Shown here: in pieces, positions 1-56,966 of the stretch
How positions within the stretch are numbered: the first letter of the stretch is position 1
How the letters are laid out: every line of letters starts with the position of its first letter
Virus record (IMG/VR): IMGVR_UViG_3300012078_000003
Reading direction: 5' to 3' (one strand)
DNA from: a virus
Length of the DNA stretch: 56,966 bases
The notes under the pieces: generated by a model
Seen by the model: the letters and a program-made list of their open reading frames with translations, nothing else
Database searches by the model: none
Told to the model about the DNA's origin: nothing
Made by a program: the position numbers and the translations under genes

Positions 1-123
1 GAACAATTCACAAAATTCTTAAATGGCGCAGGTGCGGAAGTAGAAAAAATGGTGGGCAATTTTACAAGTAAGGGCGGTGTGGCTAAAAATGATACAGCCG
101 CCGCAGAGGAACCAACCGAATTC
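1..123 (+). repeat. Terminal direct repeat identical to 56844-56966 (assembly overlap of a circular molecule)
   Basis: Read base by base: gaacaattcacaaaattc...ccaaccgaattc occurs at both ends. Confidence 0.95.
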
Positions 124-340
124 AGATGATATTGCTATCTTGGGCGCGTTCGGCGGCTGGTTTGGTTCTTTATTAACTGCCGTTATATTGATGGTGGCCG
201 TCCGAAACTTAGGCATCAATACACGGACACTTGCCTTGACTAGCGAAAATCTTGAAAATACCAAGCGAAACGCCGAGAACACGACAACGATGATTTCAGA
301 GCTACAGAAAATAAACGCTCAATTAGAAAGGATGCAATAA
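89..340 (+). CDS. Hypothetical membrane protein (one TM segment plus C-terminal coiled coil)
   Basis: Track ORF 77-340. ATG at 89 lies 9 nt after GGGCGGTG. Hydrophobic stretch ILGAFGGWFGSLLTAVILMVAV. Overlaps the end of the junction-spanning ORF. Confidence 0.55.
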   Translation: MIQPPQRNQPNSDDIAILGAFGGWFGSLLTAVILMVAVRNLGINTRTLALTSENLENTKRNAENTTTMISELQKINAQLERMQ

Positions 341-341
341 T

Positions 342-734
342 ATGTCCATTTGTTGCAATTGCCCTACCAAGATTGTATCAACTGCTATCGCGGTGGTTGG
401 CACTAATCTACAAATTACGATCCCCGCTGATCCGGCGCTTACTCCCAGCACAAAATATTGCCTTGTGTTGGCACAGCCCATTCCCGACGCTGGCGAAGCA
501 TTACCCGTTACCATATTGCCAACTGGAGGTACCGCTATTCCGCTGCTGAAAACCATATGCTGCATCACTAATAGTCGCGGTGGTTGCGCCCAGTGCACCT
601 TTGGCGATCAAGAATTTGGCATAGACCTTCCTGAGCGCGGCCGCACACGCATTCCGCTTTACCTCAACAACAATATGAGTGACTTCTTTGACCTCCGTGG
701 AGTAGAGCATCTTCGCCGTTGCGGGAGGGATTAA
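342..734 (+). CDS. Cys-rich hypothetical protein (130 aa)
   Basis: ATG lies 1 nt after the upstream stop, with a GAAAGGA SD. Motifs MSICCNC..., ICCITNSRGGCAQC. No family recognised. Confidence 0.6.
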   Translation: MSICCNCPTKIVSTAIAVVGTNLQITIPADPALTPSTKYCLVLAQPIPDAGEALPVTILPTGGTAIPLLKTICCITNSRGGCAQCTFGDQEFGIDLPERGRTRIPLYLNNNMSDFFDLRGVEHLRRCGRD

Positions 735-736
735 TT

Positions 737-1345
737 ATGCCGTATATGAATCCCGGCATGAACCCCGGCCACGATGAAATGAGCCATGAGGAAAAAAAGA
801 AAGAGCTCTGCAAGGAATTGGATCATATTTGCACATATTTATTCGCCGGTTGTTTATGGCATTTAAGGGCGGCTAATGCTTCGAGAAAAATACATGTTCG
901 CGGCCCGGGACGTTGGCATGATGATGGAGAGGCGGCGGGTGATTTCTGCTCTTTGAAAGGTTTGTTAAAAATGTCTCGGGATAGGCTGAAATATGACCCC
1001 CGAATTGATATGGCAATGGTCGCAAAGGCGGAACCCTATACCATGAATAACCTTGACGATTTTAAGGCCCATTTCCCAATGTGGAAAAAGAATGAGGCAG
1101 AGCTTATCGAATGCCTTGACCATGCTATCCATTTAAGCCGAACCATCAATGCGGAAATATACGAAAAACTCATGTGTCTTATCAAAGAGGTTCAAGGAGA
1201 ATGGACGCAGGTTGATATGGCTGAAGGTAGCTTTATATTTGGTGGCTATATGCCTCATGACGTTGCTGTCAAATCTAAATGGATGCATGAATATATGGAG
1301 CATGAGCATAAAGAGGGCGAAGATATTAACTTCAATCTCGGATAG
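737..1345 (+). CDS. Hypothetical His/Cys-rich helical protein (ferritin/Dps-like fold only a guess)
   Basis: GGGAGGG SD then ATG 737. Segment CLWHLRAAN..HVRGPGRWHDD and a His/Glu-rich C-terminus. Confidence 0.6.
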   Translation: MPYMNPGMNPGHDEMSHEEKKKELCKELDHICTYLFAGCLWHLRAANASRKIHVRGPGRWHDDGEAAGDFCSLKGLLKMSRDRLKYDPRIDMAMVAKAEPYTMNNLDDFKAHFPMWKKNEAELIECLDHAIHLSRTINAEIYEKLMCLIKEVQGEWTQVDMAEGSFIFGGYMPHDVAVKSKWMHEYMEHEHKEGEDINFNLG

Positions 1346-1356
1346 GCGGTGTGCTC

Positions 1357-1779
1357 ATGTCAGACAAAATGAAACGTTGGCAGAAGAACGCCAAGGACAC
1401 CTATAAGGACTTAAAGGACATTGACCCGGACAAGGCCACAAAGCAACAGTTCATTCTGTACGCCGCTTGCATAGCCCTACAAGGCCATAAGGATTGTCAA
1501 GGCGAATCTACCCACCCAACCCCCGAAACCGCCGCACAGGGCGAAAATGAGGGCGGTGGGAGTGAGATACTCCACCATATCAATGACGAGTTATCGGACG
1601 CGAATACCTATTATGATTTGTGGGCGAAAACGAAAGAACCGGCCTATAAGCAATTTTCTTCCGATGAAGTGCGCCACGCTGAATTTTGGTTCAATATGGC
1701 TCGACAAAAAGGTATTCCGCAATCAGAACTGCAAAACGCCATTACGCTTCATGGCGCACTCATGGCAAAATTATCCTAA
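1357..1779 (+). CDS. Hypothetical protein with ferritin-like half motifs (tentative)
   Basis: AGGCGGTG SD then ATG 1357. Helices NDELSDANTYYDLW and SSDEVRHAEFWF (E..Y / E..H pattern). Confidence 0.6.
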   Translation: MSDKMKRWQKNAKDTYKDLKDIDPDKATKQQFILYAACIALQGHKDCQGESTHPTPETAAQGENEGGGSEILHHINDELSDANTYYDLWAKTKEPAYKQFSSDEVRHAEFWFNMARQKGIPQSELQNAITLHGALMAKLS

Positions 1780-1780
1780 T

Positions 1781-1817
1781 AAAACTCCCCCGGCTTATGT
1801 CGGGGGATTGGTTTTAC
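1781..1817. terminator. Bidirectional GC hairpin between convergent operons (hairpin family i)
   Basis: CCCCCG (1787-1792) / CGGGGG (1801-1806) with T-runs on both strands. Confidence 0.7.
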
Positions 1818-1828
1818 TTTAATAAATT

Positions 1829-2116
1829 TCAATTTATTGCGAGTTTTTGCATAATTTTAGACACCTCGCGCCTTATCCATTCTTCTGCTTTGTATTTGCA
1901 TTCGGTTTCGGTTTCACCTGTAATGCACTCGCCGTCAGGCAACCCCGCAATTAATTTATCTCCCAAATAAATACTCGGCTTTGCCGTATGGTCTGGATAA
2001 TACCGAGTAGATACATATACCACAGGAAAATCAAAATCCTGCTTGCCTTGACAATCTTTCGTCCATTGAACTTCTCCGAACTCAAAGCTTTCAAATTCTA
2101 TATTGTCTATGTTCAT
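1829..2116 (-). CDS. Hypothetical protein (95 aa)
   Basis: Track ORF with a GGAAAGG SD upstream of the ATG. Last gene of the leftward operon. Confidence 0.65.
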   Translation of the reverse strand: MNIDNIEFESFEFGEVQWTKDCQGKQDFDFPVVYVSTRYYPDHTAKPSIYLGDKLIAGLPDGECITGETETECKYKAEEWIRREVSKIMQKLAIN

Positions 2117-2165
2117 AATAACGCCGCCTTTCCTGCCTCATTATACCACAACATCCATTTCAGAC

Positions 2166-2197
2166 AAGCCCCAGTTTTTACGCCGAGGTGTCTTTTA
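2166..2197 (-). repeat. Intercistronic hairpin family ii, degenerate copy
   Basis: About 30/32 identity to 2748-2779. The stem CCUCGG/CUGGGG pairs only as minus-strand RNA (G.U). Confidence 0.6.
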
Positions 2198-2202
2198 TGT
2201 GG

Positions 2203-2376
2203 TTAAAATATAGCCTTTCTTATTTGTGCGTCCCGCTCTTTATCTGATAGGCTTTCCCACCAATCGAAACGGGCATTATGCAAGAGCAATTCTGATTGCC
2301 TTTCATTGAAACAATCCTCGCAATAACCCTCGTGAAGACGTTCCGTATCTTCGCCGCATTGTGGACAGTATAACAT
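2203..2376 (-). CDS. Small zinc-ribbon protein (57 aa)
   Basis: AGGAGG SD then ATG. MLYCPQCGEDTERLHEGYCEDCF... Below the ORF-track size cutoff. Confidence 0.6.
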   Translation of the reverse strand: MLYCPQCGEDTERLHEGYCEDCFNERQSELLLHNARFDWWESLSDKERDAQIRKAIF

Positions 2377-2384
2377 GTTCTCAT

Positions 2385-2421
2385 CCTCCTAAACTCCCCG
2401 GCTTATTCGGGGGTGGATTTT
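2385..2421 (-). repeat. 37-nt intercistronic hairpin + SD cassette (family i), identical to 3096-3132
   Basis: Minus strand reads AAAATCCACCCCCGAATAAGCCGGGGAGTTTAGGAGG. Confidence 0.85.
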
Positions 2422-2734
2422 ATGCTATTTCCATCCGCCTATACGCCATAATTTCAACCGATTCCGCAACGCTTAACGGGTTGTCGCCGGATAAATCAAT
2501 TTTCTTCCATTCGCAACCGGAATAAATGATCTTACGGTCAGGCTTAACAACAATTACATTGAATCCAGATAAATCGATATCTCCGAATCCAGAACCGAAA
2601 CATACGCGGCTAAGCGTGAGTAGCCACCGCGGAGTGCTTGCATTTTTAAGTGCCGCCCTATATGATTGCGCTACGCCTATTTGTCTGCCGTTAAATTCAA
2701 TTCGAATGTCATTGCTTGATGGTGTGTTAATCAT
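2420..2734 (-). CDS. Hypothetical protein (104 aa)
   Basis: Track ORF, AAGGAG SD. Confidence 0.7.
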   Translation of the reverse strand: MINTPSSNDIRIEFNGRQIGVAQSYRAALKNASTPRWLLTLSRVCFGSGFGDIDLSGFNVIVVKPDRKIIYSGCEWKKIDLSGDNPLSVAESVEIMAYRRMEIA

Positions 2735-2747
2735 TTCATTCTCCTTA

Positions 2748-2779
2748 AAGCCCCGGTTTTTACGCCGGGGTGTCTTTTT
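2748..2779 (-). repeat. Intercistronic hairpin family ii (CCCCGG-8-CCGGGG) overlapping the stop of 2760-3089
   Basis: The hairpin 5' arm encodes the C-terminal ..DTPA stop. An SD for the next gene follows. Confidence 0.7.
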
Positions 2780-3089
2780 GCCTTTCCAAAAATGCTGAAT
2801 AATCAGACTTGCAGCGTTCTAAAATTTGTTGGCTAGAAGATATTTCTGCTTCCATCCTACTGCTTACAAAATCAAATAACTTTTTATTGGATTTATCGAG
2901 AGAATACATAGCGTAAACACTGTAATTCCTAAACGGTATATCCATCCGACATTTATCCAGCGTCACTCTTGCGCCAATAAAATAAACATGCCGCTGCGTT
3001 GCCCGGTATTGCTTTTCCGTTTCTCTGACTTCGACTTCCTTTATGGCGTACCCGCCAGAGTTGCTATATGTATGTTCATAAACAATCAT
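2760..3089 (-). CDS. Hypothetical protein (109 aa)
   Basis: Track ORF, AGGAGGG SD. Confidence 0.7.
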   Translation of the reverse strand: MIVYEHTYSNSGGYAIKEVEVRETEKQYRATQRHVYFIGARVTLDKCRMDIPFRNYSVYAMYSLDKSNKKLFDFVSSRMEAEISSSQQILERCKSDYSAFLERQKDTPA

Positions 3090-3095
3090 TCTTAC

Positions 3096-3132
3096 CCTCC
3101 TAAACTCCCCGGCTTATTCGGGGGTGGATTTT
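3096..3132 (-). repeat. 37-nt hairpin + SD cassette (family i), identical to 2385-2421
   Basis: Here its 5' part encodes the C-terminal ..STPE stop of 3114-3449. Confidence 0.85.
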
Positions 3133-3449
3133 CCATTAAAATATTCATCGTTCCATTTACCGACAATCTCATTTGCAGGAAGTTCAGACCAGTGTGTATA
3201 ATAACCCGGCCAATTACTATCCAGCGGAGTGCCACAATAGGGTGATTCCGATACTGGCAATTCCCACCACAATACATCCCCATAATCCTCATGCCATTCG
3301 TCTAATGTGCGTAAGGTTTCTATTTTCTTTTGCCGTTCCAGGGCGGTAATTGCAAGTTCTAAATACTTTATAGCCTCTTTTTCATCTTCAAATTGCGACA
3401 AGTCATTTATCCAATTCTTGAAATAACCTATTGCTTGTTTACTATTCAT
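3114..3449 (-). CDS. Hypothetical protein (111 aa)
   Basis: Track ORF. Its start overlaps the upstream stop by 8 nt. Confidence 0.7.
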   Translation of the reverse strand: MNSKQAIGYFKNWINDLSQFEDEKEAIKYLELAITALERQKKIETLRTLDEWHEDYGDVLWWELPVSESPYCGTPLDSNWPGYYTHWSELPANEIVGKWNDEYFNGKSTPE

Positions 3450-3669
3450 TTTGCCCTCCTAAATCCATAGGCTCCTGCCCTATCTTATTAATCGCCACCC
3501 TGTAGCCGAACGGACGCAGTATACGCTCCGCTGTCTCCATGTTTGGTGAAATACCACCATTGCATATTCGACTGATTGTGGAGGCCGCCACGCCTGTCTG
3601 ACGCGATATTTCACGTATGGTGAGGCCGGTGGTTATTTGGGCTTGTAGGAATGCTTGTAGGGTGTTCAT
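3442..3669 (-). CDS. HTH DNA-binding protein (Cro/XRE-like)
   Basis: LTIREISRQTGVAASTISRICNG helix-turn-helix. ATGA overlap with the upstream gene. Confidence 0.75.
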   Translation of the reverse strand: MNTLQAFLQAQITTGLTIREISRQTGVAASTISRICNGGISPNMETAERILRPFGYRVAINKIGQEPMDLGGQNE

Positions 3670-3869
3670 TCGTTCTTCACTCCTTGCGCTATGGATTTGG
3701 CTTTATCTAATTTTCGTTCCTCTCGGATTTCCTTTAGCGCTTCAATTTCATAATCCCTTGCCGTTCTGATGCAGGATTGGCAATAATACCCATGATATGG
3801 GGTAGAAGCGCCATACACGGTCAAATTTCCGCAAAATTCACACGGCGCTATTTCTTTTTCACCATTCAC
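3666..3869 (-). CDS. Small zinc-ribbon protein
   Basis: CEFCGN...CQSC. GTG start. Confidence 0.55.
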   Translation of the reverse strand: MNGEKEIAPCEFCGNLTVYGASTPYHGYYCQSCIRTARDYEIEALKEIREERKLDKAKSIAQGVKNE

Positions 3870-3914
3870 TATCTGGCCCCATCCTTTCTCCCCTCATTCC
3901 GGAGATTTGGTCTA

Positions 3915-4121
3915 CTAATCGACTTTTGCGTCTTTTGATGTATCATAATTCAAGCACGTTTCGGCTTTATCAGAATACATATCATAATCGTTGCATGTGT
4001 ACGGATAACTAAAACGCCACCGAATACAGTCACGGCATTTTCTTCCCGGCGTACATTGCGTTTGAGAATACTGATTATACTTTTTCGCCTTTCCAATGAA
4101 AATATCTGCTGCTGCGTCCAT
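3915..4121 (-). CDS. Cys-rich small protein
   Basis: GGGAGGGG SD 7 nt before ATG 4121. C..C.DC...C pattern. Confidence 0.6.
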   Translation of the reverse strand: MDAAADIFIGKAKKYNQYSQTQCTPGRKCRDCIRWRFSYPYTCNDYDMYSDKAETCLNYDTSKDAKVD

Positions 4122-4139
4122 AGTCAATCCCCTCCCGTG

Positions 4140-4330
4140 GATTTAGTTTTGAGGGCTGATTCTTGACACTTCACATCTGAATTCCTGCTTCAACGATCGT
4201 TGCTGGCTGGCCCAGTCTTACATAATCTCCACAGGCGTAAAATCCGGCGTGTCCCGCCGTACTCAATTTATGATTACGCGCTTAACAGGCGCAAGCCCTC
4301 ATTTAGAATATTGGTGGCAGCATTAATATC
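4140..4330 (-). ncRNA. Candidate omega/reRNA of TnpB (3' end of tnpB plus right end)
   Basis: Position rule for TnpB guide RNAs. Local helices GGCG/CGCC and palindrome CAACGATCGTTG downstream of the stop. Confidence 0.4.
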
Positions 4331-5392
4331 CCTATCGTGAATTGTATCACATTCTGGACATTGCCATTTCCTCACCGCCAAGTCTTTAGTACCTTTGTTC
4401 TGATAGCCGCAACGGGAGCAAGTCTGGCTTGATGGGAAGAATTTGTCTACCCTGATAAGTGCCTTGTGCTGCCATTCACACTTGTACGAAAGCTGGCGGA
4501 TAAACTCATTCCACGATGCATCATTGATAGACTTTGCAAGCTTATGGTTCTTTATCATATTTTTCACTCGTAAATCTTCAATGCAGATAATGTCATAATC
4601 CTTGACAAATTGGGTTGATAGTTTATGTAGGGAATCGTTCCGCTGGTTTGCCACGCGCTCATACAGCTGCGCAACCTTGATCCTTGCCTTATTTCTGTTT
4701 TTGCTACCCTTTGATTTTCGGGATAGCGCACGTTGGGCTTTGGCAAGCTTCTTTTCTGATTGTCGTAAAAACTGGTGGTTTTGAAATTTCTGTCCATCGG
4801 AAGTAATTGCAAAATCCTTTAAGCCTAAATCAATTCCAATTGTCGCCCCAGTGGATTCATATTGTAAAATCTCGACATCGGTACAGCAAATAGAAACAAA
4901 ATATTTGCCGCTTGGGTTTTGGGATATGGTTGCAGAAAGAATGCGTCCATTGACCTGTCTTGAAATTGCGCATTTTGTTTCCCCTATCTTTGGAAGTTTA
5001 ATCTTTCCATCTTTTAAGTAAATGCTATTTTTAACATTTCTGGTTTTATATGATTTTTTAGAAGTCTTTTTTGATTTAAATTTCGGAAATCCAGGCTTTA
5101 AAGATTTTGATTTTACCCTATTGAAGAAGTTTAAAAAAGATTGATCGAGGTTTTTTAGGGATTGCGTCAGTGGAAAACAATCAACTTCCTTCAGCCACGG
5201 CAATTCATTTTTTAGTTGAGTAAGCATTGCATCCGTTTCATAGAAGCGAATAGTTTTTCCATTTTCCTTATATGCATTAATCCTAGTGGCGAGAAAATAA
5301 TTATAAACAAATCGACAACAACCAAATGTTTTGTGAACCAAGACTTCCTGTTCCTTGCTTGGATATATGCGGAACTTATATGTCTTTTCCAT
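4274..5392 (-). CDS. tnpB: TnpB RNA-guided nuclease (IS605 OrfB family)
   Basis: N-terminal [11 protein letters not shown]. RuvC D-E-D motifs [21 protein letters not shown] and HDRDINAA. Zn ribbon CSRCG...CPEC. Confidence 0.92.
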
Positions 5393-5454
5393 CAAAATTC
5401 CTTTCACATGGGAAGGGGTAGGGGCCTATCCTCATTACCCCTCTTTCAATCATT

Positions 5455-5471
5455 CCCCGGTTATGCCGGGG
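5455..5471 (-). repeat. Third family-ii-like hairpin (CCCCGG-5-CCGGGG) abutting the IS left end
   Basis: Follows the stop of 5485-5667. Its SD-like AAAGAGG is followed by the IS rather than by a gene. Confidence 0.5.
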
Positions 5472-5484
5472 TTCGGTGTGTGGT

Positions 5485-5667
5485 TCATCTTGCGATTTCA
5501 TTCCAACTATCGCCCATGCGATTCATTGCGGATTTCGCGCCGCGCTCCGTTGCGTATACCTTGTTAGTATGACGCATTCCTCCGGCTGAAACTTTTAGCC
5601 TAAAGCCATCCGGCGCTTGCGCTATTGAAGCGGTCGCGCCATAAAAATCCTTGTAGTATTTTTTCAT
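5485..5667 (-). CDS. Hypothetical protein (60 aa)
   Basis: GGGAGGG SD 9 nt before ATG 5667. Confidence 0.65.
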   Translation of the reverse strand: MKKYYKDFYGATASIAQAPDGFRLKVSAGGMRHTNKVYATERGAKSAMNRMGDSWNEIAR

Positions 5668-5691
5668 ATCTCCATACCCTCCCATTTTCTA

Positions 5692-5841
5692 TCAATCCAC
5701 AAATGTATTCTTGTTGAAATCAAATATCCCGTAATAGCAACCGTTCTTATGAATCGTTCCTATTCCCAATGAAAGAGATACAATGCGGAATATGCCGCGT
5801 TCACCCAATGCCTTTAATGCGCTGATAAGTTTTTCTTTCAT
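5692..5841 (-). CDS. Hypothetical protein (49 aa)
   Basis: AGGAGGG SD 7 nt before the ATG. Translated by hand: MKEKLISALKALGERG... Confidence 0.55.
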   Translation of the reverse strand: MKEKLISALKALGERGIFRIVSLSLGIGTIHKNGCYYGIFDFNKNTFVD

Positions 5842-5898
5842 GGCGCGACCCTCCTATTTTCTGTCCCAGCAACCGGCGCTGCTGGGTGGGCATTGTGA

Positions 5899-6105
5899 CT
5901 AATTAGTTGTGCCGATCTTTTCCAGACAAAAGGCTAAAGGACAGTTGTTCTTGTGTTCCATTCCTATCAATGCCACTCTTGATGGATACCCTCTCATGTA
6001 GAAAACTTGATCCACTATGTATGCGTGGCCGCAATGCTCGACGATATCTCCAGAAACTATATGCCCGTTTTTCCCCATTACTTTCTTTGCTACAGCGTAA
6101 TCCAT
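5899..6105 (-). CDS. Hypothetical protein (68 aa), first gene of the leftward operon
   Basis: GGGAGGG SD 7 nt before ATG 6105. Confidence 0.65.
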   Translation of the reverse strand: MDYAVAKKVMGKNGHIVSGDIVEHCGHAYIVDQVFYMRGYPSRVALIGMEHKNNCPLAFCLEKIGTTN

Positions 6106-6217
6106 CCTCATGCCCTCCCGTTTCGTTTGTGCTTTCTCTATGGTCTTATTTTATCACTAATGTTGATGATAATCAATAGGAAATATCACCAAAGTTAATG
6201 ATATTATCATGTCTATG

Positions 6218-6253
6218 TTGTCACTTGCTTTAGTGACAAACTGCTGCTATAAT
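6218..6253 (+). promoter_or_regulatory. Operator palindrome TTGTCACT-6-AGTGACAA plus TATAAT in the divergent control region
   Basis: Perfect 8-bp arms at 6218-6225 and 6232-6239. TATAAT at 6248-6253, 21 nt before the ATG at 6275. Confidence 0.55.
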
Positions 6254-6274
6254 TGACGCAGGAGGATTGATATA

Positions 6275-6577
6275 ATGATTTCATACGAACCGTTATTCGA
6301 CAAGCTAAAATCAGCCGGACTTACATCATATAAATTGCGAAAAATGAAAGACCCGATTATCGCACAAGCAACATTAACACGATTGAAGCATAGCAAAGGC
6401 GGGATAGACAATAATACGCTGAATCGTCTGTGCAAATACTTTGATTGTCAACCGGGGGATTTGATGCGCTATGAGTCTGACCCGGAAACTCCATGGCAAA
6501 GAGTAAATGTAGAAACCGGAGAATTTTCAAATACTGATTTTAAGTTGAGCACCGATAAGATAAAATCTGTCGAGTGA
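6275..6577 (+). CDS. XRE-family HTH regulator
   Basis: MISYEPLFDKLK...LTRLKHSKGGIDNNTLNRLCKYFDCQPGDLMRY matches the common Clostridial phage HTH pattern. Confidence 0.8.
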   Translation: MISYEPLFDKLKSAGLTSYKLRKMKDPIIAQATLTRLKHSKGGIDNNTLNRLCKYFDCQPGDLMRYESDPETPWQRVNVETGEFSNTDFKLSTDKIKSVE

Positions 6578-6603
6578 TCCGGCCTTGATCTGTGAGCGAT
6601 TTC

Positions 6604-6642
6604 GTGTCCAATTCGTGTCCAGTAAGCTCAAAAATGTGTCCA
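6604..6642 (+). promoter_or_regulatory. Three GTGTCCA repeats: candidate integrase arm-type sites (P arm)
   Basis: GTGTCCA at 6604, 6615 and 6636. Confidence 0.55.
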
Positions 6643-6712
6643 AATACATAATATTAAAAAGCCAAAAACCACGATAACGAGCGGTTTTTAGTTTTGCGTC
6701 GTACCGGCATAT

Positions 6713-6761
6713 ACAGACTCTGACTCTGTTTGTCTGGGTTCAAATCCTAGTCGGGCAACCA
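6713..6761 (+). other. attP core: 3' portion (anticodon arm to CCA) of a tRNA-Gln(CUG)-like gene, not a complete tRNA
   Basis: ACAGA-CTCTGAC-TCTGT anticodon arm, CTGGG-TTCAAAT-CCTAG T-arm, TCGGGCA-A-CCA. No D-arm or 5' acceptor strand upstream. Confidence 0.75.
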
Positions 6762-6764
6762 GTA

Positions 6765-6805
6765 AAATCCCTTTAACTATGCGGTTTTAGGGATTTTTCT
6801 TTTTT
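6765..6805 (+). terminator. Hairpin + T-run after the tRNA fragment
   Basis: AAATCCCT / AGGGATTT followed by TTTTCTTTTTT. Confidence 0.65.
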
Positions 6806-6830
6806 CCAAAAACCGTTCAATATTTAATTC

Positions 6831-6847
6831 GTGTCCAATTGTGTCCA
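6831..6847 (+). promoter_or_regulatory. Two GTGTCCA repeats: candidate arm-type sites (P' arm)
   Basis: GTGTCCA at 6831 and 6841, immediately before the int stop. Confidence 0.55.
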
Positions 6848-6853
6848 ATAAAT

Positions 6854-8074
6854 TTAATATTTCAACTTAGAAACACTCGCCTTTTTATCTTCAATATCTA
6901 CTGTATCATATATCTGAGTCGTGGATATACTCTTATGTCTGAGGAGTTCTCGAATATCATCCAGGTCGACTCCGCTTCGCCTTAGATATGTGGCAAACGT
7001 ATGGCGCATTTTATGCGGTGTCAGTCTTGGGATTAAGTCAGGATCAATCTTCTCCCCTATCTTCTTGCTTTCCTCCTCCGCCCTCTCGGTAATTTTACAA
7101 TTCAAATCATCAAAGAATTTATAATATAGTTCATCGTAGGATGCATGTGTGTGATGCTCGTAAATAACATGCGTTTCCCCTAAATCGTCCTTGAATTTTA
7201 CAGGTCGGCTCATAACATATACGCCCGTCTTTGGTATTTTATCCAGCAGCGGATCAAGGGCGGTGTTGTATGTGACTATGCTTTCATCTTCTGATTTGGT
7301 CCCGGGTGTGATCTCGTGTTTAAATACTCCAGGCTTTTCTTCTTCCTCAACCAGTGTTAAGGATCGCCGAATGTGAAACGTATGATTTTCTTTGTCACGG
7401 TCAACCCACATAAGCCCAAAGCCCTCACCTGGACGCAGGCCAGAGTAAAGATACAAAGCGATAAACGGTCCGTATTCATGCTCACTTAAATATTTTACAA
7501 TGGCGGACATATGATTGCGCTTAAATACGGATGGAGCCTTTGGTGATTTCGGCGGAAGTTCAATTCCAACAACTGGATTCTGCTTACATAATCGGTTTTC
7601 GATGGCAGTTTTGAAGATTCCCTCAAGCGCCCATAATAGTTTTTCTGCGGATGACCGGGACAGTGGCTTTCCTTCTGGATATTTTCTATTAGGTTTTGTT
7701 TTGGAATCTCTAAAAAGTTTTTTGATGTGTGCCGGCCGTACATCGTTGAGTTTCAATTTACCGATTTCTGGATTAATATGACGCGAAATATACATCTTAT
7801 AATCTTTGTACGCGCCGGCCGATTTTCCTGGTTCTGGTTTTTTGTATAACTCAACCCAATGCTCGGCCCATTGCGTGACGGTTTTGACTTTCTCGATTGT
7901 AACCTTATGTTCCGAGGCCAACCACTCCTTATGCGCCTTTCTACAGGCCGTAGGCGACGACGCGGTAAATGACTTGCGAACGGTTACGCCGTCGATTTCG
8001 TCCACTGTGCGCAGCCGGTAACTGCCGCTTGGAAGTTTCGTTATAGTTCCCTCGCCGTTTGCTTTGCGTCCCAT
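6854..8074 (-). CDS. int: Tyrosine integrase
   Basis: C-terminal HKMRHTFATYL...LLRHKSISTTQIYD (R-H-R-Y catalytic pattern). Adjacent to attP. Confidence 0.93.
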   Translation of the reverse strand: MGRKANGEGTITKLPSGSYRLRTVDEIDGVTVRKSFTASSPTACRKAHKEWLASEHKVTIEKVKTVTQWAEHWVELYKKPEPGKSAGAYKDYKMYISRHINPEIGKLKLNDVRPAHIKKLFRDSKTKPNRKYPEGKPLSRSSAEKLLWALEGIFKTAIENRLCKQNPVVGIELPPKSPKAPSVFKRNHMSAIVKYLSEHEYGPFIALYLYSGLRPGEGFGLMWVDRDKENHTFHIRRSLTLVEEEEKPGVFKHEITPGTKSEDESIVTYNTALDPLLDKIPKTGVYVMSRPVKFKDDLGETHVIYEHHTHASYDELYYKFFDDLNCKITERAEEESKKIGEKIDPDLIPRLTPHKMRHTFATYLRRSGVDLDDIRELLRHKSISTTQIYDTVDIEDKKASVSKLKY

Positions 8075-8206
8075 GTTTGCCCCTCCTCGCTTCGACAGTT
8101 TTCAACTTCTCCACAAAATGCAATTGCTATATAAAAATAATGCGCAAATATTACTTGCGATTTGGTTATTCTGCGGATTGATATTTAAGAACATTTGTTT
8201 TATAAT

Positions 8207-8560
8207 TCATCTATTGGAAAATGTTTCATCTGGCCGTTCCTTGTATTTCTCCAAGAGTCCCAAAATCTTATCTACGGTATCTATATCCTCATCCGTGAAG
8301 CTGCGTTCAAATTTTTCAATCATATATTGTTTCAAATATTCGCTGAAAGTCAAATTCGCGGGATTTCGATTATTGGAATACCCTATAAGATAATCTATAC
8401 TCACGTTAAAATATTGAGCAAGTTTTGTCAGCATTTCAATATCGGGTTGCACCGTTCCGTTTTCCCATTTCGATACCATTCCTTGGTTAACATTCATTGC
8501 CATAGCGATTTCATCCTGAATTTCCCGGCGCTCTTCGCGCAATTCCTTAATTCTAATCAT
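8207..8560 (-). CDS. XRE-family HTH repressor-like protein
   Basis: GAAAGGGGTG SD then ATG 8560. IRIKELREERREIQDEIAMAMNVNQGMVSKWENG. Confidence 0.8.
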   Translation of the reverse strand: MIRIKELREERREIQDEIAMAMNVNQGMVSKWENGTVQPDIEMLTKLAQYFNVSIDYLIGYSNNRNPANLTFSEYLKQYMIEKFERSFTDEDIDTVDKILGLLEKYKERPDETFSNR

Positions 8561-8777
8561 ATTTACACCCCTTTCCAACCAGTATAGAAAAGTCGGATAG
8601 GGCGTTTCCACAAATAATCAAAATAGGAATTATATATTAATTTATCATTCAGTATGTGAATATTAAGTTATCATTAATTACTCCATAATATTCCATTAAT
8701 TTACAATATTTACAATACAAATATGATAAAGTGTATAACAAATCCGATATTGGACGATAGCCATGGGCATACATAAA

Positions 8778-9008
8778 ATGAAAGAAGTGGACAACATGAA
8801 CGACGTAAAGACACATTCTGGGGCGGTTTCCGTCTTAAATGAAGAGGAGGATTTGGTACAATCTAGGGGAAATTCGGATATAAAGCACACCAAAAAAGAA
8901 ATTATACAATGCGCTATTCGCCAAAACTTTACGCAGGCAGAATGGGAACGCAGAAAAGTAGTTCTATATATCGCTCTCCAAAACTGCCTTTGCAAGTTTG
9001 ACGATTAA
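8778..9008 (+). CDS. Doubtful small ORF in an AT-rich spacer
   Basis: Track ORF 8763-9008 with no good SD. Its 3' end is the antisense shadow of 8964-9308. Confidence 0.25.
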   Translation: MKEVDNMNDVKTHSGAVSVLNEEEDLVQSRGNSDIKHTKKEIIQCAIRQNFTQAEWERRKVVLYIALQNCLCKFDD

Positions 9009-9308
9009 ATCAAGTTTGCCTTTGGGTATTTCTCCATACTGATTATATAATGCATCAAACATATTATTAATGTCGCTCTCGATTTCTTCGGGGGCGACTT
9101 TTTCATTTGCATATGGTTCTGATATCGCGTCAACGGGATATCCTAGGCAGTTAACTATCGCTTGAACTGTGGCATATGCTGGATTTTTTGTTTGCCCTGA
9201 AAATAATTTATCTACTGTGCTCTTGGGTATTCCAGACATATTAGCTATTTCCTCATTTGTCTTACCGGACGCCTTTTTTATTTGGTTTAAACGTTCCAGC
9301 CAATTCAT
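8964..9308 (-). CDS. XRE-family HTH repressor (CI candidate, adjacent to the switch)
   Basis: AGGAGG SD 8 nt before ATG 9308. NEEIANMSGIPKSTVDKLFSGQTKNP. Confidence 0.85.
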   Translation of the reverse strand: MNWLERLNQIKKASGKTNEEIANMSGIPKSTVDKLFSGQTKNPAYATVQAIVNCLGYPVDAISEPYANEKVAPEEIESDINNMFDALYNQYGEIPKGKLDLIVKLAKAVLESDI

Positions 9309-9330
9309 AGTTAGCACCTCCTTTTCCTAC

Positions 9331-9454
9331 ATTGTACCCTAATGTGGAGATTCTGTCAATAAACAAATTTCCAAAAATGGCAATTATCTTTCAAAAAACC
9401 CTTGACAATATCCATATATGGAAGTAGAATAAGAGTAAGATATCCAAATATGGA
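9331..9454. promoter_or_regulatory. Lysis-lysogeny switch: divergent promoters with three TCCAnAnATGG operators
   Basis: Leftward TTGACA-17-TACAAT (9359-9331). Rightward TTGACA-17-TAGAAT (9402-9430). Operators at 9370-9381, 9411-9422 (perfect TCCATATATGGA) and 9443-9454. Confidence 0.75.
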
Positions 9455-9471
9455 AGTGAGGTGCAAGCATA

Positions 9472-9684
9472 ATGCGAAATCTTGAAGCGGAAATGAGGCG
9501 GAGCGGCATCCGATCGGAGGATATCAAAAATCTTTTGAATTGTTCCGACAGAACCGCAAGAAATAAGATCAAGGGGGTTACTCCGTTTACTTTTCCAGAG
9601 GCTGAGATTGTAAGGAATCATTTTTTTCCAGGTCTTTTGATGGAATATCTATTCGCGGCAGATAACAACAATCAAGCCAGCTAG
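9472..9684 (+). CDS. Cro-like early regulator
   Basis: First rightward gene. MRNLEAEMRRSGIRSEDIKNLLNCSDRTARNKIKG pattern of Clostridial phage Cro-like proteins. Confidence 0.75.
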   Translation: MRNLEAEMRRSGIRSEDIKNLLNCSDRTARNKIKGVTPFTFPEAEIVRNHFFPGLLMEYLFAADNNNQAS

Positions 9685-9694
9685 GAGGCCCGCC

Positions 9695-9826
9695 ATGCAA
9701 AAGCTAACCCCGGCCCAACAAGAGATATTCGAAATGCTTTGCCAATGCAAGAATTTTGAACCGAATCCGTATTTTCTTGTGGATGAAGAACTGGATGAAA
9801 GGTTCAATGAAGTACAGGCCAGTTAG
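9695..9826 (+). CDS. Small acidic protein (43 aa), possible antitoxin partner
   Basis: AGGAGG SD then ATG 9695. Ends 9 nt before the MazF-like start. Confidence 0.5.
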   Translation: MQKLTPAQQEIFEMLCQCKNFEPNPYFLVDEELDERFNEVQAS

Positions 9827-9835
9827 GAGGTACGT

Positions 9836-10906
9836 ATGCCAGACATAAGGCGCGGCGACATTTATTACATACGCAGCGACTACCCGCCCACCGGCAGCGA
9901 ACAGGGAGCCAACAGGCCGGGCGTTATCGTCTCAAATGATATGTGTAATAAGTATTCTCCCGTTGCCAGCATTGTATATCTGACTACTCGCAAGGCGAAT
10001 AAACCATTGCCTACCCATGTGCATATAAGATGTACGCACCCATCCATAGCCTTATGCGAACAGGTGCATTCTGTATCTAAGGAGCGTCTTGAAGGCTATA
10101 TGGGACATATCACGGAACAGGAAAAGCGCGAGATTGACGAAGCCTTGAAGGTTTCGCTGGCGATTAAAGATGAAGGGGTGGTGCAGATGAGCGAGTTGGC
10201 AATTATCAACAAAGACGGAATCCTTACAATCGACAGCCGAGAAGTGGCCGAGATGGTAGGCAAGGAGCATTTTTCACTTATGCGCGATATACGAACCTAT
10301 TGCGGATATTTAGGAAAATCCAAAACTGTATGCTCCGAGTTTTTTATCGAAAGCGAATACAGGAGCGAGCAAAACAAAACTATGCCTTGCTATCTTATCA
10401 CCCGAAAAGGCTGTGACATGGTTGCCAATAAGATGACTGGTGAAAGAGGCATATTATTCACCGCAACCTATGTCAACAGGTTCCATGAAATGGAACAGCG
10501 CCTTTCAACTCCACAGTTGCCGCAAAATTACCTTGAAGCTCTCAAAGCCCTTGTTGCCAGCGAGGAAGAAAAGCAAGCCTTGCAGACTGAAAATCAAAAT
10601 ATGCTCCCAAAGGCTGCGTTTTTCGATGCAGTGGCCAATAGCAAGGACGCTATCGAAATGGCAGCAGTGGCAAAGGTTCTGGCGATTCCGGGATATGGTC
10701 GTAACAATCTATTTGAATTCCTGCGCAATCATAAGGTGTTGCAAGAAAACAATCAGCCGTATCAAAGACACATAGATGCAGGAAGATTCCGGCTTGTAGA
10801 GCAGAAATACAATAAGCCTGATGGCAGCACTCACATAAGCATAAAAACGCTTGTCTATCAAAAGGGTGTAGATTATATCAGACGGCTGGTGACGCAAGCC
10901 AGTTAA
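9836..10906 (+). CDS. Fusion ORF: MazF/PemK-like toxin domain + Rha + KilAC (antirepressor) domains
   Basis: RGDIYYI..GSEQGANRPGVIVSND..LPTHV..ALCEQVHSVSKERL (MazF), then DSREVAEMVGKEHFSLMRDI (Rha), then LPQNYLEALKAL...PKAAFFDAV (KilAC). Internal SD + ATG at 10187. Confidence 0.85.
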   Translation: MPDIRRGDIYYIRSDYPPTGSEQGANRPGVIVSNDMCNKYSPVASIVYLTTRKANKPLPTHVHIRCTHPSIALCEQVHSVSKERLEGYMGHITEQEKREIDEALKVSLAIKDEGVVQMSELAIINKDGILTIDSREVAEMVGKEHFSLMRDIRTYCGYLGKSKTVCSEFFIESEYRSEQNKTMPCYLITRKGCDMVANKMTGERGILFTATYVNRFHEMEQRLSTPQLPQNYLEALKALVASEEEKQALQTENQNMLPKAAFFDAVANSKDAIEMAAVAKVLAIPGYGRNNLFEFLRNHKVLQENNQPYQRHIDAGRFRLVEQKYNKPDGSTHISIKTLVYQKGVDYIRRLVTQAS

Positions 10907-10941
10907 CAATAAAGCCGATCCGGCGGCGGGAGGGAGGATAT

Positions 10942-11043
10942 ATGAAGCTTGGCAAAGAAGACAAGAAAATTATTTATCAAAGTGCAATTACCACCGTGAT
11001 ATTCAATCTATTGATTGATTTGTTGAAATATCTGCTGGGCTAA
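10942..11043 (+). CDS. Tiny hydrophobic ORF (33 aa)
   Basis: GGGAGGGAGG SD then ATG. Convergent overlap with 11008-11451. Confidence 0.3.
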   Translation: MKLGKEDKKIIYQSAITTVIFNLLIDLLKYLLG

Positions 11044-11451
11044 ATTCAGCAATATTGGCCCTAACCATTTCATGAGCGCTATTGCAATATTCGCGATTAT
11101 GGAGACTGTAATTGGAGCCACCATCCGATTCCTCCATCCGCGACGTTCTCTGGCCTTGTAGTCTTGCAATAATTTCTTCCCCGGACCAATAAGATAATAT
11201 TTCCCAGTTGGCTTTGATCCGGTGGAACCATCTTTATTCGTGAACGCCTCTGCTTTTTCTCCGATTATGCTCCTGATTCGAGAAAGCCGGATAATGTAAG
11301 TATTATCATTATTAAATTGTTTTAAGATTTGTTCTTTGGTTACGGATTCATATTGCCCTATGAAATCAATCAATTTCCAGTCCAATATTTCAAAATCTTC
11401 AACCTTAGACGCTGGTAACTTATTAATAGTATCGAATTTAGCTAACATCAT
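11008..11451 (-). CDS. Antisense-oriented protein, wHTH-like N-terminus + C-terminal TM
   Basis: GGGAGGG SD. A+T-rich. C-terminal MVAPITVSIIANIAIALMKWLGPILL. Confidence 0.7.
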   Translation of the reverse strand: MMLAKFDTINKLPASKVEDFEILDWKLIDFIGQYESVTKEQILKQFNNDNTYIIRLSRIRSIIGEKAEAFTNKDGSTGSKPTGKYYLIGPGKKLLQDYKARERRGWRNRMVAPITVSIIANIAIALMKWLGPILLNLAQQIFQQINQ

Positions 11452-11500
11452 ATTCCCTCCCTTTAGGGAGATTATACCAAATCAAAGGGGTGAAGTATAT

Positions 11501-11659
11501 ATGCTCAAAAAAATCGGATTATCGATTTTGGTGCTGGTTGGGTTTTGGGGGTTGATAGCATTAGGAATATTCGGGCTCTTATATCAACCAGTCTTAACAC
11601 TTTCCGTTCTTTCGATCATAGTATCTGCGTCAATGGTCGCACCGATATTTTATAAATAA
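11501..11659 (+). CDS. Small membrane protein (52 aa, two TM)
   Basis: AAGGGG SD. MLKKIGLSILVLVGFWGLIALGIFGLL... Confidence 0.55.
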   Translation: MLKKIGLSILVLVGFWGLIALGIFGLLYQPVLTLSVLSIIVSASMVAPIFYK

Positions 11660-11777
11660 AAAGGGAATCCCGCTGCTTGACCGGCCACGGGAAACCCTAT
11701 GCGGACGCAACAACACCACTGCTGCGCCCATGTCATTATAGCATGGGTACGGCTCCAACACAAGGAGGTAATTGCCC

Positions 11778-11939
11778 ATGAACACACTGCAGCTAATAAT
11801 CATCTGCGCAACGATCATCGGCGGCTTATCAATCATCTGCTACACAATCAGCTATTTACTGACAAGCGAAACGGTAATCAAGGCTATTAAACAAACGATT
11901 CGGGAAATCGCTGTTTATGATTTTCCGAAAGCAAGTTAG
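11778..11939 (+). CDS. Small membrane protein (53 aa)
   Basis: AAGGAGG SD. MNTLQLIIICATIIGGLSIICYTISYLL. Confidence 0.55.
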   Translation: MNTLQLIIICATIIGGLSIICYTISYLLTSETVIKAIKQTIREIAVYDFPKAS

Positions 11940-11951
11940 GAGGTGCAATAT

Positions 11952-12176
11952 ATGCCAAGAAAACCAACGCCGCCGGAAATGATTAACACCGTTGAGATCG
12001 GCAAGCGTATGGGAATGGCGACGGAAACAGTAAATGAGCTTTTACGGCACAAGCAATTTCCTGTCGGCTTTGCCTATCAAACACCTACCGGTAGATGGGC
12101 ATATAAGATTCCGCGTGAAGCATTTGAAAAGTATTTACGCGGCGAATTGACAGAAATAGTAGGGGAGGGAGCCTGA
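11952..12176 (+). CDS. Excisionase-like HTH protein
   Basis: AGGAGG SD. VEIGKRMGMATETVNELLRHKQFP...IPREAFEKYL. Confidence 0.65.
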   Translation: MPRKPTPPEMINTVEIGKRMGMATETVNELLRHKQFPVGFAYQTPTGRWAYKIPREAFEKYLRGELTEIVGEGA

Positions 12177-12178
12177 CA

Positions 12179-12409
12179 ATGTTATACACCAAATCAGAGG
12201 CGGCAACACAATTCCATGTAAGCGAGGATACAATCGAGCGCATGGTGAAGCGCGGAGAGCTGGCTGCAACAAAGATCGGTGCCTGCGTCCGCTTCTCACA
12301 AGATTCCATCGACCAGTGCATCCGGCGGCTCACGGTTTGCCGGACGTGCGGCCGGGACCCAAAAGAGATCATCGGCGCGGAGCTGGCTGCTATGGGCAGG
12401 CAAATCTAA
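12179..12409 (+). CDS. Excisionase-family (HTH_17-like) DNA-binding protein
   Basis: SEAATQFHVSEDTIERMVKRGELAATKIGACVRF. Confidence 0.7.
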   Translation: MLYTKSEAATQFHVSEDTIERMVKRGELAATKIGACVRFSQDSIDQCIRRLTVCRTCGRDPKEIIGAELAAMGRQI

Positions 12410-12422
12410 AGGAGGAGTTACT

Positions 12423-12572
12423 ATGTGCCCAAAATTCAATATCCCACACATTATCGTACTCTACAATCGTGGAAAACTCACCGGAAAAGATGATCCACAT
12501 TTCTACAAATGGGGATTCAAAGTAATCCGACGCAACAGTAAGGTTGTGGATATTGTGCCGGATATTACATAA
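12423..12572 (+). CDS. Hypothetical protein (49 aa)
   Basis: AAGGAGGAG SD then ATG 12423. Confidence 0.5.
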   Translation: MCPKFNIPHIIVLYNRGKLTGKDDPHFYKWGFKVIRRNSKVVDIVPDIT

Positions 12573-12587
12573 AAAGGATGATTAAAT

Positions 12588-13208
12588 TTGCAGCGATTAA
12601 CCCCGCCCCTCCTATCAATAGGCTTCTGCCTGATTACGATTCTATGGGCCGGAGCCAAGATAGACGGGGCAAATACAAGAGCGGACCAGGCAGAAGCGAT
12701 CCAGACGATAACGGAAGCTTCAGAACGTGTTTGGAAAGAGAAATCCGAAAGGCTGGAATCGGAACTGATCGAAATGATACATATGGCTAACCAGATCGGA
12801 GAATGGGAGATTGAAGGTGTACCGCTGTCCAGAGAATTGCAGGAATATACCATCAATACTTGTCTGGAATATGACATCAATCCGGTTATCCTGTTCCGGC
12901 TCATGTATAGGGAAAGCCGATTCGCCGTGGACGCTATCGGCTACAACCGCGATGGCACCCAAGATTACGGCCTTTGTCAACTAAATGATGTTACACTGCC
13001 CTTCCTGCTGGAGAGCGGCATAGACCCCACGGAATCGCCGCAGGAGAATATCAGGGCAGCATGTGAGTTGATTTCCTATTATCGGGATGAGCGCGGGTAT
13101 ACGATGCTGGAGGCGTTGGCCTGTTATGGCGTGGGCGAAGAAGGATTTAAACTCGGCGAGGGACTTGAAGCAGCAGAAAAATTGATTGAAGGGATTGAAT
13201 TGTTATGA
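12588..13208 (+). CDS. Lytic transglycosylase (SLT domain) with N-terminal signal anchor
   Basis: LMYRESRF...DYGLCQLN catalytic-Glu / GLMQ-like motifs. N-terminal LLSIGFCLITILWAGA. Confidence 0.8.
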   Translation: MQRLTPPLLSIGFCLITILWAGAKIDGANTRADQAEAIQTITEASERVWKEKSERLESELIEMIHMANQIGEWEIEGVPLSRELQEYTINTCLEYDINPVILFRLMYRESRFAVDAIGYNRDGTQDYGLCQLNDVTLPFLLESGIDPTESPQENIRAACELISYYRDERGYTMLEALACYGVGEEGFKLGEGLEAAEKLIEGIELL

Positions 13209-13357
13209 GGAAACTTCTACGTCAAATCGCACGGAACAATATGAAAAAGGCCGGAATCCAACGGATGAACAAGCGGCCTATGGTGATAGGTAAAAGCGGA
13301 ATGATGGAACGCGCTGACAGCTTTTTCAGTCAGCATTGGCGGGAATATTGCAAATAA
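13205..13357 (+). CDS. Small basic protein (50 aa)
   Basis: ATGA overlap with the SLT stop. MRKLLRQIARNNMKKAGIQRMNKR... Confidence 0.5.
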   Translation: MRKLLRQIARNNMKKAGIQRMNKRPMVIGKSGMMERADSFFSQHWREYCK

Positions 13358-13410
13358 ACAACCGCCCGCCGTGACAGGATCACGATAGGGCAGATTGAAA
13401 GGAGAAATTC

Positions 13411-13599
13411 ATGTTTAAGAAAGGCGATCGGGTAGTTATTGTAGGCAGCGCGGAGGAAGAAAAGTATAAGGGCTGCATATTTGAAGTTTTGAGCGATCCA
13501 TATAGCATATGCGGCTCCGATGTAGTCAAAATGAAGTGCCACGAAACGGGCAAATATTTTGGCGGTGGATATGCGGTTGAATATCTCATGTATGCGTAA
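13411..13599 (+). CDS. Hypothetical protein (62 aa)
   Basis: AAAGGAG SD. Track ORF. Confidence 0.65.
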   Translation: MFKKGDRVVIVGSAEEEKYKGCIFEVLSDPYSICGSDVVKMKCHETGKYFGGGYAVEYLMYA

Positions 13600-13673
13600 A
13601 AAACGCCGCCCGGTGAAGCAACACCAAGGCGGCAAAGGAAACTATTCATCTTTATTATACATACGGAAAGGTT

Positions 13674-13829
13674 GTGCGTCAAGTGGATTATTTTGAACAA
13701 ATGCGCTTCGATTCCCTTGAACGCGCCTATCTTTATCTGGAACCGCCTGACATTGACGAGGTTTTGCCGTATGACGATTGGTGGTATACGCTGGAGGATT
13801 CGGCAGATTTCAGGGAGGCGATTACTTGA
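13674..13829 (+). CDS. Small acidic ORF (51 aa, GTG start)
   Basis: GGAAAGG SD. The stop overlaps the TTG start of the next gene (TTGA). Confidence 0.4.
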   Translation: MRQVDYFEQMRFDSLERAYLYLEPPDIDEVLPYDDWWYTLEDSADFREAIT

Positions 13830-14428
13830 AAGAAATTCCCGAACTTACTTTTGATGAAGCAAAGCATTATTACCGCGTCAATGGTAAATTCATCTGGTCT
13901 GTTTCGCATTACCTTACGCCGATCAGGAATCAAGTATATGGCGATATTGATCGGGCCGTACTTGATGCGGCGGCGGCGCGGGGAACTGCTATACACTTTG
14001 CGATTGAGCTTTATAACGCCTATGGGGCTATCGAGATTTCAGACGAATACCGGCCCTACCTTAACGCTTATATTGATTGGTTCAAAGAGAAGCAACCCAC
14101 GGATATCTACGAAGAACGGCGCGTTTATCATCCCACATATTGGTACGCAGGAACCGGAGATTTGATTTGCTCCATATCCGGCGAAACGTGGCTGGTGGAC
14201 TACAAGGCCGTTGCGGATTTGAAAAAGTTTCTCATCGCTCCGCAGCTTTCCGCCTATGCCAAAGCGTGGGAGGCGCACGGCGTACAGATCGACCGGGCGG
14301 CGTCCTTGCATCTAAAAAAAGATGGTACATACGCTTTTGACGAATACCCGATACAAGATAGCTTCAACACATTTTTAGAGTGCATGAGCGTACAGAATTA
14401 TATTGATAAAAATACGAGAAAGTGGTGA
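13826..14428 (+). CDS. PD-(D/E)XK family nuclease (phage exonuclease)
   Basis: GTAIHFAIE...GTGDLI...LVDYK...QLSAYA motif order. AGGGAGG SD then TTG 13826. Confidence 0.75.
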   Translation: MKEIPELTFDEAKHYYRVNGKFIWSVSHYLTPIRNQVYGDIDRAVLDAAAARGTAIHFAIELYNAYGAIEISDEYRPYLNAYIDWFKEKQPTDIYEERRVYHPTYWYAGTGDLICSISGETWLVDYKAVADLKKFLIAPQLSAYAKAWEAHGVQIDRAASLHLKKDGTYAFDEYPIQDSFNTFLECMSVQNYIDKNTRKW

Positions 14429-14432
14429 CGGT

Positions 14433-14696
14433 ATGAAAACAATCTATCAAGGCTCTGAATTTAAGGCTTATTATGCCGCAGAAAAAGCTGCGCGGGATAT
14501 GGGCTACACAACTGGAAGCATGGAGCGCGATATGCCGATTGCAGTGTTCAATGCAGACATTGAACACTGTGCTCCGAAATGGCGACACTTGGACGATAGC
14601 GACAAAAAGATATTGTCTGGCGTTATTGAGGGCGAAAAGAGAGACGGGCCGGTCACGCTTACGATTTTTGATGATGCGGACAAAAATCCATTTTAG
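14433..14696 (+). CDS. Hypothetical protein (87 aa)
   Basis: Track ORF, ATG 14433. Confidence 0.65.
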   Translation: MKTIYQGSEFKAYYAAEKAARDMGYTTGSMERDMPIAVFNADIEHCAPKWRHLDDSDKKILSGVIEGEKRDGPVTLTIFDDADKNPF

Positions 14697-14706
14697 GAGG
14701 TAAACC

Positions 14707-15369
14707 ATGAACGCAATAACCGTACAAGAACAGGAATTTACCACGGTGGCGCAGGCCGCAATCGCAACCGCCCACAACCTTGAAATCAAAGGTGAGGATG
14801 ATTTACATATCGCCGCGCAGATTATGAACGGATTTAAGACGGCGCGGCAAAGCATAGGGGATTTTTTTAAGCCCATGAAAGATAGCGCGTTTAAGGCGCA
14901 CCGCGCTATATGCGACAGGGAAAAGGCAATGCTCACGCCCTATGATACCGCCGACAAGTCTATTAAGTCAAAGGTAACAGCTTACAATGCCGAGCAACGC
15001 CGCATTGCCGAGATTGAGGCCGCGAAACTCCGCGCAAAGCAAGATGAAGAAGCGCGGCGGCTCATGGATGAAGCAATTAAAGCAGATTCTGGCGGCGACA
15101 ATGCAGCGGCTGAATCCCTCTTTAAGCAAGCCGCAATCACCGAAACCATCCAGACACCCATACCGCAGACAAAGGTACAGGGCATTTCCTACCGCACAAG
15201 CTACGGCGTGGTTATTGAGGATTTGAACAAGGTTCCTTGTGAGATCGGCGGTGTTGTTATTCGTCCCGTGGATGAATCGGCGGTTAAGAAGTTGGCGCAG
15301 CTTTCTAAAGGCGCTATCTCCATACCGGGGATCAAGATTGTCGTTACGCAGGAAGCGTATTCGAGGTAA
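14707..15369 (+). CDS. Coiled-coil protein of the recombination module (function unknown)
   Basis: AGGAGG SD. Central AEQRRIAEIEAAKLRAKQDEEARR. Confidence 0.7.
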   Translation: MNAITVQEQEFTTVAQAAIATAHNLEIKGEDDLHIAAQIMNGFKTARQSIGDFFKPMKDSAFKAHRAICDREKAMLTPYDTADKSIKSKVTAYNAEQRRIAEIEAAKLRAKQDEEARRLMDEAIKADSGGDNAAAESLFKQAAITETIQTPIPQTKVQGISYRTSYGVVIEDLNKVPCEIGGVVIRPVDESAVKKLAQLSKGAISIPGIKIVVTQEAYSR

Positions 15370-15373
15370 CAAC

Positions 15374-15547
15374 ATGAGTAAGTCAAAACATGGATATGCC
15401 GCTTTCCATTGCCCTTTTAACATCGATACAAAATATATAGCTTGCGAAAACTGCATACGTGAATGTTGGGTAAACCGAATTATTAAAGAGAGGAAGAAAG
15501 ATAATGAACGAAACAATCAATCAAAACAATATGATGGTTGCCTTTGA
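15374..15547 (+). CDS. Small Cys-rich ORF (57 aa)
   Basis: ATG 4 nt after the upstream stop. Overlaps the next gene start, so uncertain. Confidence 0.35.
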   Translation: MSKSKHGYAAFHCPFNIDTKYIACENCIRECWVNRIIKERKKDNERNNQSKQYDGCL

Positions 15548-16217
15548 CGGAGTGGATGTTGCCAACGTAGACCGCAAATTAAAATCAATACAGGATTTTC
15601 AGGCGCTTGTCCGTTCGCAGTTTAAGGAAAATCTTGATTTTGGCGTTGTTCCAGGCAGCAAAAAACTGTCCATGCTCAAACCCGGCGCGGAAAAAACCCT
15701 GATGCTTTTAGGAATGACGAGCCAATTTGAAAAATCGGAAAGCATCAAAAATTATGAAGATGGATTTGTGTCCTATGACTTTGTTTGCCGCCTTTTTAAA
15801 AACGGTTTTGAAGTTACGCAGGGTTTCGGCACAGCGAACAGTAAGGAGCCGAAATATGCCAGTCAGAATGTGTTTGGAATTGACAACACGCTCATGAAGA
15901 TGGCAAAGAAACGCGCCCTTGTAGACGCTGCCCTGCTTGTCGGGAGCCTGTCGGATATCTTCACCGCCGATATAGAGGACATGGAGGATTTGCAGGGCAA
16001 TAAGGCTAAAGAGTATAAGCAACAGGCCACAGACACAAGCGGCTGCATTTCACAGGCACAGGCCAAGAGAGCGTTTGCAAAAGCGAATGGCAACCAAGAT
16101 ATAGTATCGCAAGCTATGAAATCTCACGGGTATGAAGGCAAAAAATCAACAGATATCCAAAAGATTCATTACGACGCTATTATAAAAGAAATAGAGGACA
16201 TAGTCAATGGTGGATAA
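15504..16217 (+). CDS. Putative single-strand annealing protein (ERF/Sak-like; family not resolved)
   Basis: LKPGAEKTLMLLGM...MKMAKKRALVDAALLVGSLSDIFTAD resembles SSAP C-terminal motifs. Next to the exonuclease. Confidence 0.55.
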   Translation: MNETINQNNMMVAFDGVDVANVDRKLKSIQDFQALVRSQFKENLDFGVVPGSKKLSMLKPGAEKTLMLLGMTSQFEKSESIKNYEDGFVSYDFVCRLFKNGFEVTQGFGTANSKEPKYASQNVFGIDNTLMKMAKKRALVDAALLVGSLSDIFTADIEDMEDLQGNKAKEYKQQATDTSGCISQAQAKRAFAKANGNQDIVSQAMKSHGYEGKKSTDIQKIHYDAIIKEIEDIVNGG

Positions 16218-16668
16218 AATTTCAACAAGAAATCAACCATTATATGGTGCATGGATGGCTATGAGAATGCGATGCAGTAATCCGAATCATCATGCTTATC
16301 ATTTGTATGGCGGGCGAGGAATCCATGTCTGAGATGAATGGGTTAACGATTATAATTCATTCAAATCATGGGCCTTAGAAAATGGATATGCTAGAGGGCT
16401 TGATTTGGACAGAATCGACAATAACAGTGATTATTGTCCCGCAAATTGCCGGTATGTAACCAGAAAAGAAAACAGCAGAAACAGGCGAGGCAACAAGCGA
16501 ATAGATGTAAACGGAGAAATGATGTTGTTAACCGATATAGCAAAGTTAGCCAATGTTTCGCAATGCACCATTACCGATTGGATTCAAAAGGGAATCTTGC
16601 ACCAAAAGCTGCGAGACGGAAAATCTTATTCATATATCAACGGCAAAAGAGTGAGCAAATCTGCTTAA
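16207..16668 (+). pseudogene. HNH-type homing-endonuclease paralog with an in-frame TGA (16330-16332)
   Basis: YGGRGIHV-stop-DEW, where relatives as I recall them carry YGGRGI.VC..W. The in-window paralog 55553-56014 has [12 protein letters not shown], with no Cys at this position. LDRIDNNSDYCPANCRYVTRKENSRN continues in frame. Confidence 0.7.
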
Positions 16669-16679
16669 TTGTAGGAGGA

Positions 16680-17360
16680 ATGGGGGTGACTATTAAAGGC
16701 TATATCTACGAGTATGACGAAGAAACCTTGACAATAGTCGCCCCTTTTTCTGATAGGTATTTGCTGGACAAAAGGCAGATAACCGAGTGCGAAATCCGTC
16801 TTGACGATGGCCGCACGATCAGCGCACAGCAGCGAAAACACATATATGCTACGCTCCGCGATATAGCTGATTATACGGGTTACAGAATGAGCGGTAAAGG
16901 CGATTTAGATGAAATCAAAGCAGTGATGAAATATAGTTTTATTGCCGCTACTGGCAGCGACTATTTTTCGCTATCAGATTGTGACATGACTACAGCAAAT
17001 GAATTTCTGAACTATCTCATAGACTTCTGCTTAGAGCACGATATACCCACGCTGGATAGCCTGCTGGAGCGCTCACCGGACATATCGCGGTATCTGTATT
17101 CATGCCTCGCAAATAAGCGGTGCGCCCTGTGCGGGAAGAAGGCGGAACTGCACCACGCCGATCATGTGGGAACTGGACGCAACCGCAAGGAAATCATGCA
17201 CATAGGCATGAGGGCCGAGGCTCTTTGCCGTATTCATCACACGGAATGCCATAATACCGGGCAGCAGACATTTTACAGCAAGCATCATATTTACGGGATC
17301 AAGTTGGATAAATACCTTTGCGAAATCTTGAAACTTAAAGGGAGAAAAGACGATGATTGA
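16680..17360 (+). CDS. HNH-motif protein (DUF968-like)
   Basis: AGGAGG SD. CALCGKKAELHHADHVGTGRNRKEIMH...CRIHHTECHN. Confidence 0.75.
   Translation: MGVTIKGYIYEYDEETLTIVAPFSDRYLLDKRQITECEIRLDDGRTISAQQRKHIYATLRDIADYTGYRMSGKGDLDEIKAVMKYSFIAATGSDYFSLSDCDMTTANEFLNYLIDFCLEHDIPTLDSLLERSPDISRYLYSCLANKRCALCGKKAELHHADHVGTGRNRKEIMHIGMRAEALCRIHHTECHNTGQQTFYSKHHIYGIKLDKYLCEILKLKGRKDDD
17319..17342 (+). repeat. 24-nt direct repeat, copy 1 (3' end of the HNH-motif gene)
   Basis: TGCGAAATCTTGAAACTTAAAGGG versus copy 2 with one mismatch. Confidence 0.85.
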
Positions 17361-17523
17361 TAGAGTTTATGGAAAATTTGAATTGTCCTGCGACGTTTGC
17401 GGTGAACCGGCTGACGAAAGGTTTGATAGTTTTCAAGATGCGGTGGATCACAAGAAATCTGAGGGATGGAAGTCGCAAAGATGCGGTGATGTGTGGCAGG
17501 ATACTTGCCCTAATTGCCAATAA
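17353..17523 (+). CDS. Small zinc-finger-like protein (56 aa)
   Basis: ATG 17353. ...CDVCGEPADE...DTCPNCQ. Flanked by the 24-nt repeats. Confidence 0.5.
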   Translation: MIDRVYGKFELSCDVCGEPADERFDSFQDAVDHKKSEGWKSQRCGDVWQDTCPNCQ

Positions 17524-17528
17524 ATTAT

Positions 17529-17552
17529 TGCGAAATCCTGAAACTTAAAGGG
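17529..17552 (+). repeat. 24-nt direct repeat, copy 2
   Basis: TGCGAAATCCTGAAACTTAAAGGG, 210 nt after copy 1. Confidence 0.85.
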
Positions 17553-17559
17553 CGGTGAT

Positions 17560-18366
17560 GTGGTGGGCAGAAATCCGAAAGAGGGTTTAGACTACTTTCT
17601 TTTGGATTGTGCATTGGACGATAAGTTTCGACTGGTGGAGGCTGAATTTGGCTTGACAGGGTTTGGCGTAGTCGTTAAATTGCTTCAAAAAATATATGGG
17701 CAATGCGGTTACTACGTTGAATGGACAAATGAGGTTGCGCTTTTGTTTGCCGCTGATTGTCGGTTGGGTGGGAGCGTCGTTTCTGAAATAGTGTCGGCCT
17801 CCATTAAAAGAGGGATTTTTGACGGTGAAATCTTTGAAAAGTATCTGGTATTGACTTCAAAAGGCATACAAAAACGATACTTGGAAGCGGTCAAGCGCAG
17901 GAAGATTTTGACGCTCACAAAACAATACCTCTTGGTTGATGTCGCCCAAATTCTTGATAATGATAACATTAATGTCATTTATGTTTACATAAATCAAGAA
18001 AATGTATGCAACAATCCACAGAGTAGAGTAGAGAAGAGTAAAGTAAAGAAGAGTAAAGAAGATATAGGCGGCAAACCGCCCAAACCTCTCAAAAAGAAAT
18101 TTGAACCACCTACCTCCGAAGAAGTCAAAGCCTACTGTGTCGAGCGAGGAAAGGGCGTTGACGGTCAAAAGGTTTGGGATTACTACAATGCAATGGAGTG
18201 GGTAGACACAAACGGAAAGCCTGTTGAGCGGTGGAAAGGTAAAGTGATTTCAGTTTGGGAAAAAGATAATGCGTCGAAACAGCAAAAAACCAACACCAAT
18301 TCTAAGAGCCCATCTTATGACATATCTGAAATTGAAAATTTGATTGAAAAAGAAGGCATTTTTTAA
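17560..18366 (+). CDS. Replication organizer (DUF4373 N-domain + DnaD-like C-terminal region)
   Basis: GLDYFLLDCALDDKFRLVEAEFGLTGFGVVVKLLQKIY. C-terminal WDYYNAMEW..GKPV..WKGKV. Confidence 0.8.
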   Translation: MVGRNPKEGLDYFLLDCALDDKFRLVEAEFGLTGFGVVVKLLQKIYGQCGYYVEWTNEVALLFAADCRLGGSVVSEIVSASIKRGIFDGEIFEKYLVLTSKGIQKRYLEAVKRRKILTLTKQYLLVDVAQILDNDNINVIYVYINQENVCNNPQSRVEKSKVKKSKEDIGGKPPKPLKKKFEPPTSEEVKAYCVERGKGVDGQKVWDYYNAMEWVDTNGKPVERWKGKVISVWEKDNASKQQKTNTNSKSPSYDISEIENLIEKEGIF

Positions 18367-18509
18367 TGCAGCACCTAATCGTTCCCGGACGCCTCCCCGG
18401 ATGGAACCAACTCAACACCGGCCGACGCTGGGCAGATCGTGCAACAAAACAGGAGGCAATGGATATTGTCGGTTGGGAAATTAAGCGGCAGCACATAAAG
18501 AAGAGGTGA
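18366..18509 (+). pseudogene. rusA: RusA-like resolvase, N-terminal fragment (47 codons)
   Basis: LIVPGRLPGWNQLN...VGWEIKRQ matches RusA-like N-termini. Ends at TGA 18507. Confidence 0.55.
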
Positions 18510-19463
18510 ATTGACATAGAAAAATGGAATAACGAAAGTATAGAAATTCTTAAGCAATGCTATACGGAAAAGAAATCTCTTGAGGAAATATCAAAAATAC
18601 TAAATCGTTCTATTGGTTCAATAAGAAATAAGGCATGGAGATTGGGGATTGGCAATTCCAATTGGTGGACGGAAGAAGAAGTCCAATATTTAAGAGATAA
18701 CTATAAAAGCTATAATTTACAGGAGGTATCAGAATATTTAGGAAGAAGAAAAACAGACGTATGCAAAAAGGCCAAAGAGTTAGGAATTGAAAAAAATCAT
18801 AAAAAGATAGAAAATCCAAAAGGAAAAACTCCTTGGCGAATTAAATATGCGCACTTAAAGAAAAGCCCAGAGGAAATATTTGCAATTCGCTCGCGGAACA
18901 CAAGAAATAATCAAGCTAAATATGGGCATCCTCGCGGAATGCTGGGAAAATCCCATTCAGAGGATTTTAAGCAAAACGCAAGCGAGAGGTCAAAGAAATA
19001 TTGGAGCGAAATCACTGATCAGCAGTTAGAGGATAGAAGACTAAAACAACGAGCAACCAAAATCAAAAACAATTCGTTAAATCCTATGCCAAATCAATCA
19101 AATCCATATTCCCGAACTAAAAGCGGTAAAAGACAGGACTTGAATAATACATATTTCAGAAGCTCATGGGAAGCAAATATCGCGCGATATTTTAATTTCG
19201 TCGGAATCAAATGGGAATACGAGCCTAAGACTTTTATTTTCGATACCATAAAACGCGGAAGTGTGTCGTATACTCCTGACTTTTATTTGCCGGAAGAGGA
19301 TAGATGGGTGGAAGTAAAGGGTTGGATGGATCAAAAAAGCATTACAAAACTTAAAAGATTTCAAAAATATTATCCAGAAGAATTTTCAAAACTTGAGATT
19401 ATTGGCGCAGAGGAATATAAGGCTTACAAGAAATATGAAAGACTGATTCCGGGATGGGAATAG
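18510..19463 (+). CDS. Inserted selfish nuclease gene: two SANT/Myb-like HTH repeats + PD-(D/E)XK (TnsA/Vsr-like) domain
   Basis: SSWEANIARYF...YTPDFYLPEEDRWVEVKGW. First canonical start is TTG 18642, but repeat 1 (IEKWNNESIEILKQ..) lies upstream in frame. Visibly A+T-rich. Confidence 0.7.
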   Translation: MDIEKWNNESIEILKQCYTEKKSLEEISKILNRSIGSIRNKAWRLGIGNSNWWTEEEVQYLRDNYKSYNLQEVSEYLGRRKTDVCKKAKELGIEKNHKKIENPKGKTPWRIKYAHLKKSPEEIFAIRSRNTRNNQAKYGHPRGMLGKSHSEDFKQNASERSKKYWSEITDQQLEDRRLKQRATKIKNNSLNPMPNQSNPYSRTKSGKRQDLNNTYFRSSWEANIARYFNFVGIKWEYEPKTFIFDTIKRGSVSYTPDFYLPEEDRWVEVKGWMDQKSITKLKRFQKYYPEEFSKLEIIGAEEYKAYKKYERLIPGWE

Positions 19464-19464
19464 C

Positions 19465-19581
19465 TGCGGGATTATCCGCAACGATAACTGGCGGTGGCTA
19501 TTAGATACCCCGGCGACCATAGAGTACGACAAGAAGAATCCTAGAGTGGAAATCAAAATTGAACCGGAGGAATTAGGATGA
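19465..19581 (+). pseudogene. rusA: RusA-like resolvase, C-terminal fragment
   Basis: GIIRNDNWRWL...YDKKNPRVEIKIEP matches RusA-like C-termini. No start codon. Different frame from the N fragment. Confidence 0.55.
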
Positions 19582-19754
19582 AGCAATATTGCATAGGTTG
19601 TAGATTTTCGGATTGTGAGCGCGATGCAATCACAGGTGAAATCATTTGGGAGGGTTGCGACGTTGGTAGGAACTGTGTTTATGGCAGTGAATACATGCCA
19701 AGGGAAACTTCGGAACGCTTGCAGGCGGCCTCACAGACGAGAATGGAGGATTGA
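19578..19754 (+). CDS. Small Cys-rich protein (58 aa)
   Basis: GGAGG SD then ATG 19578. MKQYCIGCRFSDCE... Confidence 0.5.
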   Translation: MKQYCIGCRFSDCERDAITGEIIWEGCDVGRNCVYGSEYMPRETSERLQAASQTRMED

Positions 19755-19755
19755 A

Positions 19756-20097
19756 ATGAACGGCGTTATGTTGATCGAAGACGCTCTAAAAATCGTTGCA
19801 AGAAACATCGAGGATTATTATAGAAAAAAAGCTCCTAATGGTGCGTGGTGCATATCAACCGTACTGGGTGCGGCTGAACAGTTTGCGGCAATGCGGGAGG
19901 AAGTCGCCGCGCTGAAATCAGAGAATGATCAGCTAAAGGAAATTATTCGCATGGTGGACGGAGCGTGCGGATATTGCAGGTATTGTGATTCTGATGGAAA
20001 TAGCGACAGTGGTTCTGATTTTTGCAATAGCTGCATTGAAGGAGAAAACAATAATTGGCAATTGCGCGGATTGGAGGGCAATCATGAGCAGAATTGA
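19756..20097 (+). CDS. Hypothetical protein with coiled coil and Cys cluster
   Basis: GGAGG SD then ATG 19756. ...CGYCRYCDSDGN..CNSC. Confidence 0.65.
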   Translation: MNGVMLIEDALKIVARNIEDYYRKKAPNGAWCISTVLGAAEQFAAMREEVAALKSENDQLKEIIRMVDGACGYCRYCDSDGNSDSGSDFCNSCIEGENNNWQLRGLEGNHEQN

Positions 20098-20350
20098 GGA
20101 AATTCGGGAGAAAACTAGAAATACTCGAAAAATCAAGGAATTATCATCTGGTGAAATTACGCAGTCCATACTTGATAAAGAATTTCTGCTATCCGAATAT
20201 GACCGTCTGAGCGCCGAGCTTGAAAAAGCCTGGAAGCAAGTCCATGAGGAAATCGCGCTGGAAATAGAGCAGGTAAAGCGGATTGAGTTGTTGGAGGCCG
20301 AGCTTTCGGGATACCGGGAGGGGATGAAAGGAACTTATGGGATTTTATGA
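20084..20350 (+). CDS. Hypothetical coiled-coil protein
   Basis: ATG 20084 within track ORF 19985-20350. Confidence 0.6.
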   Translation: MSRIEEIREKTRNTRKIKELSSGEITQSILDKEFLLSEYDRLSAELEKAWKQVHEEIALEIEQVKRIELLEAELSGYREGMKGTYGIL

Positions 20351-20708
20351 AAGATATGGAAGAATGGATGATATCCGGGCAAAGGTAAACAAGATTATGA
20401 TATCCGGCCTACTTGATGGTGAACCATATGGTAACGTCAAGGAATACATATGGCTTTTGGAAAACGAGCTTGTGGGGTATCTTGAATTGGAGAATCCGGA
20501 GTTATTTAATCCAGAGGAACTGGAGGAGATGATTGGAGAGCCAATATATATAATAAATCAATCGGAACATCAACAAAATTGCCGGAGCTGCTGGGAAATT
20601 ATATCAAATATTTCCGATGGCACTCTATATCCAAAAGGTGCTGATTATTGCTATAGACTTGATGATTATGGACGAACATGGACCGCCCTTACATGGAATA
20701 AAAAATAA
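20337..20708 (+). CDS. Hypothetical protein (123 aa)
   Basis: Track ORF. Confidence 0.65.
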   Translation: MGFYERYGRMDDIRAKVNKIMISGLLDGEPYGNVKEYIWLLENELVGYLELENPELFNPEELEEMIGEPIYIINQSEHQQNCRSCWEIISNISDGTLYPKGADYCYRLDDYGRTWTALTWNKK

Positions 20709-20754
20709 GAATACAATCAGAAAATTCTATATCGAAATAATCAAGGGGAAAAAT

Positions 20755-21450
20755 ATGAAATACATGGGCAGCAAAAGCCGGACCGCAAAATATATTGTGC
20801 CAATTATCCAACATTATGTTCAGAAAAGCGGCATATATTGGGAGCCATTTGTCGGAGGGGCAAATATCATCGACAAAATCTCCGCACCGGCACGCAATGG
20901 CAGTGATATCAGCCGGCACCTAATCGCGCTGCTACGCCACGTCCAGTCCGGCGGGGAATTGCCTGACGAGATCAACTGGGAACAGTACGCGGCGGTTCGC
21001 AGCAATAATGACGCATACTCAGATTGGTACGTGGGCTGCGTCGGTTTCCTGGCATCGTACAATGGCCGCTTTTTCGACGGCGGGTACGCGGGCACGGTAC
21101 ATACTAAGGCCGGAACCGTCCGGGACTACTACGACGAGGCAAAGCGCAATTTGCTGAACCAGATGCTTGATGGCATTGAATTCAGTTGCTCCGATTACCG
21201 CACACACAATCCCACAGGCCTCGTGATCTATTGCGACCCGCCATTTTATGGCACAAAACAATTCAGAGATGGATTTGATCACGCGAAATTTTGGAATATA
21301 ATGCGCGAATGGAGCCGCCACAATATTGTACTGATTAGCGAGCAGTCCGCGCCGGAGGATTTCAAGTGCATCTGGGAACAGCCGGTTACGCGGACGATCG
21401 ACAATACCAAGCGGGTGCGCGTAGCGGAGAGGTTGTTTATTAAGGCATAG
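20755..21450 (+). CDS. dam: DNA N6-adenine methyltransferase (Dam/D12 class)
   Basis: MKYMGSKSR...EPFVGGANI...VIYCDPPFYG. Confidence 0.88.
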   Translation: MKYMGSKSRTAKYIVPIIQHYVQKSGIYWEPFVGGANIIDKISAPARNGSDISRHLIALLRHVQSGGELPDEINWEQYAAVRSNNDAYSDWYVGCVGFLASYNGRFFDGGYAGTVHTKAGTVRDYYDEAKRNLLNQMLDGIEFSCSDYRTHNPTGLVIYCDPPFYGTKQFRDGFDHAKFWNIMREWSRHNIVLISEQSAPEDFKCIWEQPVTRTIDNTKRVRVAERLFIKA

Positions 21451-21557
21451 TCAGCCTGGACGGACACAACAATCACCTGCTCGGATTGCGGGAATGCGTG
21501 AGAGATCAGTGGAACCAAACTAAACGCCGCGCGGAAGAATGGATTGGAGGATTAATT

Positions 21558-21773
21558 ATGTGTAATTGTAGGCAACAAATGATTGATAAATTCAAAGAGC
21601 TCATTCCTGGCGCTGAATCCATAACAGGGCAATACGAAATGCTTTCCGGTCGGTCATATTCGGACTACGATATTAAAATGCCCGGCAAAAAGAAGCCCGA
21701 GAAGAAAATGCTTCTGCACTCATACTGCCCGCATTGTGGTAAGCCTTACGAGGCGAAGGAGGGAACGGTATGA
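21558..21773 (+). CDS. Small zinc-ribbon protein
   Basis: GGAGG SD. MCNC...CPHCG. Confidence 0.6.
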   Translation: MCNCRQQMIDKFKELIPGAESITGQYEMLSGRSYSDYDIKMPGKKKPEKKMLLHSYCPHCGKPYEAKEGTV

Positions 21774-22036
21774 GACTTGTTAATGCAGATGCACTGATAA
21801 AGCGATTTGACGGTTACAAAAAGGATTGTGAACAAGAGAACGATGAGATCGCCGCGCAAATGTTTAACGATTGCATTGCAGAAATTGAGGACGCGCCCAC
21901 AGTTGATGCGGTGCCGGCAGTTCATGGGGAATGGATAAAAGGCTATGTGTGTAATCAATGTTTCAAACATAACTGCGGAGGATTGCAGCCGTATTGTCCC
22001 AATTGCGGCGCGAAGATGGAGAGGGAGGAAAAGTGA
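21770..22036 (+). CDS. Hypothetical protein with C-terminal zinc ribbon
   Basis: ATGA overlap. CNQC...CPNCG. Confidence 0.65.
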   Translation: MRLVNADALIKRFDGYKKDCEQENDEIAAQMFNDCIAEIEDAPTVDAVPAVHGEWIKGYVCNQCFKHNCGGLQPYCPNCGAKMEREEK

Positions 22037-22347
22037 TGAACACAGCAATAATGAAGAATTGGAGCGTTACATCTAATCAAAATGGTTTTATTGCACCAGA
22101 ATTACAGCGCTATATGTTGCAAGGTGATATTTACGAGGACAGCCGCGGATTCTTCCCGGATGGTTCACAGGTACATACTTCTTCGATAAGAGATATCAGG
22201 GATTGCGGGACGCATAAGATTGTCGCAACCTCCAGAACCGAATACAAAGTGTTTCCAGATGATGTTGACCCGGAATATGAAAAAGCATTTCCCGGTGCAT
22301 ATGAGCGACTAAGCATGTTGGCCAACGATCTCGAACGCGGAAGATAG
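22036..22347 (+). CDS. Hypothetical protein (103 aa)
   Basis: ATG 22036 overlaps the upstream stop. Confidence 0.65.
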   Translation: MNTAIMKNWSVTSNQNGFIAPELQRYMLQGDIYEDSRGFFPDGSQVHTSSIRDIRDCGTHKIVATSRTEYKVFPDDVDPEYEKAFPGAYERLSMLANDLERGR

Positions 22348-22360
22348 GGAGGAATGAACG

Positions 22361-22669
22361 GTGTCAATCACTGGCAAAACAATAACGGTTGGACGGGCAG
22401 AATACGACAGAATCAAAACTTTCGGAAATGTAGTTATTCGTTGCAAACAAACAGGAGAATACACCTTATACGGAAATAGGTTTGGAGAAGTTGTCATTGA
22501 GGATGGATTGGCACCTTATTGTCCGGAATGCGGCAGTGGCGAATGGATGAAAAACGAAGATGAAGGCTTGAACAATTACTGTGGACAATGCGGAACAAAA
22601 TTAGATTGGGGTCGATTATCGCCCAACGAAGACAGGGTTTCAAGCAATCCAGAACAGACGAGGGAATGA
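22361..22669 (+). CDS. Zinc-ribbon protein
   Basis: GGGAGG SD, GTG start. CPECG...CGQCG. Confidence 0.65.
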   Translation: MSITGKTITVGRAEYDRIKTFGNVVIRCKQTGEYTLYGNRFGEVVIEDGLAPYCPECGSGEWMKNEDEGLNNYCGQCGTKLDWGRLSPNEDRVSSNPEQTRE

Positions 22670-22721
22670 AAATTGACGCGCGGCAATCCCGAATGCGGAA
22701 AATGAGAGGCGAGGTGAAAAT

Positions 22722-22895
22722 ATGGAACAGTTTTTTGATAAAGATTTATTCAAAGAAACTATTGGCGATATTATCATGAAAGAATTTAAGGGCTGGACAC
22801 TCACAGATGATTCGGACGGCCATGTTTGCGACCATGAAACATTTGCCTCCGAAATAGTTTATGAGATTATGCGGGAGTTGTTTCCGAGAAAATAG
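22722..22895 (+). CDS. Hypothetical protein (57 aa)
   Basis: GAGGTGA SD. Translated by hand: MEQFFDKDLFKE... Confidence 0.5.
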   Translation: MEQFFDKDLFKETIGDIIMKEFKGWTLTDDSDGHVCDHETFASEIVYEIMRELFPRK

Positions 22896-22911
22896 GACGA
22901 GGTGATGTAGT

Positions 22912-23187
22912 ATGAGCGAGATATTGAAAAGCAAAAATGTCATTACCAGAAAACCGCATGATTGCTTTGGATGCAATAAAACATATCCTCCTACCACAAG
23001 CATGAAAAGGCAATCCATAAAAGATGGGAAAACCGTATTTACTTCATATCTATGCGAGACTTGCCAAGAAGTCGTTGCCAGAACATTTGAATATGGGGAT
23101 GAGTTTGGTGAGGGTGAGGTACGCAACGGCGATCCGGAATATTGGGATGGGGTAAATCAAGAGTTGCGGGAGGGCGATGTAGATTGA
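22912..23187 (+). CDS. Hypothetical Cys-containing protein
   Basis: GAGGTGATG SD region. Track ORF. Confidence 0.65.
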   Translation: MSEILKSKNVITRKPHDCFGCNKTYPPTTSMKRQSIKDGKTVFTSYLCETCQEVVARTFEYGDEFGEGEVRNGDPEYWDGVNQELREGDVD

Positions 23188-23630
23188 CAGCGAATAAAAG
23201 CCTGAAAGACCGATTTGAGCAATATGTATATTTAGGGCTGGCTATTGAGAGATTAGAGCATAAGATAAACGAAGCGTATGGATCTCACTTCCGATGTAGC
23301 GTGCAATCATCTAATGGCCCAGGATATACCCTCATAAACGAATCAATAGGAGGATATGACAATATTGGGCACGCTCAAGAGCGAATACAGGAAATGCGAT
23401 CAGAGGTTTTTGAGTTTGGAACAGAAATGGATCAAGTGGAAAAGATTATTGATTCAATACCCGACCTAAGAACCAGACAAATAATGAGTTTAAGATATTT
23501 GGATGGGAAGCGCTGGCGGGATGTAGTGGCATCGTTGGGACACCGAGAATCGGAAAGCAGCGTAAAGATGGTTGCGAAAAGATTTTTTGAAACTTGTGAC
23601 GAATGTGACCAATGTGACGAAACGGCATAG
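23184..23630 (+). CDS. Sigma-70 region-4-like late transcription regulator
   Basis: IDSIPDLRTRQIMSLRYLDGKRWRDVVASLG...SSVKMVAKRFFE. TTG 23184 after GGGAGGG. Last gene before the packaging region. Confidence 0.65.
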   Translation: MTANKSLKDRFEQYVYLGLAIERLEHKINEAYGSHFRCSVQSSNGPGYTLINESIGGYDNIGHAQERIQEMRSEVFEFGTEMDQVEKIIDSIPDLRTRQIMSLRYLDGKRWRDVVASLGHRESESSVKMVAKRFFETCDECDQCDETA

Positions 23631-23639
23631 TAAAATTAA

Positions 23640-24895
23640 AGTGTGGAAATGCGTTGATAGCCAAATATCGGCTATATCAGCACCCCACGATGCGGAACAG
23701 GGCAGAAACAGTTAACGACACTGCCCGGATGGCCGCATAGCCGATAACGCTACGAGCGTTCAAATATACACGATCCAGCAAATACCCGGCGTGTCCGGGC
23801 GGTAATTGCCGGATGGAAAGGGGGATGGACGGCATGAAGCGATGTTGTAAGCCTTTTAAAAACATGAATGAAAATATGATGTGATCTGCCTGCGGCGGCG
23901 CCATGAGTGTGCCATGCCTTGCGGCCACAAACGAGTGTGAGCCGCATAAAACCATTCGATGCCATGAGAGCAACGGAGGGCACAAAAATGAAGTAGTTAT
24001 TTTAAGCGCTTAAAAGAATATACTACAAGGCCGCTGGACAAAAGTGCGGCGGCCTATCTATCGGCATAAGGATTTATGCAGGTTCAACTCCTGCAATGCT
24101 GAAACCTTCCTTTCAATCCCTCCCTATCCCGCTGGCTACGGCTGGCGGGAACGAATGCTAAATATCAACGCACAGTATGGCTGTGCCAACAACCAAGCCA
24201 AAAACATAATGCCAGCAAATGCCTTTCTCGAATAATCTTGACAGGGGCAAAACAATCCCTGACGGCTACGGTTTCGAGATTGAGAATAGCTGAGAGGAAA
24301 TTATAATAATTAATCGCGGGGATTTGCATTGTGTTCCCCGGCTTGATTGTTGATATGATTTAATCAGCGCGGAGCTGTTTAGATACCAGGGGATTATGTA
24401 GTTGTCGGTTCCACGAAGCCCACAAATCGGTTGAACCGTCCGCGAAGGCGTATACTACCGCACGGCGTACAGGAAACAGAGTGCTATAGGTTCCCTTGCA
24501 ATAGGGTTTTCGACACGCTATCGGAAAGACAAATATTGCATGGCAGCCGGGAAATAGCGGCAAGCTAGAATGGTAAAACTTTCATTCAACCCTGTTATAC
24601 AGGCTGAATGTATCGGGGAAGTTTCATCTTGATAGCCGGTAACGGGTGCGGATGTTTATAACCGATTGATCTTACCCATGGGAGCCGCGCCTAGCTAACG
24701 CGGTTAATATTCAATAAGCCGCTACACCGGCAGCGGGATATAAAAGGGCGGTAATGAAGATGCCGCAATCCCGCCCACGTAATTCCTGCCTGAGTTGGCA
24801 GTGAGGTGGGCGGGGTGAGTGGCGAAATCAAATGAGGCCGCCGTCCTTTTCAGGCAATCACCGACCGCCCACACAATCAACAGCCTTGCGCTGAT
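23640..24895 (+). ncRNA. Candidate large structured ncRNA region (possibly two RNAs)
   Basis: No SD-preceded ORF for 1.25 kb. Dense nested helices. C(UACG)G tetraloop hairpin and G.U pairs valid only on the + strand. Confidence 0.45.
24280..24307 (+). promoter_or_regulatory. SigmaA-like promoter inside the noncoding region
   Basis: TTGAGA-16 nt-TATAAT. Confidence 0.35.
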
Positions 24896-24909
24896 AGGGG
24901 GATAAGTTT

Positions 24910-25134
24910 ATGAGTAATCAACTTACATATGAGCAGCTTTTGGATATGGAAGGCCAAATCGTTAGGGTTGTCGATAGGGAATGTGACTATCACAGCCAGA
25001 TATGCGAAGTCTCATTATCGAATGATGATGCGGGAGATTTGTGGCTTACACTTTCGAATGGCGGATATGAATTTGCATATGATCCCGCTGGAAAATGTGT
25101 AGATGGAGAATTTGAAGCCTATTTGGTTGAATAA
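24910..25134 (+). CDS. Hypothetical acidic protein (74 aa)
   Basis: GGGGGA SD. Track ORF. Confidence 0.7.
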   Translation: MSNQLTYEQLLDMEGQIVRVVDRECDYHSQICEVSLSNDDAGDLWLTLSNGGYEFAYDPAGKCVDGEFEAYLVE

Positions 25135-25298
25135 CCCGGCCTCCGCAGGCCGAACAAATTGAATAATTACGTCTCGCATTCGCGGGGCGTTTTTATATCC
25201 CAAAATTCGGGGATAGAGTAGCGCACTCGAAAAACGGAAAGCCTTATCCGTCCTCCCCGGATTAAATTTTAAGGCGTTACGGAAAGGCGGTAATATGA

Positions 25299-26036
25299 GT
25301 GAAACATATTGCTAGTTGCAGTTTTGGCGAAGATAGCATGGCTACAGTGATCACAGCAAGAAGACAAAATGAGCCACTTGACGAAGTTGTTTACTGTGAG
25401 GTTATGTTTGATAAGGGTATCAGCGGGGAAATCCCGGAGCATCGAGAGTTTATATATAGCACAGCAATTCCAAGACTGAAATCATGGGGAATAAAAACTA
25501 CCGTCCTACAATCAACATGGACATATATCGACCATTTTAATTTTGTAATCACGAGAGGCGAGAGAAAAGGAAAGCTACGCTCATTTGCGCTCTGTGGAAT
25601 CTGCTCTGTGAAGCGAGATTGTAAATTACCTCCTATCGCGCAATACCAAAAATCCTTGTCAGATGATGTTGTCCAGTATATCGGAATTTGCAATGACGAA
25701 GAAGATCGGCTGTTAAGCATGGATGGGATATCACTGCTCGAAAAGTATGGGATATCCAAGTCGATGACCGGCGATATATGCAAGTCGGAGGGAATGAGAT
25801 CGCCCATTTATGAGTTCACAAACCGTGGGGGTTGCTGGTTTTGCCCGAACGCCAAGGAAAAGGAGCTGCGTCACCTATACGATCATCACCCTGATTTATG
25901 GGTGAAAATGCTTGAATTACAGGCATTGCCAAACAAGGCAACGGATAAATTCAATCGCACTATGAGATTTGACGAAATAGACGCAAATTTCCGGTTTGAT
26001 GATATGCAAATGAATTTATGCGAACAAGGCGCATAG
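25299..26036 (+). CDS. PAPS-reductase/PP-loop-like protein (IbrA-like)
   Basis: N-terminal SCSFGEDS (degenerate SGGxDS). C-terminal GGCWFCPN. Typical terminase-proximal phage gene. Confidence 0.7.
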   Translation: MKHIASCSFGEDSMATVITARRQNEPLDEVVYCEVMFDKGISGEIPEHREFIYSTAIPRLKSWGIKTTVLQSTWTYIDHFNFVITRGERKGKLRSFALCGICSVKRDCKLPPIAQYQKSLSDDVVQYIGICNDEEDRLLSMDGISLLEKYGISKSMTGDICKSEGMRSPIYEFTNRGGCWFCPNAKEKELRHLYDHHPDLWVKMLELQALPNKATDKFNRTMRFDEIDANFRFDDMQMNLCEQGA

Positions 26037-26117
26037 CATATCTTATAACGCCCCTTGCGGGCTATCAAACAAGCACCTAAAAGGGTGCTTTTATTATATC
26101 AAAATTGAGGTGAGGTG

Positions 26118-26495
26118 ATGGCGCTAACTGAAAAGCAGAAGCGATTTATTGATTACTATGTCGAGACTGGCAACCAAACCGAAGCGGCGCGTCTTGCTGG
26201 CTATAAGCAACCTCATGTCCAAGGCGCTCAAAACTTAGAAAAACTTAGAGATTACATAGAGGAACGTAATGAAGTCTTAGAGAGCCAAAGAATCGCCAAT
26301 ATGACAGAGGTGAAAGAGTTTTGGAGTGCTATACTTCGCAGTGAGGATGAAAATGTCCGCGACAGGCTGAAAGCCTCTGAATATATTGCCAAGACCAACG
26401 CGGCGTTTGTTGATAAGGTTGAGCATGGTGGCGATATCGAATTTAATATAAAAATAGATTACGGTGATGGTGATGAGGAAGACGATACAATTTAA
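26118..26495 (+). CDS. terS: Terminase small subunit
   Basis: LTEKQKRFIDYYVETGNQTEAARLAGY. Confidence 0.85.
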   Translation: MALTEKQKRFIDYYVETGNQTEAARLAGYKQPHVQGAQNLEKLRDYIEERNEVLESQRIANMTEVKEFWSAILRSEDENVRDRLKASEYIAKTNAAFVDKVEHGGDIEFNIKIDYGDGDEEDDTI

Positions 26496-27699
26496 TACCG
26501 TATTCAAGCCCTTGCATCATTCGCGGCATAGATACGTTGTCATGAAAGGCTCTGCCGGTAGCGGAAAATCTGTTGACGCGGCACAGTCGTATATACTTCG
26601 CTTGATGAAAGATAAGGGACGGAATCTATTGTGTGTGCGCAAGTCGGAAGTGACCAACCGAGATAGCGCATTCGCCGAGCTTATCGGGGCGATCAACCGC
26701 ATGGGATTTGGAAATCACTTTACCGCTACGGTTAATCCTCTAAGCATAACGTGCAAAAACGGAAATAAGGTTATATTCCGAGGTGTCAATGATGAGAAAC
26801 AGAGAGAAAAGCTGAAATCTATCACTTTTGACAAGGGCAAGCTGACTGATGTCTGGATAGAAGAAGCGACAGAGCTTACCCAAAGCGATTTTGAGATTAT
26901 AGATGACCGTTTGCGCGGTGAATTACCATCGGGACAGTTTTACCAGATAAAAATGACCTTTAATCCGGTTAATGTGTCCCATTGGATTAAAAAAGCCTTT
27001 TTTGACACATCCGATCCGAACGTACTGACCCACCATAGCACCTACTTAGATAACCGATTCGTGGATGAAGCCTATAAACAGCGTATGGTGCGCCGTAAAG
27101 AGATTGACCCGGAAGGTTATCGTATATATGGCCTTGGTGAGTGGGGTGAGCTGGGTGGCCTTATCCTGACCAACTGGAAAGTTGGGGGCGAAAACGATAA
27201 GCCTATTTCACAGGATTTGCAGCACTATGACAGCGTGACGGTAGGGCAGGACTTTGGTTTCAACCACGCAAACGCTATTCTGCTTTTGGGCTTTAAGGAC
27301 GGTAATATTTATATCTTGCGGGAAGTATATGTCCACGAAAAGGACACTAGCGAAATCATCCCACTCGCAAAGGATATACCAAAAAACAAGATGATGTATT
27401 GCGACAGCGCCGAACCTGACCGGATTAAGATGTGGCGTACGGCGGGCTATTGGGCTTATCCGGTTGAAAAGGAGCAAGGAAGCGTCAAAGCGCAAATTGA
27501 CTGGCTCAAGCAACGTAAAATATTTGTTCACCCCTCCTGCACAAATACCATACGGGAACTTAATCAATGGAAATGGAAGAAAGACGAGAGGCAAAACATT
27601 TACTTAGATCAGCCGGTGGAGATTTTTGATGACGCTATGGCGGCGCTCCGATATGGAATCGAAGGGCAACGCAAGCCTCGTACATGGTTAAGCGCATAG
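26464..27699 (+). CDS. terL: Terminase large subunit (PBSX-type)
   Basis: Walker A GSAGSGKS. Overlaps the terS end. Exact start (26464/26467/26473) unresolved. Confidence 0.9.
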   Translation: MMVMRKTIQFNTVFKPLHHSRHRYVVMKGSAGSGKSVDAAQSYILRLMKDKGRNLLCVRKSEVTNRDSAFAELIGAINRMGFGNHFTATVNPLSITCKNGNKVIFRGVNDEKQREKLKSITFDKGKLTDVWIEEATELTQSDFEIIDDRLRGELPSGQFYQIKMTFNPVNVSHWIKKAFFDTSDPNVLTHHSTYLDNRFVDEAYKQRMVRRKEIDPEGYRIYGLGEWGELGGLILTNWKVGGENDKPISQDLQHYDSVTVGQDFGFNHANAILLLGFKDGNIYILREVYVHEKDTSEIIPLAKDIPKNKMMYCDSAEPDRIKMWRTAGYWAYPVEKEQGSVKAQIDWLKQRKIFVHPSCTNTIRELNQWKWKKDERQNIYLDQPVEIFDDAMAALRYGIEGQRKPRTWLSA

Positions 27700-27938
27700 C
27701 CGCGAATGGGTTTTTGTTGGGCGGTGAAATCGTGTATTTATATGCAGCGCTAAAAGCCTTGAAATCTATGAATAAATCTATCGAAATTTGACTGTTTATT
27801 GAATATAAATTCAAAAAGTCTCCGAAAATGCGGCAAAACACTTTGTAATACTGAAATAATATGCAGTAAAGACTTATTTAGCGAAATAGAGAACAGTTTT
27901 ACTTGGCAATCAGCCGCAAGGCTTGTTGCGGCATGAGC

Positions 27939-28009
27939 GATTGTACAGTCGCGCCCCGGTTTAACCCGCCGGGGCTTTATCATGTCAATATATGGGTAGG
28001 AGGTACATT
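27939..28009 (+). repeat. Conserved intergenic element copy 1: TTGTACAG + hairpin with TTTAACCCG loop + TATGGGTAGGAGGT
   Basis: Stem GCCCCGG/CCGGGGC. See copy 2 at 30695-30768. Confidence 0.8.
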
Positions 28010-28474
28010 ATGTCATTAACAAAACAGGATTTGCAGTTAAACGAGTATTCGACCAACGGTAGCGCATTGGTGGCAAACATTATTTACGAAGCGATAAAAT
28101 GCAAGGCATATCCGACATTGCCGCGCAAAATAGATGCCATCTGCGAAAAGGCGACAGAGATTTACAAACGGGAATTTGAAAAGATCGGCGGCGATTTTTA
28201 TTATCGGGCGTTCGCCACATATGATGAATTGCTCAATTGGCTAAAGGAGCATATTTTACCTATCCCCGAAATACAGGAGTTGAATTTATCTAAAAATGAA
28301 TTTGACGCTGGAATAACGGTGGATAATCCTGATAGGCCAGCATTTGCCTTTACGTCAAGATACTCACCGGCCATACCAGAAGATGATGATTTTATGGACT
28401 TGGACGCATTCATACGAAATTTGGCGCATGATTTAATGCGTGAGAACATCGAAATAAATTATAGCACATTTTAA
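28010..28474 (+). CDS. Hypothetical protein (154 aa)
   Basis: GTAGGAGG SD then ATG 28010. Confidence 0.7.
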   Translation: MSLTKQDLQLNEYSTNGSALVANIIYEAIKCKAYPTLPRKIDAICEKATEIYKREFEKIGGDFYYRAFATYDELLNWLKEHILPIPEIQELNLSKNEFDAGITVDNPDRPAFAFTSRYSPAIPEDDDFMDLDAFIRNLAHDLMRENIEINYSTF

Positions 28475-28542
28475 ATGATTAGCCCACAGGCTTTTCATAT
28501 AGCATAGACGGTTGTGCATGGCCGTGAGGACAGGAGGTCACT

Positions 28543-28773
28543 ATGACAACGGATGAAAAGATTGATTATCTATATCGCTTTATTAAGGCGCTTGAAGCTA
28601 CAATTCCTAAATATGATGAAAATGGATTAAGAATAGAGAAGTGCTATCTGTGTGGGTCAGAGTTTAAAACTCATCCTGAAATGTGCGTCTCTCAAAGGCT
28701 TCAATTCTATGGGCGTGACGATATTTGCCATGAGTGCATGACAAAGGAATTGGAAAAACGAGGAATATTATAA
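28543..28773 (+). CDS. Hypothetical zinc-ribbon protein
   Basis: AGGAGG SD. CYLCG...CHEC. Confidence 0.7.
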   Translation: MTTDEKIDYLYRFIKALEATIPKYDENGLRIEKCYLCGSEFKTHPEMCVSQRLQFYGRDDICHECMTKELEKRGIL

Positions 28774-28819
28774 CCCACCCCGCCCACCAGCGGGATTTTT
28801 AATGCGGGAAGGGAGCGCA

Positions 28820-29095
28820 ATGAAGATTAATACATGGATAGGCTCATACAAGGTTAGGGCTTTCCCGTGGATTGATGGGGCCTTGCCTTGGATTGGCGAT
28901 AAACTAATATATTTTAACGTGCAATATTACAAGCCGGGTCAATCACTCGCAAAGCCGCCCGCTTGGGACAAAACTGTTTACATTACGGATAACGATGCTG
29001 GGCAACGCATTCTAAGAGATTTCAAAGAATCGTTGTCTGATTATATTGCTATGATGAAAATTGTGGATAATACCAAAGTTGTCTTGACATTTTAA
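28820..29095 (+). CDS. Hypothetical protein (91 aa)
   Basis: GGGAAGGGAG SD then ATG 28820. Confidence 0.65.
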   Translation: MKINTWIGSYKVRAFPWIDGALPWIGDKLIYFNVQYYKPGQSLAKPPAWDKTVYITDNDAGQRILRDFKESLSDYIAMMKIVDNTKVVLTF

Positions 29096-29125
29096 CCCGC
29101 TCACCCCACAGAAAGGAGCGATACC

Positions 29126-30676
29126 TTGACCGAAACGGAACTGATCGGCACTAAAATTGAATTTATGGGCAGAGGACGCACCAATAAGGATATTACCAAG
29201 TCCTTGCTTGAAGAGTGGCGCAATGGTGATAAAAAGCAGAATATTGCGGACATGCTGGACGCCGAAGAATATTTCATGTGCAGAAACATCACCATATCCA
29301 AAAAGCGCCGCGACTTGCCCGATTATGGCGAAAACTCCACGCTATCAAATGCGAAAATCCCGTCCGCGTTCTTGCGCACGAATGTCACGCAAAAGAGCGA
29401 TTATGCGCTTGGCAAGCCATTCCTTATCAGCGTGGAGAGTCCAGTGCCCGAGACGCTTGACGAGGACGGAAATCCGATAGAAGACCCACAAGCCGCAATC
29501 TATCTTGATGAATGGTCGAAGTATCTCTCCCCCGCCCGAAGAAAGACCATAAAGCGCATTGGCAAGCACGGCGCAATCAATAAGGGTATCGGCTGGGCCT
29601 ATATCACCATTGACCAGACCGGAGACCTGCTGATGCAGCATGTGGATTCGGAGCAGCTATATCCGGCCTGGGCAGACAAGGAACATACCATTCTTGACGC
29701 GATTGTACGGGATTACAAGGTTATCCAATATATCAACAACAACCGCGAAGAAATCAATAAGGTTGAATTTTGGAATAAGGATGCCGTTGAACGATACATT
29801 GATGACGGCCACGCCGCGCTGAAGCCCGACCCTGACAATCCGCAGCCTACGGCACACATGGAATTGCCTGGTATCGGTATTGTGTGGGACAGAGTGCCGG
29901 TTATTGCCTTTAAGGGCAACGAAGATGAATTGCCCATGTTGAACATTATCCGGCAGCAGATCGACAATTATGATAAGCTGCAAAGCAAATCAACGGACGC
30001 ACTGCTGGATGATATTGACCCGGTGCTTGCGCTTGAAGGGTATTCGGCAGAACTTGGCGATTTGATAAAGCAGCGCCATATCATGCAGAACTCCCGCATT
30101 GTGGCTATTGGCACAGGTGGTAAGGCGTATTATGTGCAGGCCAATCCCGATATTACGGCGGTGCAGGCTAAGCTTGAGGGCTTGAGGAAGGATATTAGGG
30201 AATTCGGGCAAGCCGTGGACACGCAAGATGTAAAGTTTGGCTCCAATCCCTCGGGAATTGCCCTAAAATCCATGTACCAAGATTTGGACACCTACACAAA
30301 CGGCCTTGAAACCGAATTTGAAGTGTTTATGCAGCAGTTGAAGTATTTCTTCGACATATACCTTGAATTCAAGGGAATAGGAACCGCCGAACAGTGGTCG
30401 CAGTATGCCATAACGGTTACACTGAACAGAGATATGATGGTGAATACGGCGGCGGATATGCAGGAAACAGTCTTACTTGGCTCTACCGGCGTAAGTCAGG
30501 AAACGCAGGACGATTGGAACCCAGCAGTGGAATCCCATACCATTGAACAGCAGCGGCGCGAACGTGAAGCAAAGGCAGCCCTGTCCGACATGAACACAGA
30601 GCGCGAACTTGCAAGGCTGAGAGAAGAAAACGAGCGGTTGGCGCGGGAGCGGGAAGAAACGGTAAATAGCCAATAG
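29126..30676 (+). CDS. Portal protein (SPP1 Gp6-like)
   Basis: Size, position after terL, AAAGGAG SD + TTG start. Acidic/coiled C-terminus. Confidence 0.85.
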   Translation: MTETELIGTKIEFMGRGRTNKDITKSLLEEWRNGDKKQNIADMLDAEEYFMCRNITISKKRRDLPDYGENSTLSNAKIPSAFLRTNVTQKSDYALGKPFLISVESPVPETLDEDGNPIEDPQAAIYLDEWSKYLSPARRKTIKRIGKHGAINKGIGWAYITIDQTGDLLMQHVDSEQLYPAWADKEHTILDAIVRDYKVIQYINNNREEINKVEFWNKDAVERYIDDGHAALKPDPDNPQPTAHMELPGIGIVWDRVPVIAFKGNEDELPMLNIIRQQIDNYDKLQSKSTDALLDDIDPVLALEGYSAELGDLIKQRHIMQNSRIVAIGTGGKAYYVQANPDITAVQAKLEGLRKDIREFGQAVDTQDVKFGSNPSGIALKSMYQDLDTYTNGLETEFEVFMQQLKYFFDIYLEFKGIGTAEQWSQYAITVTLNRDMMVNTAADMQETVLLGSTGVSQETQDDWNPAVESHTIEQQRREREAKAALSDMNTERELARLREENERLAREREETVNSQ

Positions 30677-30694
30677 GCTTTTACAGCATGAAAC

Positions 30695-30768
30695 GGTTGT
30701 ACAGCCGACGGAGAGGTTTAACCCGCCTCTCCTTTTTCATGCTTAATATTATGGGTAGGAGGTTAATC
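30695..30768 (+). repeat. Conserved intergenic element copy 2
   Basis: Same flanks and loop as copy 1, but stem GGAGAGG/CCTCTCC (compensatory changes), then TTTTT. Confidence 0.8.
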
Positions 30769-31554
30769 ATGGGAAAAAGTGCTATTGATGCAAAGAGAGG
30801 CGACATTTTCAAGTTAGAGCCGGAGCGCCTAACACTGGTGACAGACAAGAATCATCCATTGTACGACCCGCGCGTTGAGAACGAGCCGAGCGAAAGCATG
30901 ATTGCCAACATTGCCATGCATGGCGTGTTGGAGCCTATTATTGTCCGCAAGAATGGAGACGCGATAGAGGTTGTGGCCGGACGCGGACGCACAAAGGCCG
31001 CATTGGAGGTAAACCGGCGCTTTGCATCAGAGGGCAAGCCGCCACTACTGATACCGGCGATTGTTCGCGGCGGTTCTGATGTTGACTTATTCGGCGTCCT
31101 AATATCGGAAAACGAAATCCGACGCGAGGATAGCGTTATCAACAAAGGTGAAAAAGCCCGCAAGTTACTTAATATGGGGTATACGGCCCAACAGATTGCC
31201 GTAACCTTTGGCGTTACTCGGCAGGCCGTAGAGCAATGGTTAGCAGTGGATGAATTACCGGCCCCGATAAAAGAGGCCGTAGGAAATGGTGAGGTATCCG
31301 CAACAGCCGCCTTGCAAATGTCCGGTCATTCGAGGGAAGAACAAGTCCGACGCTATGAGGACATAAAGCAGCGCGGCGAAAGGCCCACGGTTCATACTAT
31401 GAAAAGCGCCGCCGATTCACCGGATAATAAGGCTGCGCCGAAAATGCGGACACGGCGGGAGATTGAGCGGCGAATAAAGGAATTGTGCGGAAATGACCCA
31501 TATGCAATAATGCAGCGGAAAGCATTGCAATGGGTTTTGGGAATGGATGATTAG
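30769..31554 (+). CDS. ParB N-terminal-domain protein with HTH (IbrB-like)
   Basis: GVLEPIIVRKNGDAIEVVAGRGRTKA...YTAQQIAVTFGVTRQAVEQW. Confidence 0.82.
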   Translation: MGKSAIDAKRGDIFKLEPERLTLVTDKNHPLYDPRVENEPSESMIANIAMHGVLEPIIVRKNGDAIEVVAGRGRTKAALEVNRRFASEGKPPLLIPAIVRGGSDVDLFGVLISENEIRREDSVINKGEKARKLLNMGYTAQQIAVTFGVTRQAVEQWLAVDELPAPIKEAVGNGEVSATAALQMSGHSREEQVRRYEDIKQRGERPTVHTMKSAADSPDNKAAPKMRTRREIERRIKELCGNDPYAIMQRKALQWVLGMDD

Positions 31555-31613
31555 CGGGGGCGATTACGCTCCCGCCCCTCCCGATTGTAGCCCGCTAAAG
31601 GTGGTGATATTCC

Positions 31614-32660
31614 ATTTCTATACTCAACAAATCGAAAGAATCCCAAGAACGGTATTGGTCGGAGCGTGCGGAGCGCGTCATCCTTGCCGCCGAAAAAACC
31701 GCCGAAGAAATGACGGCCGACCTCGCCAAGCTGTACAGAGAAGCACAAAAGGCTATACAAAAGGAAATTGAATCTTTTTATGGCAAATATGCCCGTGACG
31801 TCGGCGTATCCCTCGAAGACGCCCGGAAAGCCCTGAATAAATCCGAGCTGAAATCCTATCTTGAACAGACGCGCGAGTATTACGAAGCTATTGAATCCAC
31901 AGGTTACGCTTTCGACCCCGCCTATCGCCAAAAGCTACACCGGCAACTATCCCTAAAATCAGCCGTGAGCCGTCTGGAGGCCCTGCAATCAGATTGCCAA
32001 TTTCAGATTGAGAAGTTGTATGCGCAGGAGCAGGATGCGTTTAGGGAGGGTTTGAGCGGCTCATATGAGGATGCTTATTATCGGACAATATTCAACATCC
32101 AACAGGGTATTGGTTTCGGCTCTCCGTTTTCGACACTGAATGTTGAAGCTATAGAAAAAGCCGTCTCGCAAAAGTGGTTGGGCGAAAATTATTCTGACCG
32201 CATTTGGACGGATAAAGACCGGCTGACAATCGCAATGGGGCAGATTATTCCAAGAGGAATTGCATTAGGGCAGAATCCGCGCATTATCGGCAAGGACATT
32301 GCTGACCAGTTGGATGTGCGGCGGTCTTATGGGGAGCGGTTGGCAAGAACGGAGTTTTCGCGAATAGCAAATGAAGCGTCATTTGATGCCTACAAGGAAG
32401 TGGGAGTAGAATCATACCAATATCTTGCTACCTTAGACCATAGAACTTCTGAAATATGCCAAGACCTTGACAATAAGGTGTTTGCGCTTTCTGAAAAAAT
32501 GGTAGGAGTCAACTTCCCCCCGGCACACCCGAACTGCCGAAGCACCACAATTCCGTTCTTTCCAGAGGATGAGATTGATAGATTGTTCGCAAAAGCAGAA
32601 CGTATTGCCCGCAACCCCGAGACTGGACAAAACTATTATGTGCCGGCAAATCTATCATAA
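31614..32660 (+). CDS. Head morphogenesis protein (SPP1 gp7 / Mu F family)
   Basis: C-terminal PPAHPNCRST. First ATG is 31710, but the family-typical ..ERYWSERAERV.. N-terminus lies upstream in frame, so a putative ATT start at 31614 after AAAGGTGGTGA is used. Confidence 0.8.
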   Translation: MSILNKSKESQERYWSERAERVILAAEKTAEEMTADLAKLYREAQKAIQKEIESFYGKYARDVGVSLEDARKALNKSELKSYLEQTREYYEAIESTGYAFDPAYRQKLHRQLSLKSAVSRLEALQSDCQFQIEKLYAQEQDAFREGLSGSYEDAYYRTIFNIQQGIGFGSPFSTLNVEAIEKAVSQKWLGENYSDRIWTDKDRLTIAMGQIIPRGIALGQNPRIIGKDIADQLDVRRSYGERLARTEFSRIANEASFDAYKEVGVESYQYLATLDHRTSEICQDLDNKVFALSEKMVGVNFPPAHPNCRSTTIPFFPEDEIDRLFAKAERIARNPETGQNYYVPANLS

Positions 32661-32722
32661 AAAGATTGGCGGGCGGGACTTGAAAAAGACGGAAACAAGG
32701 CGACCTATGAACCGTAAAAACA

Positions 32723-32751
32723 TTGTAATCAAGCCATTTTTGTGATATAAT
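32723..32751 (+). promoter_or_regulatory. Extended -10 promoter of an accessory gene
   Basis: TTGTAA-17-TGaTATAAT. Confidence 0.6.
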
Positions 32752-32843
32752 TTAATAGTGGGATATCCCGACGGGCGAAAAGGAAGTTTCCCGCTTTACT
32801 TCCCACAACATTATTAAATGGGAACGCAAGGGAGTGACCTTGA

Positions 32844-33077
32844 ATGGAAAAAGACAAAGTTGTAGTATATCGTGGCGCTGAAATTATGCCGGGCTGTCAT
32901 TGTAGGGCGTGCGGTTGCAATGTGATCGATCTTAATTGTCGGAGCATGAATATCAAACCGTATGACGAATGGGACTGGTGGGCATATTGCGCAAATCCTG
33001 CCTGTGAAAATCACAAGGGAGAGGGACAAGACCAAGATATAATCAATTGGATTGAAAATGACACGAGTATTGAATAA
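32844..33077 (+). CDS. Cys-rich small protein (77 aa)
   Basis: GGGAG SD. CHCRACGC...CANPAC. Confidence 0.65.
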   Translation: MEKDKVVVYRGAEIMPGCHCRACGCNVIDLNCRSMNIKPYDEWDWWAYCANPACENHKGEGQDQDIINWIENDTSIE

Positions 33078-33086
33078 AAAGAGCAA

Positions 33087-33107
33087 GCCGCCGAAAGGCG
33101 GTTTTTC
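33087..33107 (+). terminator. GAAA-tetraloop terminator
   Basis: GCCGCC-GAAA-GGCGGT + TTTTT. Confidence 0.75.
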
Positions 33108-33130
33108 TCATGCCCGAAAGGAGCGTTGCC

Positions 33131-33526
33131 ATGAGCCGAGAAGCCGATTTTTCCGAATTGGAGAAGTTTTTCAAAAACTGGCAAGATGCATACAGCGATT
33201 TTGAGGACTTCCTAAAAAAGTTTCTGCTCGAACAAGGCTTGCGCGTTATTGCCAAAACAAAACCGCGAACGCCAGTAGATACCGGCGCATTACGCAATAT
33301 GTGGATGGTCGGGGAAGTCAGGATTGTCGGGCAGGATTTTGAGGTTGAGCTTATCAACAGCATGGATTATGCGTCCTTTGTGGAGTTCGGAGCGCGTAAT
33401 GTTAATGGCTCGTGGCGTGATGGGAGATTCATGTTTACAATTTCGATAGATGAAGTGCAGAGAGCCATGCCCGCACGTTTTGACAAGGCGTTCAAGGCTT
33501 ATTTGCAGAGTAAGGGGGCAACCTAA
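33131..33526 (+). CDS. HK97 gp10-like morphogenesis protein
   Basis: RTPVDTGALRNMW...MDYASFVEFG. Confidence 0.7.
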   Translation: MSREADFSELEKFFKNWQDAYSDFEDFLKKFLLEQGLRVIAKTKPRTPVDTGALRNMWMVGEVRIVGQDFEVELINSMDYASFVEFGARNVNGSWRDGRFMFTISIDEVQRAMPARFDKAFKAYLQSKGAT

Positions 33527-33567
33527 TCTCGCGGCGCGGCGTTATGCATAATTTGTGGGAGGTAGCC

Positions 33568-33807
33568 ATGAATATACTGAATATCGAAAACCTATCAAAG
33601 AATGATTATTGCTATCTTGAAGCGCTGAAACAGGCATTAACTCAGCGCGGAAATTTCGATAGGGACACAACGGAATGTTTGAATGATTTAAAATACCTAT
33701 TCGCATATCGAATAGAACTGTCTAAACAGCAAAAGCAGATAGATCAACACATATTAGAACAGTTTAAAATACCAAAGAATTGCAAGAATCCATGTGAGCG
33801 TGAATAA
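33568..33807 (+). CDS. Hypothetical protein (79 aa)
   Basis: GGGAGG SD then ATG 33568. Confidence 0.6.
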   Translation: MNILNIENLSKNDYCYLEALKQALTQRGNFDRDTTECLNDLKYLFAYRIELSKQQKQIDQHILEQFKIPKNCKNPCERE

Positions 33808-33861
33808 TCCTCACCCGTATGGGCGTTTATTTTGTTTGGAATCAAAAAGTGAGGTGTTATT

Positions 33862-34050
33862 ATGGATTTAACAATTACCGAAATGATGCAGGATAAAAGA
33901 AAAATTGAAAGAGAAATCAAATCCCGCCTAAATGAATTTTGCAATAAATATCATATTACAAATATTGATATAGGGATTTGCAACTATAATTGCCTGGGTG
34001 ATAAGGCTGTACATATAGGCGGTGTAGTAATCAGCGTGGAGTACGAATAG
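33862..34050 (+). CDS. Hypothetical protein (62 aa)
   Basis: GTGAGGTG SD. Track ORF. Confidence 0.6.
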   Translation: MDLTITEMMQDKRKIEREIKSRLNEFCNKYHITNIDIGICNYNCLGDKAVHIGGVVISVEYE

Positions 34051-34082
34051 TAAAGGCGGTGACGCAGGAGGCGAACAACTGT

Positions 34083-34244
34083 ATGCGAATATATTACGCA
34101 ATCCGCAACCTGACATTTCCGATTAGATTGTTTTTTATAAATCTGTATTGTGATATTCGGGAAAAGGAAAGACCGCGAGTGCTTACGTGGGATAATTGCT
34201 TTGAATTTAAGGTTGATGATATTGAGAGCGGCGACGCGCTATAG
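34083..34244 (+). CDS. Hypothetical protein (53 aa)
   Basis: AGGAGG SD 10 nt before ATG 34083. Confidence 0.45.
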   Translation: MRIYYAIRNLTFPIRLFFINLYCDIREKERPRVLTWDNCFEFKVDDIESGDAL

Positions 34245-34255
34245 CAGGAGGTGCC

Positions 34256-34462
34256 ATTATCGAACAGATAAGATGTAATTGCCATGATCGTGCAAAGATT
34301 GTGGCGGAGCGTGACGAACAGGGCAATGTTTATGTGCTGTGTAGGGGCTGTAAAGAAAAAATAAAAATAGAAACTGACCCTAAAAAGCTATGGCCGAACG
34401 CAAAGACAATTCATATCGAAACACCAATAGAGCCGAAAAAGGAGAGCCGAGAAGATGAATAA
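34256..34462 (+). CDS. Zinc-ribbon ORF lacking a canonical start (possible ATT start)
   Basis: AGGAGG then 4 nt then ATT. ..CNCH...CRGC... The frame is open from 34226, and the first GTG would remove the first Cys pair. Confidence 0.35.
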   Translation: MIEQIRCNCHDRAKIVAERDEQGNVYVLCRGCKEKIKIETDPKKLWPNAKTIHIETPIEPKKESREDE

Positions 34463-34718
34463 TCCAATGCAGCCCGTTGTAATCGCAAAAGATGGCCTTA
34501 TAAGATTTAAGGCAAATGAAATTGTGCAATATCTTCTTGATAATGGCGGAATTGGCCTGAATCAGATAGCAATGCTTGACGTTACGGATGGCGATAGAGA
34601 ACAATTCGCGCAGCTTATAGGCTATTCCGTTAACGGATATGGTGAGTTATCATATGTTTCCGATAAATCGTACAACAAAGCCAACAGGCAAGCAGAAAAA
34701 TTAAGGAAATCACTGTAA
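34455..34718 (+). CDS. Hypothetical protein (87 aa)
   Basis: AAGGAGAG SD. Track ORF. Confidence 0.65.
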   Translation: MNNPMQPVVIAKDGLIRFKANEIVQYLLDNGGIGLNQIAMLDVTDGDREQFAQLIGYSVNGYGELSYVSDKSYNKANRQAEKLRKSL

Positions 34719-34806
34719 TTCAACTAAATAATTAGAGCCATTAGAGCCGTTCATTTCCCTATCGGAAGTGGGCGGCTTTTTATTTTGATCGAAAGGAGTT
34801 GATAGC

Positions 34807-35028
34807 TTGCCTGAAACACGCAAACAGGCCGAGGAACGCGCCGAGAAATTAGGCTTTCCAAAAACAAGCGTTATCTGCCTTGAAAAAGATGATAAATGTT
34901 ACATAGTGCCGCATGGAATAACAACAACGGCGGCAAGGCATGCGTATGCCGAATCCAGAGACAGGGGATTGAGCAAGGAACGCTCTGCGAAAATCGCACA
35001 TTCGGTTGAGGAAAAAGCAAATAAATAG
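34807..35028 (+). CDS. Hypothetical protein (73 aa, TTG start)
   Basis: AAAGGAG SD. Track ORF. Confidence 0.55.
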   Translation: MPETRKQAEERAEKLGFPKTSVICLEKDDKCYIVPHGITTTAARHAYAESRDRGLSKERSAKIAHSVEEKANK

Positions 35029-35117
35029 CATTATTGACGCCAGCAAGTGCGTTTTGTTTTTCAAATTATGGCTGACGAGCCTATAATACGGACGCTATAT
35101 AGCGGAAAGGATTTATT

Positions 35118-35765
35118 ATGAGCGAACAACTACAGACGCCAGCAGCACCAGCAGCACCGGCAACACCCGCACCGGTTACACCTACGGCCACACAGCCGGT
35201 CACCACGCCTGTACAGGCGGCACAGACGCCAGCAGCGGCGGCAACGGTAGATATTGAACAGCTTACATCACAGGCGGCGGCAAAGGCCACAGAGGCCGCA
35301 GAGAAGAAGATGGAGGCAGTCTTTAAATCTATGCTCCAACAGAACGGCATGGACGCCGAATCTATCAACAAGATGACGGCTGAATGGAAAGCAAAACAAC
35401 AAACACCCGAACAGGCCATGCAAGAATTAACGGGAACCAACGCGGCCCTGGCCGGACAAGTGCAAGATTTGCAATATCAAATATCGGCAATTAGCAAAGG
35501 CATATCCGCCGATAGAGCGCCAAAGTATATCAAATTGGCGGAAAGCTATCTTGGCGAGGACGGCGATTTCGGAAAGGCGCTGGATGCCGCATTGGTGGAC
35601 TTTCCAATCGCCATGCAGCAAGTCGCCGCACAAGAACCGGCCGCCGCACAACTCCCCGTAGGCGTGTCAATCTATCAGCCAGACGGCAGCAAGGGCGCAG
35701 GCGGTGGCGAAGACCAATTTAATTTCAATTTCACACCATTAAAACCAATACCAAAAAATGAATAG
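35118..35765 (+). CDS. Scaffolding protein
   Basis: Directly upstream of the capsid gene. Pro/Ala/Thr-rich N-terminus, then helical and acidic. Confidence 0.65.
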   Translation: MSEQLQTPAAPAAPATPAPVTPTATQPVTTPVQAAQTPAAAATVDIEQLTSQAAAKATEAAEKKMEAVFKSMLQQNGMDAESINKMTAEWKAKQQTPEQAMQELTGTNAALAGQVQDLQYQISAISKGISADRAPKYIKLAESYLGEDGDFGKALDAALVDFPIAMQQVAAQEPAAAQLPVGVSIYQPDGSKGAGGGEDQFNFNFTPLKPIPKNE

Positions 35766-35777
35766 GAGAGATAATAA

Positions 35778-36668
35778 ATGGCAATTCCTTTGAATTATGC
35801 AACGCAGTACGCGCAGGCTCTTGCGCAGGCATTTCCTTATGTACTTAACTTTGGGGAACTTTATAACACCCCGAATAACCAGATTTATCGTGTGGTGAAT
35901 GCCAAGACAATCGAAATCCCTGTAATCGCCACCACCGGGCGCGTTGACGGAAACCGGGATGTTATCGGCACAAAGACGCGCAACTTTTCCAACGAGTGGG
36001 AAACGAAGCCCCTGACGAATCACAGGAAATGGGACACTCTTGTACATCCTCTGGATATCAACCAGACTAATATGGTCGTGGCTATCCAGAACATTACCCG
36101 CGTATTCAACGAGGAACAGAAGTTTCCCGAAATGGACAGATATTGCATTTCCAAGATTTATGCGGACTGGGCGGCGCTCGGAAACTCGGCCAGAACCGAT
36201 ACGCTCACCATTGCCAATGTGCTTGGCATATTCGATTCAATGATGGAGAATATGGATAATTCCAACACGCCACAGACTGGGCGCATTCTGTATGTAACGC
36301 CGCAGACTTCCACGCTCATTAAAAATGCGCAGGAAATCACCCGCACGTTGAACCTCAAGGAAGACAGAACGCAGATTGTTCGCGAAGTGTCCCGCATTGA
36401 TGAAGTGAACATTGTCAAGGTGCCTGACAGCATCATGAAGACGGCTTTCGACTTCACTATCGGCGCTGTCGCAGCTCCCGGCGCAGGCACAATCCAGATG
36501 GCGCTTATTCATCCCCGCGCAGTCTATACGCCGGTGTCTTATGCTTTCGCGCAGCTTTCCCCGCCCGCCGCTATGTCTGACGGCAAATGGGTGTACTATG
36601 AGGAATCCTTTGAGGATGTGTTCATTCTGAACCAGAGGGCGTCCGCTATTGACTTTGTGGTTTCGTAA
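35778..36668 (+). CDS. Major capsid protein
   Basis: Position after the scaffold gene, size 296 aa, GGAGAG SD. Confidence 0.75.
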   Translation: MAIPLNYATQYAQALAQAFPYVLNFGELYNTPNNQIYRVVNAKTIEIPVIATTGRVDGNRDVIGTKTRNFSNEWETKPLTNHRKWDTLVHPLDINQTNMVVAIQNITRVFNEEQKFPEMDRYCISKIYADWAALGNSARTDTLTIANVLGIFDSMMENMDNSNTPQTGRILYVTPQTSTLIKNAQEITRTLNLKEDRTQIVREVSRIDEVNIVKVPDSIMKTAFDFTIGAVAAPGAGTIQMALIHPRAVYTPVSYAFAQLSPPAAMSDGKWVYYEESFEDVFILNQRASAIDFVVS

Positions 36669-36679
36669 GGAGGATTATT

Positions 36680-36955
36680 ATGCCTCTAATGATAAGGCTG
36701 AACAGGGTAATACAAGTGCCTGATGGCGAGGTTGAGCAGTATAGGGCGAATGGCTATAAGCCATATGGGCCTGTCGCAGAACCGAACACAGACCCGGAGC
36801 AGGGGGAAACCCTTGCTCCTGCTGTTTCGGAGGAATCTACGGATTACAACGACATGGATGATGAAGCGTTGGCCGCGCTTGCCGCTGAAAGGCAAATTGA
36901 CACCACGGATAAAACCCGTAGGCAAGTGATAAACTTGCTCAAAAAGGCCGAATAA
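36680..36955 (+). CDS. Hypothetical protein with C-terminal HeH/Rho_N-like motif
   Basis: AAGGAGG SD. DDEALAALAAERQIDTTDKTRRQVINLLKK. Confidence 0.65.
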   Translation: MPLMIRLNRVIQVPDGEVEQYRANGYKPYGPVAEPNTDPEQGETLAPAVSEESTDYNDMDDEALAALAAERQIDTTDKTRRQVINLLKKAE

Positions 36956-36978
36956 GCTTGTGCTTATGCGATTTTAGC

Positions 36979-37007
36979 TTGTTTTGCTATCCTTAAAATG
37001 ATATAAT
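36979..37007 (+). promoter_or_regulatory. Extended -10 promoter of the ligase-like cassette
   Basis: TTGTTT-17-TGaTATAAT. Confidence 0.55.
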
Positions 37008-37034
37008 ATATACAAACGAATGGAGGAAATGAGG

Positions 37035-37604
37035 ATGAAGAAAATTGTCAGCCTGTTTCAAAGAAATTATGATGGCGACCGCCTTATTCGTGACGAAATT
37101 GTTCCCGGCGCAGAATGGGTTGTTGCTGGTGAGGGCATTGCTACCCGAAAATACGACGGCACATGTTGCATGATTAAGGATGGCGAATTGTACGCTCGTT
37201 ATGATGTGAAGAAAGGCCGAAAGCGGCCTAATGGCTTTATTCCAGCACAAGAACCTGACCCCGTTACCGGACACTGGCCCGGATGGGTAAGATGTAGCCG
37301 GGATGATAAGCAGTGGAAATATCACTTTGAAGCGTTGGATGATTTACAGAACAGCGCAAGCGGCTATGTATTTGAGGATGGCACTTACGAATTGTGCGGC
37401 CCTAAAATCCAAAGCAATCCAGAAGGGTTTGAAAAGCATGTTTTGATTCCTCATGATGGCGCAATTCGTTTCCATGACGCTCCCCGGGATTATGAGGGAT
37501 TAAAAGCATGGTTCCCGGGTAAAGACATTGAAGGCATTGTATGGCACCATCCAGACGGACGCATGGTGAAAATCAAAAAGAAAGATTTTGGGCTGAAACG
37601 ATAA
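37035..37604 (+). CDS. ATP-dependent RNA/DNA-ligase-like nucleotidyltransferase
   Basis: Motif I KYDGT, motif IV EGIVWH, motif V MVKIKKKDF. Confidence 0.75.
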   Translation: MKKIVSLFQRNYDGDRLIRDEIVPGAEWVVAGEGIATRKYDGTCCMIKDGELYARYDVKKGRKRPNGFIPAQEPDPVTGHWPGWVRCSRDDKQWKYHFEALDDLQNSASGYVFEDGTYELCGPKIQSNPEGFEKHVLIPHDGAIRFHDAPRDYEGLKAWFPGKDIEGIVWHHPDGRMVKIKKKDFGLKR

Positions 37605-37612
37605 TCAAATAT

Positions 37613-37642
37613 AAGCGTCTGCCAACAGGTGGGCGCTTTTCT
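37613..37642 (+). terminator. Terminator of the ligase-like cassette
   Basis: AAGCGTC / GGCGCTT + TTTCT. Confidence 0.7.
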
Positions 37643-37667
37643 CATACCAAAAAGGACGGTGATACAC

Positions 37668-37823
37668 ATGCCATTGAGCGAACTGTCGAGACAACAGATA
37701 ATCAACAAACGCCAGGAACGGGCAGAGAAACCCGAGCCTGAAAAAACGGCTGCGAAAAAGCCGAAGAAGGAAAGCATATTTGCGGTTGAGCCGGAGGATG
37801 AATCGGAGGCGGGTGACGGATGA
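37668..37823 (+). CDS. Small Lys/Glu-rich protein (51 aa)
   Basis: AAAGGA SD. ATGA overlap with the next gene. Confidence 0.45.
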   Translation: MPLSELSRQQIINKRQERAEKPEPEKTAAKKPKKESIFAVEPEDESEAGDG

Positions 37824-38242
37824 ATCAACCGATAATTGAATTTAAATCACAGGAAGAACTTGACGCTTGCCTTGCTGAATGGCAGGAGCGTCTTTTTCTT
37901 TCGGATTGGATTATTAAAGCAGCATTATCAGACCCTGGCACGTTGGCAATAAACGGCGAACGGATGCGTGGCATAAATGAGTATCAAGCGGCCATTAAGA
38001 CGGCATCGGTAAGGATTGAGCGGCTAACCATTGATACGGAAGATCGGATAGCGACAGGATGCCACGAATTGACATTGGTGCACGAATTATTGCATTGCAA
38101 ATTTATATTGGCAGACAACGCGCCGAATACCACCGAGGGCGGATTCATGGGGCTTGCAGAGCATCAGTTAATAGAGCAAATGGCAAAATCCCTAATCATG
38201 GCAAAGTACGGAATCAAGTTTGGTTGGTTTAAAAACTTTTAA
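37820..38242 (+). CDS. HExxH-motif protein (putative metallopeptidase)
   Basis: LTLVHELLHCKF. Confidence 0.65.
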   Translation: MNQPIIEFKSQEELDACLAEWQERLFLSDWIIKAALSDPGTLAINGERMRGINEYQAAIKTASVRIERLTIDTEDRIATGCHELTLVHELLHCKFILADNAPNTTEGGFMGLAEHQLIEQMAKSLIMAKYGIKFGWFKNF

Positions 38243-38256
38243 GGGCGGTGGTGGAG

Positions 38257-38622
38257 ATGAATATACTTGATACCGTCAAAACCCTACTTGGCATAACGGA
38301 CGATTCTAAGGACGCGATTCTGACGCTGTATATCGGCATTGTAACGCAAGGCGTACTGAATGCCACTAACCGCCAAGAACTGCCCGCAGAACTCGAATAT
38401 GAGGCCGCTATGATGGTATTCGATATGTATAACGAATTGTCCAATACGAGCGGCACAACAGGTAAGGCAACCTCGGTCAGCGAAGCCGGAAGAAGCGTCA
38501 ACTTCGATACATCACAGGCACAATTATGGGCAGAGAATCGCTTGAAGCAGCGAGAATCGCAGATACCTAGTTTTCGATTGCCGTACAGGATAACGGAGAG
38601 GGGGCGGCGGGATGGCGTTTGA
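38257..38622 (+). CDS. Head-tail connector (gp6-like)
   Basis: MNILDTVKTLLGITDDSKDAILTLYI pattern. Confidence 0.75.
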   Translation: MNILDTVKTLLGITDDSKDAILTLYIGIVTQGVLNATNRQELPAELEYEAAMMVFDMYNELSNTSGTTGKATSVSEAGRSVNFDTSQAQLWAENRLKQRESQIPSFRLPYRITERGRRDGV

Positions 38623-39004
38623 CTTTGGGCAGATTGGCGGCATTATCGGCGATTATATGGACACCGACGAAATTGACATAGGCCGTTCGCAACTTATCAC
38701 GTTGCCGGATGGCTCAACTACCGTCACAGACCCTAAGACCCCGATATACACAAATGTGAAATGTCACCTATCCTTCAATTCCACCGATAACCCCGATCCG
38801 GTCAGCGTGGGCAGCGTCCCTATAATCATGAGCATCACCATTAATTGCCCTGTCGGTGTGGATTTGCAGAATGCAGACTATATCATGGCGCGTAAGCTTG
38901 CAGCAGATGGTACGGTCTTGGAAGAATACCAGGGGACTATAGGTGCGCCCGCAACCAGTCAAAGCAGGCAATCGGCGGTGATGGAAATGAGGCAAGCGGT
39001 GTAG
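38612..39004 (+). CDS. Putative head-tail adaptor/closure protein
   Basis: Position. Track ORF. Confidence 0.6.
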   Translation: MAFDFGQIGGIIGDYMDTDEIDIGRSQLITLPDGSTTVTDPKTPIYTNVKCHLSFNSTDNPDPVSVGSVPIIMSITINCPVGVDLQNADYIMARKLAADGTVLEEYQGTIGAPATSQSRQSAVMEMRQAV

Positions 39005-39009
39005 ATAGT

Positions 39010-39219
39010 TTATATTTTCGTTCCGTCTGGAAATTCAAAGACAGCGGTATAAACCGCGCCGAGGGCGGCGGCAATCCGCTCTAATTCTTCCATAGAAAAT
39101 GTTTCACGCTTTAGCTTTTGATTAAAGTTTGAGGGTGTCATGCCTATTAGACGCGCTAAGGCGGCTTGGCTTATTCCCTTATATGCAACAGCCATATTGA
39201 TTTTTTGCTCCATTGTCAT
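39010..39219 (-). CDS. XRE-family HTH regulator embedded in the structural module
   Basis: GGGGTGA SD 5 nt before ATG 39219. ISQAALARLIGMTPSNFNQKLKRE. Confidence 0.8.
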   Translation of the reverse strand: MTMEQKINMAVAYKGISQAALARLIGMTPSNFNQKLKRETFSMEELERIAAALGAVYTAVFEFPDGTKI

Positions 39220-39239
39220 TGAAATCACCCCCATTAAAC

Positions 39240-39364
39240 AGTATAAGCGATAATCAAGGCGTTGTCAAGTGATTGCTGTACGTTATAAATGTATCAGTAA
39301 AAAATATTTAGAGAAATGTTGATAAAACACTTGACAACATTAAGCGATTGCTGTATACTATAAT
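39240..39364. promoter_or_regulatory. Divergent promoter/operator region of the embedded cassette
   Basis: Leftward TTGACA-17-TATACT (39268-39240). Rightward TTGTCA-16-TATAAA (39262-39289) and TTGACA-17-TATACT (39331-39359). Each rightward spacer carries GATTGCTGTA. Confidence 0.65.
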
Positions 39365-39402
39365 CACAGGAACAAAACAAAGTGATTATGGAGGGTATGA
39401 AC

Positions 39403-39666
39403 ATGATGAACACAGAAAAAGCCAAGAGAATCATTCAAGCGATAAACGAGACTGAGCGGCAACTTGAAAGGGCAACCAAGAAATATAACGATTCCATAGC
39501 TTGTTTAAAAATGGACATTGCCGAAAATGCAGAATTGGGAAATCCAAAATCCGCTAACAGGGCGTGGGTTGACTATTGCAACGAAGATAAAGCGGAAATG
39601 AACCGCTACAAGGCTCATATTGACCGCCTTGCAAAGATGTTGCATGAATGCGTGGAGGGTGCATAA
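39403..39666 (+). CDS. Hypothetical helical protein
   Basis: GGAGGG SD. Several in-frame ATGs at 39388-39406. Confidence 0.65.
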   Translation: MMNTEKAKRIIQAINETERQLERATKKYNDSIACLKMDIAENAELGNPKSANRAWVDYCNEDKAEMNRYKAHIDRLAKMLHECVEGA

Positions 39667-39667
39667 A

Positions 39668-40075
39668 ATGAAGCCTATCGAAATCACAGGCGCGTCACAA
39701 AGGGTAAGCGTAAATGGCGCGGGCGAATGGTGCGCTCTTTATATGTGCCATAAATGTGGGGATGAATTCGCCTATAGCCATGAATTTTGCAGAACTGAGA
39801 AAGATGCCCGCGAAGAAAGTAACACAAGATTTGATGTGCAACAACGCAGATATTGCTATCGGTGTGGATACAAATTGACATCTCTTGATGATATTCCAGA
39901 AAGCGCTTATATTGCAGGGCTGAACGCGGAAATTGACAAATTGGAAGCTAAAAGACGCGACTTGATTGATGAAATAATTACATTGCGGAATTGCTTTGAT
40001 GGACAGCCGGAAGCCGCAAGGATTGCAATGAGTAAGGGATGGATAAGGATGATTCCTTGCGATAACGAAGAATAA
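39668..40075 (+). CDS. Zinc-ribbon + coiled-coil protein
   Basis: GGAGGG SD. CHKCG...CYRCG. Confidence 0.7.
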   Translation: MKPIEITGASQRVSVNGAGEWCALYMCHKCGDEFAYSHEFCRTEKDAREESNTRFDVQQRRYCYRCGYKLTSLDDIPESAYIAGLNAEIDKLEAKRRDLIDEIITLRNCFDGQPEAARIAMSKGWIRMIPCDNEE

Positions 40076-40084
40076 ATACAAAAG

Positions 40085-40108
40085 GCTCACCATTCGGTGG
40101 GCTTTTCT
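40085..40108 (+). terminator. Terminator of the embedded cassette
   Basis: GCTCACC-ATTC-GGTGGGC + TTTTCTT. Confidence 0.7.
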
Positions 40109-40143
40109 TATGCAAAAAGGAGGGAGCGACAATTTATGAATTA

Positions 40144-40584
40144 ATGGCAACCAGCGTCACATCTTCCCTCGGCATACGGCTCCGCGAGATATTCCCCGGC
40201 GTGACTTGGTATCGGGAGACGATACCGGCGCAACTTCTTGTTTACCCCCATTTTTTTGTGAATCAACTTACGCTTAACATTCAACCAGAGCGCCGCAACC
40301 ACTGGTGGGTAAGCTTTTTCGCCACTATGCGATATCATGTAGCCGCCGACCCTGCTAGCGTTGTAGGTTCACTACAGCAGCTGCTTGATGACGCGAGTAT
40401 AAAGTTGTTGGCGGACTTGGATTATATTTATTGGAACGGTATACCGGTGCGAATAAGCAATCTCCGAACCGAAAAAGTGGATGGTGTTTTGCATTGCTTT
40501 TGTAATATTGATGTCATGGCAACGAAGCCGATTGAACTTGATCCGTTGCAAGAGCAGCTTGAGGTTAATATTGCGCGTCCGTAA
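40144..40584 (+). CDS. Putative neck/tail-completion protein
   Basis: Position before the sheath gene. AGGAGGGAG SD. Confidence 0.6.
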   Translation: MATSVTSSLGIRLREIFPGVTWYRETIPAQLLVYPHFFVNQLTLNIQPERRNHWWVSFFATMRYHVAADPASVVGSLQQLLDDASIKLLADLDYIYWNGIPVRISNLRTEKVDGVLHCFCNIDVMATKPIELDPLQEQLEVNIARP

Positions 40585-40648
40585 GGCTAAAACCCTTGTA
40601 GTTATGCCGTTTTTGTGGTATGATTAAAGGTAGAATGGTGGTGTTTTT

Positions 40649-41311
40649 ATGGGCAGGAAGCTGAGAGATAAGACTGGGAAAACGCACACAATGAACAACG
40701 GGCTATGCGCAACCATTATCGGATATCGCAACTGGAACGATATTGACATTCAGTTTGAAAATGGTGCCATTGTTAACAATGAACAATATGGACATTTTGA
40801 ACGCGGAAACATTAAATGCCCAATGCTTATTCGGCAGATTGATGATTATGCAGAGGTCATAAATGTAAATATTGATCCAGTGGTTACGTTTATGTTGGAT
40901 GTAGAGGATTTACCAGCGCTTGGCAAATGGCTTTGGTTTAAGGATAGCAAAGGATATATAGTACGAAACGCCAATCCCGGCACCATTAGACTTCACCGCG
41001 TCATCATGAACGCTCCCCTTGATATGGACGTTGACCATAAGGATGGTAACAAACCAGATTGCCGCAAGCGTAATTTACGCATATGCACAAAAGCAGAAAA
41101 TACACGCAATCGCGCAATCCCTAATACTAATACGAGCGGATATAAAGGTGTGAATTGGGATAGGCAAAAGAGAAAGTGGCGAGCGAAGATTACAGCGAAC
41201 GAACACCGAAATCATATAGGATATTATGATACTGCAAAAGAAGCCGCCCGCGCCTACAACGAGGCCGCGCTCAAATATCATGGCGAGTTTGCAAGACTGA
41301 ACGAAATATAA
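40649..41311 (+). CDS. Free-standing HNH endonuclease with AP2 DNA-binding domain
   Basis: VDHKDGNKPDCRKRNLRICTKAENTRN, then SGYKGVNWDRQKRKWRAKI...YYDTAKEAARAYNEAALKYHGEFA. Confidence 0.88.
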   Translation: MGRKLRDKTGKTHTMNNGLCATIIGYRNWNDIDIQFENGAIVNNEQYGHFERGNIKCPMLIRQIDDYAEVINVNIDPVVTFMLDVEDLPALGKWLWFKDSKGYIVRNANPGTIRLHRVIMNAPLDMDVDHKDGNKPDCRKRNLRICTKAENTRNRAIPNTNTSGYKGVNWDRQKRKWRAKITANEHRNHIGYYDTAKEAARAYNEAALKYHGEFARLNEI

Positions 41312-41328
41312 CCCACAATCAAATAATC

Positions 41329-41360
41329 AAGCGTTCATCTTTTGGGTGGGCGCTTTTTTA
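41329..41360 (+). terminator. Terminator after the HNH-AP2 gene
   Basis: AAGCGTTC / GGGCGCTT + TTTTT. Confidence 0.7.
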
Positions 41361-41384
41361 TATCTAAATTTAAGGAGGTAAATT

Positions 41385-42725
41385 ATGAGTGGAGGACGCT
41401 GGCTTTCACAGAACAAAATCCGGCCTGGAAGTTATATAAATTTTGTTAGCGTTCCGAGGCCTACAATGACTTTGGGAGATAGAGGAATTGGGACGATGGC
41501 CCTTCCCTTGACATGGGGTAGTGAAAATTCGCTTATTGACGTTTACAGTACCGACCTACTGGACGGCGCAAGTCTATCCAAGGTAGGTGTAACGGCTTTT
41601 GACGAGGCGACAGAGCAAAGCGCGAAATTGCTGACTCTCATGCTCTCTAATTGCTATCTGGCAAAAATTTATCGGCTGGATACTGGCGGCGTTCAGGCAA
41701 CCATCACAACTGGAAGCCTTACCGCAAAAGCGAAATACCCCGGCACATTCGGGAATTCAATTACAATATCTGTTGTGGAATCTGACGGACTTTTCACGGT
41801 GACCACATTCGTTTCCGGAACAAGCCGCGACATTCAGACCGTATCTACAGTGCAGGAGCTTTCCGGCAACGCCTATGTGGAGTTTAGCGGATTCGGTGCG
41901 TTAACAGCCAATGCGGGCATTCCGCTTATCGGCGGAACAAACGGAACGTACACCGCAGCAACCGCCTATCCGAATTATCTCGCCCTTGCAAGCCGTGCCA
42001 GATGGCAGACAATGGCTGTGCCTTTCGATGGCGCAACAGTCAATGCACAAATCGCTACGTTCGTGAAGACCATGCGTGATGATGAAGGACGATATGTGCA
42101 GGTCGCGCTTGCCAATTATGATGGTGCAGATTATCACGGCGTGATTAACTCCGATTGCGGATTCAGACGCGCCGATGATGAAGTTACCGCAGATGAAGCA
42201 ACGGCGTGGGTGGCTGGGGCTACGGCGGGCGCATCTATTATTCAATCCAACACTGGCAGGGCAGTTACTGGCGCACTTTCCATATTGAATGAGCGTACCA
42301 ACTCAGAGATTATCGACGCGCTCAAGTCCGGAAAATTCATCCTATCTGCCAACCAGCGCGGCGAAATTATTGTGGAACAGGATATCAACAGCCTACACAC
42401 CTTCACGCCGGAACTGGATTATGCTTTCAGCAAAAACCGCGTATTGCGTACTTTGGACGAAATCGGAACGAGCGTTACCGATGTTTGGGAACAGTCCTAT
42501 CTTGGTAAGGTGAGCAATAACGAAAACGGTCGCATGATATTTAAGGCTGATATTGTCGGCTATCTTAACGAGCTTCAAATATTGGGTGCGATTGATGAAT
42601 TCGCGGGCGCTGATGATGTAGAAGTTATTCGCGGAACTGAGGTTGATGCTGTAGTCTGCAACATGTGGATCAAGCCCGTGGACAGCATGGAAAAATTGTA
42701 TATGACCGTAAATGTGCAGGGATAG
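41385..42725 (+). CDS. xkdK: Tail sheath protein (XkdK-like)
   Basis: 446 aa. N-terminal IRPGSYINF. Followed by the tube gene. Confidence 0.88.
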   Translation: MSGGRWLSQNKIRPGSYINFVSVPRPTMTLGDRGIGTMALPLTWGSENSLIDVYSTDLLDGASLSKVGVTAFDEATEQSAKLLTLMLSNCYLAKIYRLDTGGVQATITTGSLTAKAKYPGTFGNSITISVVESDGLFTVTTFVSGTSRDIQTVSTVQELSGNAYVEFSGFGALTANAGIPLIGGTNGTYTAATAYPNYLALASRARWQTMAVPFDGATVNAQIATFVKTMRDDEGRYVQVALANYDGADYHGVINSDCGFRRADDEVTADEATAWVAGATAGASIIQSNTGRAVTGALSILNERTNSEIIDALKSGKFILSANQRGEIIVEQDINSLHTFTPELDYAFSKNRVLRTLDEIGTSVTDVWEQSYLGKVSNNENGRMIFKADIVGYLNELQILGAIDEFAGADDVEVIRGTEVDAVVCNMWIKPVDSMEKLYMTVNVQG

Positions 42726-42738
42726 GAGGAACACATAA

Positions 42739-43203
42739 ATGCCATTATTGTATAATCAAATACCCATAAGCGGCCAAGCCGGATCGGTCATATTGACTAT
42801 TGACGGAAACGTCAGGGAGTGGGCGACTATAAAAAATATAGCCGCTACAATTACATTGATTGATGATCCCTATAAGGTAATGGGCGGAAATGGCGCGACC
42901 AGACATAAATTCGCTGGGTGGGAGGGCGCGGGCGATGTTACCTATCACTACATGGATAGCACAATTACGAAAATTATACTAGGCTACATCAAAAGCGGAA
43001 AGTACCCTGACATTACAGTTGTAATAACGAATGATGATCCGGCAAGCGCGGCGGGAAGACAAAGCATTAGTCTAATGCATGTGATGTTCCCAACGGTTGA
43101 AATCGCAAAATTGGATGTTGAAACAAATCTTCTGGAAGGTTCTTCGTCCTTTACATTTAGCGACGTTTCAGGGCTGGAACTGTTTTCAGACTTACAGTTA
43201 TAG
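42739..43203 (+). CDS. xkdM: Tail tube protein (XkdM-like)
   Basis: ISGQAGSVILTIDGNVREWATIKN...HKFAGWEGAGDVTYHY. Confidence 0.85.
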   Translation: MPLLYNQIPISGQAGSVILTIDGNVREWATIKNIAATITLIDDPYKVMGGNGATRHKFAGWEGAGDVTYHYMDSTITKIILGYIKSGKYPDITVVITNDDPASAAGRQSISLMHVMFPTVEIAKLDVETNLLEGSSSFTFSDVSGLELFSDLQL

Positions 43204-43212
43204 GAGGATATT

Positions 43213-43602
43213 ATGAGTAAATTAGTAGATTTTCTGGCGCTGCCCGATATTTCCAGCATGGAGGAAATAGTTAAAATCAATGACCGAATCGGCGAAATCA
43301 CTATCAAGCCCATGACGCAAACGCAGTGGGAAAGTTATCGGGCAAGATGTACCGGCAAGGTAGGGAAAAAAGGCGTTGATTTTGATAGTGAGAAGTTTAA
43401 TAGCCTTATCATGGTTGGGCAAGTTGTAAACCCTAATTTTTCCGATGCTGATATGTTGGGAAAGGCCGGGTGTTCTACGGCGTCGGAATTTATATCAAAG
43501 AAGATTCTACCGGGCGAAGTTGCGGAAATTATTTCCCGAATTACAAAATTGAGCGGCTTCGACAATGATATCAACGAGGATATCGAAGAAGCAAAAAACT
43601 AA
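43213..43602 (+). CDS. xkdN: Tail assembly chaperone (XkdN-like), 0-frame product
   Basis: Position between the tube and tape measure genes. Ends in a slippery site. Confidence 0.8.
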   Translation: MSKLVDFLALPDISSMEEIVKINDRIGEITIKPMTQTQWESYRARCTGKVGKKGVDFDSEKFNSLIMVGQVVNPNFSDADMLGKAGCSTASEFISKKILPGEVAEIISRITKLSGFDNDINEDIEEAKN

Positions 43603-43805
43603 TAGCGGAGGACGGCGAAACAAGCTACTATGTCCTGGGGCTTGACTATGGATACATTCATTGTCTGCCTAGCGAGTTTGCCGCCCTCCCTCAAAGGGAA
43701 AAAGCCTTATTAATACAAGCTATCAAAGAAAAATCTGATTCTCTCAGACGACAGGCTGATAGACAAAAAGCGGAAGTGGCCAAGGCAAAGAGCAAAAGAC
43801 GTTAA
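43213..43805 (+). CDS. Tail assembly chaperone, -1 frameshift-extended product
   Basis: The -1 frame from 43599 is open for 68 codons (LIAEDGETSYYVLGL...) up to TAA 43803-43805. Confidence 0.65.
43593..43599 (+). promoter_or_regulatory. -1 programmed frameshift slippery heptamer A_AAA_AAC
   Basis: gcA AAA AAC taa in the 0 frame, immediately before the stop. Confidence 0.7.
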
Positions 43806-43813
43806 CTCTGTTC

Positions 43814-43842
43814 TTGCGATTATTAGTTTAATATGGTAGAAT
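43814..43842 (+). promoter_or_regulatory. Extended -10 promoter of the Cse60-like cassette
   Basis: TTGCGA-17-TGgTAGAAT. Confidence 0.55.
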
Positions 43843-43862
43843 GTGGGCAAGGAGGCGTAATT

Positions 43863-44033
43863 ATGAAAACATATGTAAAAAGCTTTGCTGGCGCACATCC
43901 TACACCCGAAAAATTGGAAAAGCAAATCAATGAATTCATTCAACAGGAAAATGCAACAATCATAAATGTATCATTATCTTTTCACCCTGTAAATAAATAT
44001 ACGATGGCATTAGTGGCATATTCTAAAGACTGA
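43863..44033 (+). CDS. Cse60-like small protein (56 aa)
   Basis: AAGGAGG SD. MKTYVKSF...LEKQINEFIQQENATIINVS...MALVAYSK resembles the sporulation protein Cse60 pattern. Confidence 0.55.
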   Translation: MKTYVKSFAGAHPTPEKLEKQINEFIQQENATIINVSLSFHPVNKYTMALVAYSKD

Positions 44034-44116
44034 CATTATCTACAATTTATGCAAATTCTATTAAAGCAATCTCTTAAATGAGGTTGCTTTTTTGTATGCC
44101 GAAAAGAGGTGATAAC

Positions 44117-45835
44117 TTGGCAACGATTTCCAGCGCTCTTGCGTTGCAAGATTCCATGAGCAAGCCGATGCAGGCCATTACAAAGGCTATGAACTCAGCG
44201 CTGACCGCTATTCGAAGTATTAAGGGCGCAGAACTCGGGCCCGAATTCGCGCAGGCGGCGGCAGATGTTAGGTTGGCTACGGATGAAATAGACCGGATGA
44301 ACCAAAGCCTTGAAGATACGGGGCGAATCAAGGGATTCGAGAGTCAAGAAGGGCAGGCAACGGCGTTTAATGCGGCATTGGAATTAACGCAAAAAGGTCT
44401 GCGAATCGTTAAATCTGCAATCAATGAAATTGGCGAATTGACTGCTTTGGTTGATATGCAGAGGCAGGCAGAAACATCCTTGGCCGTTGTTTTGGCAAAT
44501 ATGGGGAATACGTATGAAGATTATCAAAACATATTAGAACAAGCCAGCGCATTATCGGTAAGGACTACATTGGATCAATCGGGTCTATTGGCTGGAATGG
44601 CTGAAATTGCCACATATGTTAGTGACCCCGCTGCCTTAGAAAAGATAATGCCTACTTTTGCAGATTTTGCAATAGGCATGAATGCTGGCGATCCACAAAT
44701 CGCACAAGCCCAAGCCGTACAATATGCAACAGCATTAGGCAAGGCATTACAAGGGCAATATGATGGACTCACCAGAAAAGGATTTACCGTATCTGAGCAG
44801 CAAAAAGAAATCATTGCGACCGGAACGGAAATGGAAATAGTCGCAGTCGTTGCAGACATCATCGGTGAATCTTGGGATGGAATGGCTGAAAGCATTGCGC
44901 AAACTGATCTTGGTAAGATTGTCCAAATGGAAAACCAAACAAACAGCTTAAAAGCCGCAATCGGAGAGGGATTATACCCATACTTATTAGAATTCAAACA
45001 ATTTCTATCTGATGTATTAAATCCAGCGTTGGAGTTTGTGGCAGAAAATTTAGATGTTATTGTTCCTATAGTAACAGTTTTGGGCGCGGCGATAGGTGCG
45101 CTAGCCGTTGTCGTTGGGATTTATACTGTTGCTCAATGGGCGATGACTGCAGCCGCTTTAGCTTGGCCTGGAACGTGGATAATTGTTGGCATTGTGGCTC
45201 TTGTCGCAGCAATAGCAGTTGTTGTAAACAAATTAGGTGGATTTGAAATCGCATGGATTAAGGCAACTGATGGAATTTACAATGCCGTTAGCTGGCTAAA
45301 AGAAAACGCATTGCTACTATTGGATGGTTTAGTTAATGGTGCTATTGATAAGGTAAACTGGCTGATTGATAAATTAAATATGATACCAGGCGTGGAAATA
45401 TCAGCCGTAGAAAAGGTTACTTTTGGAGCAGAAGCAGCGATTGCGGAACAGGCAAAACGCGAAGCACGCACGACAGAAAGCGCAGCAAGAATTGCGGAAA
45501 TAATGGCAGAGCGGGAAACTAAGTCGCAAGAAGAGCAAACAAAAAGATTATTCGAAACGGGCGGCTATAATCCTGACGACGATCCTATCAATAATGTTAT
45601 TTCTGGTTCCGGTTCCAACGCATCAGTGAGGACTTCCGGCGAAGTCAAAATCGACGGCGAAGATATAAAAATGATGTTGGATGTTTCCACGCGGGGATAT
45701 CAACAAACATTCCAGACGTTAGCGCCGCAAGTGGACTTAGGTGGAGTTGTAATCAACGAGAATGCCGACGTGGATTATTTTGTGAACACCCTGGTTGATA
45801 GAATAGAAGAAGCATCAGGATCGAGGTTGGATTAA
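44117..45835 (+). CDS. Tape measure protein
   Basis: AGAGGTGA SD + TTG 44117. Long helical protein with central TM-like VPIVTVLGAAIGALAVVVGIY segments. Confidence 0.88.
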   Translation: MATISSALALQDSMSKPMQAITKAMNSALTAIRSIKGAELGPEFAQAAADVRLATDEIDRMNQSLEDTGRIKGFESQEGQATAFNAALELTQKGLRIVKSAINEIGELTALVDMQRQAETSLAVVLANMGNTYEDYQNILEQASALSVRTTLDQSGLLAGMAEIATYVSDPAALEKIMPTFADFAIGMNAGDPQIAQAQAVQYATALGKALQGQYDGLTRKGFTVSEQQKEIIATGTEMEIVAVVADIIGESWDGMAESIAQTDLGKIVQMENQTNSLKAAIGEGLYPYLLEFKQFLSDVLNPALEFVAENLDVIVPIVTVLGAAIGALAVVVGIYTVAQWAMTAAALAWPGTWIIVGIVALVAAIAVVVNKLGGFEIAWIKATDGIYNAVSWLKENALLLLDGLVNGAIDKVNWLIDKLNMIPGVEISAVEKVTFGAEAAIAEQAKREARTTESAARIAEIMAERETKSQEEQTKRLFETGGYNPDDDPINNVISGSGSNASVRTSGEVKIDGEDIKMMLDVSTRGYQQTFQTLAPQVDLGGVVINENADVDYFVNTLVDRIEEASGSRLD

Positions 45836-45836
45836 G

Positions 45837-46451
45837 ATGATCGACTTAACTTTTGAGTTTCGCCGCGATTCCCTCACGCTCCCAATAAACCCGGAAAATA
45901 TCGAAATCTCTGAACCCGGCGACAATCAAAAAGCAAATGTTGTCGGGCTTGGAGAAATCGTTATCCCGAGGGAGCGCGGCCTTGCTTCGTTTCAGATATC
46001 CAGTTTCTTTCCCGATGATGGGGACTTGGAATTCTTCAAGACATGGAGGGATGCCAAAAGGACGGGCCATTTTACTGCGGATGGCCTCGGGGTTGATATG
46101 AATGTCGTAATCGACGATTTTTCATTCGACCGACGGGCCGGGGAAGAAGATCGGGTATATTACGAGCTTTCTTTGTCTGAATATAGGCCATATGGGGCGC
46201 GGATAGTAGTTATGCCCACGCCTACTACGGCACAGCCTGGAGCCGATCAGCGTTCCGATAATAAGCCGCCCACTGGAGGGACCTATACAGTAAAATCAGG
46301 TGATAGTCTTTGGGCAATATCAAAGCGCTTATCTGGAAGTGGAAATAATTGGCCGGAGTTGTACAGCGTCAACAAGGCAGTTGTTGGCTCCAATCCCAAT
46401 TTAATTTATCCGGGGCAGACGTTAACGCTCCCCTCGTCTTGGAGAACATAA
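45837..46451 (+). CDS. xkdP: LysM-domain tail protein (XkdP-like)
   Basis: YTVKSGDSLWAISKRL...IYPGQTLTLP. Confidence 0.85.
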   Translation: MIDLTFEFRRDSLTLPINPENIEISEPGDNQKANVVGLGEIVIPRERGLASFQISSFFPDDGDLEFFKTWRDAKRTGHFTADGLGVDMNVVIDDFSFDRRAGEEDRVYYELSLSEYRPYGARIVVMPTPTTAQPGADQRSDNKPPTGGTYTVKSGDSLWAISKRLSGSGNNWPELYSVNKAVVGSNPNLIYPGQTLTLPSSWRT

Positions 46452-47482
46452 TGGCGTATGAACTTCTTGTTCAAAATTCATTGACCGGAATTGTATACGA
46501 TATCACGACCCTTGCAGGAAATATCCAGCATCAAACACAATTGGGCGGACAACCTGGAAAACTCACATTTTCGGTTCAGCAGGACCCCAATGGTGTACTT
46601 CAGATGGTTTGCGGGAGTATGGTGCTCTTTTCTGTTGATGACGTGGGCGTATTCAAAGGCTATATTTTCGTTATGGGGACCGATGCCACGGGCGTATATA
46701 AAATAACCGCTTATGACCAGATGCGGTACCTTAAAAATGAGGAAGTTTACACTACAAGCAACACGACCGCAAGTCAGATATTTGAACTTGTGTGTCGGGA
46801 TGTTTACCCAGGATTGCGCGTAAGCGTCACAGGCGACACATACAGACCTCCGGCCCTATCATATAAGATAGTAACCCCAACCACTTTTATTGTGCCAGAA
46901 TATTTCCATGATAGAAAAACATTGTATTCCATCATCGAATATGGCGTTGACCGCACGAACATCAACGAGGGAGAAAGGCCGATAGCGGATCGCCATTATT
47001 ATTTCATCAAAGACAAATTCGGCGTGCTGCAATTTACGGAGCTAGGAAAGGAACTGACGAATCTTGTTATTGGCGACCGATCATTGCTTACCAGCTATCA
47101 ATACGAAATCAGCATAGACAAGAATACATACAATTCCGTTGTTATCGTGCGGGACAATGAGACGACCGGCAAGCGTGATGTGTGGTCCGCATTCGATAGC
47201 GGCACGCAAAAGCAATGGGGCAAGCTTCAAATGGTGCAGGAGGCCGACAAAAACGCAAATGAGGCACAGATCGCAAAGATGGCGAAAGACTTATTGGGGC
47301 TTCGTAATCGCGAAACCAAGACAATGAAGCTAACTGCTTTAGGCCAAAAAGAACTTGTGGCCGGAAGCGGTTTTTTGTTTGAACTTGAAAAGCTTGGGAT
47401 TAAGCAAAATATGTGGATTACGAGCGCCACCCACAATTACGAACGGGATTATCATACCATGGAATTATCAGTTTTCATTTAA
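46451..47482 (+). CDS. xkdQ: XkdQ/YqbQ-like baseplate hub protein
   Basis: GQPGKLTFSV...GYIFVMGTD...ITAYDQMRYLKN. Confidence 0.85.
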   Translation: MAYELLVQNSLTGIVYDITTLAGNIQHQTQLGGQPGKLTFSVQQDPNGVLQMVCGSMVLFSVDDVGVFKGYIFVMGTDATGVYKITAYDQMRYLKNEEVYTTSNTTASQIFELVCRDVYPGLRVSVTGDTYRPPALSYKIVTPTTFIVPEYFHDRKTLYSIIEYGVDRTNINEGERPIADRHYYFIKDKFGVLQFTELGKELTNLVIGDRSLLTSYQYEISIDKNTYNSVVIVRDNETTGKRDVWSAFDSGTQKQWGKLQMVQEADKNANEAQIAKMAKDLLGLRNRETKTMKLTALGQKELVAGSGFLFELEKLGIKQNMWITSATHNYERDYHTMELSVFI

Positions 47483-47492
47483 GGGGGATTAT

Positions 47493-47792
47493 ATGAGCAA
47501 TGCGGCGGACCGCCTACTTGGAGTGATGGATGCAAGAGGCCGTGGCGTAAATTCCGTATCTGAATTATCGTATGGTACGGTGACAAGCGTAAATCCCTTG
47601 GTAATTACAAGGGACGGTGGCGCAGCTTTAACGGCTGGATTCTTGGTATTGTCCAGAACATGTAAAGAATTAACCGTGCAGACGGAAACGTCCGGGGAAA
47701 CCGTTAGGGTTTGGCCCGGATTATCTATCGGAGAAAAGGTGATATTGCTATCATTTAATTCTTCGCAAAAATTCTTTGTAGAACGGATGTGA
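47493..47792 (+). CDS. xkdR: XkdR-like (DUF2577) baseplate protein
   Basis: YGTVTSVNPLVITRDG. Confidence 0.75.
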   Translation: MSNAADRLLGVMDARGRGVNSVSELSYGTVTSVNPLVITRDGGAALTAGFLVLSRTCKELTVQTETSGETVRVWPGLSIGEKVILLSFNSSQKFFVERM

Positions 47793-47796
47793 TTTA

Positions 47797-48198
47797 TTGA
47801 TACCGCAGATCAGCGGCGCTATCGGTGTAGAGCAAATTGAAGTCGTCCCATTCCCGTCCAATACCTACCGCCTCACAGATACGCAGCTCATAGGCTCCAT
47901 TGACGGCATTAACGCTGTCGAGCAAGCAGTATACCACATCCTATCGACCGAACGCTATGCCTATGCGATTTACGATGATAACTACGGAGTGGAACTCGAA
48001 AAGTACATAGGCCGCAGTTTTGGATATCTGGAAACTACTATTCAAAATACGCTTAGAGACGCGCTATTACAAGACGACCGCATTCTTGCTGTGAGCGTGA
48101 CCAGCGTAACGAAACAGGCGATTGATAGCGCCTTGGTGCAGTTTAACGTTATTTCGGATCGCGGTACTTTTGGCGCGGAGGTGAACATAAATGTCTGA
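47797..48198 (+). CDS. xkdS: XkdS-like (DUF2634) baseplate protein
   Basis: ERYAYAIYDDNYGVELEKYIG. TTG start. Confidence 0.75.
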   Translation: MIPQISGAIGVEQIEVVPFPSNTYRLTDTQLIGSIDGINAVEQAVYHILSTERYAYAIYDDNYGVELEKYIGRSFGYLETTIQNTLRDALLQDDRILAVSVTSVTKQAIDSALVQFNVISDRGTFGAEVNINV

Positions 48199-49285
48199 CT
48201 TTAGCACTATTTTGCAGCGGATGCTTGACAACGTACCGGCCGATCAAGACAAACGGCAAAGCAGTCCAATTTACAACACACTCGCACCCACGGCGGCAGA
48301 GCTTGCCCAGATGAATATAGACATCCAAATTTTCGAAGAACAGACTTATTTGCTTTCGGCGGTCGGGATAAATCTTGATAATTGGGCGGCGAACTTTGCG
48401 ATAACACGGCAAACGTCCACAAATGCTATTCGTATCGCGGAAACGACAGATACCAACGAGCAGCCGATTAATTTGCCAATCGGCAGCCGGTTTGCCACTC
48501 CAAATGTTGAGGGCGGCGTTAATTTTACGTTGATTGAAAACTTTGGCGCAGGTCGCAGCTTGCTAGAGGCCGAGACTGCTGGAACCGTTGGCAATGAATA
48601 TCTCGGGCCGCTGCTTCCCTTGTTCGCAATAAACAACCTCGGCACTGCAACGATGGTCGGTACGCAAATTCCGGCAGAGGATGAAGAGAGTGACGCAAGT
48701 CTGTTATATCGGGTGATGTTTCGCCTCAATCGAAATCCTTTCGGCGGAAATATGGACGATTATGAACAATTCGTAATGGACATTGACGGCGTAGGCGCAG
48801 TTAAAATGTTCCCCCTATGGGACGGCGGCGGCACAGTGAAACTGTCCATTATTGATAGCGAATTAAATCCCGCCACGGTTGAATTTATTGCCGTTGTGCA
48901 GAACTTGATTGATCCAATCCCAAACAACGGTCTTGGCTATGGCATAGCTCCAATAGGCCACCGCGTAACCGTAACTACACCGACCACAATAGCAATAAAT
49001 ATAACGGCAAATGTATCCCTACGCTCTGGATACACGATATCGCAATTACAATCAAATATTGAAGCCGCGCTGGAAGATTACATATCGAGCTTGCGAAAGG
49101 AATGGGCCAATACTTCTATCTTATCAGTTTATATTGCTCGCATCAATGCCGCAATCATCAGCGTGGATGGTGTAAACAATGTGACCAATATCGCCATTAA
49201 CGGAAGTTCGTTTGATTTGGAGCTTACGCAAACGGCGCAATTGCAACAGTTGCCCGTGCTTGGAAGCGTGGTGTTGTCCAGTTGA
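48191..49285 (+). CDS. xkdT: Baseplate J-like protein (XkdT-like)
   Basis: Size and position. Overlaps both neighbours. Confidence 0.8.
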   Translation: MSDFSTILQRMLDNVPADQDKRQSSPIYNTLAPTAAELAQMNIDIQIFEEQTYLLSAVGINLDNWAANFAITRQTSTNAIRIAETTDTNEQPINLPIGSRFATPNVEGGVNFTLIENFGAGRSLLEAETAGTVGNEYLGPLLPLFAINNLGTATMVGTQIPAEDEESDASLLYRVMFRLNRNPFGGNMDDYEQFVMDIDGVGAVKMFPLWDGGGTVKLSIIDSELNPATVEFIAVVQNLIDPIPNNGLGYGIAPIGHRVTVTTPTTIAINITANVSLRSGYTISQLQSNIEAALEDYISSLRKEWANTSILSVYIARINAAIISVDGVNNVTNIAINGSSFDLELTQTAQLQQLPVLGSVVLSS

Positions 49286-49953
49286 TTCGAGACAACATGA
49301 ACCGCATTTACGATGATAATTCTACCGTGGATGCAATTGTGGGCGTAGTGCAGCCGGAACTTGATGCGCAGAATGCAACTATTCAAAACCATTTTAATGA
49401 TGCGTTTCCGGTGATTGCAACTCCTGCCGGTATTCTCAAATGGGAACGTGCGCTTGGGATCATCGCAGACCCGGCAATAGAATCCATTGAATTCAGGCGA
49501 GAGCGTATCATTAATCGGCTATCAAGTAATGTCCCATACACGGAACGAACGCTACAAGAACTTCTTGGGCGAACAATTATCGCAAGGGATTATCCTTTTT
49601 TTGGCATATGGAGAGCCATAGAAGAAAATTTTGCGTATTGGGAAGATATCGAGCGAAAATATGAGACATGGGACGACCTTGAACGAGCATCCGAAACCAT
49701 AACCAGTGCATGGAGTTATGTGCTTGATTACCGCAATTATCAGCTTGATATCTATATGTATCGCCCTAGTCGCAATTGGATAAGAGAACTAACGCGCACA
49801 TTGCAACAAATGATTCCAGGAAATATTGTGTGGGAAATCCATTTATCGCATCCGTTGTGGTCGGCGCTGGAGGAAGATTATTATTTATGGCAAGAGGTCG
49901 AAGATAAATATAATACATGGCAAGAATTAGAGGAGGGATATGAAAATGGCTGA
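49282..49953 (+). CDS. xkdU: XkdU/YmfQ-like (DUF2313) tail protein
   Basis: ATPAGILKWERALGI. Internal W-E-D/E repeats. Confidence 0.75.
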   Translation: MIRDNMNRIYDDNSTVDAIVGVVQPELDAQNATIQNHFNDAFPVIATPAGILKWERALGIIADPAIESIEFRRERIINRLSSNVPYTERTLQELLGRTIIARDYPFFGIWRAIEENFAYWEDIERKYETWDDLERASETITSAWSYVLDYRNYQLDIYMYRPSRNWIRELTRTLQQMIPGNIVWEIHLSHPLWSALEEDYYLWQEVEDKYNTWQELEEGYENG

Positions 49954-50407
49954 ATTAAATTTGAATCCAATTGATTCTACGCAACGAGTTAGCGCGGCGG
50001 CAATTGGGGCAAATTTTGATATGGTTAATGCAGGATTGACAAATAAGGTGAACATTGGAGCGCCACAGGAGTACGATATACCATTTGCCTCTATAGCTCA
50101 AAATCAGCCAGGAGGGCGATCAGTATATTGGAAAAATCAACTTAGTGAAGTAGGAGTAAGGCTGTTTGTTTCTCCTGTTTCCGGACAGGAAATTAGCGAT
50201 TTAAGCATTATAGCTACCCTGCCCGTTGGCTTTAGGCCAACTTCCACCACGGTTATGTCGTTGTCTGTTGCCGCAGGAGTTGCGGGGACATATATTGGTG
50301 GTGCACTTGTTTTGAATCCAAATGGGACGATTCAGTATAGAGGAACCGCCATGACAATAACAGGAGGGCACAATGCGTTTGGATTTATCATGTTTGTAGT
50401 ACAATAA
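49940..50407 (+). CDS. Short tail-fiber/receptor-binding candidate (155 aa)
   Basis: Occupies the fiber position after the XkdU-like gene. Gly/Ala/Val-rich beta-like C-terminus. Confidence 0.55.
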   Translation: MKMAELNLNPIDSTQRVSAAAIGANFDMVNAGLTNKVNIGAPQEYDIPFASIAQNQPGGRSVYWKNQLSEVGVRLFVSPVSGQEISDLSIIATLPVGFRPTSTTVMSLSVAAGVAGTYIGGALVLNPNGTIQYRGTAMTITGGHNAFGFIMFVVQ

Positions 50408-50447
50408 TAATCTAATTCGAATAAAAATAATCGAAAGGTTGTGCAAA

Positions 50448-50750
50448 ATGCGAACAAATCACGCTATTGTAATTGACAATTACGGAAATAAGATTACTTT
50501 TGTGCTTGTTGTTAATAATGAGCCTCAATATTACATGCTATCAAAAGACGAGAAATTGATTTACGACGATATCGGCACAGCGCTATCCATGCTCAAGCCT
50601 CGTTGGAATGGTTCAAGATGGATTGAAACTGCGACCCCCGCAGAAATCGAAGCAGAGAAGCCCGAACCGGTTCCGTATATTCCGTCTATGGATGAACGCC
50701 TACAAGCCGCAGAACAGGCACTCTTAACCATAATGATGGGAGAAATATAA
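50448..50750 (+). CDS. XkdW-like protein (tentative)
   Basis: Position before XkdX. ...WIETATPAEIEAEKPEPVP... Confidence 0.5.
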   Translation: MRTNHAIVIDNYGNKITFVLVVNNEPQYYMLSKDEKLIYDDIGTALSMLKPRWNGSRWIETATPAEIEAEKPEPVPYIPSMDERLQAAEQALLTIMMGEI

Positions 50751-50869
50751 TGTATAATTTTATCAAAATTCAATATCAGATTGGGAACATCGACGCAGAA
50801 CGAGTAGGTCAATATGCTGCGTTGGGATGGATAACTAAATCACAGGCCAAGGAAATTGTGGGGGGATAA
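50750..50869 (+). CDS. xkdX: XkdX-family small protein (39 aa)
   Basis: TAATG overlap. MYNFIKIQYQIGNIDAERVGQYAALGWITKSQAKEIVG. Confidence 0.6.
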   Translation: MYNFIKIQYQIGNIDAERVGQYAALGWITKSQAKEIVGG

Positions 50870-50870
50870 T

Positions 50871-51464
50871 ATGTCTCAAAAGCTAATCCAACCCGTCAAC
50901 AAAGCAAAGCTCACTGCAAGCTGGAAAACCACAGCATACACAAATAAATTCGGCTATATACATTACGGCGCTGATATGGTATCCACATTAGGAAATCAAA
51001 CCGTATACGCCTCCGGTGACGGTGTGGTGGTGGCTTCTGGCCTCGATAGCGTTGTTGGCAATGTGATTGCCGTTCTTTATTTGGACGCAAAGAATAGCCG
51101 CACAGGTGCCGTGCAAGATATCATTGTGCGTTATTTCCATTTTGATATTCGCAAAGTCAACAAGTGGGATAAGGTTACAAAAGATACCGTACTCGGATTG
51201 TATGGAAGTACCGGACTTGTCGGAACCGGTAAACATTTACATATTGAGGTGGATTCCGACATTGCCTATCCGCTCTACAGCCCTACCGTGCTAAGTTCCA
51301 GCTTGCTACGTGGTCGCACTCTCGGCGCCAACGACAAAACAATGAGCAATCCCATGGAATGGCTATTTTGCAAGACCAGCACACCGGATTTTCAGACGTA
51401 TATCACGACAAATGATGCTTATATCCGAGAAGAAGATAAAATCATAACAATAACTACATTATAA
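50871..51464 (+). CDS. Peptidase M23 (LytM-type) endolysin
   Basis: IHYGADM...GDGVV...GSTGLVGTGKHLHIEV. Confidence 0.8.
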   Translation: MSQKLIQPVNKAKLTASWKTTAYTNKFGYIHYGADMVSTLGNQTVYASGDGVVVASGLDSVVGNVIAVLYLDAKNSRTGAVQDIIVRYFHFDIRKVNKWDKVTKDTVLGLYGSTGLVGTGKHLHIEVDSDIAYPLYSPTVLSSSLLRGRTLGANDKTMSNPMEWLFCKTSTPDFQTYITTNDAYIREEDKIITITTL

Positions 51465-51476
51465 GGAGAGATTATC

Positions 51477-51761
51477 ATGACATCAATCATTCTCATTATC
51501 GTTCTCGCCGTAACCGTTGAGGCGCTTGTCGAGTATGTTAAAACCATTATGGGCGCAGAAAAAAATACAATCATCATCCAGATGGCCGCGCTTGCGGTGT
51601 CCGTTGCCTTGTGCCTGGCAAGCGGCGCGGACTTGTACGCATTTCTTGGCGTGTCATTTGTTTATCCTGAAATCGGCGTTATCTTGACAGGCGTCTTTGC
51701 CTCTCGCGGTGCGAACTATGTGTCCGACCTGATTAAAAAATTACAAAATGTTGGGGCGTAG
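51477..51761 (+). CDS. Holin
   Basis: 94 aa with 2-3 TM segments, adjacent to the endolysin. Confidence 0.75.
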   Translation: MTSIILIIVLAVTVEALVEYVKTIMGAEKNTIIIQMAALAVSVALCLASGADLYAFLGVSFVYPEIGVILTGVFASRGANYVSDLIKKLQNVGA

Positions 51762-51803
51762 GCTTGTATTAATTTGCAAATTTAGATATAATGAGGTGAA
51801 GAT

Positions 51804-52139
51804 ATGGAGCCGCAGGAATTAAGTATCATTGTAGACAGGCTCAGATATGATTTAGAGAAACTAGAGCAGCATAATACTGCGGCTCATGAAAAGATTTACA
51901 GGCGGGTTGAAATCTTGGAGCAGCAATCACCTGTAACCGACCATCAGTTTAGTCAGATCATGGCGGCAATACAGGAAATTAAACTGGATTTGAAGACCTT
52001 CAAGACGGAAATGGAATCCAGAATCAGCGCCATTGAAAAAGCCCCAGCAAAAAAATGGGATCATTTGCAGCAAACGATTGTAGCGTGTATTGCGTCCGGC
52101 ACCATTGGATTTTTCATATCAAAGTTATTCGGAGGTTGA
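51804..52139 (+). CDS. xhlA: XhlA-like protein (coiled coil + C-terminal TM)
   Basis: Coiled-coil N-terminal region. C-terminal IVACIASGTIGFFISKLF. Confidence 0.55.
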   Translation: MEPQELSIIVDRLRYDLEKLEQHNTAAHEKIYRRVEILEQQSPVTDHQFSQIMAAIQEIKLDLKTFKTEMESRISAIEKAPAKKWDHLQQTIVACIASGTIGFFISKLFGG

Positions 52140-52143
52140 TTAA

Positions 52144-52554
52144 TTGGAAAAACTTGATGAACTCGCAAAAGAGATTCAAGCTGTTCAAGGCGGTGTAAAT
52201 GAAGTATTGCGCGACACCCTGGGGGACTATAAGGAGCGCGAGGCTGCAAGAGAGAAGCGTGATGTTCGCCGGGATGTGACCATATGGATGTTAATTATCG
52301 GCATTGTTATCAGTTTCTTGTATTGCCAGTGGTCCCTCAGGGATGCAAGCATCAAGCACCAGGAATCTATTGAGCGGATGGCGACTGAAAACGATATTCG
52401 ATTTAAGGAATTTTTGTCGCAATATGATTTCGAAACCACAACTATAACTGCTGATTCTACGGAGGGCGGCACCGCGCTTGCTAATAATGGTGGTGACTTG
52501 ACAAATGGCCAGAGCCCAAATAGCAATTCGACGGATGACGCGCAAGGACGGTAA
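52144..52554 (+). CDS. Membrane-anchored hypothetical protein (TTG start)
   Basis: TM segment VTIWMLIIGIVISFLY. Confidence 0.6.
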   Translation: MEKLDELAKEIQAVQGGVNEVLRDTLGDYKEREAAREKRDVRRDVTIWMLIIGIVISFLYCQWSLRDASIKHQESIERMATENDIRFKEFLSQYDFETTTITADSTEGGTALANNGGDLTNGQSPNSNSTDDAQGR

Positions 52555-52665
52555 TGCCCAGTATCAAGTGTCCAGCGGTCAAAATGTTACTGTCCAGTAT
52601 TATCCCGAAACCGGAATCCAGCAACAGACAACGCAATATTATAGAAAAATTGAACCAAAATAATT

Positions 52666-52690
52666 AAGCGCCTTTTATTGGGGCGCTTTT
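52666..52690 (+). terminator. Terminator after the lysis module
   Basis: AAGCGCC / GGCGCTT + TTTCT. Confidence 0.75.
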
Positions 52691-52693
52691 CTC

Positions 52694-52978
52694 ATGCTGG
52701 AATTGGAGGTGGTGGAATCGAGCGACCTATCTAAGAAAACGAATCGATTTTTCTTTAACCCTTTCACGCCAAAGAAAGATAAGGAATATATCGCTACAAG
52801 ACTGCAAGATGATAATATCTTTTCCGCTACGGAAGAACAGATAAACATTTTCAGAATGAGATATATAGATGGAAAACCGGTAAACTTCATAGCAGATTTG
52901 ACAGGCTATAGCCCTTCCAAAATCAAGCAGGAACTTGCGACCATCCGGGCCATGCTGGACAAATTGAATATATTATGA
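52694..52978 (+). CDS. Sigma region-4-like HTH protein
   Basis: EEQINIFRMRYIDGKPVNFIADLTGYSPSKIKQEL. Confidence 0.6.
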   Translation: MLELEVVESSDLSKKTNRFFFNPFTPKKDKEYIATRLQDDNIFSATEEQINIFRMRYIDGKPVNFIADLTGYSPSKIKQELATIRAMLDKLNIL

Positions 52979-52982
52979 AGAT

Positions 52983-53016
52983 AGGGGCCGCCTCATTTGA
53001 GGTAGCCCCTTTTTTA
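52983..53016 (+). terminator. Terminator
   Basis: AGGGGC / GCCCCT + TTTTTT. Confidence 0.7.
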
Positions 53017-53040
53017 TTATTTCAGCATTGCCAATGCGAA

Positions 53041-53066
53041 CATGAAAACCCGCCGATTAGGGCGGG
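53041..53066 (-). terminator. Terminator of 53084-53917
   Basis: CCCGCC / GGCGGG followed by TTTTC on the minus strand. Confidence 0.7.
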
Positions 53067-53083
53067 CATCTTATGGCAATTCT

Positions 53084-53917
53084 CTATTTTATAAATTCCT
53101 CCCCATCAAAAATAAGCGATATTATTTCTCCGTCTTTATCAATAGTAAACTGGAATTTACTTCTAATTGTCGCCCCAAAGCTATTTTGAGAATCGACATA
53201 GGATTGGATATATAATAGACCTTCGTTTCTTCCAATATTCCATTCGGAGACGCTGGGAAATTTAGCGGTAGATGGCGATTTAAGTATGCTTTCAATACTT
53301 TTTTGTGCAACTAGTTTGGCATTTGCCTGTTCTTCTGCCGTCATATAGAAATCATAAATACTCCATTTTCGTTCGCCATCCGAATAAAGCGTGATATCTT
53401 TTTGCTTTACATTTATTTCGTCAATGGAATAATCTTTATTTAATGTTAACATTAATTTCACATTATTAAAGGTTGTGCTCATCTCATAAACCTTTCCGCC
53501 CGAATCTAAATCGGAGAAAAACTCCATTTTATCTAATTTATCTAAATCCGCACCACATGTGTATAAGGCAAGCGCAATATCGTCTGCTTGTTCTACTGTA
53601 CATCCGGTAATTTGTGAAATAATTTCCTCTGATGTTTTACTTTCTTCAGATGCACCACTTTCTGAATTTGGCAAAATTTTCTTTGTTGATTGACTGCCAA
53701 TAATGCCGCATATAATACTAAGTCCCACGAAAATAAGAATGGCCATTAAGCAACCTTTGCCTTTTTTCTTCGTTGGCGTCGTTATCGGCTGATATGATGG
53801 TGGTTGCTTTGCCTGATATGTAGTTTCCGATTCCTGATTTATCCCCACACCACAATTGGGGCAAATTTTTGCCTTGTCGCTAATATCCTTTCCACATTCT
53901 GGACATTTAATCAACAT
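53084..53917 (-). CDS. Zinc-ribbon + TM + extracytoplasmic-domain protein (lysogenic-conversion/exclusion candidate)
   Basis: MLIKCPECGKDISDKAKICPNCG, then TM CLMAILIFVGLSIICGIIG. A+T-rich. Own SD and terminator. Confidence 0.8.
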   Translation of the reverse strand: MLIKCPECGKDISDKAKICPNCGVGINQESETTYQAKQPPSYQPITTPTKKKGKGCLMAILIFVGLSIICGIIGSQSTKKILPNSESGASEESKTSEEIISQITGCTVEQADDIALALYTCGADLDKLDKMEFFSDLDSGGKVYEMSTTFNNVKLMLTLNKDYSIDEINVKQKDITLYSDGERKWSIYDFYMTAEEQANAKLVAQKSIESILKSPSTAKFPSVSEWNIGRNEGLLYIQSYVDSQNSFGATIRSKFQFTIDKDGEIISLIFDGEEFIK

Positions 53918-54116
53918 AAATCATCCCTCCTACCCCAAATTCTACCACAAAAACCAAATATTCGCAACATAAAAGGCGGGCCGCTCCGGTGTGGAGTTGT
54001 CCGCCTTATTTTTTTGTCCTTTTCCAGTCCTTTATATGCCGCTTGAATGGCTTAACCATGCCGTTTTGTTCCCGCAGATATCCTATAATTGAATCAGATG
54101 ATAAGGAGGGTTCTCC

Positions 54117-54275
54117 ATGATAGATAAGATGGATAAGGCCCTTGCGGATTTAACGGAGATGGCTATAGACATGGTGGAGAATGCAAAAGCAAAGGGCACG
54201 TTCAATAAAGATTTCATCGAAACTATTTGCATAATTTTCAGCATGAGTTACGGGAGGTTCTCGGATGATAAGTAA
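54117..54275 (+). CDS. Hypothetical protein (52 aa)
   Basis: AAGGAGGG SD then ATG 54117. Confidence 0.5.
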   Translation: MIDKMDKALADLTEMAIDMVENAKAKGTFNKDFIETICIIFSMSYGRFSDDK

Positions 54276-54519
54276 TTTGATACAGCCGCCCAAATCGAAG
54301 AATGCAGCTATTTCCAAAATGGAATCAGTTCAAGATGCTCCCACAGCGTCTACGACCACTCAAAACGCCGCCAGGTTCTTTGTGAACAGCATGGGTGAAG
54401 CGCAGCGTGAACGGTTTAAGGTGATGCTTGCAAGTGGTGTGACTTGCGGAGAATCCATAGCGAAAAGTTATGGTGTGCCGCTAAAAGATTTCATTGCGGA
54501 AGTGCAGAAAATTATATGA
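54265..54519 (+). CDS. Hypothetical protein (84 aa)
   Basis: GGGAGG SD. Track ORF. Confidence 0.6.
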   Translation: MISNLIQPPKSKNAAISKMESVQDAPTASTTTQNAARFFVNSMGEAQRERFKVMLASGVTCGESIAKSYGVPLKDFIAEVQKII

Positions 54520-54677
54520 AGTACACTGACGAAATTCTAAAAACTCAACTCATGCATTGCATGGGATATTCCGCAAGTCAGGCCGAACAGCTAATAGAAA
54601 GATATCGGTGCAATTGTGAGTTGGACGACTTGGTGGCCGCAGTGGAAGAAAAAGAAAAGGCTTGCTCCCGGCTTTGA
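54516..54677 (+). CDS. Hypothetical protein (53 aa)
   Basis: ATGA overlap with the upstream stop. Confidence 0.5.
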   Translation: MKYTDEILKTQLMHCMGYSASQAEQLIERYRCNCELDDLVAAVEEKEKACSRL

Positions 54678-54765
54678 CCGGTTGCAGATATAAGACTGTA
54701 GGTGTAGGTGCGCTACACCGCATCTATGCCTATAGTCTAATTTTATTGAAAGGTGTAGATTTCAT

Positions 54766-55293
54766 ATGGCAGATTACTTTAGCCCGAATGGTAGCCCCTA
54801 TCCATATGGATATCAAAAACAATATCCCACACGGGTAATTAGCGGTCAGGACATCTTGGAACTGAACGGCGAGCAACAACAAACGCTTATAGGCCATACT
54901 TTGGCTTATTGCAATGAACTTGAATCAGCATTAAATGAAGCCGTATCAACAGCAGAAAAGCATTATAAGCGACGTGTTGAAATAGGCGATATCGTGCCTC
55001 CTAAATCCGCAGAAGAATTGCTACAGGAGCAAGCAGCCGCACAGCAGGAAGTGAATGCAACTTTATTGAAAACCATCCAGGCGTTGTCTGAAAAAGAAGA
55101 ACTAATGCAAAAACGGACAACGCAACAGGATGAAGTAAATGCAACCTTATTATCTACCATTCAAAAATTATCAGATAAGATAGACCGGATGGAAAAGGAG
55201 GATAATTATGCCGGATTTAGCGCAGATAGCAATGACAGCAGTGAAAGCAGTTCGACCGGACATAGCGGAAAAAGCGGAAAAGGAACTAAATAA
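54766..55293 (+). CDS. Coiled-coil protein with internal 18-aa repeat
   Basis: QQEVNATLLKTIQALSEK / QDEVNATLLSTIQKLSDK. Confidence 0.65.
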   Translation: MADYFSPNGSPYPYGYQKQYPTRVISGQDILELNGEQQQTLIGHTLAYCNELESALNEAVSTAEKHYKRRVEIGDIVPPKSAEELLQEQAAAQQEVNATLLKTIQALSEKEELMQKRTTQQDEVNATLLSTIQKLSDKIDRMEKEDNYAGFSADSNDSSESSSTGHSGKSGKGTK

Positions 55294-55552
55294 TTATACT
55301 GCTGATCGGGACGGGTTGCAAAGGTTGATTAAAGATAAAGGCGGCGAAGCTTTTTTAAATAGCGCGGTTAACTTCGCCAATAACGCGCCGAGAGTAAGAG
55401 CAATGTTTGACAAGTTTGGAATCAAGCCTGAAGCCTTAAAGGATAATGTCATGAAAGAATTGCAAAACTCACAGTCCCGGTCTGCATCAGTTGGAAACTC
55501 TTCCGTAAATCCCGCGTCCTCTTCTCTGGAAAGATTGAAAAAACTTCGGTAA
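55208..55552 (+). CDS. Hypothetical protein (114 aa)
   Basis: Strong AAGGAGG SD 7 nt before the ATG. Overlaps the 3' end of the upstream ORF by 86 nt. Confidence 0.6.
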   Translation: MPDLAQIAMTAVKAVRPDIAEKAEKELNNYTADRDGLQRLIKDKGGEAFLNSAVNFANNAPRVRAMFDKFGIKPEALKDNVMKELQNSQSRSASVGNSSVNPASSSLERLKKLR

Positions 55553-56014
55553 TTATTTGCCCCGATATTTGACTTCTGCTTCTTTGCGAGCGGTTATCGC
55601 ATCTTCTAAATTAGAAAAATATCCTAGATGAATCCGTTTTTTGTTTTCCCAGAGATATGCATGCCATCTTCCCGTTCGCTTATGCAACGAAATTCCTACG
55701 TATCCAGATGTATTATCGTTTCTCATTCCTCTATTTTTGCTTTGTTCTGCAACTGTAACCCACCGACAATTTTCTGGATTATAATTGCCATTACTATCTA
55801 TCCTGTCTATTGTTAATTTATCTTGATATCCATTCGCCATAGCCCAATTATAGAATGCTTTAAAATCATTTATCCAAACACTATCGACTTCGATTCCTTT
55901 TCCACCATAGTTTTCATATTCTGTTGCCTTTTTATTCATGCAACGCCGTTTCATGTTATCCCATATGGTATATAACCTTGTGTCTCTTTTCCCGTGCTTA
56001 ATATAGCTTCTCAT
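55553..56014 (-). CDS. HNH-like endonuclease with AP2 domain
   Basis: YGGKGIEV...[27 protein letters not shown], then [19 protein letters not shown]...[15 protein letters not shown]. Confidence 0.85.
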
Positions 56015-56126
56015 GAAAATCTCCTTTTATATTTATAATATCATACCTTACGTCTTAAATCAATAGTTTCGCTACAATACGCATATTGCGTTTGTATAAA
56101 TATTTCTTTAGAAAGGAGAGATTATT

Positions 56127-56687
56127 TTGGCAAGTTATCAGGTAGAAAATGACATCGTAGGTGGTAGCGGTTTCGGTGGCTTTGGCGGTTTCGGAGGCGG
56201 CTGCGGTCTTCTGGTCGTACTTTTGATTCTGTTCGCGGTTTTTAGCGGCGGCGGGCTCTTTGGCCGGCATGACGGACACGGCAGAGATCATGACAGGGAC
56301 TTCGACGAACTGCGTAGTCGGTTCACTAGTCCGTGTTGCTGCGTAAGCAACTGCCAGATCGACAAGGACGTAGTCACCTCCCGTGACGCCGGTATTCTGG
56401 AGCAGCACAAGATTCTGGAACAGAACCTTGAGCGCAAGCTGATCGAGCGGGATATGATTATCCAAGAGCAGAAGAACCAGCTCTTTGTCGGTGGCATGTT
56501 CGCAGAGCTTCAGGAAAAACTGAACTGCAAGTTCAATGCTATCGAAGAGCAGCTTGACCGCAAGCCCAATGCAGTGCCGCATTTTGCAAAGACTGTGGAT
56601 GCTTGTGTCCAGCCGCAAATGAACTGCTTTGATCGGTTCCGCGAGCGTGATGGAAGACGCGACCGCGATGATTGTTGCTTCTGCTAA
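56127..56687 (+). CDS. Gly-rich/TM N-terminus (YjcZ-like) + coiled coil + Cys-rich C-terminus protein
   Basis: AAAGGAGAG SD + TTG. GGSGFGGFGGFGGGCGLLVVLLILFAVF; CCC mid-region; C-terminal DDCCFC. Confidence 0.65.
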   Translation: MASYQVENDIVGGSGFGGFGGFGGGCGLLVVLLILFAVFSGGGLFGRHDGHGRDHDRDFDELRSRFTSPCCCVSNCQIDKDVVTSRDAGILEQHKILEQNLERKLIERDMIIQEQKNQLFVGGMFAELQEKLNCKFNAIEEQLDRKPNAVPHFAKTVDACVQPQMNCFDRFRERDGRRDRDDCCFC

Positions 56688-56706
56688 ACCATCTCTCAAT
56701 TCTTCG

Positions 56707-56747
56707 TTAGCCGCCTTTTCGTAAAAGGCCGCATGCAGGGCGGCTAA
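56707..56747 (+). other. Large nested hairpin between cargo genes (terminator/attenuator candidate)
   Basis: TTAGCCGCC / GGCGGCTAA enclosing CCTTTT / AAAAGG. T-run 9 nt downstream. Confidence 0.5.
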
Positions 56748-56777
56748 TGTCGCTCTGTTTTTTATGAGGTGATATAA

Positions 56778-56966
56778 ATGATACCATTACAGGCCGTTGC
56801 GTTGATTTATGCTGGCATGTTATTGGAAAGCCCAACCCGCAGGGAACAATTCACAAAATTCTTAAATGGCGCAGGTGCGGAAGTAGAAAAAATGGTGGGC
56901 AATTTTACAAGTAAGGGCGGTGTGGCTAAAAATGATACAGCCGCCGCAGAGGAACCAACCGAATTC
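56778..56966 (+). CDS. Small protein whose ORF crosses the circular junction (stop at 127-129)
   Basis: GAGGTGA SD then ATG 56778. The frame continues through the repeat to TGA at 127-129 (64 aa). Confidence 0.55.
   Translation, partial: MIPLQAVALIYAGMLLESPTRREQFTKFLNGAGAEVEKMVGNFTSKGGVAKNDTAAAEEPTEF
56844..56966 (+). repeat. Terminal direct repeat identical to 1-123
   Basis: Base-by-base identity. Confidence 0.95.

What the first reader, a model, noticed from the sequence alone, without database searches (positions are those of the whole stretch)
9695..10906. MazF/PemK toxin domain fused in frame to a Rha-KilAC antirepressor, preceded by a 43-aa acidic ORF
One uninterrupted 356-codon ORF starts with a textbook MazF/PemK domain (RGDIYYI, GSEQGANRPGVIVSND, LPTHV, ALCEQVHSVSKERL). 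It then runs without a stop into a Rha domain and a KilAC domain. These normally form a separate antirepressor gene.

The junction still carries an SD-like GAAGGGGTGG and an ATG at 10187. The antirepressor could therefore also be made alone, and the fusion looks like a lost stop codon. A 43-aa ORF (9695-9826, perfect AGGAGG SD) sits where a MazE-type antitoxin would be, but it is much shorter than known MazE proteins.

This arrangement places an mRNA-interferase module directly after cro in the immediate-early operon and physically couples it to the prophage-induction antirepressor. I do not recognise this as a described architecture.
Basis: partly seen in the sequence, partly recalled or inferred. 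Interest (0 to 1): 0.62.

Follow-up and report, generated by a model that had tools for sequence, protein, structure and literature searches.

The report
Phage MazF nuclease–antirepressor fusion gene
A temperate phage carries one early gene that joins an intact MazF-type RNA-cutting toxin domain to an ordinary Rha–KilAC "antirepressor" regulator; the fusion is real, recurs in other phages, has no dedicated antitoxin, and has not been described in the papers I could search.

Summary
ORF 9836-10906 (356 aa) has PemK/MazF, Rha and KilAC domains, each above Pfam's cut-off. The model shows three confident domains joined by a disordered linker (residues 113-118).

The "lost stop codon" reading does not hold as an accident:
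- The identical protein is on at least 3 contigs.
- The same architecture recurs at 38-45% identity.
- It arose from at least two MazF lineages.
- The same MazF clade is also fused to AntA, ORF6N-KilAC and Bro-N-ORF6C modules.
- None of 70 unfused phage MazF genes with a downstream ORF is followed by an antirepressor gene.

The catalytic Arg and Thr are kept in all seven aligned fusions. A start codon with an SD-like run sits at the junction in 8 of 9 fusion loci (perfect AGGAGG in 3), so a free antirepressor is probably made too.

The 43-aa ORF is a real gene but probably not the antitoxin. Its homologues lie in MazF-less phages, its acidic tail is not conserved, and the closest MazF relatives lack it.

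The gene is a 1.1-kb cassette, absent from a sister phage, in a repressor-controlled early operon.

Best reading: an antitoxin-less early RNase-regulator fusion, silenced transcriptionally in the lysogen. It is a new variant of known kinds.

The parts
6854..8074 (-). Tyrosine integrase (406 aa) at the left end of the prophage
   Evidence: ORF. The same int / HTH repressor / early-operon layout is seen in related fusion loci, with Pfam Phage_integrase on the equivalent genes.
8207..8611 (-). HTH_3 (Xre/CI-type) regulator, 134 aa
   Evidence: Pfam HTH_3 E 7.9e-14. PHROG transcriptional regulator/repressor.
8964..9317 (-). HTH_3 repressor-like gene (117 aa), divergent from the early operon
   Evidence: Pfam HTH_3 E 4.1e-8. 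PHROG transcriptional repressor families.
9331..9359 (-). Leftward promoter-like site, TTGACA-17-TACAAT (11/12)
9402..9430 (+). Rightward early promoter-like site, TTGACA-17-TAGAAT (11/12)
9408..9457 (.). Two operator-like 18-nt repeats, ATATCCAWATATGGAAGT (9408-9425 and 9440-9457), over and just after the rightward -10; the first copy holds the perfect palindrome TCCATATATGGA, the second has one mismatch
   Evidence: family D3, 94% identical.
9472..9684 (+). First gene of the early operon (70 aa, in the cro position). It ends in ...QAS* with its stop codon overlapping the next SD
   Evidence: Only weak HTH hits (HTH_11 E 0.044). The cro role is positional inference.
9695..9826 (+). 43-aa early ORF. 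It is a real small gene but probably not an antitoxin
   Evidence: Homologues P0239 (61% identical) and P0240 (79%) are the only ones found. Their contexts lack MazF. Only MQKLTxxQxEIFxxLCQCKNFEPNP is conserved.
9780..10907 (+). 1.1-kb cassette (tail of the 43-aa ORF plus the whole fusion gene), absent from sister phages L013 and L014
   Evidence: blastn: window 9673-9779 matches L013 3979-4085 (84%) and 10908-10933 matches L013 4116-4141 (96%).
9815..9830 (+). 5' boundary motif CAGGCCAGTTAGGAGG (encodes ...QAS*, with SD)
   Evidence: The same 16-mer precedes the L010 fusion.
9836..10906 (+). MazF-Rha-KilAC fusion gene (356 aa)
9836..10171 (+). MazF/PemK endoribonuclease domain (residues 1-112). 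It keeps catalytic R27 and T50, plus the GSEQG and CEQ RNA-contact motifs
   Evidence: R and T are invariant in clade alignments.
10172..10189 (+). Disordered linker (residues 113-118) carrying the SD-like GAAGGGGTGG (10172-10181) and the internal ATG (10187-10189)
   Evidence: pLDDT below 50 for residues 113-118. The junction Met aligns with the start Met of unfused antirepressors. An SD plus start recurs at this boundary in relatives.
10229..10498 (+). Rha (Phage_pRha) domain, residues 132-221
10586..10894 (+). KilAC/ANT domain, residues 251-353
10895..10906 (+). 3' boundary motif CAAGCCAGTTAA (...QAS*)
   Evidence: Shared with the end of the L009 AntA-type fusion: window 10893-10935 matches L009 2373-2416 at 89%.

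Best explanation
Gene 9836-10906 is a genuine, selected gene fusion carried on a 1.1-kb mobile cassette in the immediate-early operon of a temperate contractile-tailed phage.

Its N-terminal 112 residues form a catalytically intact MazF/EndoA-type endoribonuclease. A disordered tether of about 6 residues connects it to an ordinary Rha-KilAC early regulator ('antirepressor').

The RNase has no dedicated protein antitoxin. In the lysogen it is kept off because the whole operon is shut by the prophage repressor acting at the operators over the rightward promoter. On induction or infection the operon fires. The fusion then delivers an mRNA-cleaving activity, for host shut-off or tuning of the lysis-lysogeny decision, together with the regulator in fixed stoichiometry. 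Because MazF is a dimer, the regulator would be delivered as a bivalent molecule.

The start codon and SD-like sequence kept at the junction probably also give a free 239-aa antirepressor, so the cell would receive two products.

Shown here: the domains, the catalytic residues, recurrence and independent origins, cassette structure, lack of a conserved partner gene, and operon anatomy.
Inferred: RNase activity, transcriptional-only silencing, use of the internal start, and the biological role.
For: 1. Real and recurrent. The identical protein is on at least 3 contigs. The same 3-domain architecture occurs in P0006, P0074, P0079 and P0095 at 38-45% identity, in int / repressor / early-operon contexts.
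2. Independent origins. The MazF halves of P0095, P0079 and P0074 are 61%, 50% and 42% identical to EndoA but only 32-36% to the window clade. P0001 and P0006 belong to a phage 'long-MazF' clade.
3. Module swapping in frame. The same MazF clade is fused to AntA, AntA+HTH_3, ORF6N+KilAC and Bro-N+ORF6C. DNA identity between the window and L009/L010 (78%) ends just past the junction ATG.
4. No 'mazF-stop-ant' precursors. None of the 70 downstream ORFs of unfused MazF genes in viral contigs is antirepressor-like.
5. Active-site conservation. R27, T50, GSEQG and CEQ align with EndoA. R and T are invariant in 62 and 16 clade sequences and kept in all 7 aligned fusions.
6. Independent domains. Mean pLDDT is 90.6, pTM 0.52, and the linker at 113-118 is below 50.
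7. No antitoxin. Upstream genes of 67 clade members fall into at least 20 unrelated families. None of the window's neighbouring genes has a homologue in any other fusion locus. No PF04014 ORF was found in the window.
8. Lytic-cycle use. The clade occurs in at least 520 viral contigs and 98 deposited phages, including ~140-kb Lactobacillus phages and the replication module of FP_Lagaffe.
9. Operon anatomy. Divergent promoters score 11/12 each, with operator-like repeats and no promoter or terminator before 10906.
10. Internal RBS. There is a start codon at the junction in 8 of 9 fusion loci with DNA, and AGGAGG at N5-8 in 3 of them. AGGAGG occurs about once per 1-2 kb, and 50 of 66 copies precede the start of an ORF of at least 40 aa.
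11. Precedent. Host MazF activity steers lysis versus lysogeny in phage phi3T (PMC10769878).
Against: - There are no expression, cleavage or toxicity data, and read or RNA evidence was unavailable.
- The window's own junction SD (GAAGGGGTGG) is weaker than in relatives.
- The B. subtilis MazF motif UACAU is not avoided in the phage's sense strand (42 observed, 35.9 expected). It is therefore unclear how the phage spares its own transcripts, or whether that is the motif.
- In phi3T, MazF activity favours lysogeny, which would oppose a pro-lytic antirepressor on the same chain.
- The 'antirepressor' label for YoqD-like Rha-KilAC proteins is annotation only. The proven antirepressor of SPbeta-like phages is a different protein, Sar (bioRxiv 10.1101/2025.11.27.690993).
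- The host genome is not held, so neutralisation by a host MazE cannot be excluded.
Confidence: 0.55

Rival explanations
1. Artefact or recent accident: two ordinary adjacent genes (mazF and ant) were joined by a sequencing or assembly error, or by a very recent stop-codon loss, with no functional meaning.
For: The junction Met aligns with the start Met of unfused antirepressors, and an SD-like run precedes it. The nearest antirepressor relatives (P0002, P0003, 63-68% identical) are unfused. Read pile-ups could not be checked.
Against: The identical ORF is on at least 3 contigs. Fusions recur at 38-45% identity with the frame preserved. They come from two MazF lineages and cover six partner architectures. 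No unfused MazF gene with a downstream ORF is followed by an antirepressor gene (0 of 70). The unfused antirepressor P0002 has an HTH_17 gene upstream, not mazF.
Confidence: 0.04
2. Canonical type II toxin-antitoxin pair: the 43-aa acidic ORF (9695-9826) is a minimal MazE-like antitoxin whose tail plugs the MazF groove.
For: It is in the antitoxin position, translationally coupled, and has an acidic C-terminus (9 D+E against 3 K+R). That acidic tail lies inside the cassette, which begins at 9780.
Against: Its homologues P0239 and P0240 occur in 4 loci with no MazF. Only the N-terminal 25 residues are conserved and the tail is not. MazF domains 78-81% identical (L009, L010) have unrelated HTH_17-like genes of 77-78 aa upstream. 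It has no family hit. The wider clade has no conserved upstream partner.
Confidence: 0.1
3. The MazF domain is mainly a dimerisation or RNA/protein-binding scaffold for the antirepressor, and its nuclease activity is irrelevant or lost.
For: MazF proteins are obligate dimers (established knowledge), and dimeric antirepressors are common. For example, Sar acts as a homodimer that binds two repressors. No antitoxin is present, which would be unproblematic for a non-toxic domain.
Against: The catalytic Arg and Thr and the RNA-contact motifs are invariant across the clade and in all 7 aligned fusions. This is unexpected for a mere scaffold.
Confidence: 0.13
4. Defence or addiction module: the cassette is a selfish or abortive-infection element. 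The C-terminal module acts as a cis antitoxin or sensor that holds MazF inactive until triggered, for instance by a superinfecting phage or by engaging a repressor.
For: The gene is a discrete mobile cassette. Most clade members carry a C-terminal extension ending in a conserved helix, [AT]ERD[VL]YK.LYE.LL, that is confidently modelled (pLDDT about 90) after a disordered linker. This is compatible with a cis regulator. Fused toxin-antitoxin sensors are known, such as CapRel-type (my own knowledge).
Against: The gene lies inside the repressor-controlled lytic operon with no promoter of its own. A prophage defence gene expressed in the lysogen would not be expected there. The model shows no packing of the Rha-KilAC half on MazF (pTM 0.52, disordered linker). 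The window protein lacks the ERDxYKxLY helix.
Confidence: 0.15

Closest known systems
MazF/EndoA (YdcE) of Bacillus subtilis and MazF of Staphylococcus aureus (PDB 4MDX, 4ME7, 4MZM)
   Same: Same fold and profile: E 4e-19 by sequence and target-normalised TM 0.80-0.87 by structure. It keeps the catalytic Arg25/Thr48 equivalents (R27, T50), the GSEQG and EQ RNA-contact motifs, and the C-terminal helix ...IDEALKVSLAI.
   Different: It is not a ~115-aa stand-alone toxin in a mazE-mazF operon. It is the N-terminal domain of a 356-aa protein with no MazE/AbrB or RHH gene beside it, is phage-borne, and lies in a lytic early operon. It is only 37% identical to EndoA.
Phage 'MazF-like growth inhibitor' (PHROG 1936), for example Faecalibacterium phage FP_Lagaffe AUV56402.1
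   Same: Same MazF clade, about 52% identical. Members are phage-encoded, have no adjacent antitoxin, and usually carry extra C-terminal sequence.
   Different: Typical members are 140-230 aa with a linker plus an ERDxYKxLY helix, or about 300 aa with a Zn-ribbon tail. The window protein has a complete Rha-KilAC regulator in that position.
Rha-KilAC 'antirepressors' of Bacillota phages (YoqD of SPbeta/phi3T, phiCD27, phiC2, and gp72 of Clostridium phage D-1873)
   Same: Residues 118-356 are a full-length homologue, 42-54% identical and 63-68% identical to metagenomic P0002 and P0003. The early-region location is the same.
   Different: Those proteins start at the Met that is residue 118 here and none carries a MazF domain (0 of 1,190 phage records cover at least 80% of the fusion). 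Their antirepressor activity is mostly annotation, and the proven SPbeta-family antirepressor is the separate small protein Sar.
Host MazEF control of the arbitrium lysis-lysogeny decision in phi3T (PMC10769878)
   Same: A MazF RNase acting during the early phage decision in a Bacillota temperate phage, functionally linked to repressor/antirepressor circuitry.
   Different: There MazF is host-encoded and is modulated by small phage proteins (AimX, YosL, phi3T_93). Here the phage encodes its own MazF domain and fuses it to a regulator.
Domain-shuffling network of Bro-N / KilA-N / Rha / AntA / ORF6N with KilAC / ORF6C (Iyer, Koonin and Aravind 2002; cited from my own knowledge)
   Same: The partners fused to MazF (Rha+KilAC, AntA, ORF6N+KilAC, Bro-N+ORF6C) are exactly the modules of that network.
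   Different: As far as I know and could search, a MazF nuclease domain has not been listed as a member of that network.

Membership tests
PemK/MazF endoribonuclease superfamily (PF02452) | Profile match above the curated cut-off and the SH3-like barrel fold | tested here: met
   80 bits against a cut-off of 23.1. Foldseek target-normalised TM 0.80-0.87 to solved MazF structures.
PemK/MazF endoribonuclease superfamily (PF02452) | Catalytic Arg and Thr (EndoA R25/T48) and the substrate-contact loops | tested here: met
   R27 and T50, plus GSEQG and CEQ, are aligned. They are invariant in clade alignments.
PemK/MazF endoribonuclease superfamily (PF02452) | Sequence-specific, ribosome-independent RNA cleavage and growth inhibition | not testable with these tools
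   Requires expression and cleavage assays.
Type II mazEF toxin-antitoxin module | Adjacent, co-transcribed and co-evolving antitoxin gene (MazE/AbrB, RHH or similar) | tested here: not met
   The 43-aa ORF has no family hit and its homologues lie in MazF-less loci. There is no PF04014 ORF in the window. Upstream genes of 67 clade members fall into at least 20 unrelated families.
Type II mazEF toxin-antitoxin module | Autoregulated stand-alone operon expressed in the carrier cell | tested here: not met
   The gene is third in the repressor-controlled early operon with no strong promoter of its own. This is consensus-scan evidence only.
Rha-KilAC phage antirepressor / early regulator (PF09669 + PF03374) | Both domains present, in order, above the curated cut-offs | tested here: met
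   89.9 bits (cut-off 29.9) and 97.9 bits (cut-off 25.3). phrog_63 E 1.5e-59.
Rha-KilAC phage antirepressor / early regulator (PF09669 + PF03374) | Location in the early region next to the immunity repressor | tested here: met
   The same layout is seen in relatives.
Rha-KilAC phage antirepressor / early regulator (PF09669 + PF03374) | Binds and inactivates the cognate repressor | not testable with these tools
Fused (single-chain) toxin-antitoxin with a cis-inhibitory C-terminal domain | The C-terminal module packs on or occludes the toxin active site | tested here: inconclusive
   The monomer model shows independent domains (pTM 0.52, disordered linker). No dimer or PAE information was available.

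The most novel reading that the evidence does not exclude
Phage 'long MazF' proteins may be a family of antitoxin-less, single-chain MazF nucleases whose C-terminal module is the regulator. In the antirepressor fusions, the Rha-KilAC (or AntA, or Bro-N) half would tether or license the RNase at the immunity region or on the repressor. Repressor engagement and destruction of specific transcripts, for example the repressor mRNA, would then be coupled in one molecule: an RNA-level arm of antirepression that helps set the lysis-lysogeny decision.
Probability: 0.1. Interest if true: 0.8.

Novelty: new variant of a known kind. Interest (0 to 1): 0.5.

Why it matters
MazF is the textbook toxin of two-gene toxin-antitoxin modules. 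Here a catalytically intact MazF is hard-wired to a phage early regulator, with no antitoxin, in an operon that fires only when the phage leaves or bypasses lysogeny. The same solution arose from at least two MazF lineages and with several regulator modules, which argues for a functional link between mRNA cleavage and the repressor/antirepressor switch.

Host MazF was recently shown to steer the phi3T lysis-lysogeny decision (PMC10769878). A phage that brings its own MazF fused to its regulator would be a compact, testable version of that logic in gut Clostridia phages.

The work also exposes a large phage-specific MazF clade: at least 520 viral contigs, and most of the nearest relatives are longer than 130 aa. 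Nearly all lack antitoxins and carry conserved C-terminal add-ons. This matters for how 'toxin' genes in phage genomes are annotated.

Tried and rejected
I used recurrence of the identical protein on at least 3 contigs instead.
- Whole-genome search for a host MazE or MazF: no genome is held for this window.
- Looking for a MazE/AbrB gene in the window: sister phages L013 and L014 have two PF04014 genes after their SLT gene, but the window has none.
- Avoidance of the EndoA motif UACAU in phage transcripts: none seen (42 observed, 35.9 expected; rank 865 of 1,024 pentamers).
- QAS*/SD boundary 16-mer as a general module-junction signal: only 10 unrelated, chance-like hits in IMG/VR, so it is local to this phage group.
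- Fusions in species-representative genomes: the genome-contig scan returned the antirepressor half across Bacillota. The two candidates reaching into the MazF half (L103 from C. difficile, L124 from Faecalispora) are not fusions.
- Host identification from flanking proteins: the exact sequences are not in the collection.
- Sar of phi3T as a characterised homologue of the C-terminal half: rejected, because the paper does not link Sar to YoqD, Rha or KilAC.
- The convergent 147-aa gene (11008-11451) as a cassette-specific partner: it has no family hits and no homologue in other fusion loci.
- Docking of the P0228 terminal helix onto MazF: the tool returns no contacts or PAE, so this is undecided.
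Full report
**1. Observation**

The window holds a single 356-codon ORF at 9836-10906 (+) and a 43-codon ORF at 9695-9826 (+). Each is preceded by AGGAGG.

Pfam places three domains above their curated cut-offs:
- PemK_toxin at residues 5-107 (E 1.9e-22)
- Phage_pRha at 132-221 (E 1.7e-25)
- ANT/KilAC at 251-353 (E 5.4e-28)

PHROGs agrees, giving 'MazF-like growth inhibitor' plus 'anti-repressor Ant'. The N-domain aligns with B. subtilis EndoA at E 4e-19. It keeps the catalytic Arg and Thr (R27, T50) and the GSEQG and CEQ substrate loops. The residue roles come from the 4MDX literature, which I cite from my own knowledge.

The AlphaFold model is confident (mean pLDDT 90.6) but has a pTM of only 0.52, and residues 113-118 fall below pLDDT 50. 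This means three independent domains on a flexible tether. Foldseek matches the N-domain to solved MazF structures with target-normalised TM 0.80-0.87.

**2. Context**

The window is essentially a whole temperate contractile-tailed phage:
- integrase at 6854-8074 (-)
- two HTH_3 regulators at 8207-8611 (-) and 8964-9317 (-)
- a rightward early operon, followed by Xis-like, exonuclease, replication-initiator and methyltransferase genes
- terminase, portal, major head, sheath, tape-measure and baseplate genes

The 9318-9471 gap holds back-to-back promoter-like sites, each matching 11 of 12 consensus positions. It also holds two operator-like repeats, ATATCCAWATATGGAAGT, over and just after the rightward -10; the first copy contains the perfect palindrome TCCATATATGGA.

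There is no convincing promoter or terminator between that point and 10906. The fusion is therefore the third gene of a repressor-controlled early operon. The 70-aa first gene has only weak HTH hits, so its 'cro' role is positional inference.

**3. Is the fusion an accident?**

No. Five lines of evidence point the same way.

- The identical protein is encoded on at least 3 contigs of different lengths.
- Among 5.8 billion proteins, the same three-domain architecture recurs in P0006, P0074, P0079 and P0095 at 38-45% identity. These sit in the same integrase / repressor / early-operon setting.
- The MazF halves of P0095, P0079 and P0074 are 61%, 50% and 42% identical to EndoA but only 32-36% to the window's domain. 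P0001 and P0006 belong to a different, phage-specific clade. Rha-KilAC has therefore been joined to MazF at least twice.
- The window's MazF clade is also fused to AntA, AntA+HTH_3, ORF6N+KilAC and Bro-N+ORF6C. These are the classic antirepressor-type modules.
- DNA identity between the window and the AntA-type fusions L009 and L010 (78%) covers the MazF half and ends at 10190-10223, just past the junction ATG. The partner was therefore exchanged in frame.

I also tested the 'repeated stop-codon loss' alternative directly. Of the 80 viral contigs fetched with this clade, none of the 70 unfused MazF genes with a downstream ORF is followed by an antirepressor-like gene. No deposited phage genome carries the full fusion (0 of 1,190 matching records). 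No species-representative genome that I checked does either.

**4. The junction**

The Met at residue 118 aligns with the start Met of unfused antirepressors, which begin MNELTIIN.... Nine fusion loci have DNA available:

| Locus | Junction sequence |
|---|---|
| L001 | AGGAGG-N8-GTG |
| L002 | AGGAGG-N5-ATG |
| L006 | AGGAGG-N8-ATG |
| Window, L009, L010, L020, L191 | weaker purine-rich runs, then ATG |
| L007 | no start codon |

AGGAGG occurs about once per 1-2 kb in these sequences, and 50 of the 66 copies precede the start of an ORF of at least 40 aa. Three hits in the roughly 7-nt window before one chosen codon are very unlikely by chance (my estimate is p of about 3e-5). Internal initiation giving a free 239-aa antirepressor is therefore plausible, but it has not been shown.

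**5. The 43-aa ORF**

It is a real gene, with two homologue clusters found (P0239 and P0240). Three findings argue against an antitoxin role:
- All four homologue contexts lack MazF.
- Only the N-terminal MQKLTxxQxEIFxxLCQCKNFEPNP is conserved. The acidic tail is not.
- The 78-81% identical MazF domains of L009 and L010 have unrelated HTH_17-like genes upstream.

It has no family hit beyond a weak resemblance of its first 17 residues to the first helix of LexA.

**6. Cassette structure**

Against sister phages L013 and L014, homology stops at window 9779 and resumes at 10908. So 9780-10907, which is the tail of the small ORF plus the fusion gene, is a 1.1-kb indel.

It is bracketed by copies of a gene-end motif that encodes ...QAS* with the stop codon overlapping the next SD: CAGGCCAGTTAGGAGG at 9815 and CAAGCCAGTTAA at 10895. 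The same motif ends the gene upstream of the small ORF in both phages, precedes the L010 fusion, and ends the L009 fusion. The exact 16-mer is not widespread, with only 10 chance-like hits in IMG/VR.

**7. The wider MazF clade**

- At least 520 viral contigs encode it, as do 98 deposited phages, including Faecalibacterium, Coprococcus, Blautia, Enterocloster and ~140-kb Lactobacillus phages.
- Of the 150 nearest 50%-identity representatives, only 9 are 130 aa or shorter. In the viral loci, 4 of 72 are.
- Most carry a variable, often acidic linker plus a conserved terminal helix, [AT]ERD[VL]YK.LYE.LL. Others carry a Zn-ribbon tail, a second MazF domain, or an N-terminal HTH.
- Upstream genes fall into at least 20 unrelated families. 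In FP_Lagaffe the gene sits in the replication module with no antitoxin.
- The catalytic Arg and Thr are invariant.

**8. Mechanism**

This is inferred. The best-supported reading is an antitoxin-less early RNase-regulator fusion. It is silent in the lysogen because the prophage repressor shuts the operon. It is produced at induction or infection, cleaves mRNA through the MazF domain, and delivers the Rha-KilAC regulator as a dimer-linked partner. A free regulator is probably made from the internal start as well.

The closest precedent is host MazF controlling the phi3T lysis-lysogeny choice (PMC10769878; bioRxiv 10.1101/2025.11.27.690993).

Caveats:
- There are no expression or activity data.
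- UACAU is not avoided in the phage's transcripts.
- A host MazE cannot be excluded.
- The 'antirepressor' function of YoqD-like proteins is unproven. The proven antirepressor of SPbeta-like phages, Sar, is a different, small protein.

**9. Novelty**

Both domain families are known, and an automated JGI name already lists both halves for P0095. No paper in the searchable library describes MazF fused to antirepressor modules or the long, antitoxin-less phage MazF clade. I file it as a new variant of known kinds with moderate interest.

Noticed in passing
Related proteins P0228, P0192, P0295, P0345 and others; loci L016-L098: A large phage-borne 'long MazF' clade. Most members are 140-230 aa, with a variable and often acidic linker and a conserved terminal helix [AT]ERD[VL]YK.LYE.LL. 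In the P0228 model this helix has pLDDT of about 90 after a disordered stretch at residues 132-172. It may be a cis regulator or a docking helix. No adjacent antitoxin is present.
   Followed up: partly
P0137, P0133, P0127; L051, L056, L064, L090, L092: MazF proteins of about 300 aa with a conserved 'MQITMKTPFGEMNFxMP' segment and a C-terminal multi-CxxC zinc-ribbon domain. P0137 alone is seen on 66 contigs.
   Followed up: no
P0121, P0122, P0241-P0244, P0275: Tandem MazF-MazF single-chain proteins, with 2 matched stretches and in one case 4. Because MazF normally dimerises, these would form covalent pseudo-dimers.
   Followed up: no
window 9673-9688, 9815-9830, 10895-10906; L013 3979; L010 3560-3575; L009 2373-2416: Three consecutive genes end in ...QAS* through the motif CARGCCAGYTAR, with the stop codon overlapping the next SD. 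The same motif brackets the fusion cassette and recurs at cassette borders in related phages. This looks like a local module-boundary sequence that promotes in-frame exchange.
   Followed up: partly
window 9408-9425 and 9440-9457: Two 18-nt operator-like repeats lie over and just after the rightward early promoter; the first contains the perfect palindrome TCCATATATGGA. A further 21-nt repeat pair lies at 8634-8680, between the two HTH genes.
   Followed up: no
L013 7414-7824 and L014 4092-4502, compared with window 13205-13600: The sister phages carry two PF04014 (MazE/AbrB-type) small genes right after the SLT gene. The window's SLT gene (12588-13208) is 85% identical to theirs, but the window has unrelated small ORFs in that position. 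So the phage that has the MazF fusion lacks the MazE-type genes, and the phages with MazE-type genes lack the fusion.
   Followed up: partly
window 9695-9745: The first 17 residues of the 43-aa ORF (MQKLTPAQQEIFEMLCQ) weakly resemble helix 1 of the LexA DNA-binding domain (Pfam E 0.035). The ORF is too short to form the whole domain.
   Followed up: no
window 4274-5407 (-): An IS-type transposase (phrog_506, E 2e-137) lies just outside the integrase end of the prophage.
   Followed up: no
L022 and L037 versus L024 and L026; L038 and L039 versus L040: Within otherwise syntenic viral contigs, some MazF ORFs are cut to 119-140 aa and lose the C-terminal helix, while their neighbours keep 155-175 aa. 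These may be natural truncation variants.
   Followed up: no
window 11008-11451 (-): The convergent 147-aa gene with a C-terminal hydrophobic segment has no Pfam or PHROG hit and no homologue in any other fusion-bearing locus.
   Followed up: partly

Follow-up and report, generated by a model that had tools for sequence, protein, structure and literature searches.

The tRNA region of phage T4 harbours two extra stable RNAs. In lambdoid phages, so-called morons, each a small gene that comes with a promoter of its own and a terminator, are inserted between conserved modules. Phage mRNAs of Gram-positive bacteria can carry 5' stabilisers or RNase III-site hairpins, the SP82 stabiliser being an example. 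ROOL and GOLLD RNAs are often located near tRNAs and in prophages (PMC5737381). We analysed here a viral DNA of 56,966 nucleotides (IMGVR_UViG_3300012078_000003; this whole stretch is called the window below) with a prophage context of integrase, terminase and portal genes. A non-coding island of 1.28 kb, in which no gene is called, extends on its + strand from a sigma-like regulator gene to a 74-aa gene (23631-24909). Like ROOL and GOLLD, this gap belongs to a Bacillota prophage, adjoins tRNA genes or their remnants and has a similar non-coding length scale, a context that is not diagnostic. Unlike them, it is without a covariance-model match at E<=10 and without a conserved multi-junction core, and half of it is not unusually structured.

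Results

The first-pass annotation had set the limits of the gap correctly, with the regulator ORF, which runs from 23142, stopping at 23630 and the next SD-preceded ATG at 24910. Its claim that there is no credible CDS in between agrees with two public contigs of identical sequence, in which gene calling done independently leaves the interval empty (L062/L063, 4721-6001). The three mechanical ORFs (23677-23985 and 24360-24563 on the minus strand, 24044-24235 on the + strand) have no Pfam or PHROG match. Along 23739-23906, the substitutions that separate the window from the relative L079 are distributed 7/7/4 among the codon positions in the minus-strand ORF, and a 2-nt indel is seen as well; in the segment that we call module A (24389-24561, + strand), indels of 1 nt and 2 nt distinguish the window from L065. 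The interval is not coding, given that the substitutions lack codon periodicity and that no indel length is divisible by three; neither a conserved ORF nor a family match was found in the gap. What had been overlooked is a strong SD (GGGGGA, 23820-23825) followed by a 16-codon micro-ORF (MKRCCKPFKNMNENMM, 23834-23884). L079 retains this + strand segment (23817-23884), a 77-aa gene of L072 has a similar SD/start region, and the segment is probably the remnant of a gene start. Such a remnant would suit the idea that the gap is mostly decayed DNA, i.e. what recombination has left of small genes, now pseudogenised, and of tRNA genes, now dead, with only the ribosome-binding region of the next gene being functional. 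The intact small ORFs (L067, L079) or tRNAs (L071, L079) found where the window has none point in the same direction. However, tblastn of all gap frames against all related loci revealed no protein-level similarity beyond shared DNA, and together with the conservation data described below this makes general decay unlikely.

The gap had also been proposed to encode one or two large structured ncRNAs, possibly of the ROOL or GOLLD kind. Two new structured ncRNAs of ~0.6 kb, or a single one, functionally akin to ROOL/GOLLD, would fit the genomic context of a prophage near tRNAs. Membership in ROOL was defined by a match to its covariance model, which spans ~580 nt with six multistem junctions as well as three pseudoknots. 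Rfam cmscan of the whole window at the gathering score found no match to ROOL (RF03087) or GOLLD (RF01998), and neither was matched in 23500-25300, scanned on both strands with permissive filters at E<=10. The covariance models of OLE, raiA and HEARO gave no match at E<=10 in the same interval and strands; the TnpB gene of the window (4274-5407) is far from the gap. In fact, no Rfam family of any kind matches the gap even at E<=10, which speaks against a large ncRNA of this sort, and blastn with 11-base words against GenBank phages returned no match to it. ARAGORN at default thresholds finds no tmRNA in the gap. A permuted tmRNA was called only at the 80% threshold with an implausible 5' domain and was rejected, as was a low-threshold ARAGORN call of the first conserved hairpin as a minus-strand tRNA. 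The gap represents no known RNA family.

Every helix listed in the first-pass annotation is present in the DNA at the position given for it. Its description of the gap as helix-dense is true for roughly half of the interval, judged by folding z-scores of the + strand against dinucleotide shuffles, while the remainder folds no better than the shuffles. Low values were obtained for the region of the first anchor, E1 (z = -2.75), for 23901-24050 (z = -2.79), for 24020-24160 (z = -4.66 on the + strand, -1.24 on the minus strand), and for 24690-24839 and 24740-24889 (z = -3.10 and -3.85), with the E3 hairpin alone reaching z = -5.9. The other part comprises 23751-23900 (z = +0.64), 24153-24302 and 24300-24395 (both z = -1.6), 24388-24537 (z = +0.74) and 24538-24687 (z = -0.62). 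Some of the listed structures hold only in part among relatives. The three-tier hairpin at 23666-23746 exists, but its outer tier (TATCGGCT/AGCCGATA) is specific to the window; likewise, the inner pair of the GGGCGG/CCGCCC segments (24770/24806) is conserved and the outer pair (24746/24865) is window-specific. Several helices are real, stable and strand-specific, as illustrated by the tandem U.G/G.U pairs of the hairpin at 24128-24149, kept in 7/7 relatives, and by the G.U pairs that E3 retains. One stable + strand segment (23907-24058, z = -2.79) is covered by no relative; the AGGCCGC/GCGGCCT hairpin (24028-24055) belongs to it. At the equivalent position relative to the tRNA-like minihelix described below, L079 has another long hairpin. 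The stable + strand helices would be expected of a large structured RNA, but that half of the gap folds as shuffled sequence does is not. That half of the gap is not unusually structured is also in line with decay.

The comparison set consisted of twelve distinct related phage contigs, which stem essentially from one metagenome project and two other samples and are very similar. Only ~13% of the gap is common to at least four relatives, in the form of four short anchors on the + strand: E1 (23690-23738), H2 (24104-24152), E2 (24357-24388) and E3 (24762-24909). A further ~47% is common to one to three relatives and ~40% is unique to this phage, the latter again being compatible with decay. The pieces are present or absent independently of one another. 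E1 and E2 are adjacent in L068, compared with ~620 nt apart in the window, and in L079 anchors lie 1.1 kb apart with unrelated filling. Between the same anchors, relatives hold tRNA-Gly, tRNA-Ser, runs of T-arm hairpins or small SD-preceded ORFs; one ORF cassette is present in L079 and L067 and cleanly missing from L080. Many public contigs end inside the island. Module A is common to L065 only (91% identity) and its fold is not better than that of shuffles. One compensatory and four one-sided pair-preserving changes distinguish the two copies, and G.U pairs are present. These changes count in favour of a large structured RNA. A scan of viral contigs with a 22-mer gave no module A homologues, and an alignment of the L079 region after E2 as its distant homologue was unconvincing. 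Module B (24538-24688, + strand) is common to L067 and L074 only, with 92-94% identity and no informative substitutions. The length of ORF-free runs was also compared in 16 distant prophages (at least 2.5 kb upstream of TerL), but this was confounded by spurious ORFs and not used. On comparison of the sequences, the gap is a mosaic of short swappable pieces. Such variability, without a shared architecture and with anchors that can be adjacent or more than a kilobase apart, argues against one large RNA.

E1 is a two-tier hairpin (23690-23738, + strand) with the layout ATGCGG-AACA-GGGCAG-(15-nt loop)-CTGCCC-GGATGG-CCGCAT. It is present in 10/10 relatives that cover the position and invariant at 48/49 positions in 11 variants with unrelated flanks, while the 74-aa gene has 83-94% identity. 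The anchors are hence far better conserved than neighbouring coding genes, which is difficult to reconcile with decay. E1 is always the element with which the island begins, right after the upstream gene, and its loop is conserved too. No diverged copies were found in 886 kb of more distant loci, where an E1 covariance model gave two sub-threshold matches only, both within coding regions. Four matches to the loop in putative outgroups from a metagenome scan (L075, L076, L082, L088) were in unrelated, mostly eukaryote-like contigs; as their number is close to a rough, uncomputed estimate of the chance expectation for a 20-mer, they were treated as chance. Conservation at the sequence level agrees with a protein- or DNA-recognition site no less than with an element of RNA stability. 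It is conceivable that the conserved elements act as DNA, be it as sites of the late regulator or the small terminase, as a replication or packaging signal, as ssDNA hairpins, or as 'linker' sequences that do no more than promote homologous module exchange. The sequence-level conservation of E1, loop included, and its fixed place at the island start speak for such a role; moreover, the island borders packaging genes and module exchange clearly takes place at the anchors. An int-alpA motif (RF02996, 25206-25274, 51.7 bits) is located downstream of the 74-aa gene and also occurs in close relatives. The int-alpA motif has been discussed as a possible ssDNA element, and its vicinity may be added to the arguments for DNA-level function. 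On the other hand, the arms of E1 are split by asymmetric internal loops (4 versus 6 nt), which is atypical of a duplex operator bound by a dimer. The terminase is of the headful type (SPP1-portal, Terminase_3), for which the pac site normally lies within or next to terS. In light of these points and of the wobble pairs in H2 and E3, we judge a DNA-level role to be rather doubtful.

H2 (24104-24152, + strand) is found in seven relatives. It begins with a tract rich in pyrimidines, after which comes a hairpin of 9 bp (24128-24149) that has tandem U.G/G.U pairs and UACG as its loop; one G-C to A-U compensatory change occurs among the relatives. In L071 it is positioned 5 nt upstream of a real tRNA-Gly. 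We rejected H2 as a solitary minus-strand mimic of a CRISPR repeat, as the minus-strand stem of every relative contains two C.A mismatches, conservation does not extend to the 'ATTGAAAG'-like tail and the match to CRISPR-DR47 is 12.8 bits only. Pairing of the CU-rich tract with the SD of the 74-aa gene is unsupported: the nine pairs possible in the window are not kept in L067 or L071 (judged by eye). E2 (24357-24388, + strand), in 7-8 relatives, has a conserved lower stem (AUUUAA/UUAGAU), variable upper stems (CAGC/GCUG, CGGC/GCUG, CGGGC/GCUCG) and variable loops (GCGGA, GUGAA, GAAA, AUAG, UACG). The E3 hairpin (24762-24825, + strand; GCCGC-AAU-CCCGCCC-[apical hairpin]-GGGCGGG-GUGAG-UGGCG) is shared by the window, L067, L068 and L074. 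These have four different apical hairpins, all stable (z from -3.3 to -5.9), and show one compensatory change and several G.U changes. Its tail (24867-24909, + strand), in five relatives, contains CACACAATCAACA, a small hairpin (CAGC-CTTGC-GCTG, 24881-24893) and the SD AGGGGGA (24896-24902), and is conserved upstream of three unrelated small genes. The anchors are thus conserved and stable. Conserved G.U pairs and strand asymmetry in H2 and E3 favour RNA from the + strand, or single-stranded + strand folding, over recognition as duplex, and the retention of tandem wobble pairs is not expected from decaying DNA.

The only candidate for a long-range helix, between 24363-24379 and 24879-24895, would enclose a 500-nt domain. 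We rejected it: each arm forms a local hairpin, and L074 changes the E2 stem without a change in E3. Compensatory pairs amount to one each in H2, E3 and module A, so that covariation is confined to short local hairpins and is essentially lacking for the interval as a whole; among the relatives we find neither a shared architecture nor long-range covariation. Taken with the folding and family searches, this renders one or two large ncRNAs quite improbable, even though the promoter at 24280 would divide the gap into halves of ~0.6 kb.

A tRNA-like acceptor/T-arm minihelix occupies 24061-24102 on the + strand (z = -3.2), and its architecture is identical in L079. It comprises a 7-bp stem (TCGGCAT/ATGCTGA), whose third pair is G.U, a bulge of 9 nt, and a T stem of 6 bp with TTCAACT as the T loop. 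Within it, 24077-24102 (GCAGG-TTCAACT-CCTGC, followed directly by the 3' strand of the 7-bp stem) has all features of a T arm, namely a 5-bp stem and a UUCRANY loop stacked on the 3' acceptor strand. This strict motif has two copies in the 57-kb window, the other being a tRNA fragment at the att site. ARAGORN found no intact tRNA in the gap. The alignment of the Rfam tRNA model (RF00005) to 23991-24102 contains an insertion of 52 nt, leaves two acceptor pairs mismatched and scores 18.7 bits, below the 29-bit cut-off, as a dead tRNA gene might; the upstream 'D-arm/acceptor' part of this alignment is not conserved in L079. Relatives carry tRNAs in the same slot. L071 and L073 have a tRNA-Gly(UCC), and L079 has, all on the + strand, a tRNA-Ser(UGA), one 28.8-bit tRNA and five strict T-arm motifs. 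The more distant prophages L090 and L099 have a tRNA just upstream of the terminase genes. The T-arm hairpins of L079 are spaced ~30-60 nt, too close for remains of whole tRNA genes, which again speaks against decay.

A mostly window-specific segment (24153-24353, + strand) contains the sigma-70-like promoter TTGAGA-16-TATAAT at 24280-24307. Of this segment, 24153-24169 (17 nt) is common to L079 only and no relative covers 24170-24353. The site matches at 11/12 positions and the window holds eight such sites, compared with 1.7 expected in shuffles; the promoter noticed in the first-pass annotation is thus probably real, and among the eight best in the window. A hairpin (CGGGGA/TCCCCG, 24317-24341) lies near the predicted 5' end of the transcript. 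The 74-aa gene (24910-25134) and an intrinsic terminator with a T run (25169-25190) would close a putative unit from ~24314 (gene and terminator within 24910-25200, + strand), and the promoter probably makes the 3' half of the gap a structured leader of ~600 nt for this gene. The terminator was identified by a terminator scan and is conserved in relatives, and the downstream gene differs among them. No promoter site of this type was found in the islands of the relatives. Situated in sequence that this phage alone has, the promoter is no explanation of the island in relatives. The related locus L006 has a type II hammerhead in a comparable position, which indicates that elements for RNA processing are employed upstream of this block of genes.

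Discussion

We favour, with moderate confidence, the view that the gap is a transcribed and remodelled tRNA/small-RNA accessory island punctuated by conserved hairpins. Such an island would belong to a temperate phage of gut-type Clostridia and would be located between the late regulator and the packaging genes, with four conserved + strand RNA hairpin elements, E1, H2, E2 and E3, as its frame. Unrelated cassettes, among them tRNAs, T-arm hairpins, genes for small proteins and structured orphan segments, would swap between these anchors in the phage population. In this phage, tRNA content may have been reduced to the acceptor/T-arm minihelix and a gene start may have decayed to the micro-ORF. 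A sigma-70-type promoter (24280-24307) may then have been acquired, making 24314-24909 (approximately) a long structured 5' leader of a unit that ends at 25169-25190. From strand asymmetry and G.U pairs we infer that the island is transcribed on the + strand, and the hairpins and the tRNA-like element might act as processing, stability or translation-control signals of the transcript. Candidate roles are entry sites of RNase P/Z or RNase III and 5' stabilisers, rather than domains of a single large RNA. Roughly half the gap is neither conserved nor extra-stable and may be functionless.

With phage tRNA islands the locus shares a non-coding block on the same strand, tRNA genes in some members, a content that is variable among relatives and tRNA-like structures as candidate RNase P/Z processing sites. 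Unlike classical tRNA islands, the window has no intact tRNA but a 12-13-bp acceptor/T-arm minihelix, the frame of the island consists of four conserved hairpins that are not tRNAs, and T-arm-only hairpins occur at close spacing in relatives. To our knowledge, neither the framing by four hairpins nor T-arm-only hairpins have been described for classical tRNA islands. The order of the probable promoter (24280-24307), the 74-aa gene and the terminator (25169-25190) resembles that of a moron unit, which the locus may represent, also in that the downstream gene varies among relatives. Different from morons are the unusually long (~600 nt) structured leader and the absence of the promoter from relatives. 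E3 (24762-24825) is similar to 5' stabiliser and RNase III-site hairpins in being a long G+C-rich hairpin with internal loops, without U tract and tens of nt upstream of an SD, with a freely replaceable apical part. It has no sequence relationship to them, and cleavage or stabilisation here is putative. The int-alpA motif resembles the island as a conserved structured element in the same accessory region, but is unrelated to E1-E3 in sequence or structure.

A bolder possibility, which we hold to be very improbable, is that the conserved anchors and T-arm elements constitute a new kind of phage modular RNA island, in which host RNase P/Z would process one precursor at tRNA-like minihelices into several small stable RNAs. 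The minihelix at 24061-24102 could be CCA-tailed and, as a decoy or mimic of tRNA, take part in translation takeover or counter defences that target tRNAs; E1 would serve a dedicated phage factor as its recognition site. The 7-bp acceptor stem of the minihelix, with G.U at the third pair and followed by A, resembles the identity set for charging with alanine.

This prophage interval, which is long, rich in helices, free of genes and adjacent to tRNA remnants, thus appears not to be a new ROOL/GOLLD-class RNA, which removes a tempting lead. The more modest yield is a handful of conserved hairpin motifs not described so far, along with a hypervariable tRNA/small-RNA slot, located upstream of the packaging genes, that phages of gut-type Clostridia clearly exemplify. 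The invariant E1 of 49 nt is the single item that merits experiment. If the anchors were indeed processing or control signals and the T-arm-only hairpins were themselves selected, this would be a new phage use of tRNA-derived structure.

Results

The gap at 23631-24909 lies between the gene for a PHROG-36-type sigma-like regulator (stop 23630) and an SD-preceded gene for a 74-aa protein (ATG 24910). The first-pass annotation had seen no credible coding sequence here, and this is borne out: independent gene calls of L062 and L063, public contigs whose sequence is identical to the window, place no gene in the gap, and its three mechanical ORFs have no Pfam or PHROG family match. Compared with L079, one of the related phage loci, substitutions in 23739-23906 are distributed 7/7/4 over the codon positions of a minus-strand ORF that is broken by a 2-nt indel, and 1-nt and 2-nt indels separate module A (24389-24561) from its sole homologue. 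Given the lack of codon periodicity, the frame-breaking indels and the missing family matches, the gap is non-coding, with one small exception. A 16-codon micro-ORF (MKRCCKPFKNMNENMM) at 23834-23884 (+) stands 3' of a strong SD at 23820-23825 (+), inside the supposedly ORF-free gap; L079 retains it, with one Cys-to-Ser and one synonymous change, and L072 has a real 77-aa gene whose start region is similar.

The proteins flanking the gap are rare: a set of 5.8 billion proteins has three clusters for the first and two for the second. Relatives were recovered by protein look-ups and by exact DNA patterns from conserved pieces, and comprise 12 distinct loci (L064 (= L001), L065, L066, L067, L068, L071, L072, L074, L079, L080, L085 and L087; L071 is almost identical to L073), nearly all of which trace to a single JGI metagenome project or to re-assemblies of it. 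No relative came up in one scan of 185,579 species genomes, and no sequence similar to the gap was found among GenBank phages. Terminase relatives at 63-70% occur in prophages of Christensenellales, Ruminococcus, Oscillospiraceae, Lachnospiraceae and other Clostridia, and these prophages have no DNA in common with the gap.

Aligned onto the window, the relatives reveal a mosaic in which most have four short hairpin anchors in common: E1 (23690-23738, 10/10 relatives), H2 (24104-24152, seven relatives), E2 (24357-24388, six to eight) and E3, with a hairpin (24762-24825) found in the window and three relatives and a tail (24867-24909) found in the window and four. The fillings between them are shared far more narrowly, 23739-23906 only with L079 and partly L072, 24059-24103 only with L079, module A only with L065 and module B (24538-24688) only with L067 and L074, while about 40% of the gap (23907-24058, 24170-24353 and 24689-24861) has no counterpart in any relative. 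Spacing varies as well. E1 is followed directly by E2 in L068, E2 and E3 lie 1.1 kb apart in L079, and L080 cleanly lacks an ORF cassette that L079 and L067 carry. Many contigs break off within the island, as is the behaviour of an assembler faced with co-existing variants that have common anchors and different middles.

This pattern of filling and spacing cannot be reconciled with one or two large RNAs whose architecture is conserved. The first-pass annotation had proposed candidate large structured RNAs, perhaps two. Its suggestion that they could be ROOL or GOLLD fared no better. These RNAs have been reported in prophages near tRNAs (PMC5737381), a context that the gap shares, however it lacks the defining model matches: ROOL, GOLLD, OLE, raiA and HEARO all gave none at E<=10 in a cmscan of 23500-25300, and none of all 4227 Rfam families matched in the gap at gathering thresholds. 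The best match at E<=10 was a sub-threshold tRNA at 23991-24102 (18.7 bits, cut-off 29 bits). That the gap holds genuinely new large ncRNAs is very improbable. The only Rfam family nearby, outside the gap, is the int-alpA RNA motif (RF02996) at 25206-25274 (+; 51.7 bits), just upstream of a PAPS-reductase-like gene (25299-26036). In the close relatives L068, L071 and L074 this motif precedes a ParB-like or other gene, and a further 15, more distant loci that encode the PAPS-reductase homologue all lack it.

All individual helices of the first-pass annotation were recovered in place. Its description of the gap as packed with helices holds for about half of it, when 150-nt tiles of both strands are compared with dinucleotide shuffles. 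On the plus strand, E1 (z -2.75), 23901-24050 (z -2.79), 24020-24160 (z -4.66; minus strand only -1.24) and 24690-24889 (z -3.1 to -3.9) are significantly stable; the values for the E3 hairpin by itself and for a T-arm minihelix are z -5.9 and z -3.2. The other tiles fold no better than shuffles (23751-23900, z +0.64; 24153-24302 and 24300-24395, z -1.6 each; module A, z +0.74; module B, z -0.62). That the gap is mostly dead DNA is unlikely.

The anchors differ in how they are conserved. H2 has a tandem U.G/G.U in 7/7 copies and, in addition, one compensatory change from G-C to A-U. E2 has a conserved lower stem under varying upper stems (CAGC/GCUG, CGGC/GCUG, CGGGC/GCUCG) and GNRA-like or UNCG loops. 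E3 keeps two lower helices, with G.U pairs and one compensatory change, under an apical hairpin that is different in each of four relatives and very stable in 4/4. These pairing features and the strand asymmetry of the tiles favour an RNA folded from the plus strand. E1 is identical at 48/49 positions in 11 variants with unrelated flanks, while the adjoining coding genes differ by 6-17%; it therefore offers no variation in which covariation could be tested, and a covariance-model search of 886 kb from more distant loci turned up no diverged copy. This invariance at the sequence level is best fitted by sites that act as DNA, be it regulator or terminase binding sites, ssDNA hairpins or recombination linkers, an explanation that we consider improbable for the gap. 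E2 is complementary over 17 nt to the tail of E3; a pairing of the two was rejected, as L074 does not maintain it.

Five relatives carry a larger covarying motif, module C, which ends 3' in the E2 hairpin (L065 4195-4345; L085 1700-1835; and, on the reverse complement, L067 770-955, L079 2660-2850 and L080 1925-2116). It spans about 130-190 nt (GGAGUAAUGC, nested hairpins, AAGCAU, GGGAGCCA), has several stem changes that compensate each other from relative to relative, and is missing from Rfam. Of this motif, only the E2 end is present in the window.

By ARAGORN, the gap contains neither a tRNA nor a tmRNA. L071 and L073, in turn, carry a bona fide tRNA-Gly(UCC) 5 nt 3' of H2 (ARAGORN; Rfam 62.6 bits), and the L079 island holds a tRNA-Ser(UGA), a 28.8-bit tRNA and five strict T-arm motifs, all on the plus strand. 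Some of these lie about 30-60 nt apart, too dense for decayed whole tRNA genes. On the reverse complement of L079, the ORF-free stretch between E2 and E3 carries both tRNAs, the second of them near threshold, and no fewer than five T-arm hairpins, at about 3120-3770. An SD-preceded 60-aa ORF follows H2 in L067 and L079, and in the distant prophages L090 and L099 a tRNA lies just upstream of the terminase genes. In the window (114 kb, both strands) the strict T-arm motif has only two copies, at 24078 and 6734. The former belongs to the minihelix at 24061-24102 (+), in which an acceptor-like stem of 7 bp stacks on a T stem of 6 bp that ends in a canonical T loop. Its architecture is the same in L079; the upstream parts used by the tRNA model are not conserved. 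From this we take the island to be a tRNA/small-RNA slot, with the tRNA content of this phage reduced to the minihelix.

The copy at 6734 is part of a tRNA 3' fragment at 6700-6765 (+), with anticodon arm, T arm (CTGGG-TTCAAAT-CCTAG), acceptor strand and CCA, where ARAGORN calls no full tRNA. It adjoins a tyrosine-integrase gene (6854-8074, -) and is probably the attachment site and left prophage end. Left of the integrase lies a TnpB/IS605 OrfB-type gene (4274-5407, -; HTH_OrfB_IS605, OrfB_IS605, Cas12f1-like TNB) and Rfam gives no omega-RNA or HEARO match at the gathering score; L065 also has such a gene, near its own regulator gene. In L006, a more distant phage contig, the region comparable to the gap holds a type II hammerhead ribozyme (3754-3817, +; 45.9 bits), some 1.2 kb 5' of the gene for the PAPS-reductase-like protein.

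The promoter-like site noticed earlier within the gap, TTGAGA-16-TATAAT at 24280-24307, matches 11/12 consensus positions. Since the window has eight sigma-70-like sites of this quality and shuffles have 1.7, it is probably a real promoter. Four others form two close divergent or near-overlapping pairs (9331-9430 and 39240-39359). The site sits in a window-unique segment, and the islands of the relatives have no comparable one. Within the gap no plus-strand terminator-like site precedes it, so transcription reading through from the regulator gene should also cover the 5' half. Downstream, a block at 26039-26122 (+), 93-98% conserved across relatives, contains an intrinsic terminator (26071-26090) directly 5' of the small terminase gene, which places the packaging genes behind at least two terminators.

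Discussion

On balance we lean towards reading the gap as a transcribed, remodelled accessory island that combines conserved hairpins with exchangeable cassettes, the remnant of a tRNA, the decayed start of a gene and a new promoter. In organisation it comes closest to phage tRNA islands and moron-type units, however it differs from these by its conserved non-tRNA anchors and T-arm-only hairpins. The conserved hairpins would act as punctuation between which cassettes are swapped. A transcript from the promoter would begin with a CGGGGA/UCCCCG hairpin, continue across E2, module A, module B and E3, span the 74-aa gene and end at a terminator at 25169-25190. The newly acquired promoter would turn the 3' half of the island into a long leader of this small gene, and for the hairpins and the minihelix we infer roles in RNA processing, stability or translation control.

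Follow-up and report, generated by a model that had tools for sequence, protein, structure and literature searches.

Introduction

Morons, in the sense established for HK97, HK022 and lambda, have been reviewed in 'The moron comes of age'; classical morons are mostly single genes without a dedicated regulator, and expression from the prophage is part of their definition (PMC3594210). A more elaborate case is immI of P22, also called the 'ant moron', which comprises mnt, arc, ant and sar, lies in the late operon and occurs in ten types in sixteen P22-like genomes (PMC2629481). Regulated cargo is also found in acr-aca loci, where anti-CRISPR operons are repressed by Aca1 or Aca2 (PMC6765145, PMC9410906).

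Here we describe a cassette in a window of 56,966 nucleotides (the whole stretch of viral DNA that was analysed, IMG/VR record IMGVR_UViG_3300012078_000003), the host element being a temperate myovirus-like phage of Clostridia. The cassette consists of a regulator gene with an HTH domain and two cargo genes, A and B (Table 1). Like the morons it separates genes that are neighbours in related phages, appears to have its own promoter and terminator, differs in base composition from its flanks and bears signs of horizontal spread. Unlike the classical morons it possesses a divergent repressor of its own and two cargo genes.

The likeness to P22 immI goes further, as both are repressor-controlled cassettes in a late operon among tail-related genes, in both the cargo operon points the same way as the late operon and diverges from the repressor gene, and both occupy a hypervariable site, with at least seven cargo types besides empty sites found at the window's junction and in ten relatives. 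In contrast, the repressors of immI are of the ribbon-helix-helix type and that of the cassette is an XRE HTH protein (HTH_26), and the immI cargo consists of the Ant antirepressor, the Arc feedback repressor and an antisense RNA, none of it related to A or B in sequence or fold. The likeness is thus architectural only, between a podovirus of Salmonella on one side and a myovirus-like phage of Clostridia on the other.

Table 1: Features of the cassette and of the genes on either side, with positions in the window.
Feature	Position	Strand	Remarks
Head-tail adaptor/head-closure gene, left flank	38612..39004	+	130 aa; phrog_615 head-tail adaptor, E 1.3e-3
HTH regulator gene, XRE/Cro/C1-type	39010..39219	-	69 aa; antisense to late operon; Pfam HTH_26
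HTH-gene promoter, TTGACA-17-TATACT	-35 39268-39263, -10 39245-39240	-	11/12 consensus match
P1, doubtful extra rightward promoter, TTGTCA-16-TATAAA	39262..39289	+	read from sequence; box 1 inside
Conserved cargo promoter block	39300..39359	+	AT-rich AAATATTTAGA, then AAAACACTTGACA-17-TATACT (P2); box 2 in spacer
Gene A	39403..39666	+	87 aa; GGAGGG ribosome-binding site 7-8 nt upstream
Gene B	39668..40075	+	135 aa; GGAGGG ribosome-binding site 7-8 nt upstream
Intrinsic terminator	40081..40110 (hairpin 40081-40106)	+	A-tract, 11-bp stem, T-run
Tail terminator gene, right flank	40132..40584	+	PF20765, 1.8e-9

Results and Discussion

Insertion at a variable junction of the late operon

The original prediction saw the late operon interrupted by a self-contained regulatory cassette and proposed a comparison with syntenic phages with and without it. 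This comparison was possible with ten related IMG/VR phages, in which the adaptor is 90–97% and the tail terminator 71–94% identical to the flanking genes of the window, and it bears the interruption out. The alignment with the relatives breaks directly after the adaptor stop codon, and the junction between adaptor and tail terminator is empty in four loci and filled by six other, unrelated cargoes elsewhere. The flanking genes lie about 18 nt apart in L014, L015, L018 and L025 compared to 1140 nt in the window. Four of the alternative cargoes are genes for 59, 65, 98 and 127 aa, another, of 94+50 aa, brings a promoter and a terminator along, and one is a 2.3 kb stretch with collagen-like and LRR genes. 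The gene downstream of the cassette, which had been taken for a neck gene, is a tail terminator gene. Its first ATG is at position 40144, with a possible ATT start at 40132 and conserved YEL residues upstream of the ATG.

The GC content is 0.35–0.45 across the cassette (39050–40100) and 0.48–0.53 in the flanks. From this difference and from the hotspot seen in the ten relatives we conclude that the cassette is, judged by its sequence, a true insert at a hypervariable cargo site. As a genuine insert it appears to fit the classical moron definition, and it seems to have been acquired horizontally and to be transcriptionally autonomous at the sequence level. It is identical on three independently assembled, near-identical contigs from different samples, all of one phage lineage, and no DNA match for positions 38200–41400 was found among 50,697 GenBank phage records. 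The late operon of the same phage contains further inserts, namely an RNA ligase and an HNH-AP2 endonuclease.

Such an insert might also be recombination debris, that is, a fragment of another phage's early region that was captured at a recombination-prone junction and has no selected role. The junction indeed takes almost any cargo, other late-operon inserts are present in the phage and the cassette comes from one lineage only. We nevertheless consider debris quite improbable, as none of the three open reading frames is disrupted and good ribosome-binding sites precede them, promoters and terminator come close to consensus, the cassette did not vary between the three contigs, and both cargo families show conserved columns across homologues of 50–85% identity.

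Promoters, repeated box and terminator

The regulator gene on the minus strand has a promoter of its own, as predicted, and the -35 element of this promoter overlaps the -35 element of P1 back-to-back. Two tandem rightward promoters had been proposed to drive the cargo, of which P2 stands and P1 is present but doubtful. P2 (TTGACA from 39331, a 17-nt spacer and TATACT ending at 39359) matches the consensus in 11 of 12 positions, should act as a near-consensus sigma-A-type promoter firing in the direction of the operon, and is the only promoter of its type in the window. The surrounding block from AAATATTTAGA to AAAACACTTGACAnnATTAAGnnnnTGCTGTATAAT is kept together with HTH homologues in seven other loci (L035, L036, L039, L040, L041, L045 and L054). 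P1, on the other hand, is particular to this cassette and missing from the related modules, and it was not listed by the promoter scan because its -10 element lacks the final T. With the scan and the related modules both omitting it, P1 is the weakest element of the cassette.

An identical box in both rightward spacers had been put forward as the operator, and this was confirmed as far as its occurrence is concerned. The GATTGCTGTA box is found in exactly two copies in 57 kb, at 39271–39280 and 39346–39355, each inside the spacer of a rightward promoter, and with one mismatch allowed its frequency in the window is that expected by chance. The repeat extends to 22 nt with 82% identity. Its function as operator is less clear: the two boxes are direct repeats and not a palindrome, and the sole inverted repeat is formed by the two -35 contexts GTTGTCAAGTG and CACTTGACAAC. 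Since the promoter spacer around box 2 is conserved in many other elements, the box may be intrinsic to the promoter rather than an operator. In the loci L052 and L053, 33 nt agree exactly with P2, box included, although the adjoining HTH protein is only 58% identical and has a different sequence in its recognition helix. Covariation between recognition helix and P2 spacer, which would mark the box as operator, was therefore dropped as an argument. A control of other sites in the phage by the HTH protein was dropped as well, with P2 being unique and one-mismatch boxes not exceeding chance.

The terminator that was predicted to close the unit is strong: hairpin and T-run reach −15.9 kcal/mol (z −5.0), and none of 200 shuffled sequences was as good. 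A search of the cassette against Rfam gave only a sub-threshold match to RsmY (18.5 bits compared to a gathering score of 57 bits).

A portable module of regulator and promoter

The regulator is composed of the HTH domain only and matches Pfam HTH_26 (E 3e-8, above the cutoff) and the repressor family phrog_4583 (1e-8); a PDB sequence search gave no significant match, and a longer open reading frame extends to 39234. Its homologues are abundant, with more than 441 clusters and about 77–87% identity among the 120 matches listed, and Chenonceau, an isolated Flavonifractor phage, has a homologue of 64% identity within its head module. Rejected as a member of the same family was the HTH_26 protein of L008, for which BLASTP gave no alignment with the regulator of the window. 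The first genes downstream of the module vary between loci, and none of them has a Pfam family. Mostly the regulator is divergent from the cargo, as in the window, L035, L037, L038, L041 and L045, with a co-directional arrangement in L036; in the window, L035 and L045–L049 it is antisense inside an array of genes that all run in one direction. As an abundant HTH gene is accompanied by a conserved promoter and by variable cargo, we regard the two as a portable regulatory module that is common among phages and prophages of this type.

This arrangement is reminiscent of acr-aca loci, which also combine a conserved small HTH 'anchor' with variable, tiny and family-less cargo, may sit inside structural operons, and have a strong constitutive-type promoter damped by the HTH protein, as we propose for the cassette. 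The proposed logic, a burst at entry followed by repression, would be the same too. There are differences, however. Aca genes are found downstream in the acr operon on the same strand, whereas the HTH gene of the cassette is on the opposite strand and divergent; Aca proteins bind inverted repeats in the promoter, whereas the boxes of the cassette are direct repeats and an inverted repeat is seen in its -35 contexts only; and the HTH protein could be assigned to no named Aca family.

A small HTH gene next to small genes without a family could also suggest a toxin–antitoxin or abortive infection system, in which A or B would be toxic and the HTH protein a labile controller whose loss sets the toxin free. 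A toxic product would require tight repression, and toxin–antitoxin genes do adjoin the HTH module in L041 and L056. Yet the regulator is divergent, 69 aa long and without any toxin-neutralising domain next to its HTH, so that the layout differs from the adjacent, co-transcribed toxin and antitoxin of a type II pair. Neither Pfam nor PADLOC revealed a toxin family, and other phages possess A or B without the HTH gene, which would be intolerable for a toxin unless it were otherwise controlled. We thus regard this explanation as very improbable.

Two rare cargo families

The two cargo genes, described in the original prediction as a helical protein and a double CxxC zinc ribbon with coiled coil, are both present, and their coding regions are separated by a single nucleotide. 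Their assignment to no familiar family likewise held: neither Pfam, PHROG and PADLOC nor the suggested structure prediction with subsequent Foldseek searches (AF2 models, A against PDB and B against PDB and BFVD) connected them to a known family or fold.

The product of gene A is predicted to be a soluble antiparallel two-helix hairpin (AF2 pLDDT 94). No significant match was obtained in Pfam, PHROG or PADLOC; the only hit in PADLOC-DB 2.0 was Specificity_I (E 0.0098), without a matching stretch, and Foldseek against PDB returned only generic helical hairpins (E > 0.27). The family is rare with nine clusters among 5.8 billion (5.8e9). One protein, P0008, is 99% identical to A. In L001 and L008 the homologues of A come one or two genes after a divergent small repressor. 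This repressor is ribbon-helix-helix (RHH)-like and next to an integrase in L001, whereas in L008 it is encoded by an HTH_26 gene, after which come HTH_17, Gam and ERF. In L002 and L009 the homologues of A belong to arrays of small same-strand genes.

The model of B (AF2 pLDDT 79) shows a soluble protein with an N-terminal beta-hairpin and a four-Cys zinc ribbon, a long helix (residues 77–110) and a variable tail. The four cysteines C27, C30, C63 and C66 are invariant, and the family shows the motif QQRRYC(Y/W)RCGYK. This family is equally rare (seven clusters among 5.8 billion; 20 matches among 1.84e9 representatives). It has no Pfam, PHROG or PADLOC family, no relatives were found in IMG/VR, the B profile gave only a spurious 44-residue match in Thermococcus among 185,579 species genomes, and its sequence search against PDB gave no significant match. 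In structure searches the best PDB match was HVO_2922 (E 0.035 over 48 columns), and BFVD yielded DUF1508 (7e-3) and, for the N-terminal domain, Lar-annotated zinc ribbons (0.05–0.3). With Lar (PF14354), B shares the character of a small four-Cys zinc ribbon of phage early regions, and several Lar-annotated BFVD models are among its top matches, but B has an additional N-terminal beta-hairpin and a long C-terminal helix.

Homologues of B in L031 and L003 are surrounded by a RecT-like gene, SSB, a true Lar-family gene, DUF5131 and a C5-methylase. In L031 the Lar-family gene (69-aa protein, PF14354 4.8e-14) is three genes upstream of the B homologue. Membership of B in the Lar family itself was rejected, with no PF14354 match at E <= 0.1 and a probability of 2.4% in hhalign against the L031 Lar protein. 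The same applies to three further candidate relatives of B: the zinc-ribbon cargo under the HTH module in L038 (probability 4%), the gene after A in L002 (no match in a tblastn search of that locus with B) and the 121-aa gene before A in L008 (no tblastn match; a gene without Pfam family). A and B are found together only in this phage lineage, and homologues elsewhere never co-occur; a joint action of the two is therefore not indicated.

What the cargo might do

These neighbourhoods bear on the suggestion that the cassette is a lysogen-expressed system of defence, exclusion or toxin–antitoxin type, which we could not substantiate. According to this explanation the promoters would be active in the lysogen, A and/or B would block other phages and the HTH protein would set their level. 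It can draw on the moron architecture, which is classically tied to fitness genes expressed from the prophage (PMC3594210), on copies of the HTH module found at the ends of prophages with RelB/YafQ, ParE and a Schlafen/AlbA ATPase (Schlafen/AlbA-HATPase) gene as neighbours, a setting that would also suit accessory islands expressed from the prophage, and on weak PADLOC matches of the HTH protein (PDC-M64C 1.2e-4; control protein 9.5e-4). The cargo itself points elsewhere. Neither A nor B has a PADLOC family match or fits an effector model of the defence systems in PADLOC-DB 2.0, and no enzymatic, NTPase or membrane domain was found in them. Their homologues, among RecT, SSB, Lar, DUF5131, C5-methylase, Gam and ERF, belong to lytic early-gene arrays instead of prophage-expressed islands, and a repressor over near-consensus promoters suggests that the cargo is normally kept down. 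Defence or superinfection exclusion is unlikely on this evidence, if still worth considering.

A secondary immunity of the immI type deserves attention because of the architecture (divergent repressor, late-co-directional cargo, tail-gene site and high flux; PMC2629481). A and/or B would then be antirepressors or regulators acting against the phage's own repressor (HTH_3 gene 8964–9317, 117 aa) or the repressors of resident prophages, with the HTH protein in the role of Mnt. The homologues of A at early switch regions beside small repressors (L001, L008) would agree with this, as would L056, where a 177-aa gene and an integrase lie opposite the HTH module. Against it, A and B show no similarity in Pfam or PHROG to ANT/KilAC, Rha, Bro or other antirepressors, and the phage already encodes a Rha-ANT protein (9836–10906), which makes this an improbable solution.

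We favor, with a rough probability of 0.4 and hence tentatively, a repressor-gated moron that carries early-type modulators and resembles the P22 'ant moron'/immI or the Aca loci. The cassette would be made of two parts, the portable module of HTH gene and promoter and the cargo genes A and B recruited from early-gene regions of phages. Expressed from its own strong promoter, the HTH protein would bind the shared intergenic region and throttle P2 (and P1). That near-consensus promoters have a repressor of their own speaks for a cargo expression that is gated rather than constitutive in the prophage. A and B would then be produced as a burst upon entry of the DNA into a cell still devoid of the HTH protein, and they would be kept low in the lysogen; later, read-through of the late operon would transcribe them again and also oppose transcription of the HTH gene. 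As a helical hairpin and a zinc ribbon with a dimerising helix, A and B would be soluble binding proteins, and in the early phase of infection they would most likely act as modulators on a target of the host, of a defence system or of a resident prophage, not as enzymes or in membrane exclusion.

A bolder extension, which we think unlikely, would see in HTH gene and promoter a general 'anchor' like Aca that marks a large, so far unexplored reservoir of early-burst counter-defence or host-takeover genes in gut and anaerobic Clostridia phages. In that case A and B would each represent a new family of inhibitors, and B might alleviate restriction as a zinc-ribbon dimer. As the repressor/promoter pair is common to many different phages, cross-regulation between phages would follow.

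Conclusion

As a moron in the late operon, the cassette is ordinary phage biology, one more example of a familiar type of phage add-on. Through it, two protein families come to light that are very rare, are not accounted for by any database and occur elsewhere in early, counter-defence-rich neighbourhoods, and it reveals a conserved, abundant HTH gene with a conserved promoter and ever-changing cargo without a family. To our knowledge, few accessory genes of the anti-defence, antirepressor or defence type are known in phages of anaerobic Firmicutes, and the HTH anchor could serve to mine these phages for such genes through guilt by association. As the adaptor/tail-terminator junction is empty in some close relatives and filled in various ways in others, it offers a clean natural experiment on the contribution of each cargo. 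If the anchor reading were true, the HTH protein of a resident prophage would also cross-silence the same cassettes on incoming phages.

Results and Discussion

Anatomy of the cassette

Reading positions 38700–40400 and listing their open reading frames bore out the anatomy given by the original prediction, with a minus-strand repressor-like gene facing two genes, A and B. The 69-aa product of the former, a gene preceded by GGGGGTGA, is a Cro/C1-type HTH protein (Pfam HTH_26 at E 3e-8, which passes the curated cutoff) that PHROG repressor families match as well. The HTH-gene promoter and P2 are divergent and, by sequence, very strong. The sequence of the second predicted rightward promoter, P1, is also present, and the promoter scan did not pick it up because its -10 element lacks the terminal T. 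A GGAGGG site lies 7–8 nt upstream of both A and B, which are 1 nt apart, and none of the shuffles equalled the fold energy of the terminator.

Features of the cassette, its flanks and the lysogeny region
Feature	Position	Strand	Remarks
Integrase	6854–8074		
HTH_3 repressor	8964–9317		
Rha/ANT protein	9836–10906	+	356 aa
Head-tail adaptor			left flank; phrog_615
HTH gene	39010–39219	-	69 aa; longer ORF to 39234
Intergenic region, HTH gene to A	39220–39402		
HTH-gene promoter	TTGACA(39268–39263)-17-TATACT(39245–39240)	-	11/12 consensus positions
P1	39262–39289	+	TTGTCA-16-TATAAA; sequence reading
P2	TTGACA(39331)-17-TATACT(39359)	+	11/12 consensus positions
Gene A	39403–39666	+	87 aa
Gene B	39668–40075	+	135 aa
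Terminator hairpin and T-run	40081–40106		-15.9 kcal/mol, z -5.0
Tail terminator			right flank; PF20765

The window as a whole is a temperate phage, with an integrase, an HTH_3 repressor and a Rha/ANT protein. Its Rha/ANT protein, adjoining the lysogeny switch, is an unusual fusion of a PemK/MazF-like toxin domain (E 1.9e-22) with Rha (1.7e-25) and KilAC/ANT antirepressor (5.4e-28) domains. An IS605 OrfB/TnpB (Cas12f-like) gene lies left of the integrase (4274–5407, -), and 25206–25274 (+) matches the int-alpA sRNA of Rfam (51.7 bits, E 7e-8, above the gathering score).

The adaptor/tail-terminator junction

We mapped the window proteins onto ten IMG/VR contigs having the same adaptor and/or tail terminator (60–97% identity) and then read the junctions. 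In the relatives L014, L015, L018 and L025 the junction is empty, the two genes being about 18 nt apart, and elsewhere it holds a 59-aa zinc-ribbon gene (L017), a 65-aa gene (L016, L019), a 98-aa gene (L010), a 127-aa gene (L012), a two-gene unit (94+50 aa) that has a promoter and a terminator of its own (L013) or 2.3 kb with genes for collagen-like and leucine-rich-repeat proteins (L022). In none of the ten contigs does the cargo resemble that of the window. Homology between the window and its relatives ends at the adaptor stop codon, and the GC content is 0.35–0.45 in the cassette versus 0.48–0.53 in its flanks. Judged from this comparison the cassette is almost certainly an insert, as had been predicted, and it agrees with how morons are defined at the level of sequence (PMC3594210), as autonomous transcription units inserted in a phage operon. 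It also mirrors the P22-like ‘ant moron’ or immI (PMC2629481), which is likewise located in the late operon, hypervariable and repressor-bearing. That it is passive debris of recombination is quite unlikely, as genes and signals are intact and the unit is conserved across samples, three independently assembled contigs carrying it identically at the same place.

The L013 unit (4430–5000) has a TTGACA-17-TATAAT promoter with the palindrome ATACGGTATACCGTAGTAT in its spacer, and its right junction (TTTTCTTATGTCAAAAAGGAGGGAG) nearly matches that of the window (TTTTCTTATGCAAAAAGGAGGGAG) with unrelated cargoes. The L022 proteins (5392–7690), a 324-aa collagen-like one with G-x-y repeats and a 382-aa leucine-rich-repeat/BspA-like one, are possibly virion decoration or fibre proteins. 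Pfam and PHROG place an RNA ligase and a gp6-like connector further left of the adaptor, and an HNH-AP2 endonuclease and the sheath gene further right of the tail terminator. Two of these genes are late-operon inserts themselves: the 194-aa RNA-ligase-like gene (37020–37604; phrog_14301, 1e-80) is missing from all relatives mapped, and the endonuclease gene (40649–41311) occupies the same place in L019, L021 and L022 at ~53–55% identity. The conserved N-terminus of the tail terminator (M-K-YEL-I-ATSVTS at L025 1484–1560) extends 5' of ATG 40144, the first one of this gene in the window, with 40111–40200 reading T-I-YEL-M-ATSVTS. The only plausible start retaining the YEL residues is ATT 40132, 6 nt past a GGAGGG, and ATG 40137 opens a two-codon mini-ORF (ATGAATTAATG) overlapping ATG 40144.

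HTH gene and promoter as a portable module

The HTH protein has more than 441 homologous clusters, and the 120 listed are nearly all 67–80 aa long and ~77–87% identical. We inspected about 20 contexts among these hundreds. Most commonly in the fetched loci, the gene stands alone and divergent from co-directional cargo; several loci have it antisense inside a one-direction gene array (L035, L045–L049 and the window), others at a prophage end (L041–L044, L056, L058–L060), and in L036 it runs in the direction of its neighbours. The intergenic region is kept alongside it (AAATATTTAGA, ~11 nt, AAAACACTTGACA-nnATTAAGnnnnTGCTGTATAAT), and the P2-type promoter occurs once in the window. Downstream genes differ, namely 47-aa and 133-aa proteins (L045), a 156-aa protein (L041), 139–164-aa proteins (L040, L054), a 151-aa zinc-ribbon protein (L038), a PC4-like protein (L058) or a 177-aa protein plus integrase (L056), and only the 226-aa gene of L037 gave a Pfam family among the cargo proteins scanned (DUF739/HTH domains). 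The HTH gene and the promoter are thus a portable regulatory module, with A and B as one of its many cargoes. Clostridia are suggested as hosts since the isolated Flavonifractor phage Chenonceau carries a 64% identical HTH homologue, within its head module.

Just 3' of the P2-type promoter, L036, L040, L041 and L054 have a long leader in common that starts with ACAAGGTTGAGGGAAGG (~190 nt in L041) and precedes unrelated first genes. Another leader with a GC-rich hairpin (GTAAGGCAGGGG...CCCCTTATGAAAGGAAG) is common to L035, L045, L052 and L053. Both types are possible regulatory 5' UTRs, and Rfam matched none of these leaders. Among the small cargo genes of L045 there is a type II hammerhead ribozyme (3475–3541, -; 39.9 bits, above gathering).

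Candidate operators

As predicted, the same box (GATTGCTGTA) is present in the spacers of P1 and P2, in exactly two copies within the 57-kb window; copies with one mismatch occur at chance frequency. The surrounding repeat reaches 22 nt with 82% identity, and a related GATTATCGCT occupies the corresponding place in the HTH-gene promoter. Box 2 coincides with the conserved TGCTGTA portion of the P2 spacer. Box 1 is peculiar to the window cassette among the modules compared and looks like a local duplication. Co-variation between recognition helix and spacer was sought and failed: L052 and L053 have 33 contiguous nt identical to the P2 of the window, even though their HTH is only 58% identical and has TSPSNLNQKVKRNT in the recognition helix versus MTPSNFNQKLKRET. 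Because of this the box may be intrinsic to the promoter rather than an operator, and the AAATATTTAGA block and the inverted -35 contexts (GTTGTCAAGTG / CACTTGACAAC) are equally good operator candidates.

The cargo proteins A and B

Both proteins had been predicted to lack a known family, and indeed neither has a significant match in Pfam, PHROG or PADLOC. The AlphaFold2 model of A, a confident one, is an antiparallel two-helix hairpin (pLDDT 94), for which Foldseek against the PDB returned only generic hairpins (best E 0.27). B starts with a beta-hairpin, continues with a zinc ribbon, in which the four cysteines (C27, C30, C63, C66) are invariant and QQRRYC(Y/W)RCGYK is conserved, and ends with a long helix (77–110) and a variable tail; its top PDB hit is marginal (E 0.035, 48 columns). 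A search of viral models gave a DUF1508 model (7e-3) and, at 0.05–0.3, several zinc ribbons annotated as Lar, but we rejected B as a Lar member because there is no Pfam Lar match and hhalign with a verified Lar-family protein gave 2% probability. No hydrophobic segments were found in either protein; A and B are small, soluble and non-enzymatic. Their families are extremely rare, with 9 (A) and 7 (B) clusters among 5.8 billion, 20 matches of the B profile among 1.84 billion representatives and no real match of it in 185,579 species genomes.

In the homologue loci examined, A and B never occur together outside the phage lineage of the window. The A homologue of L001 lies beside an integrase, as the second gene of an operon divergent from a 77-aa RHH-like gene whose operators are palindromic, and that of L008 is the second gene past a divergent HTH_26 gene, with HTH_17, Gam and ERF coming after it; those of L002 and L009 lie within long runs of small genes on one strand. 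B homologues neighbour a RecT-like gene, SSB, a Lar-family gene, DUF5131 and a C5-methylase (L031) or DUF7448, DUF5131 and DUF4417 (L003). Such neighbourhoods are lytic early or DNA-metabolism regions, rich in counter-defence, rather than prophage-expressed islands, and the cargo comes from early regions. The L001 homologue (85% identical) is within another repressor-gated unit (5404–6260), whose RHH-like gene faces promoters rich in ATGTACATGTACA / GAACATGTAT palindromes.

This pedigree weakens the part of the original prediction that saw a defence or exclusion system expressed from the prophage, as do the dedicated repressor and the finding that neither A nor B has an effector-like domain; the reading of an accessory cassette stands. 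With a moron architecture in its favour, and copies of the HTH module adjoining TA genes and a Schlafen/AlbA ATPase elsewhere, defence or exclusion is possible but doubtful. An immI-like antirepressor unit would fit the architecture and the placement of A at switch regions, yet no family resemblance supports it and we consider it unlikely. A toxin–antitoxin or abortive infection system is very improbable given the wrong gene arrangement and the occurrence of A and B elsewhere without the HTH gene.

We favour, at a probability of roughly 0.4, a model in which the HTH protein would repress P2 and P1, perhaps also its own gene. Entry into a naive cell would then give a burst of A and B before the HTH protein builds up, both would be held low in the lysogen, and read-through from the late operon would transcribe them again, opposing transcription of the HTH gene. 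The same logic governs Aca-controlled anti-CRISPR promoters (PMC6765145, PMC9410906) and the control of ant by Mnt/Arc in P22 immI (PMC2629481). The target of A and B may be a defence system, host machinery or a prophage repressor.

Conclusion

In summary the cassette belongs to a kind already known, immI- or Aca-type morons that carry a repressor, and its value lies mainly in the abundant HTH/promoter anchor and in two rare dark-matter families.
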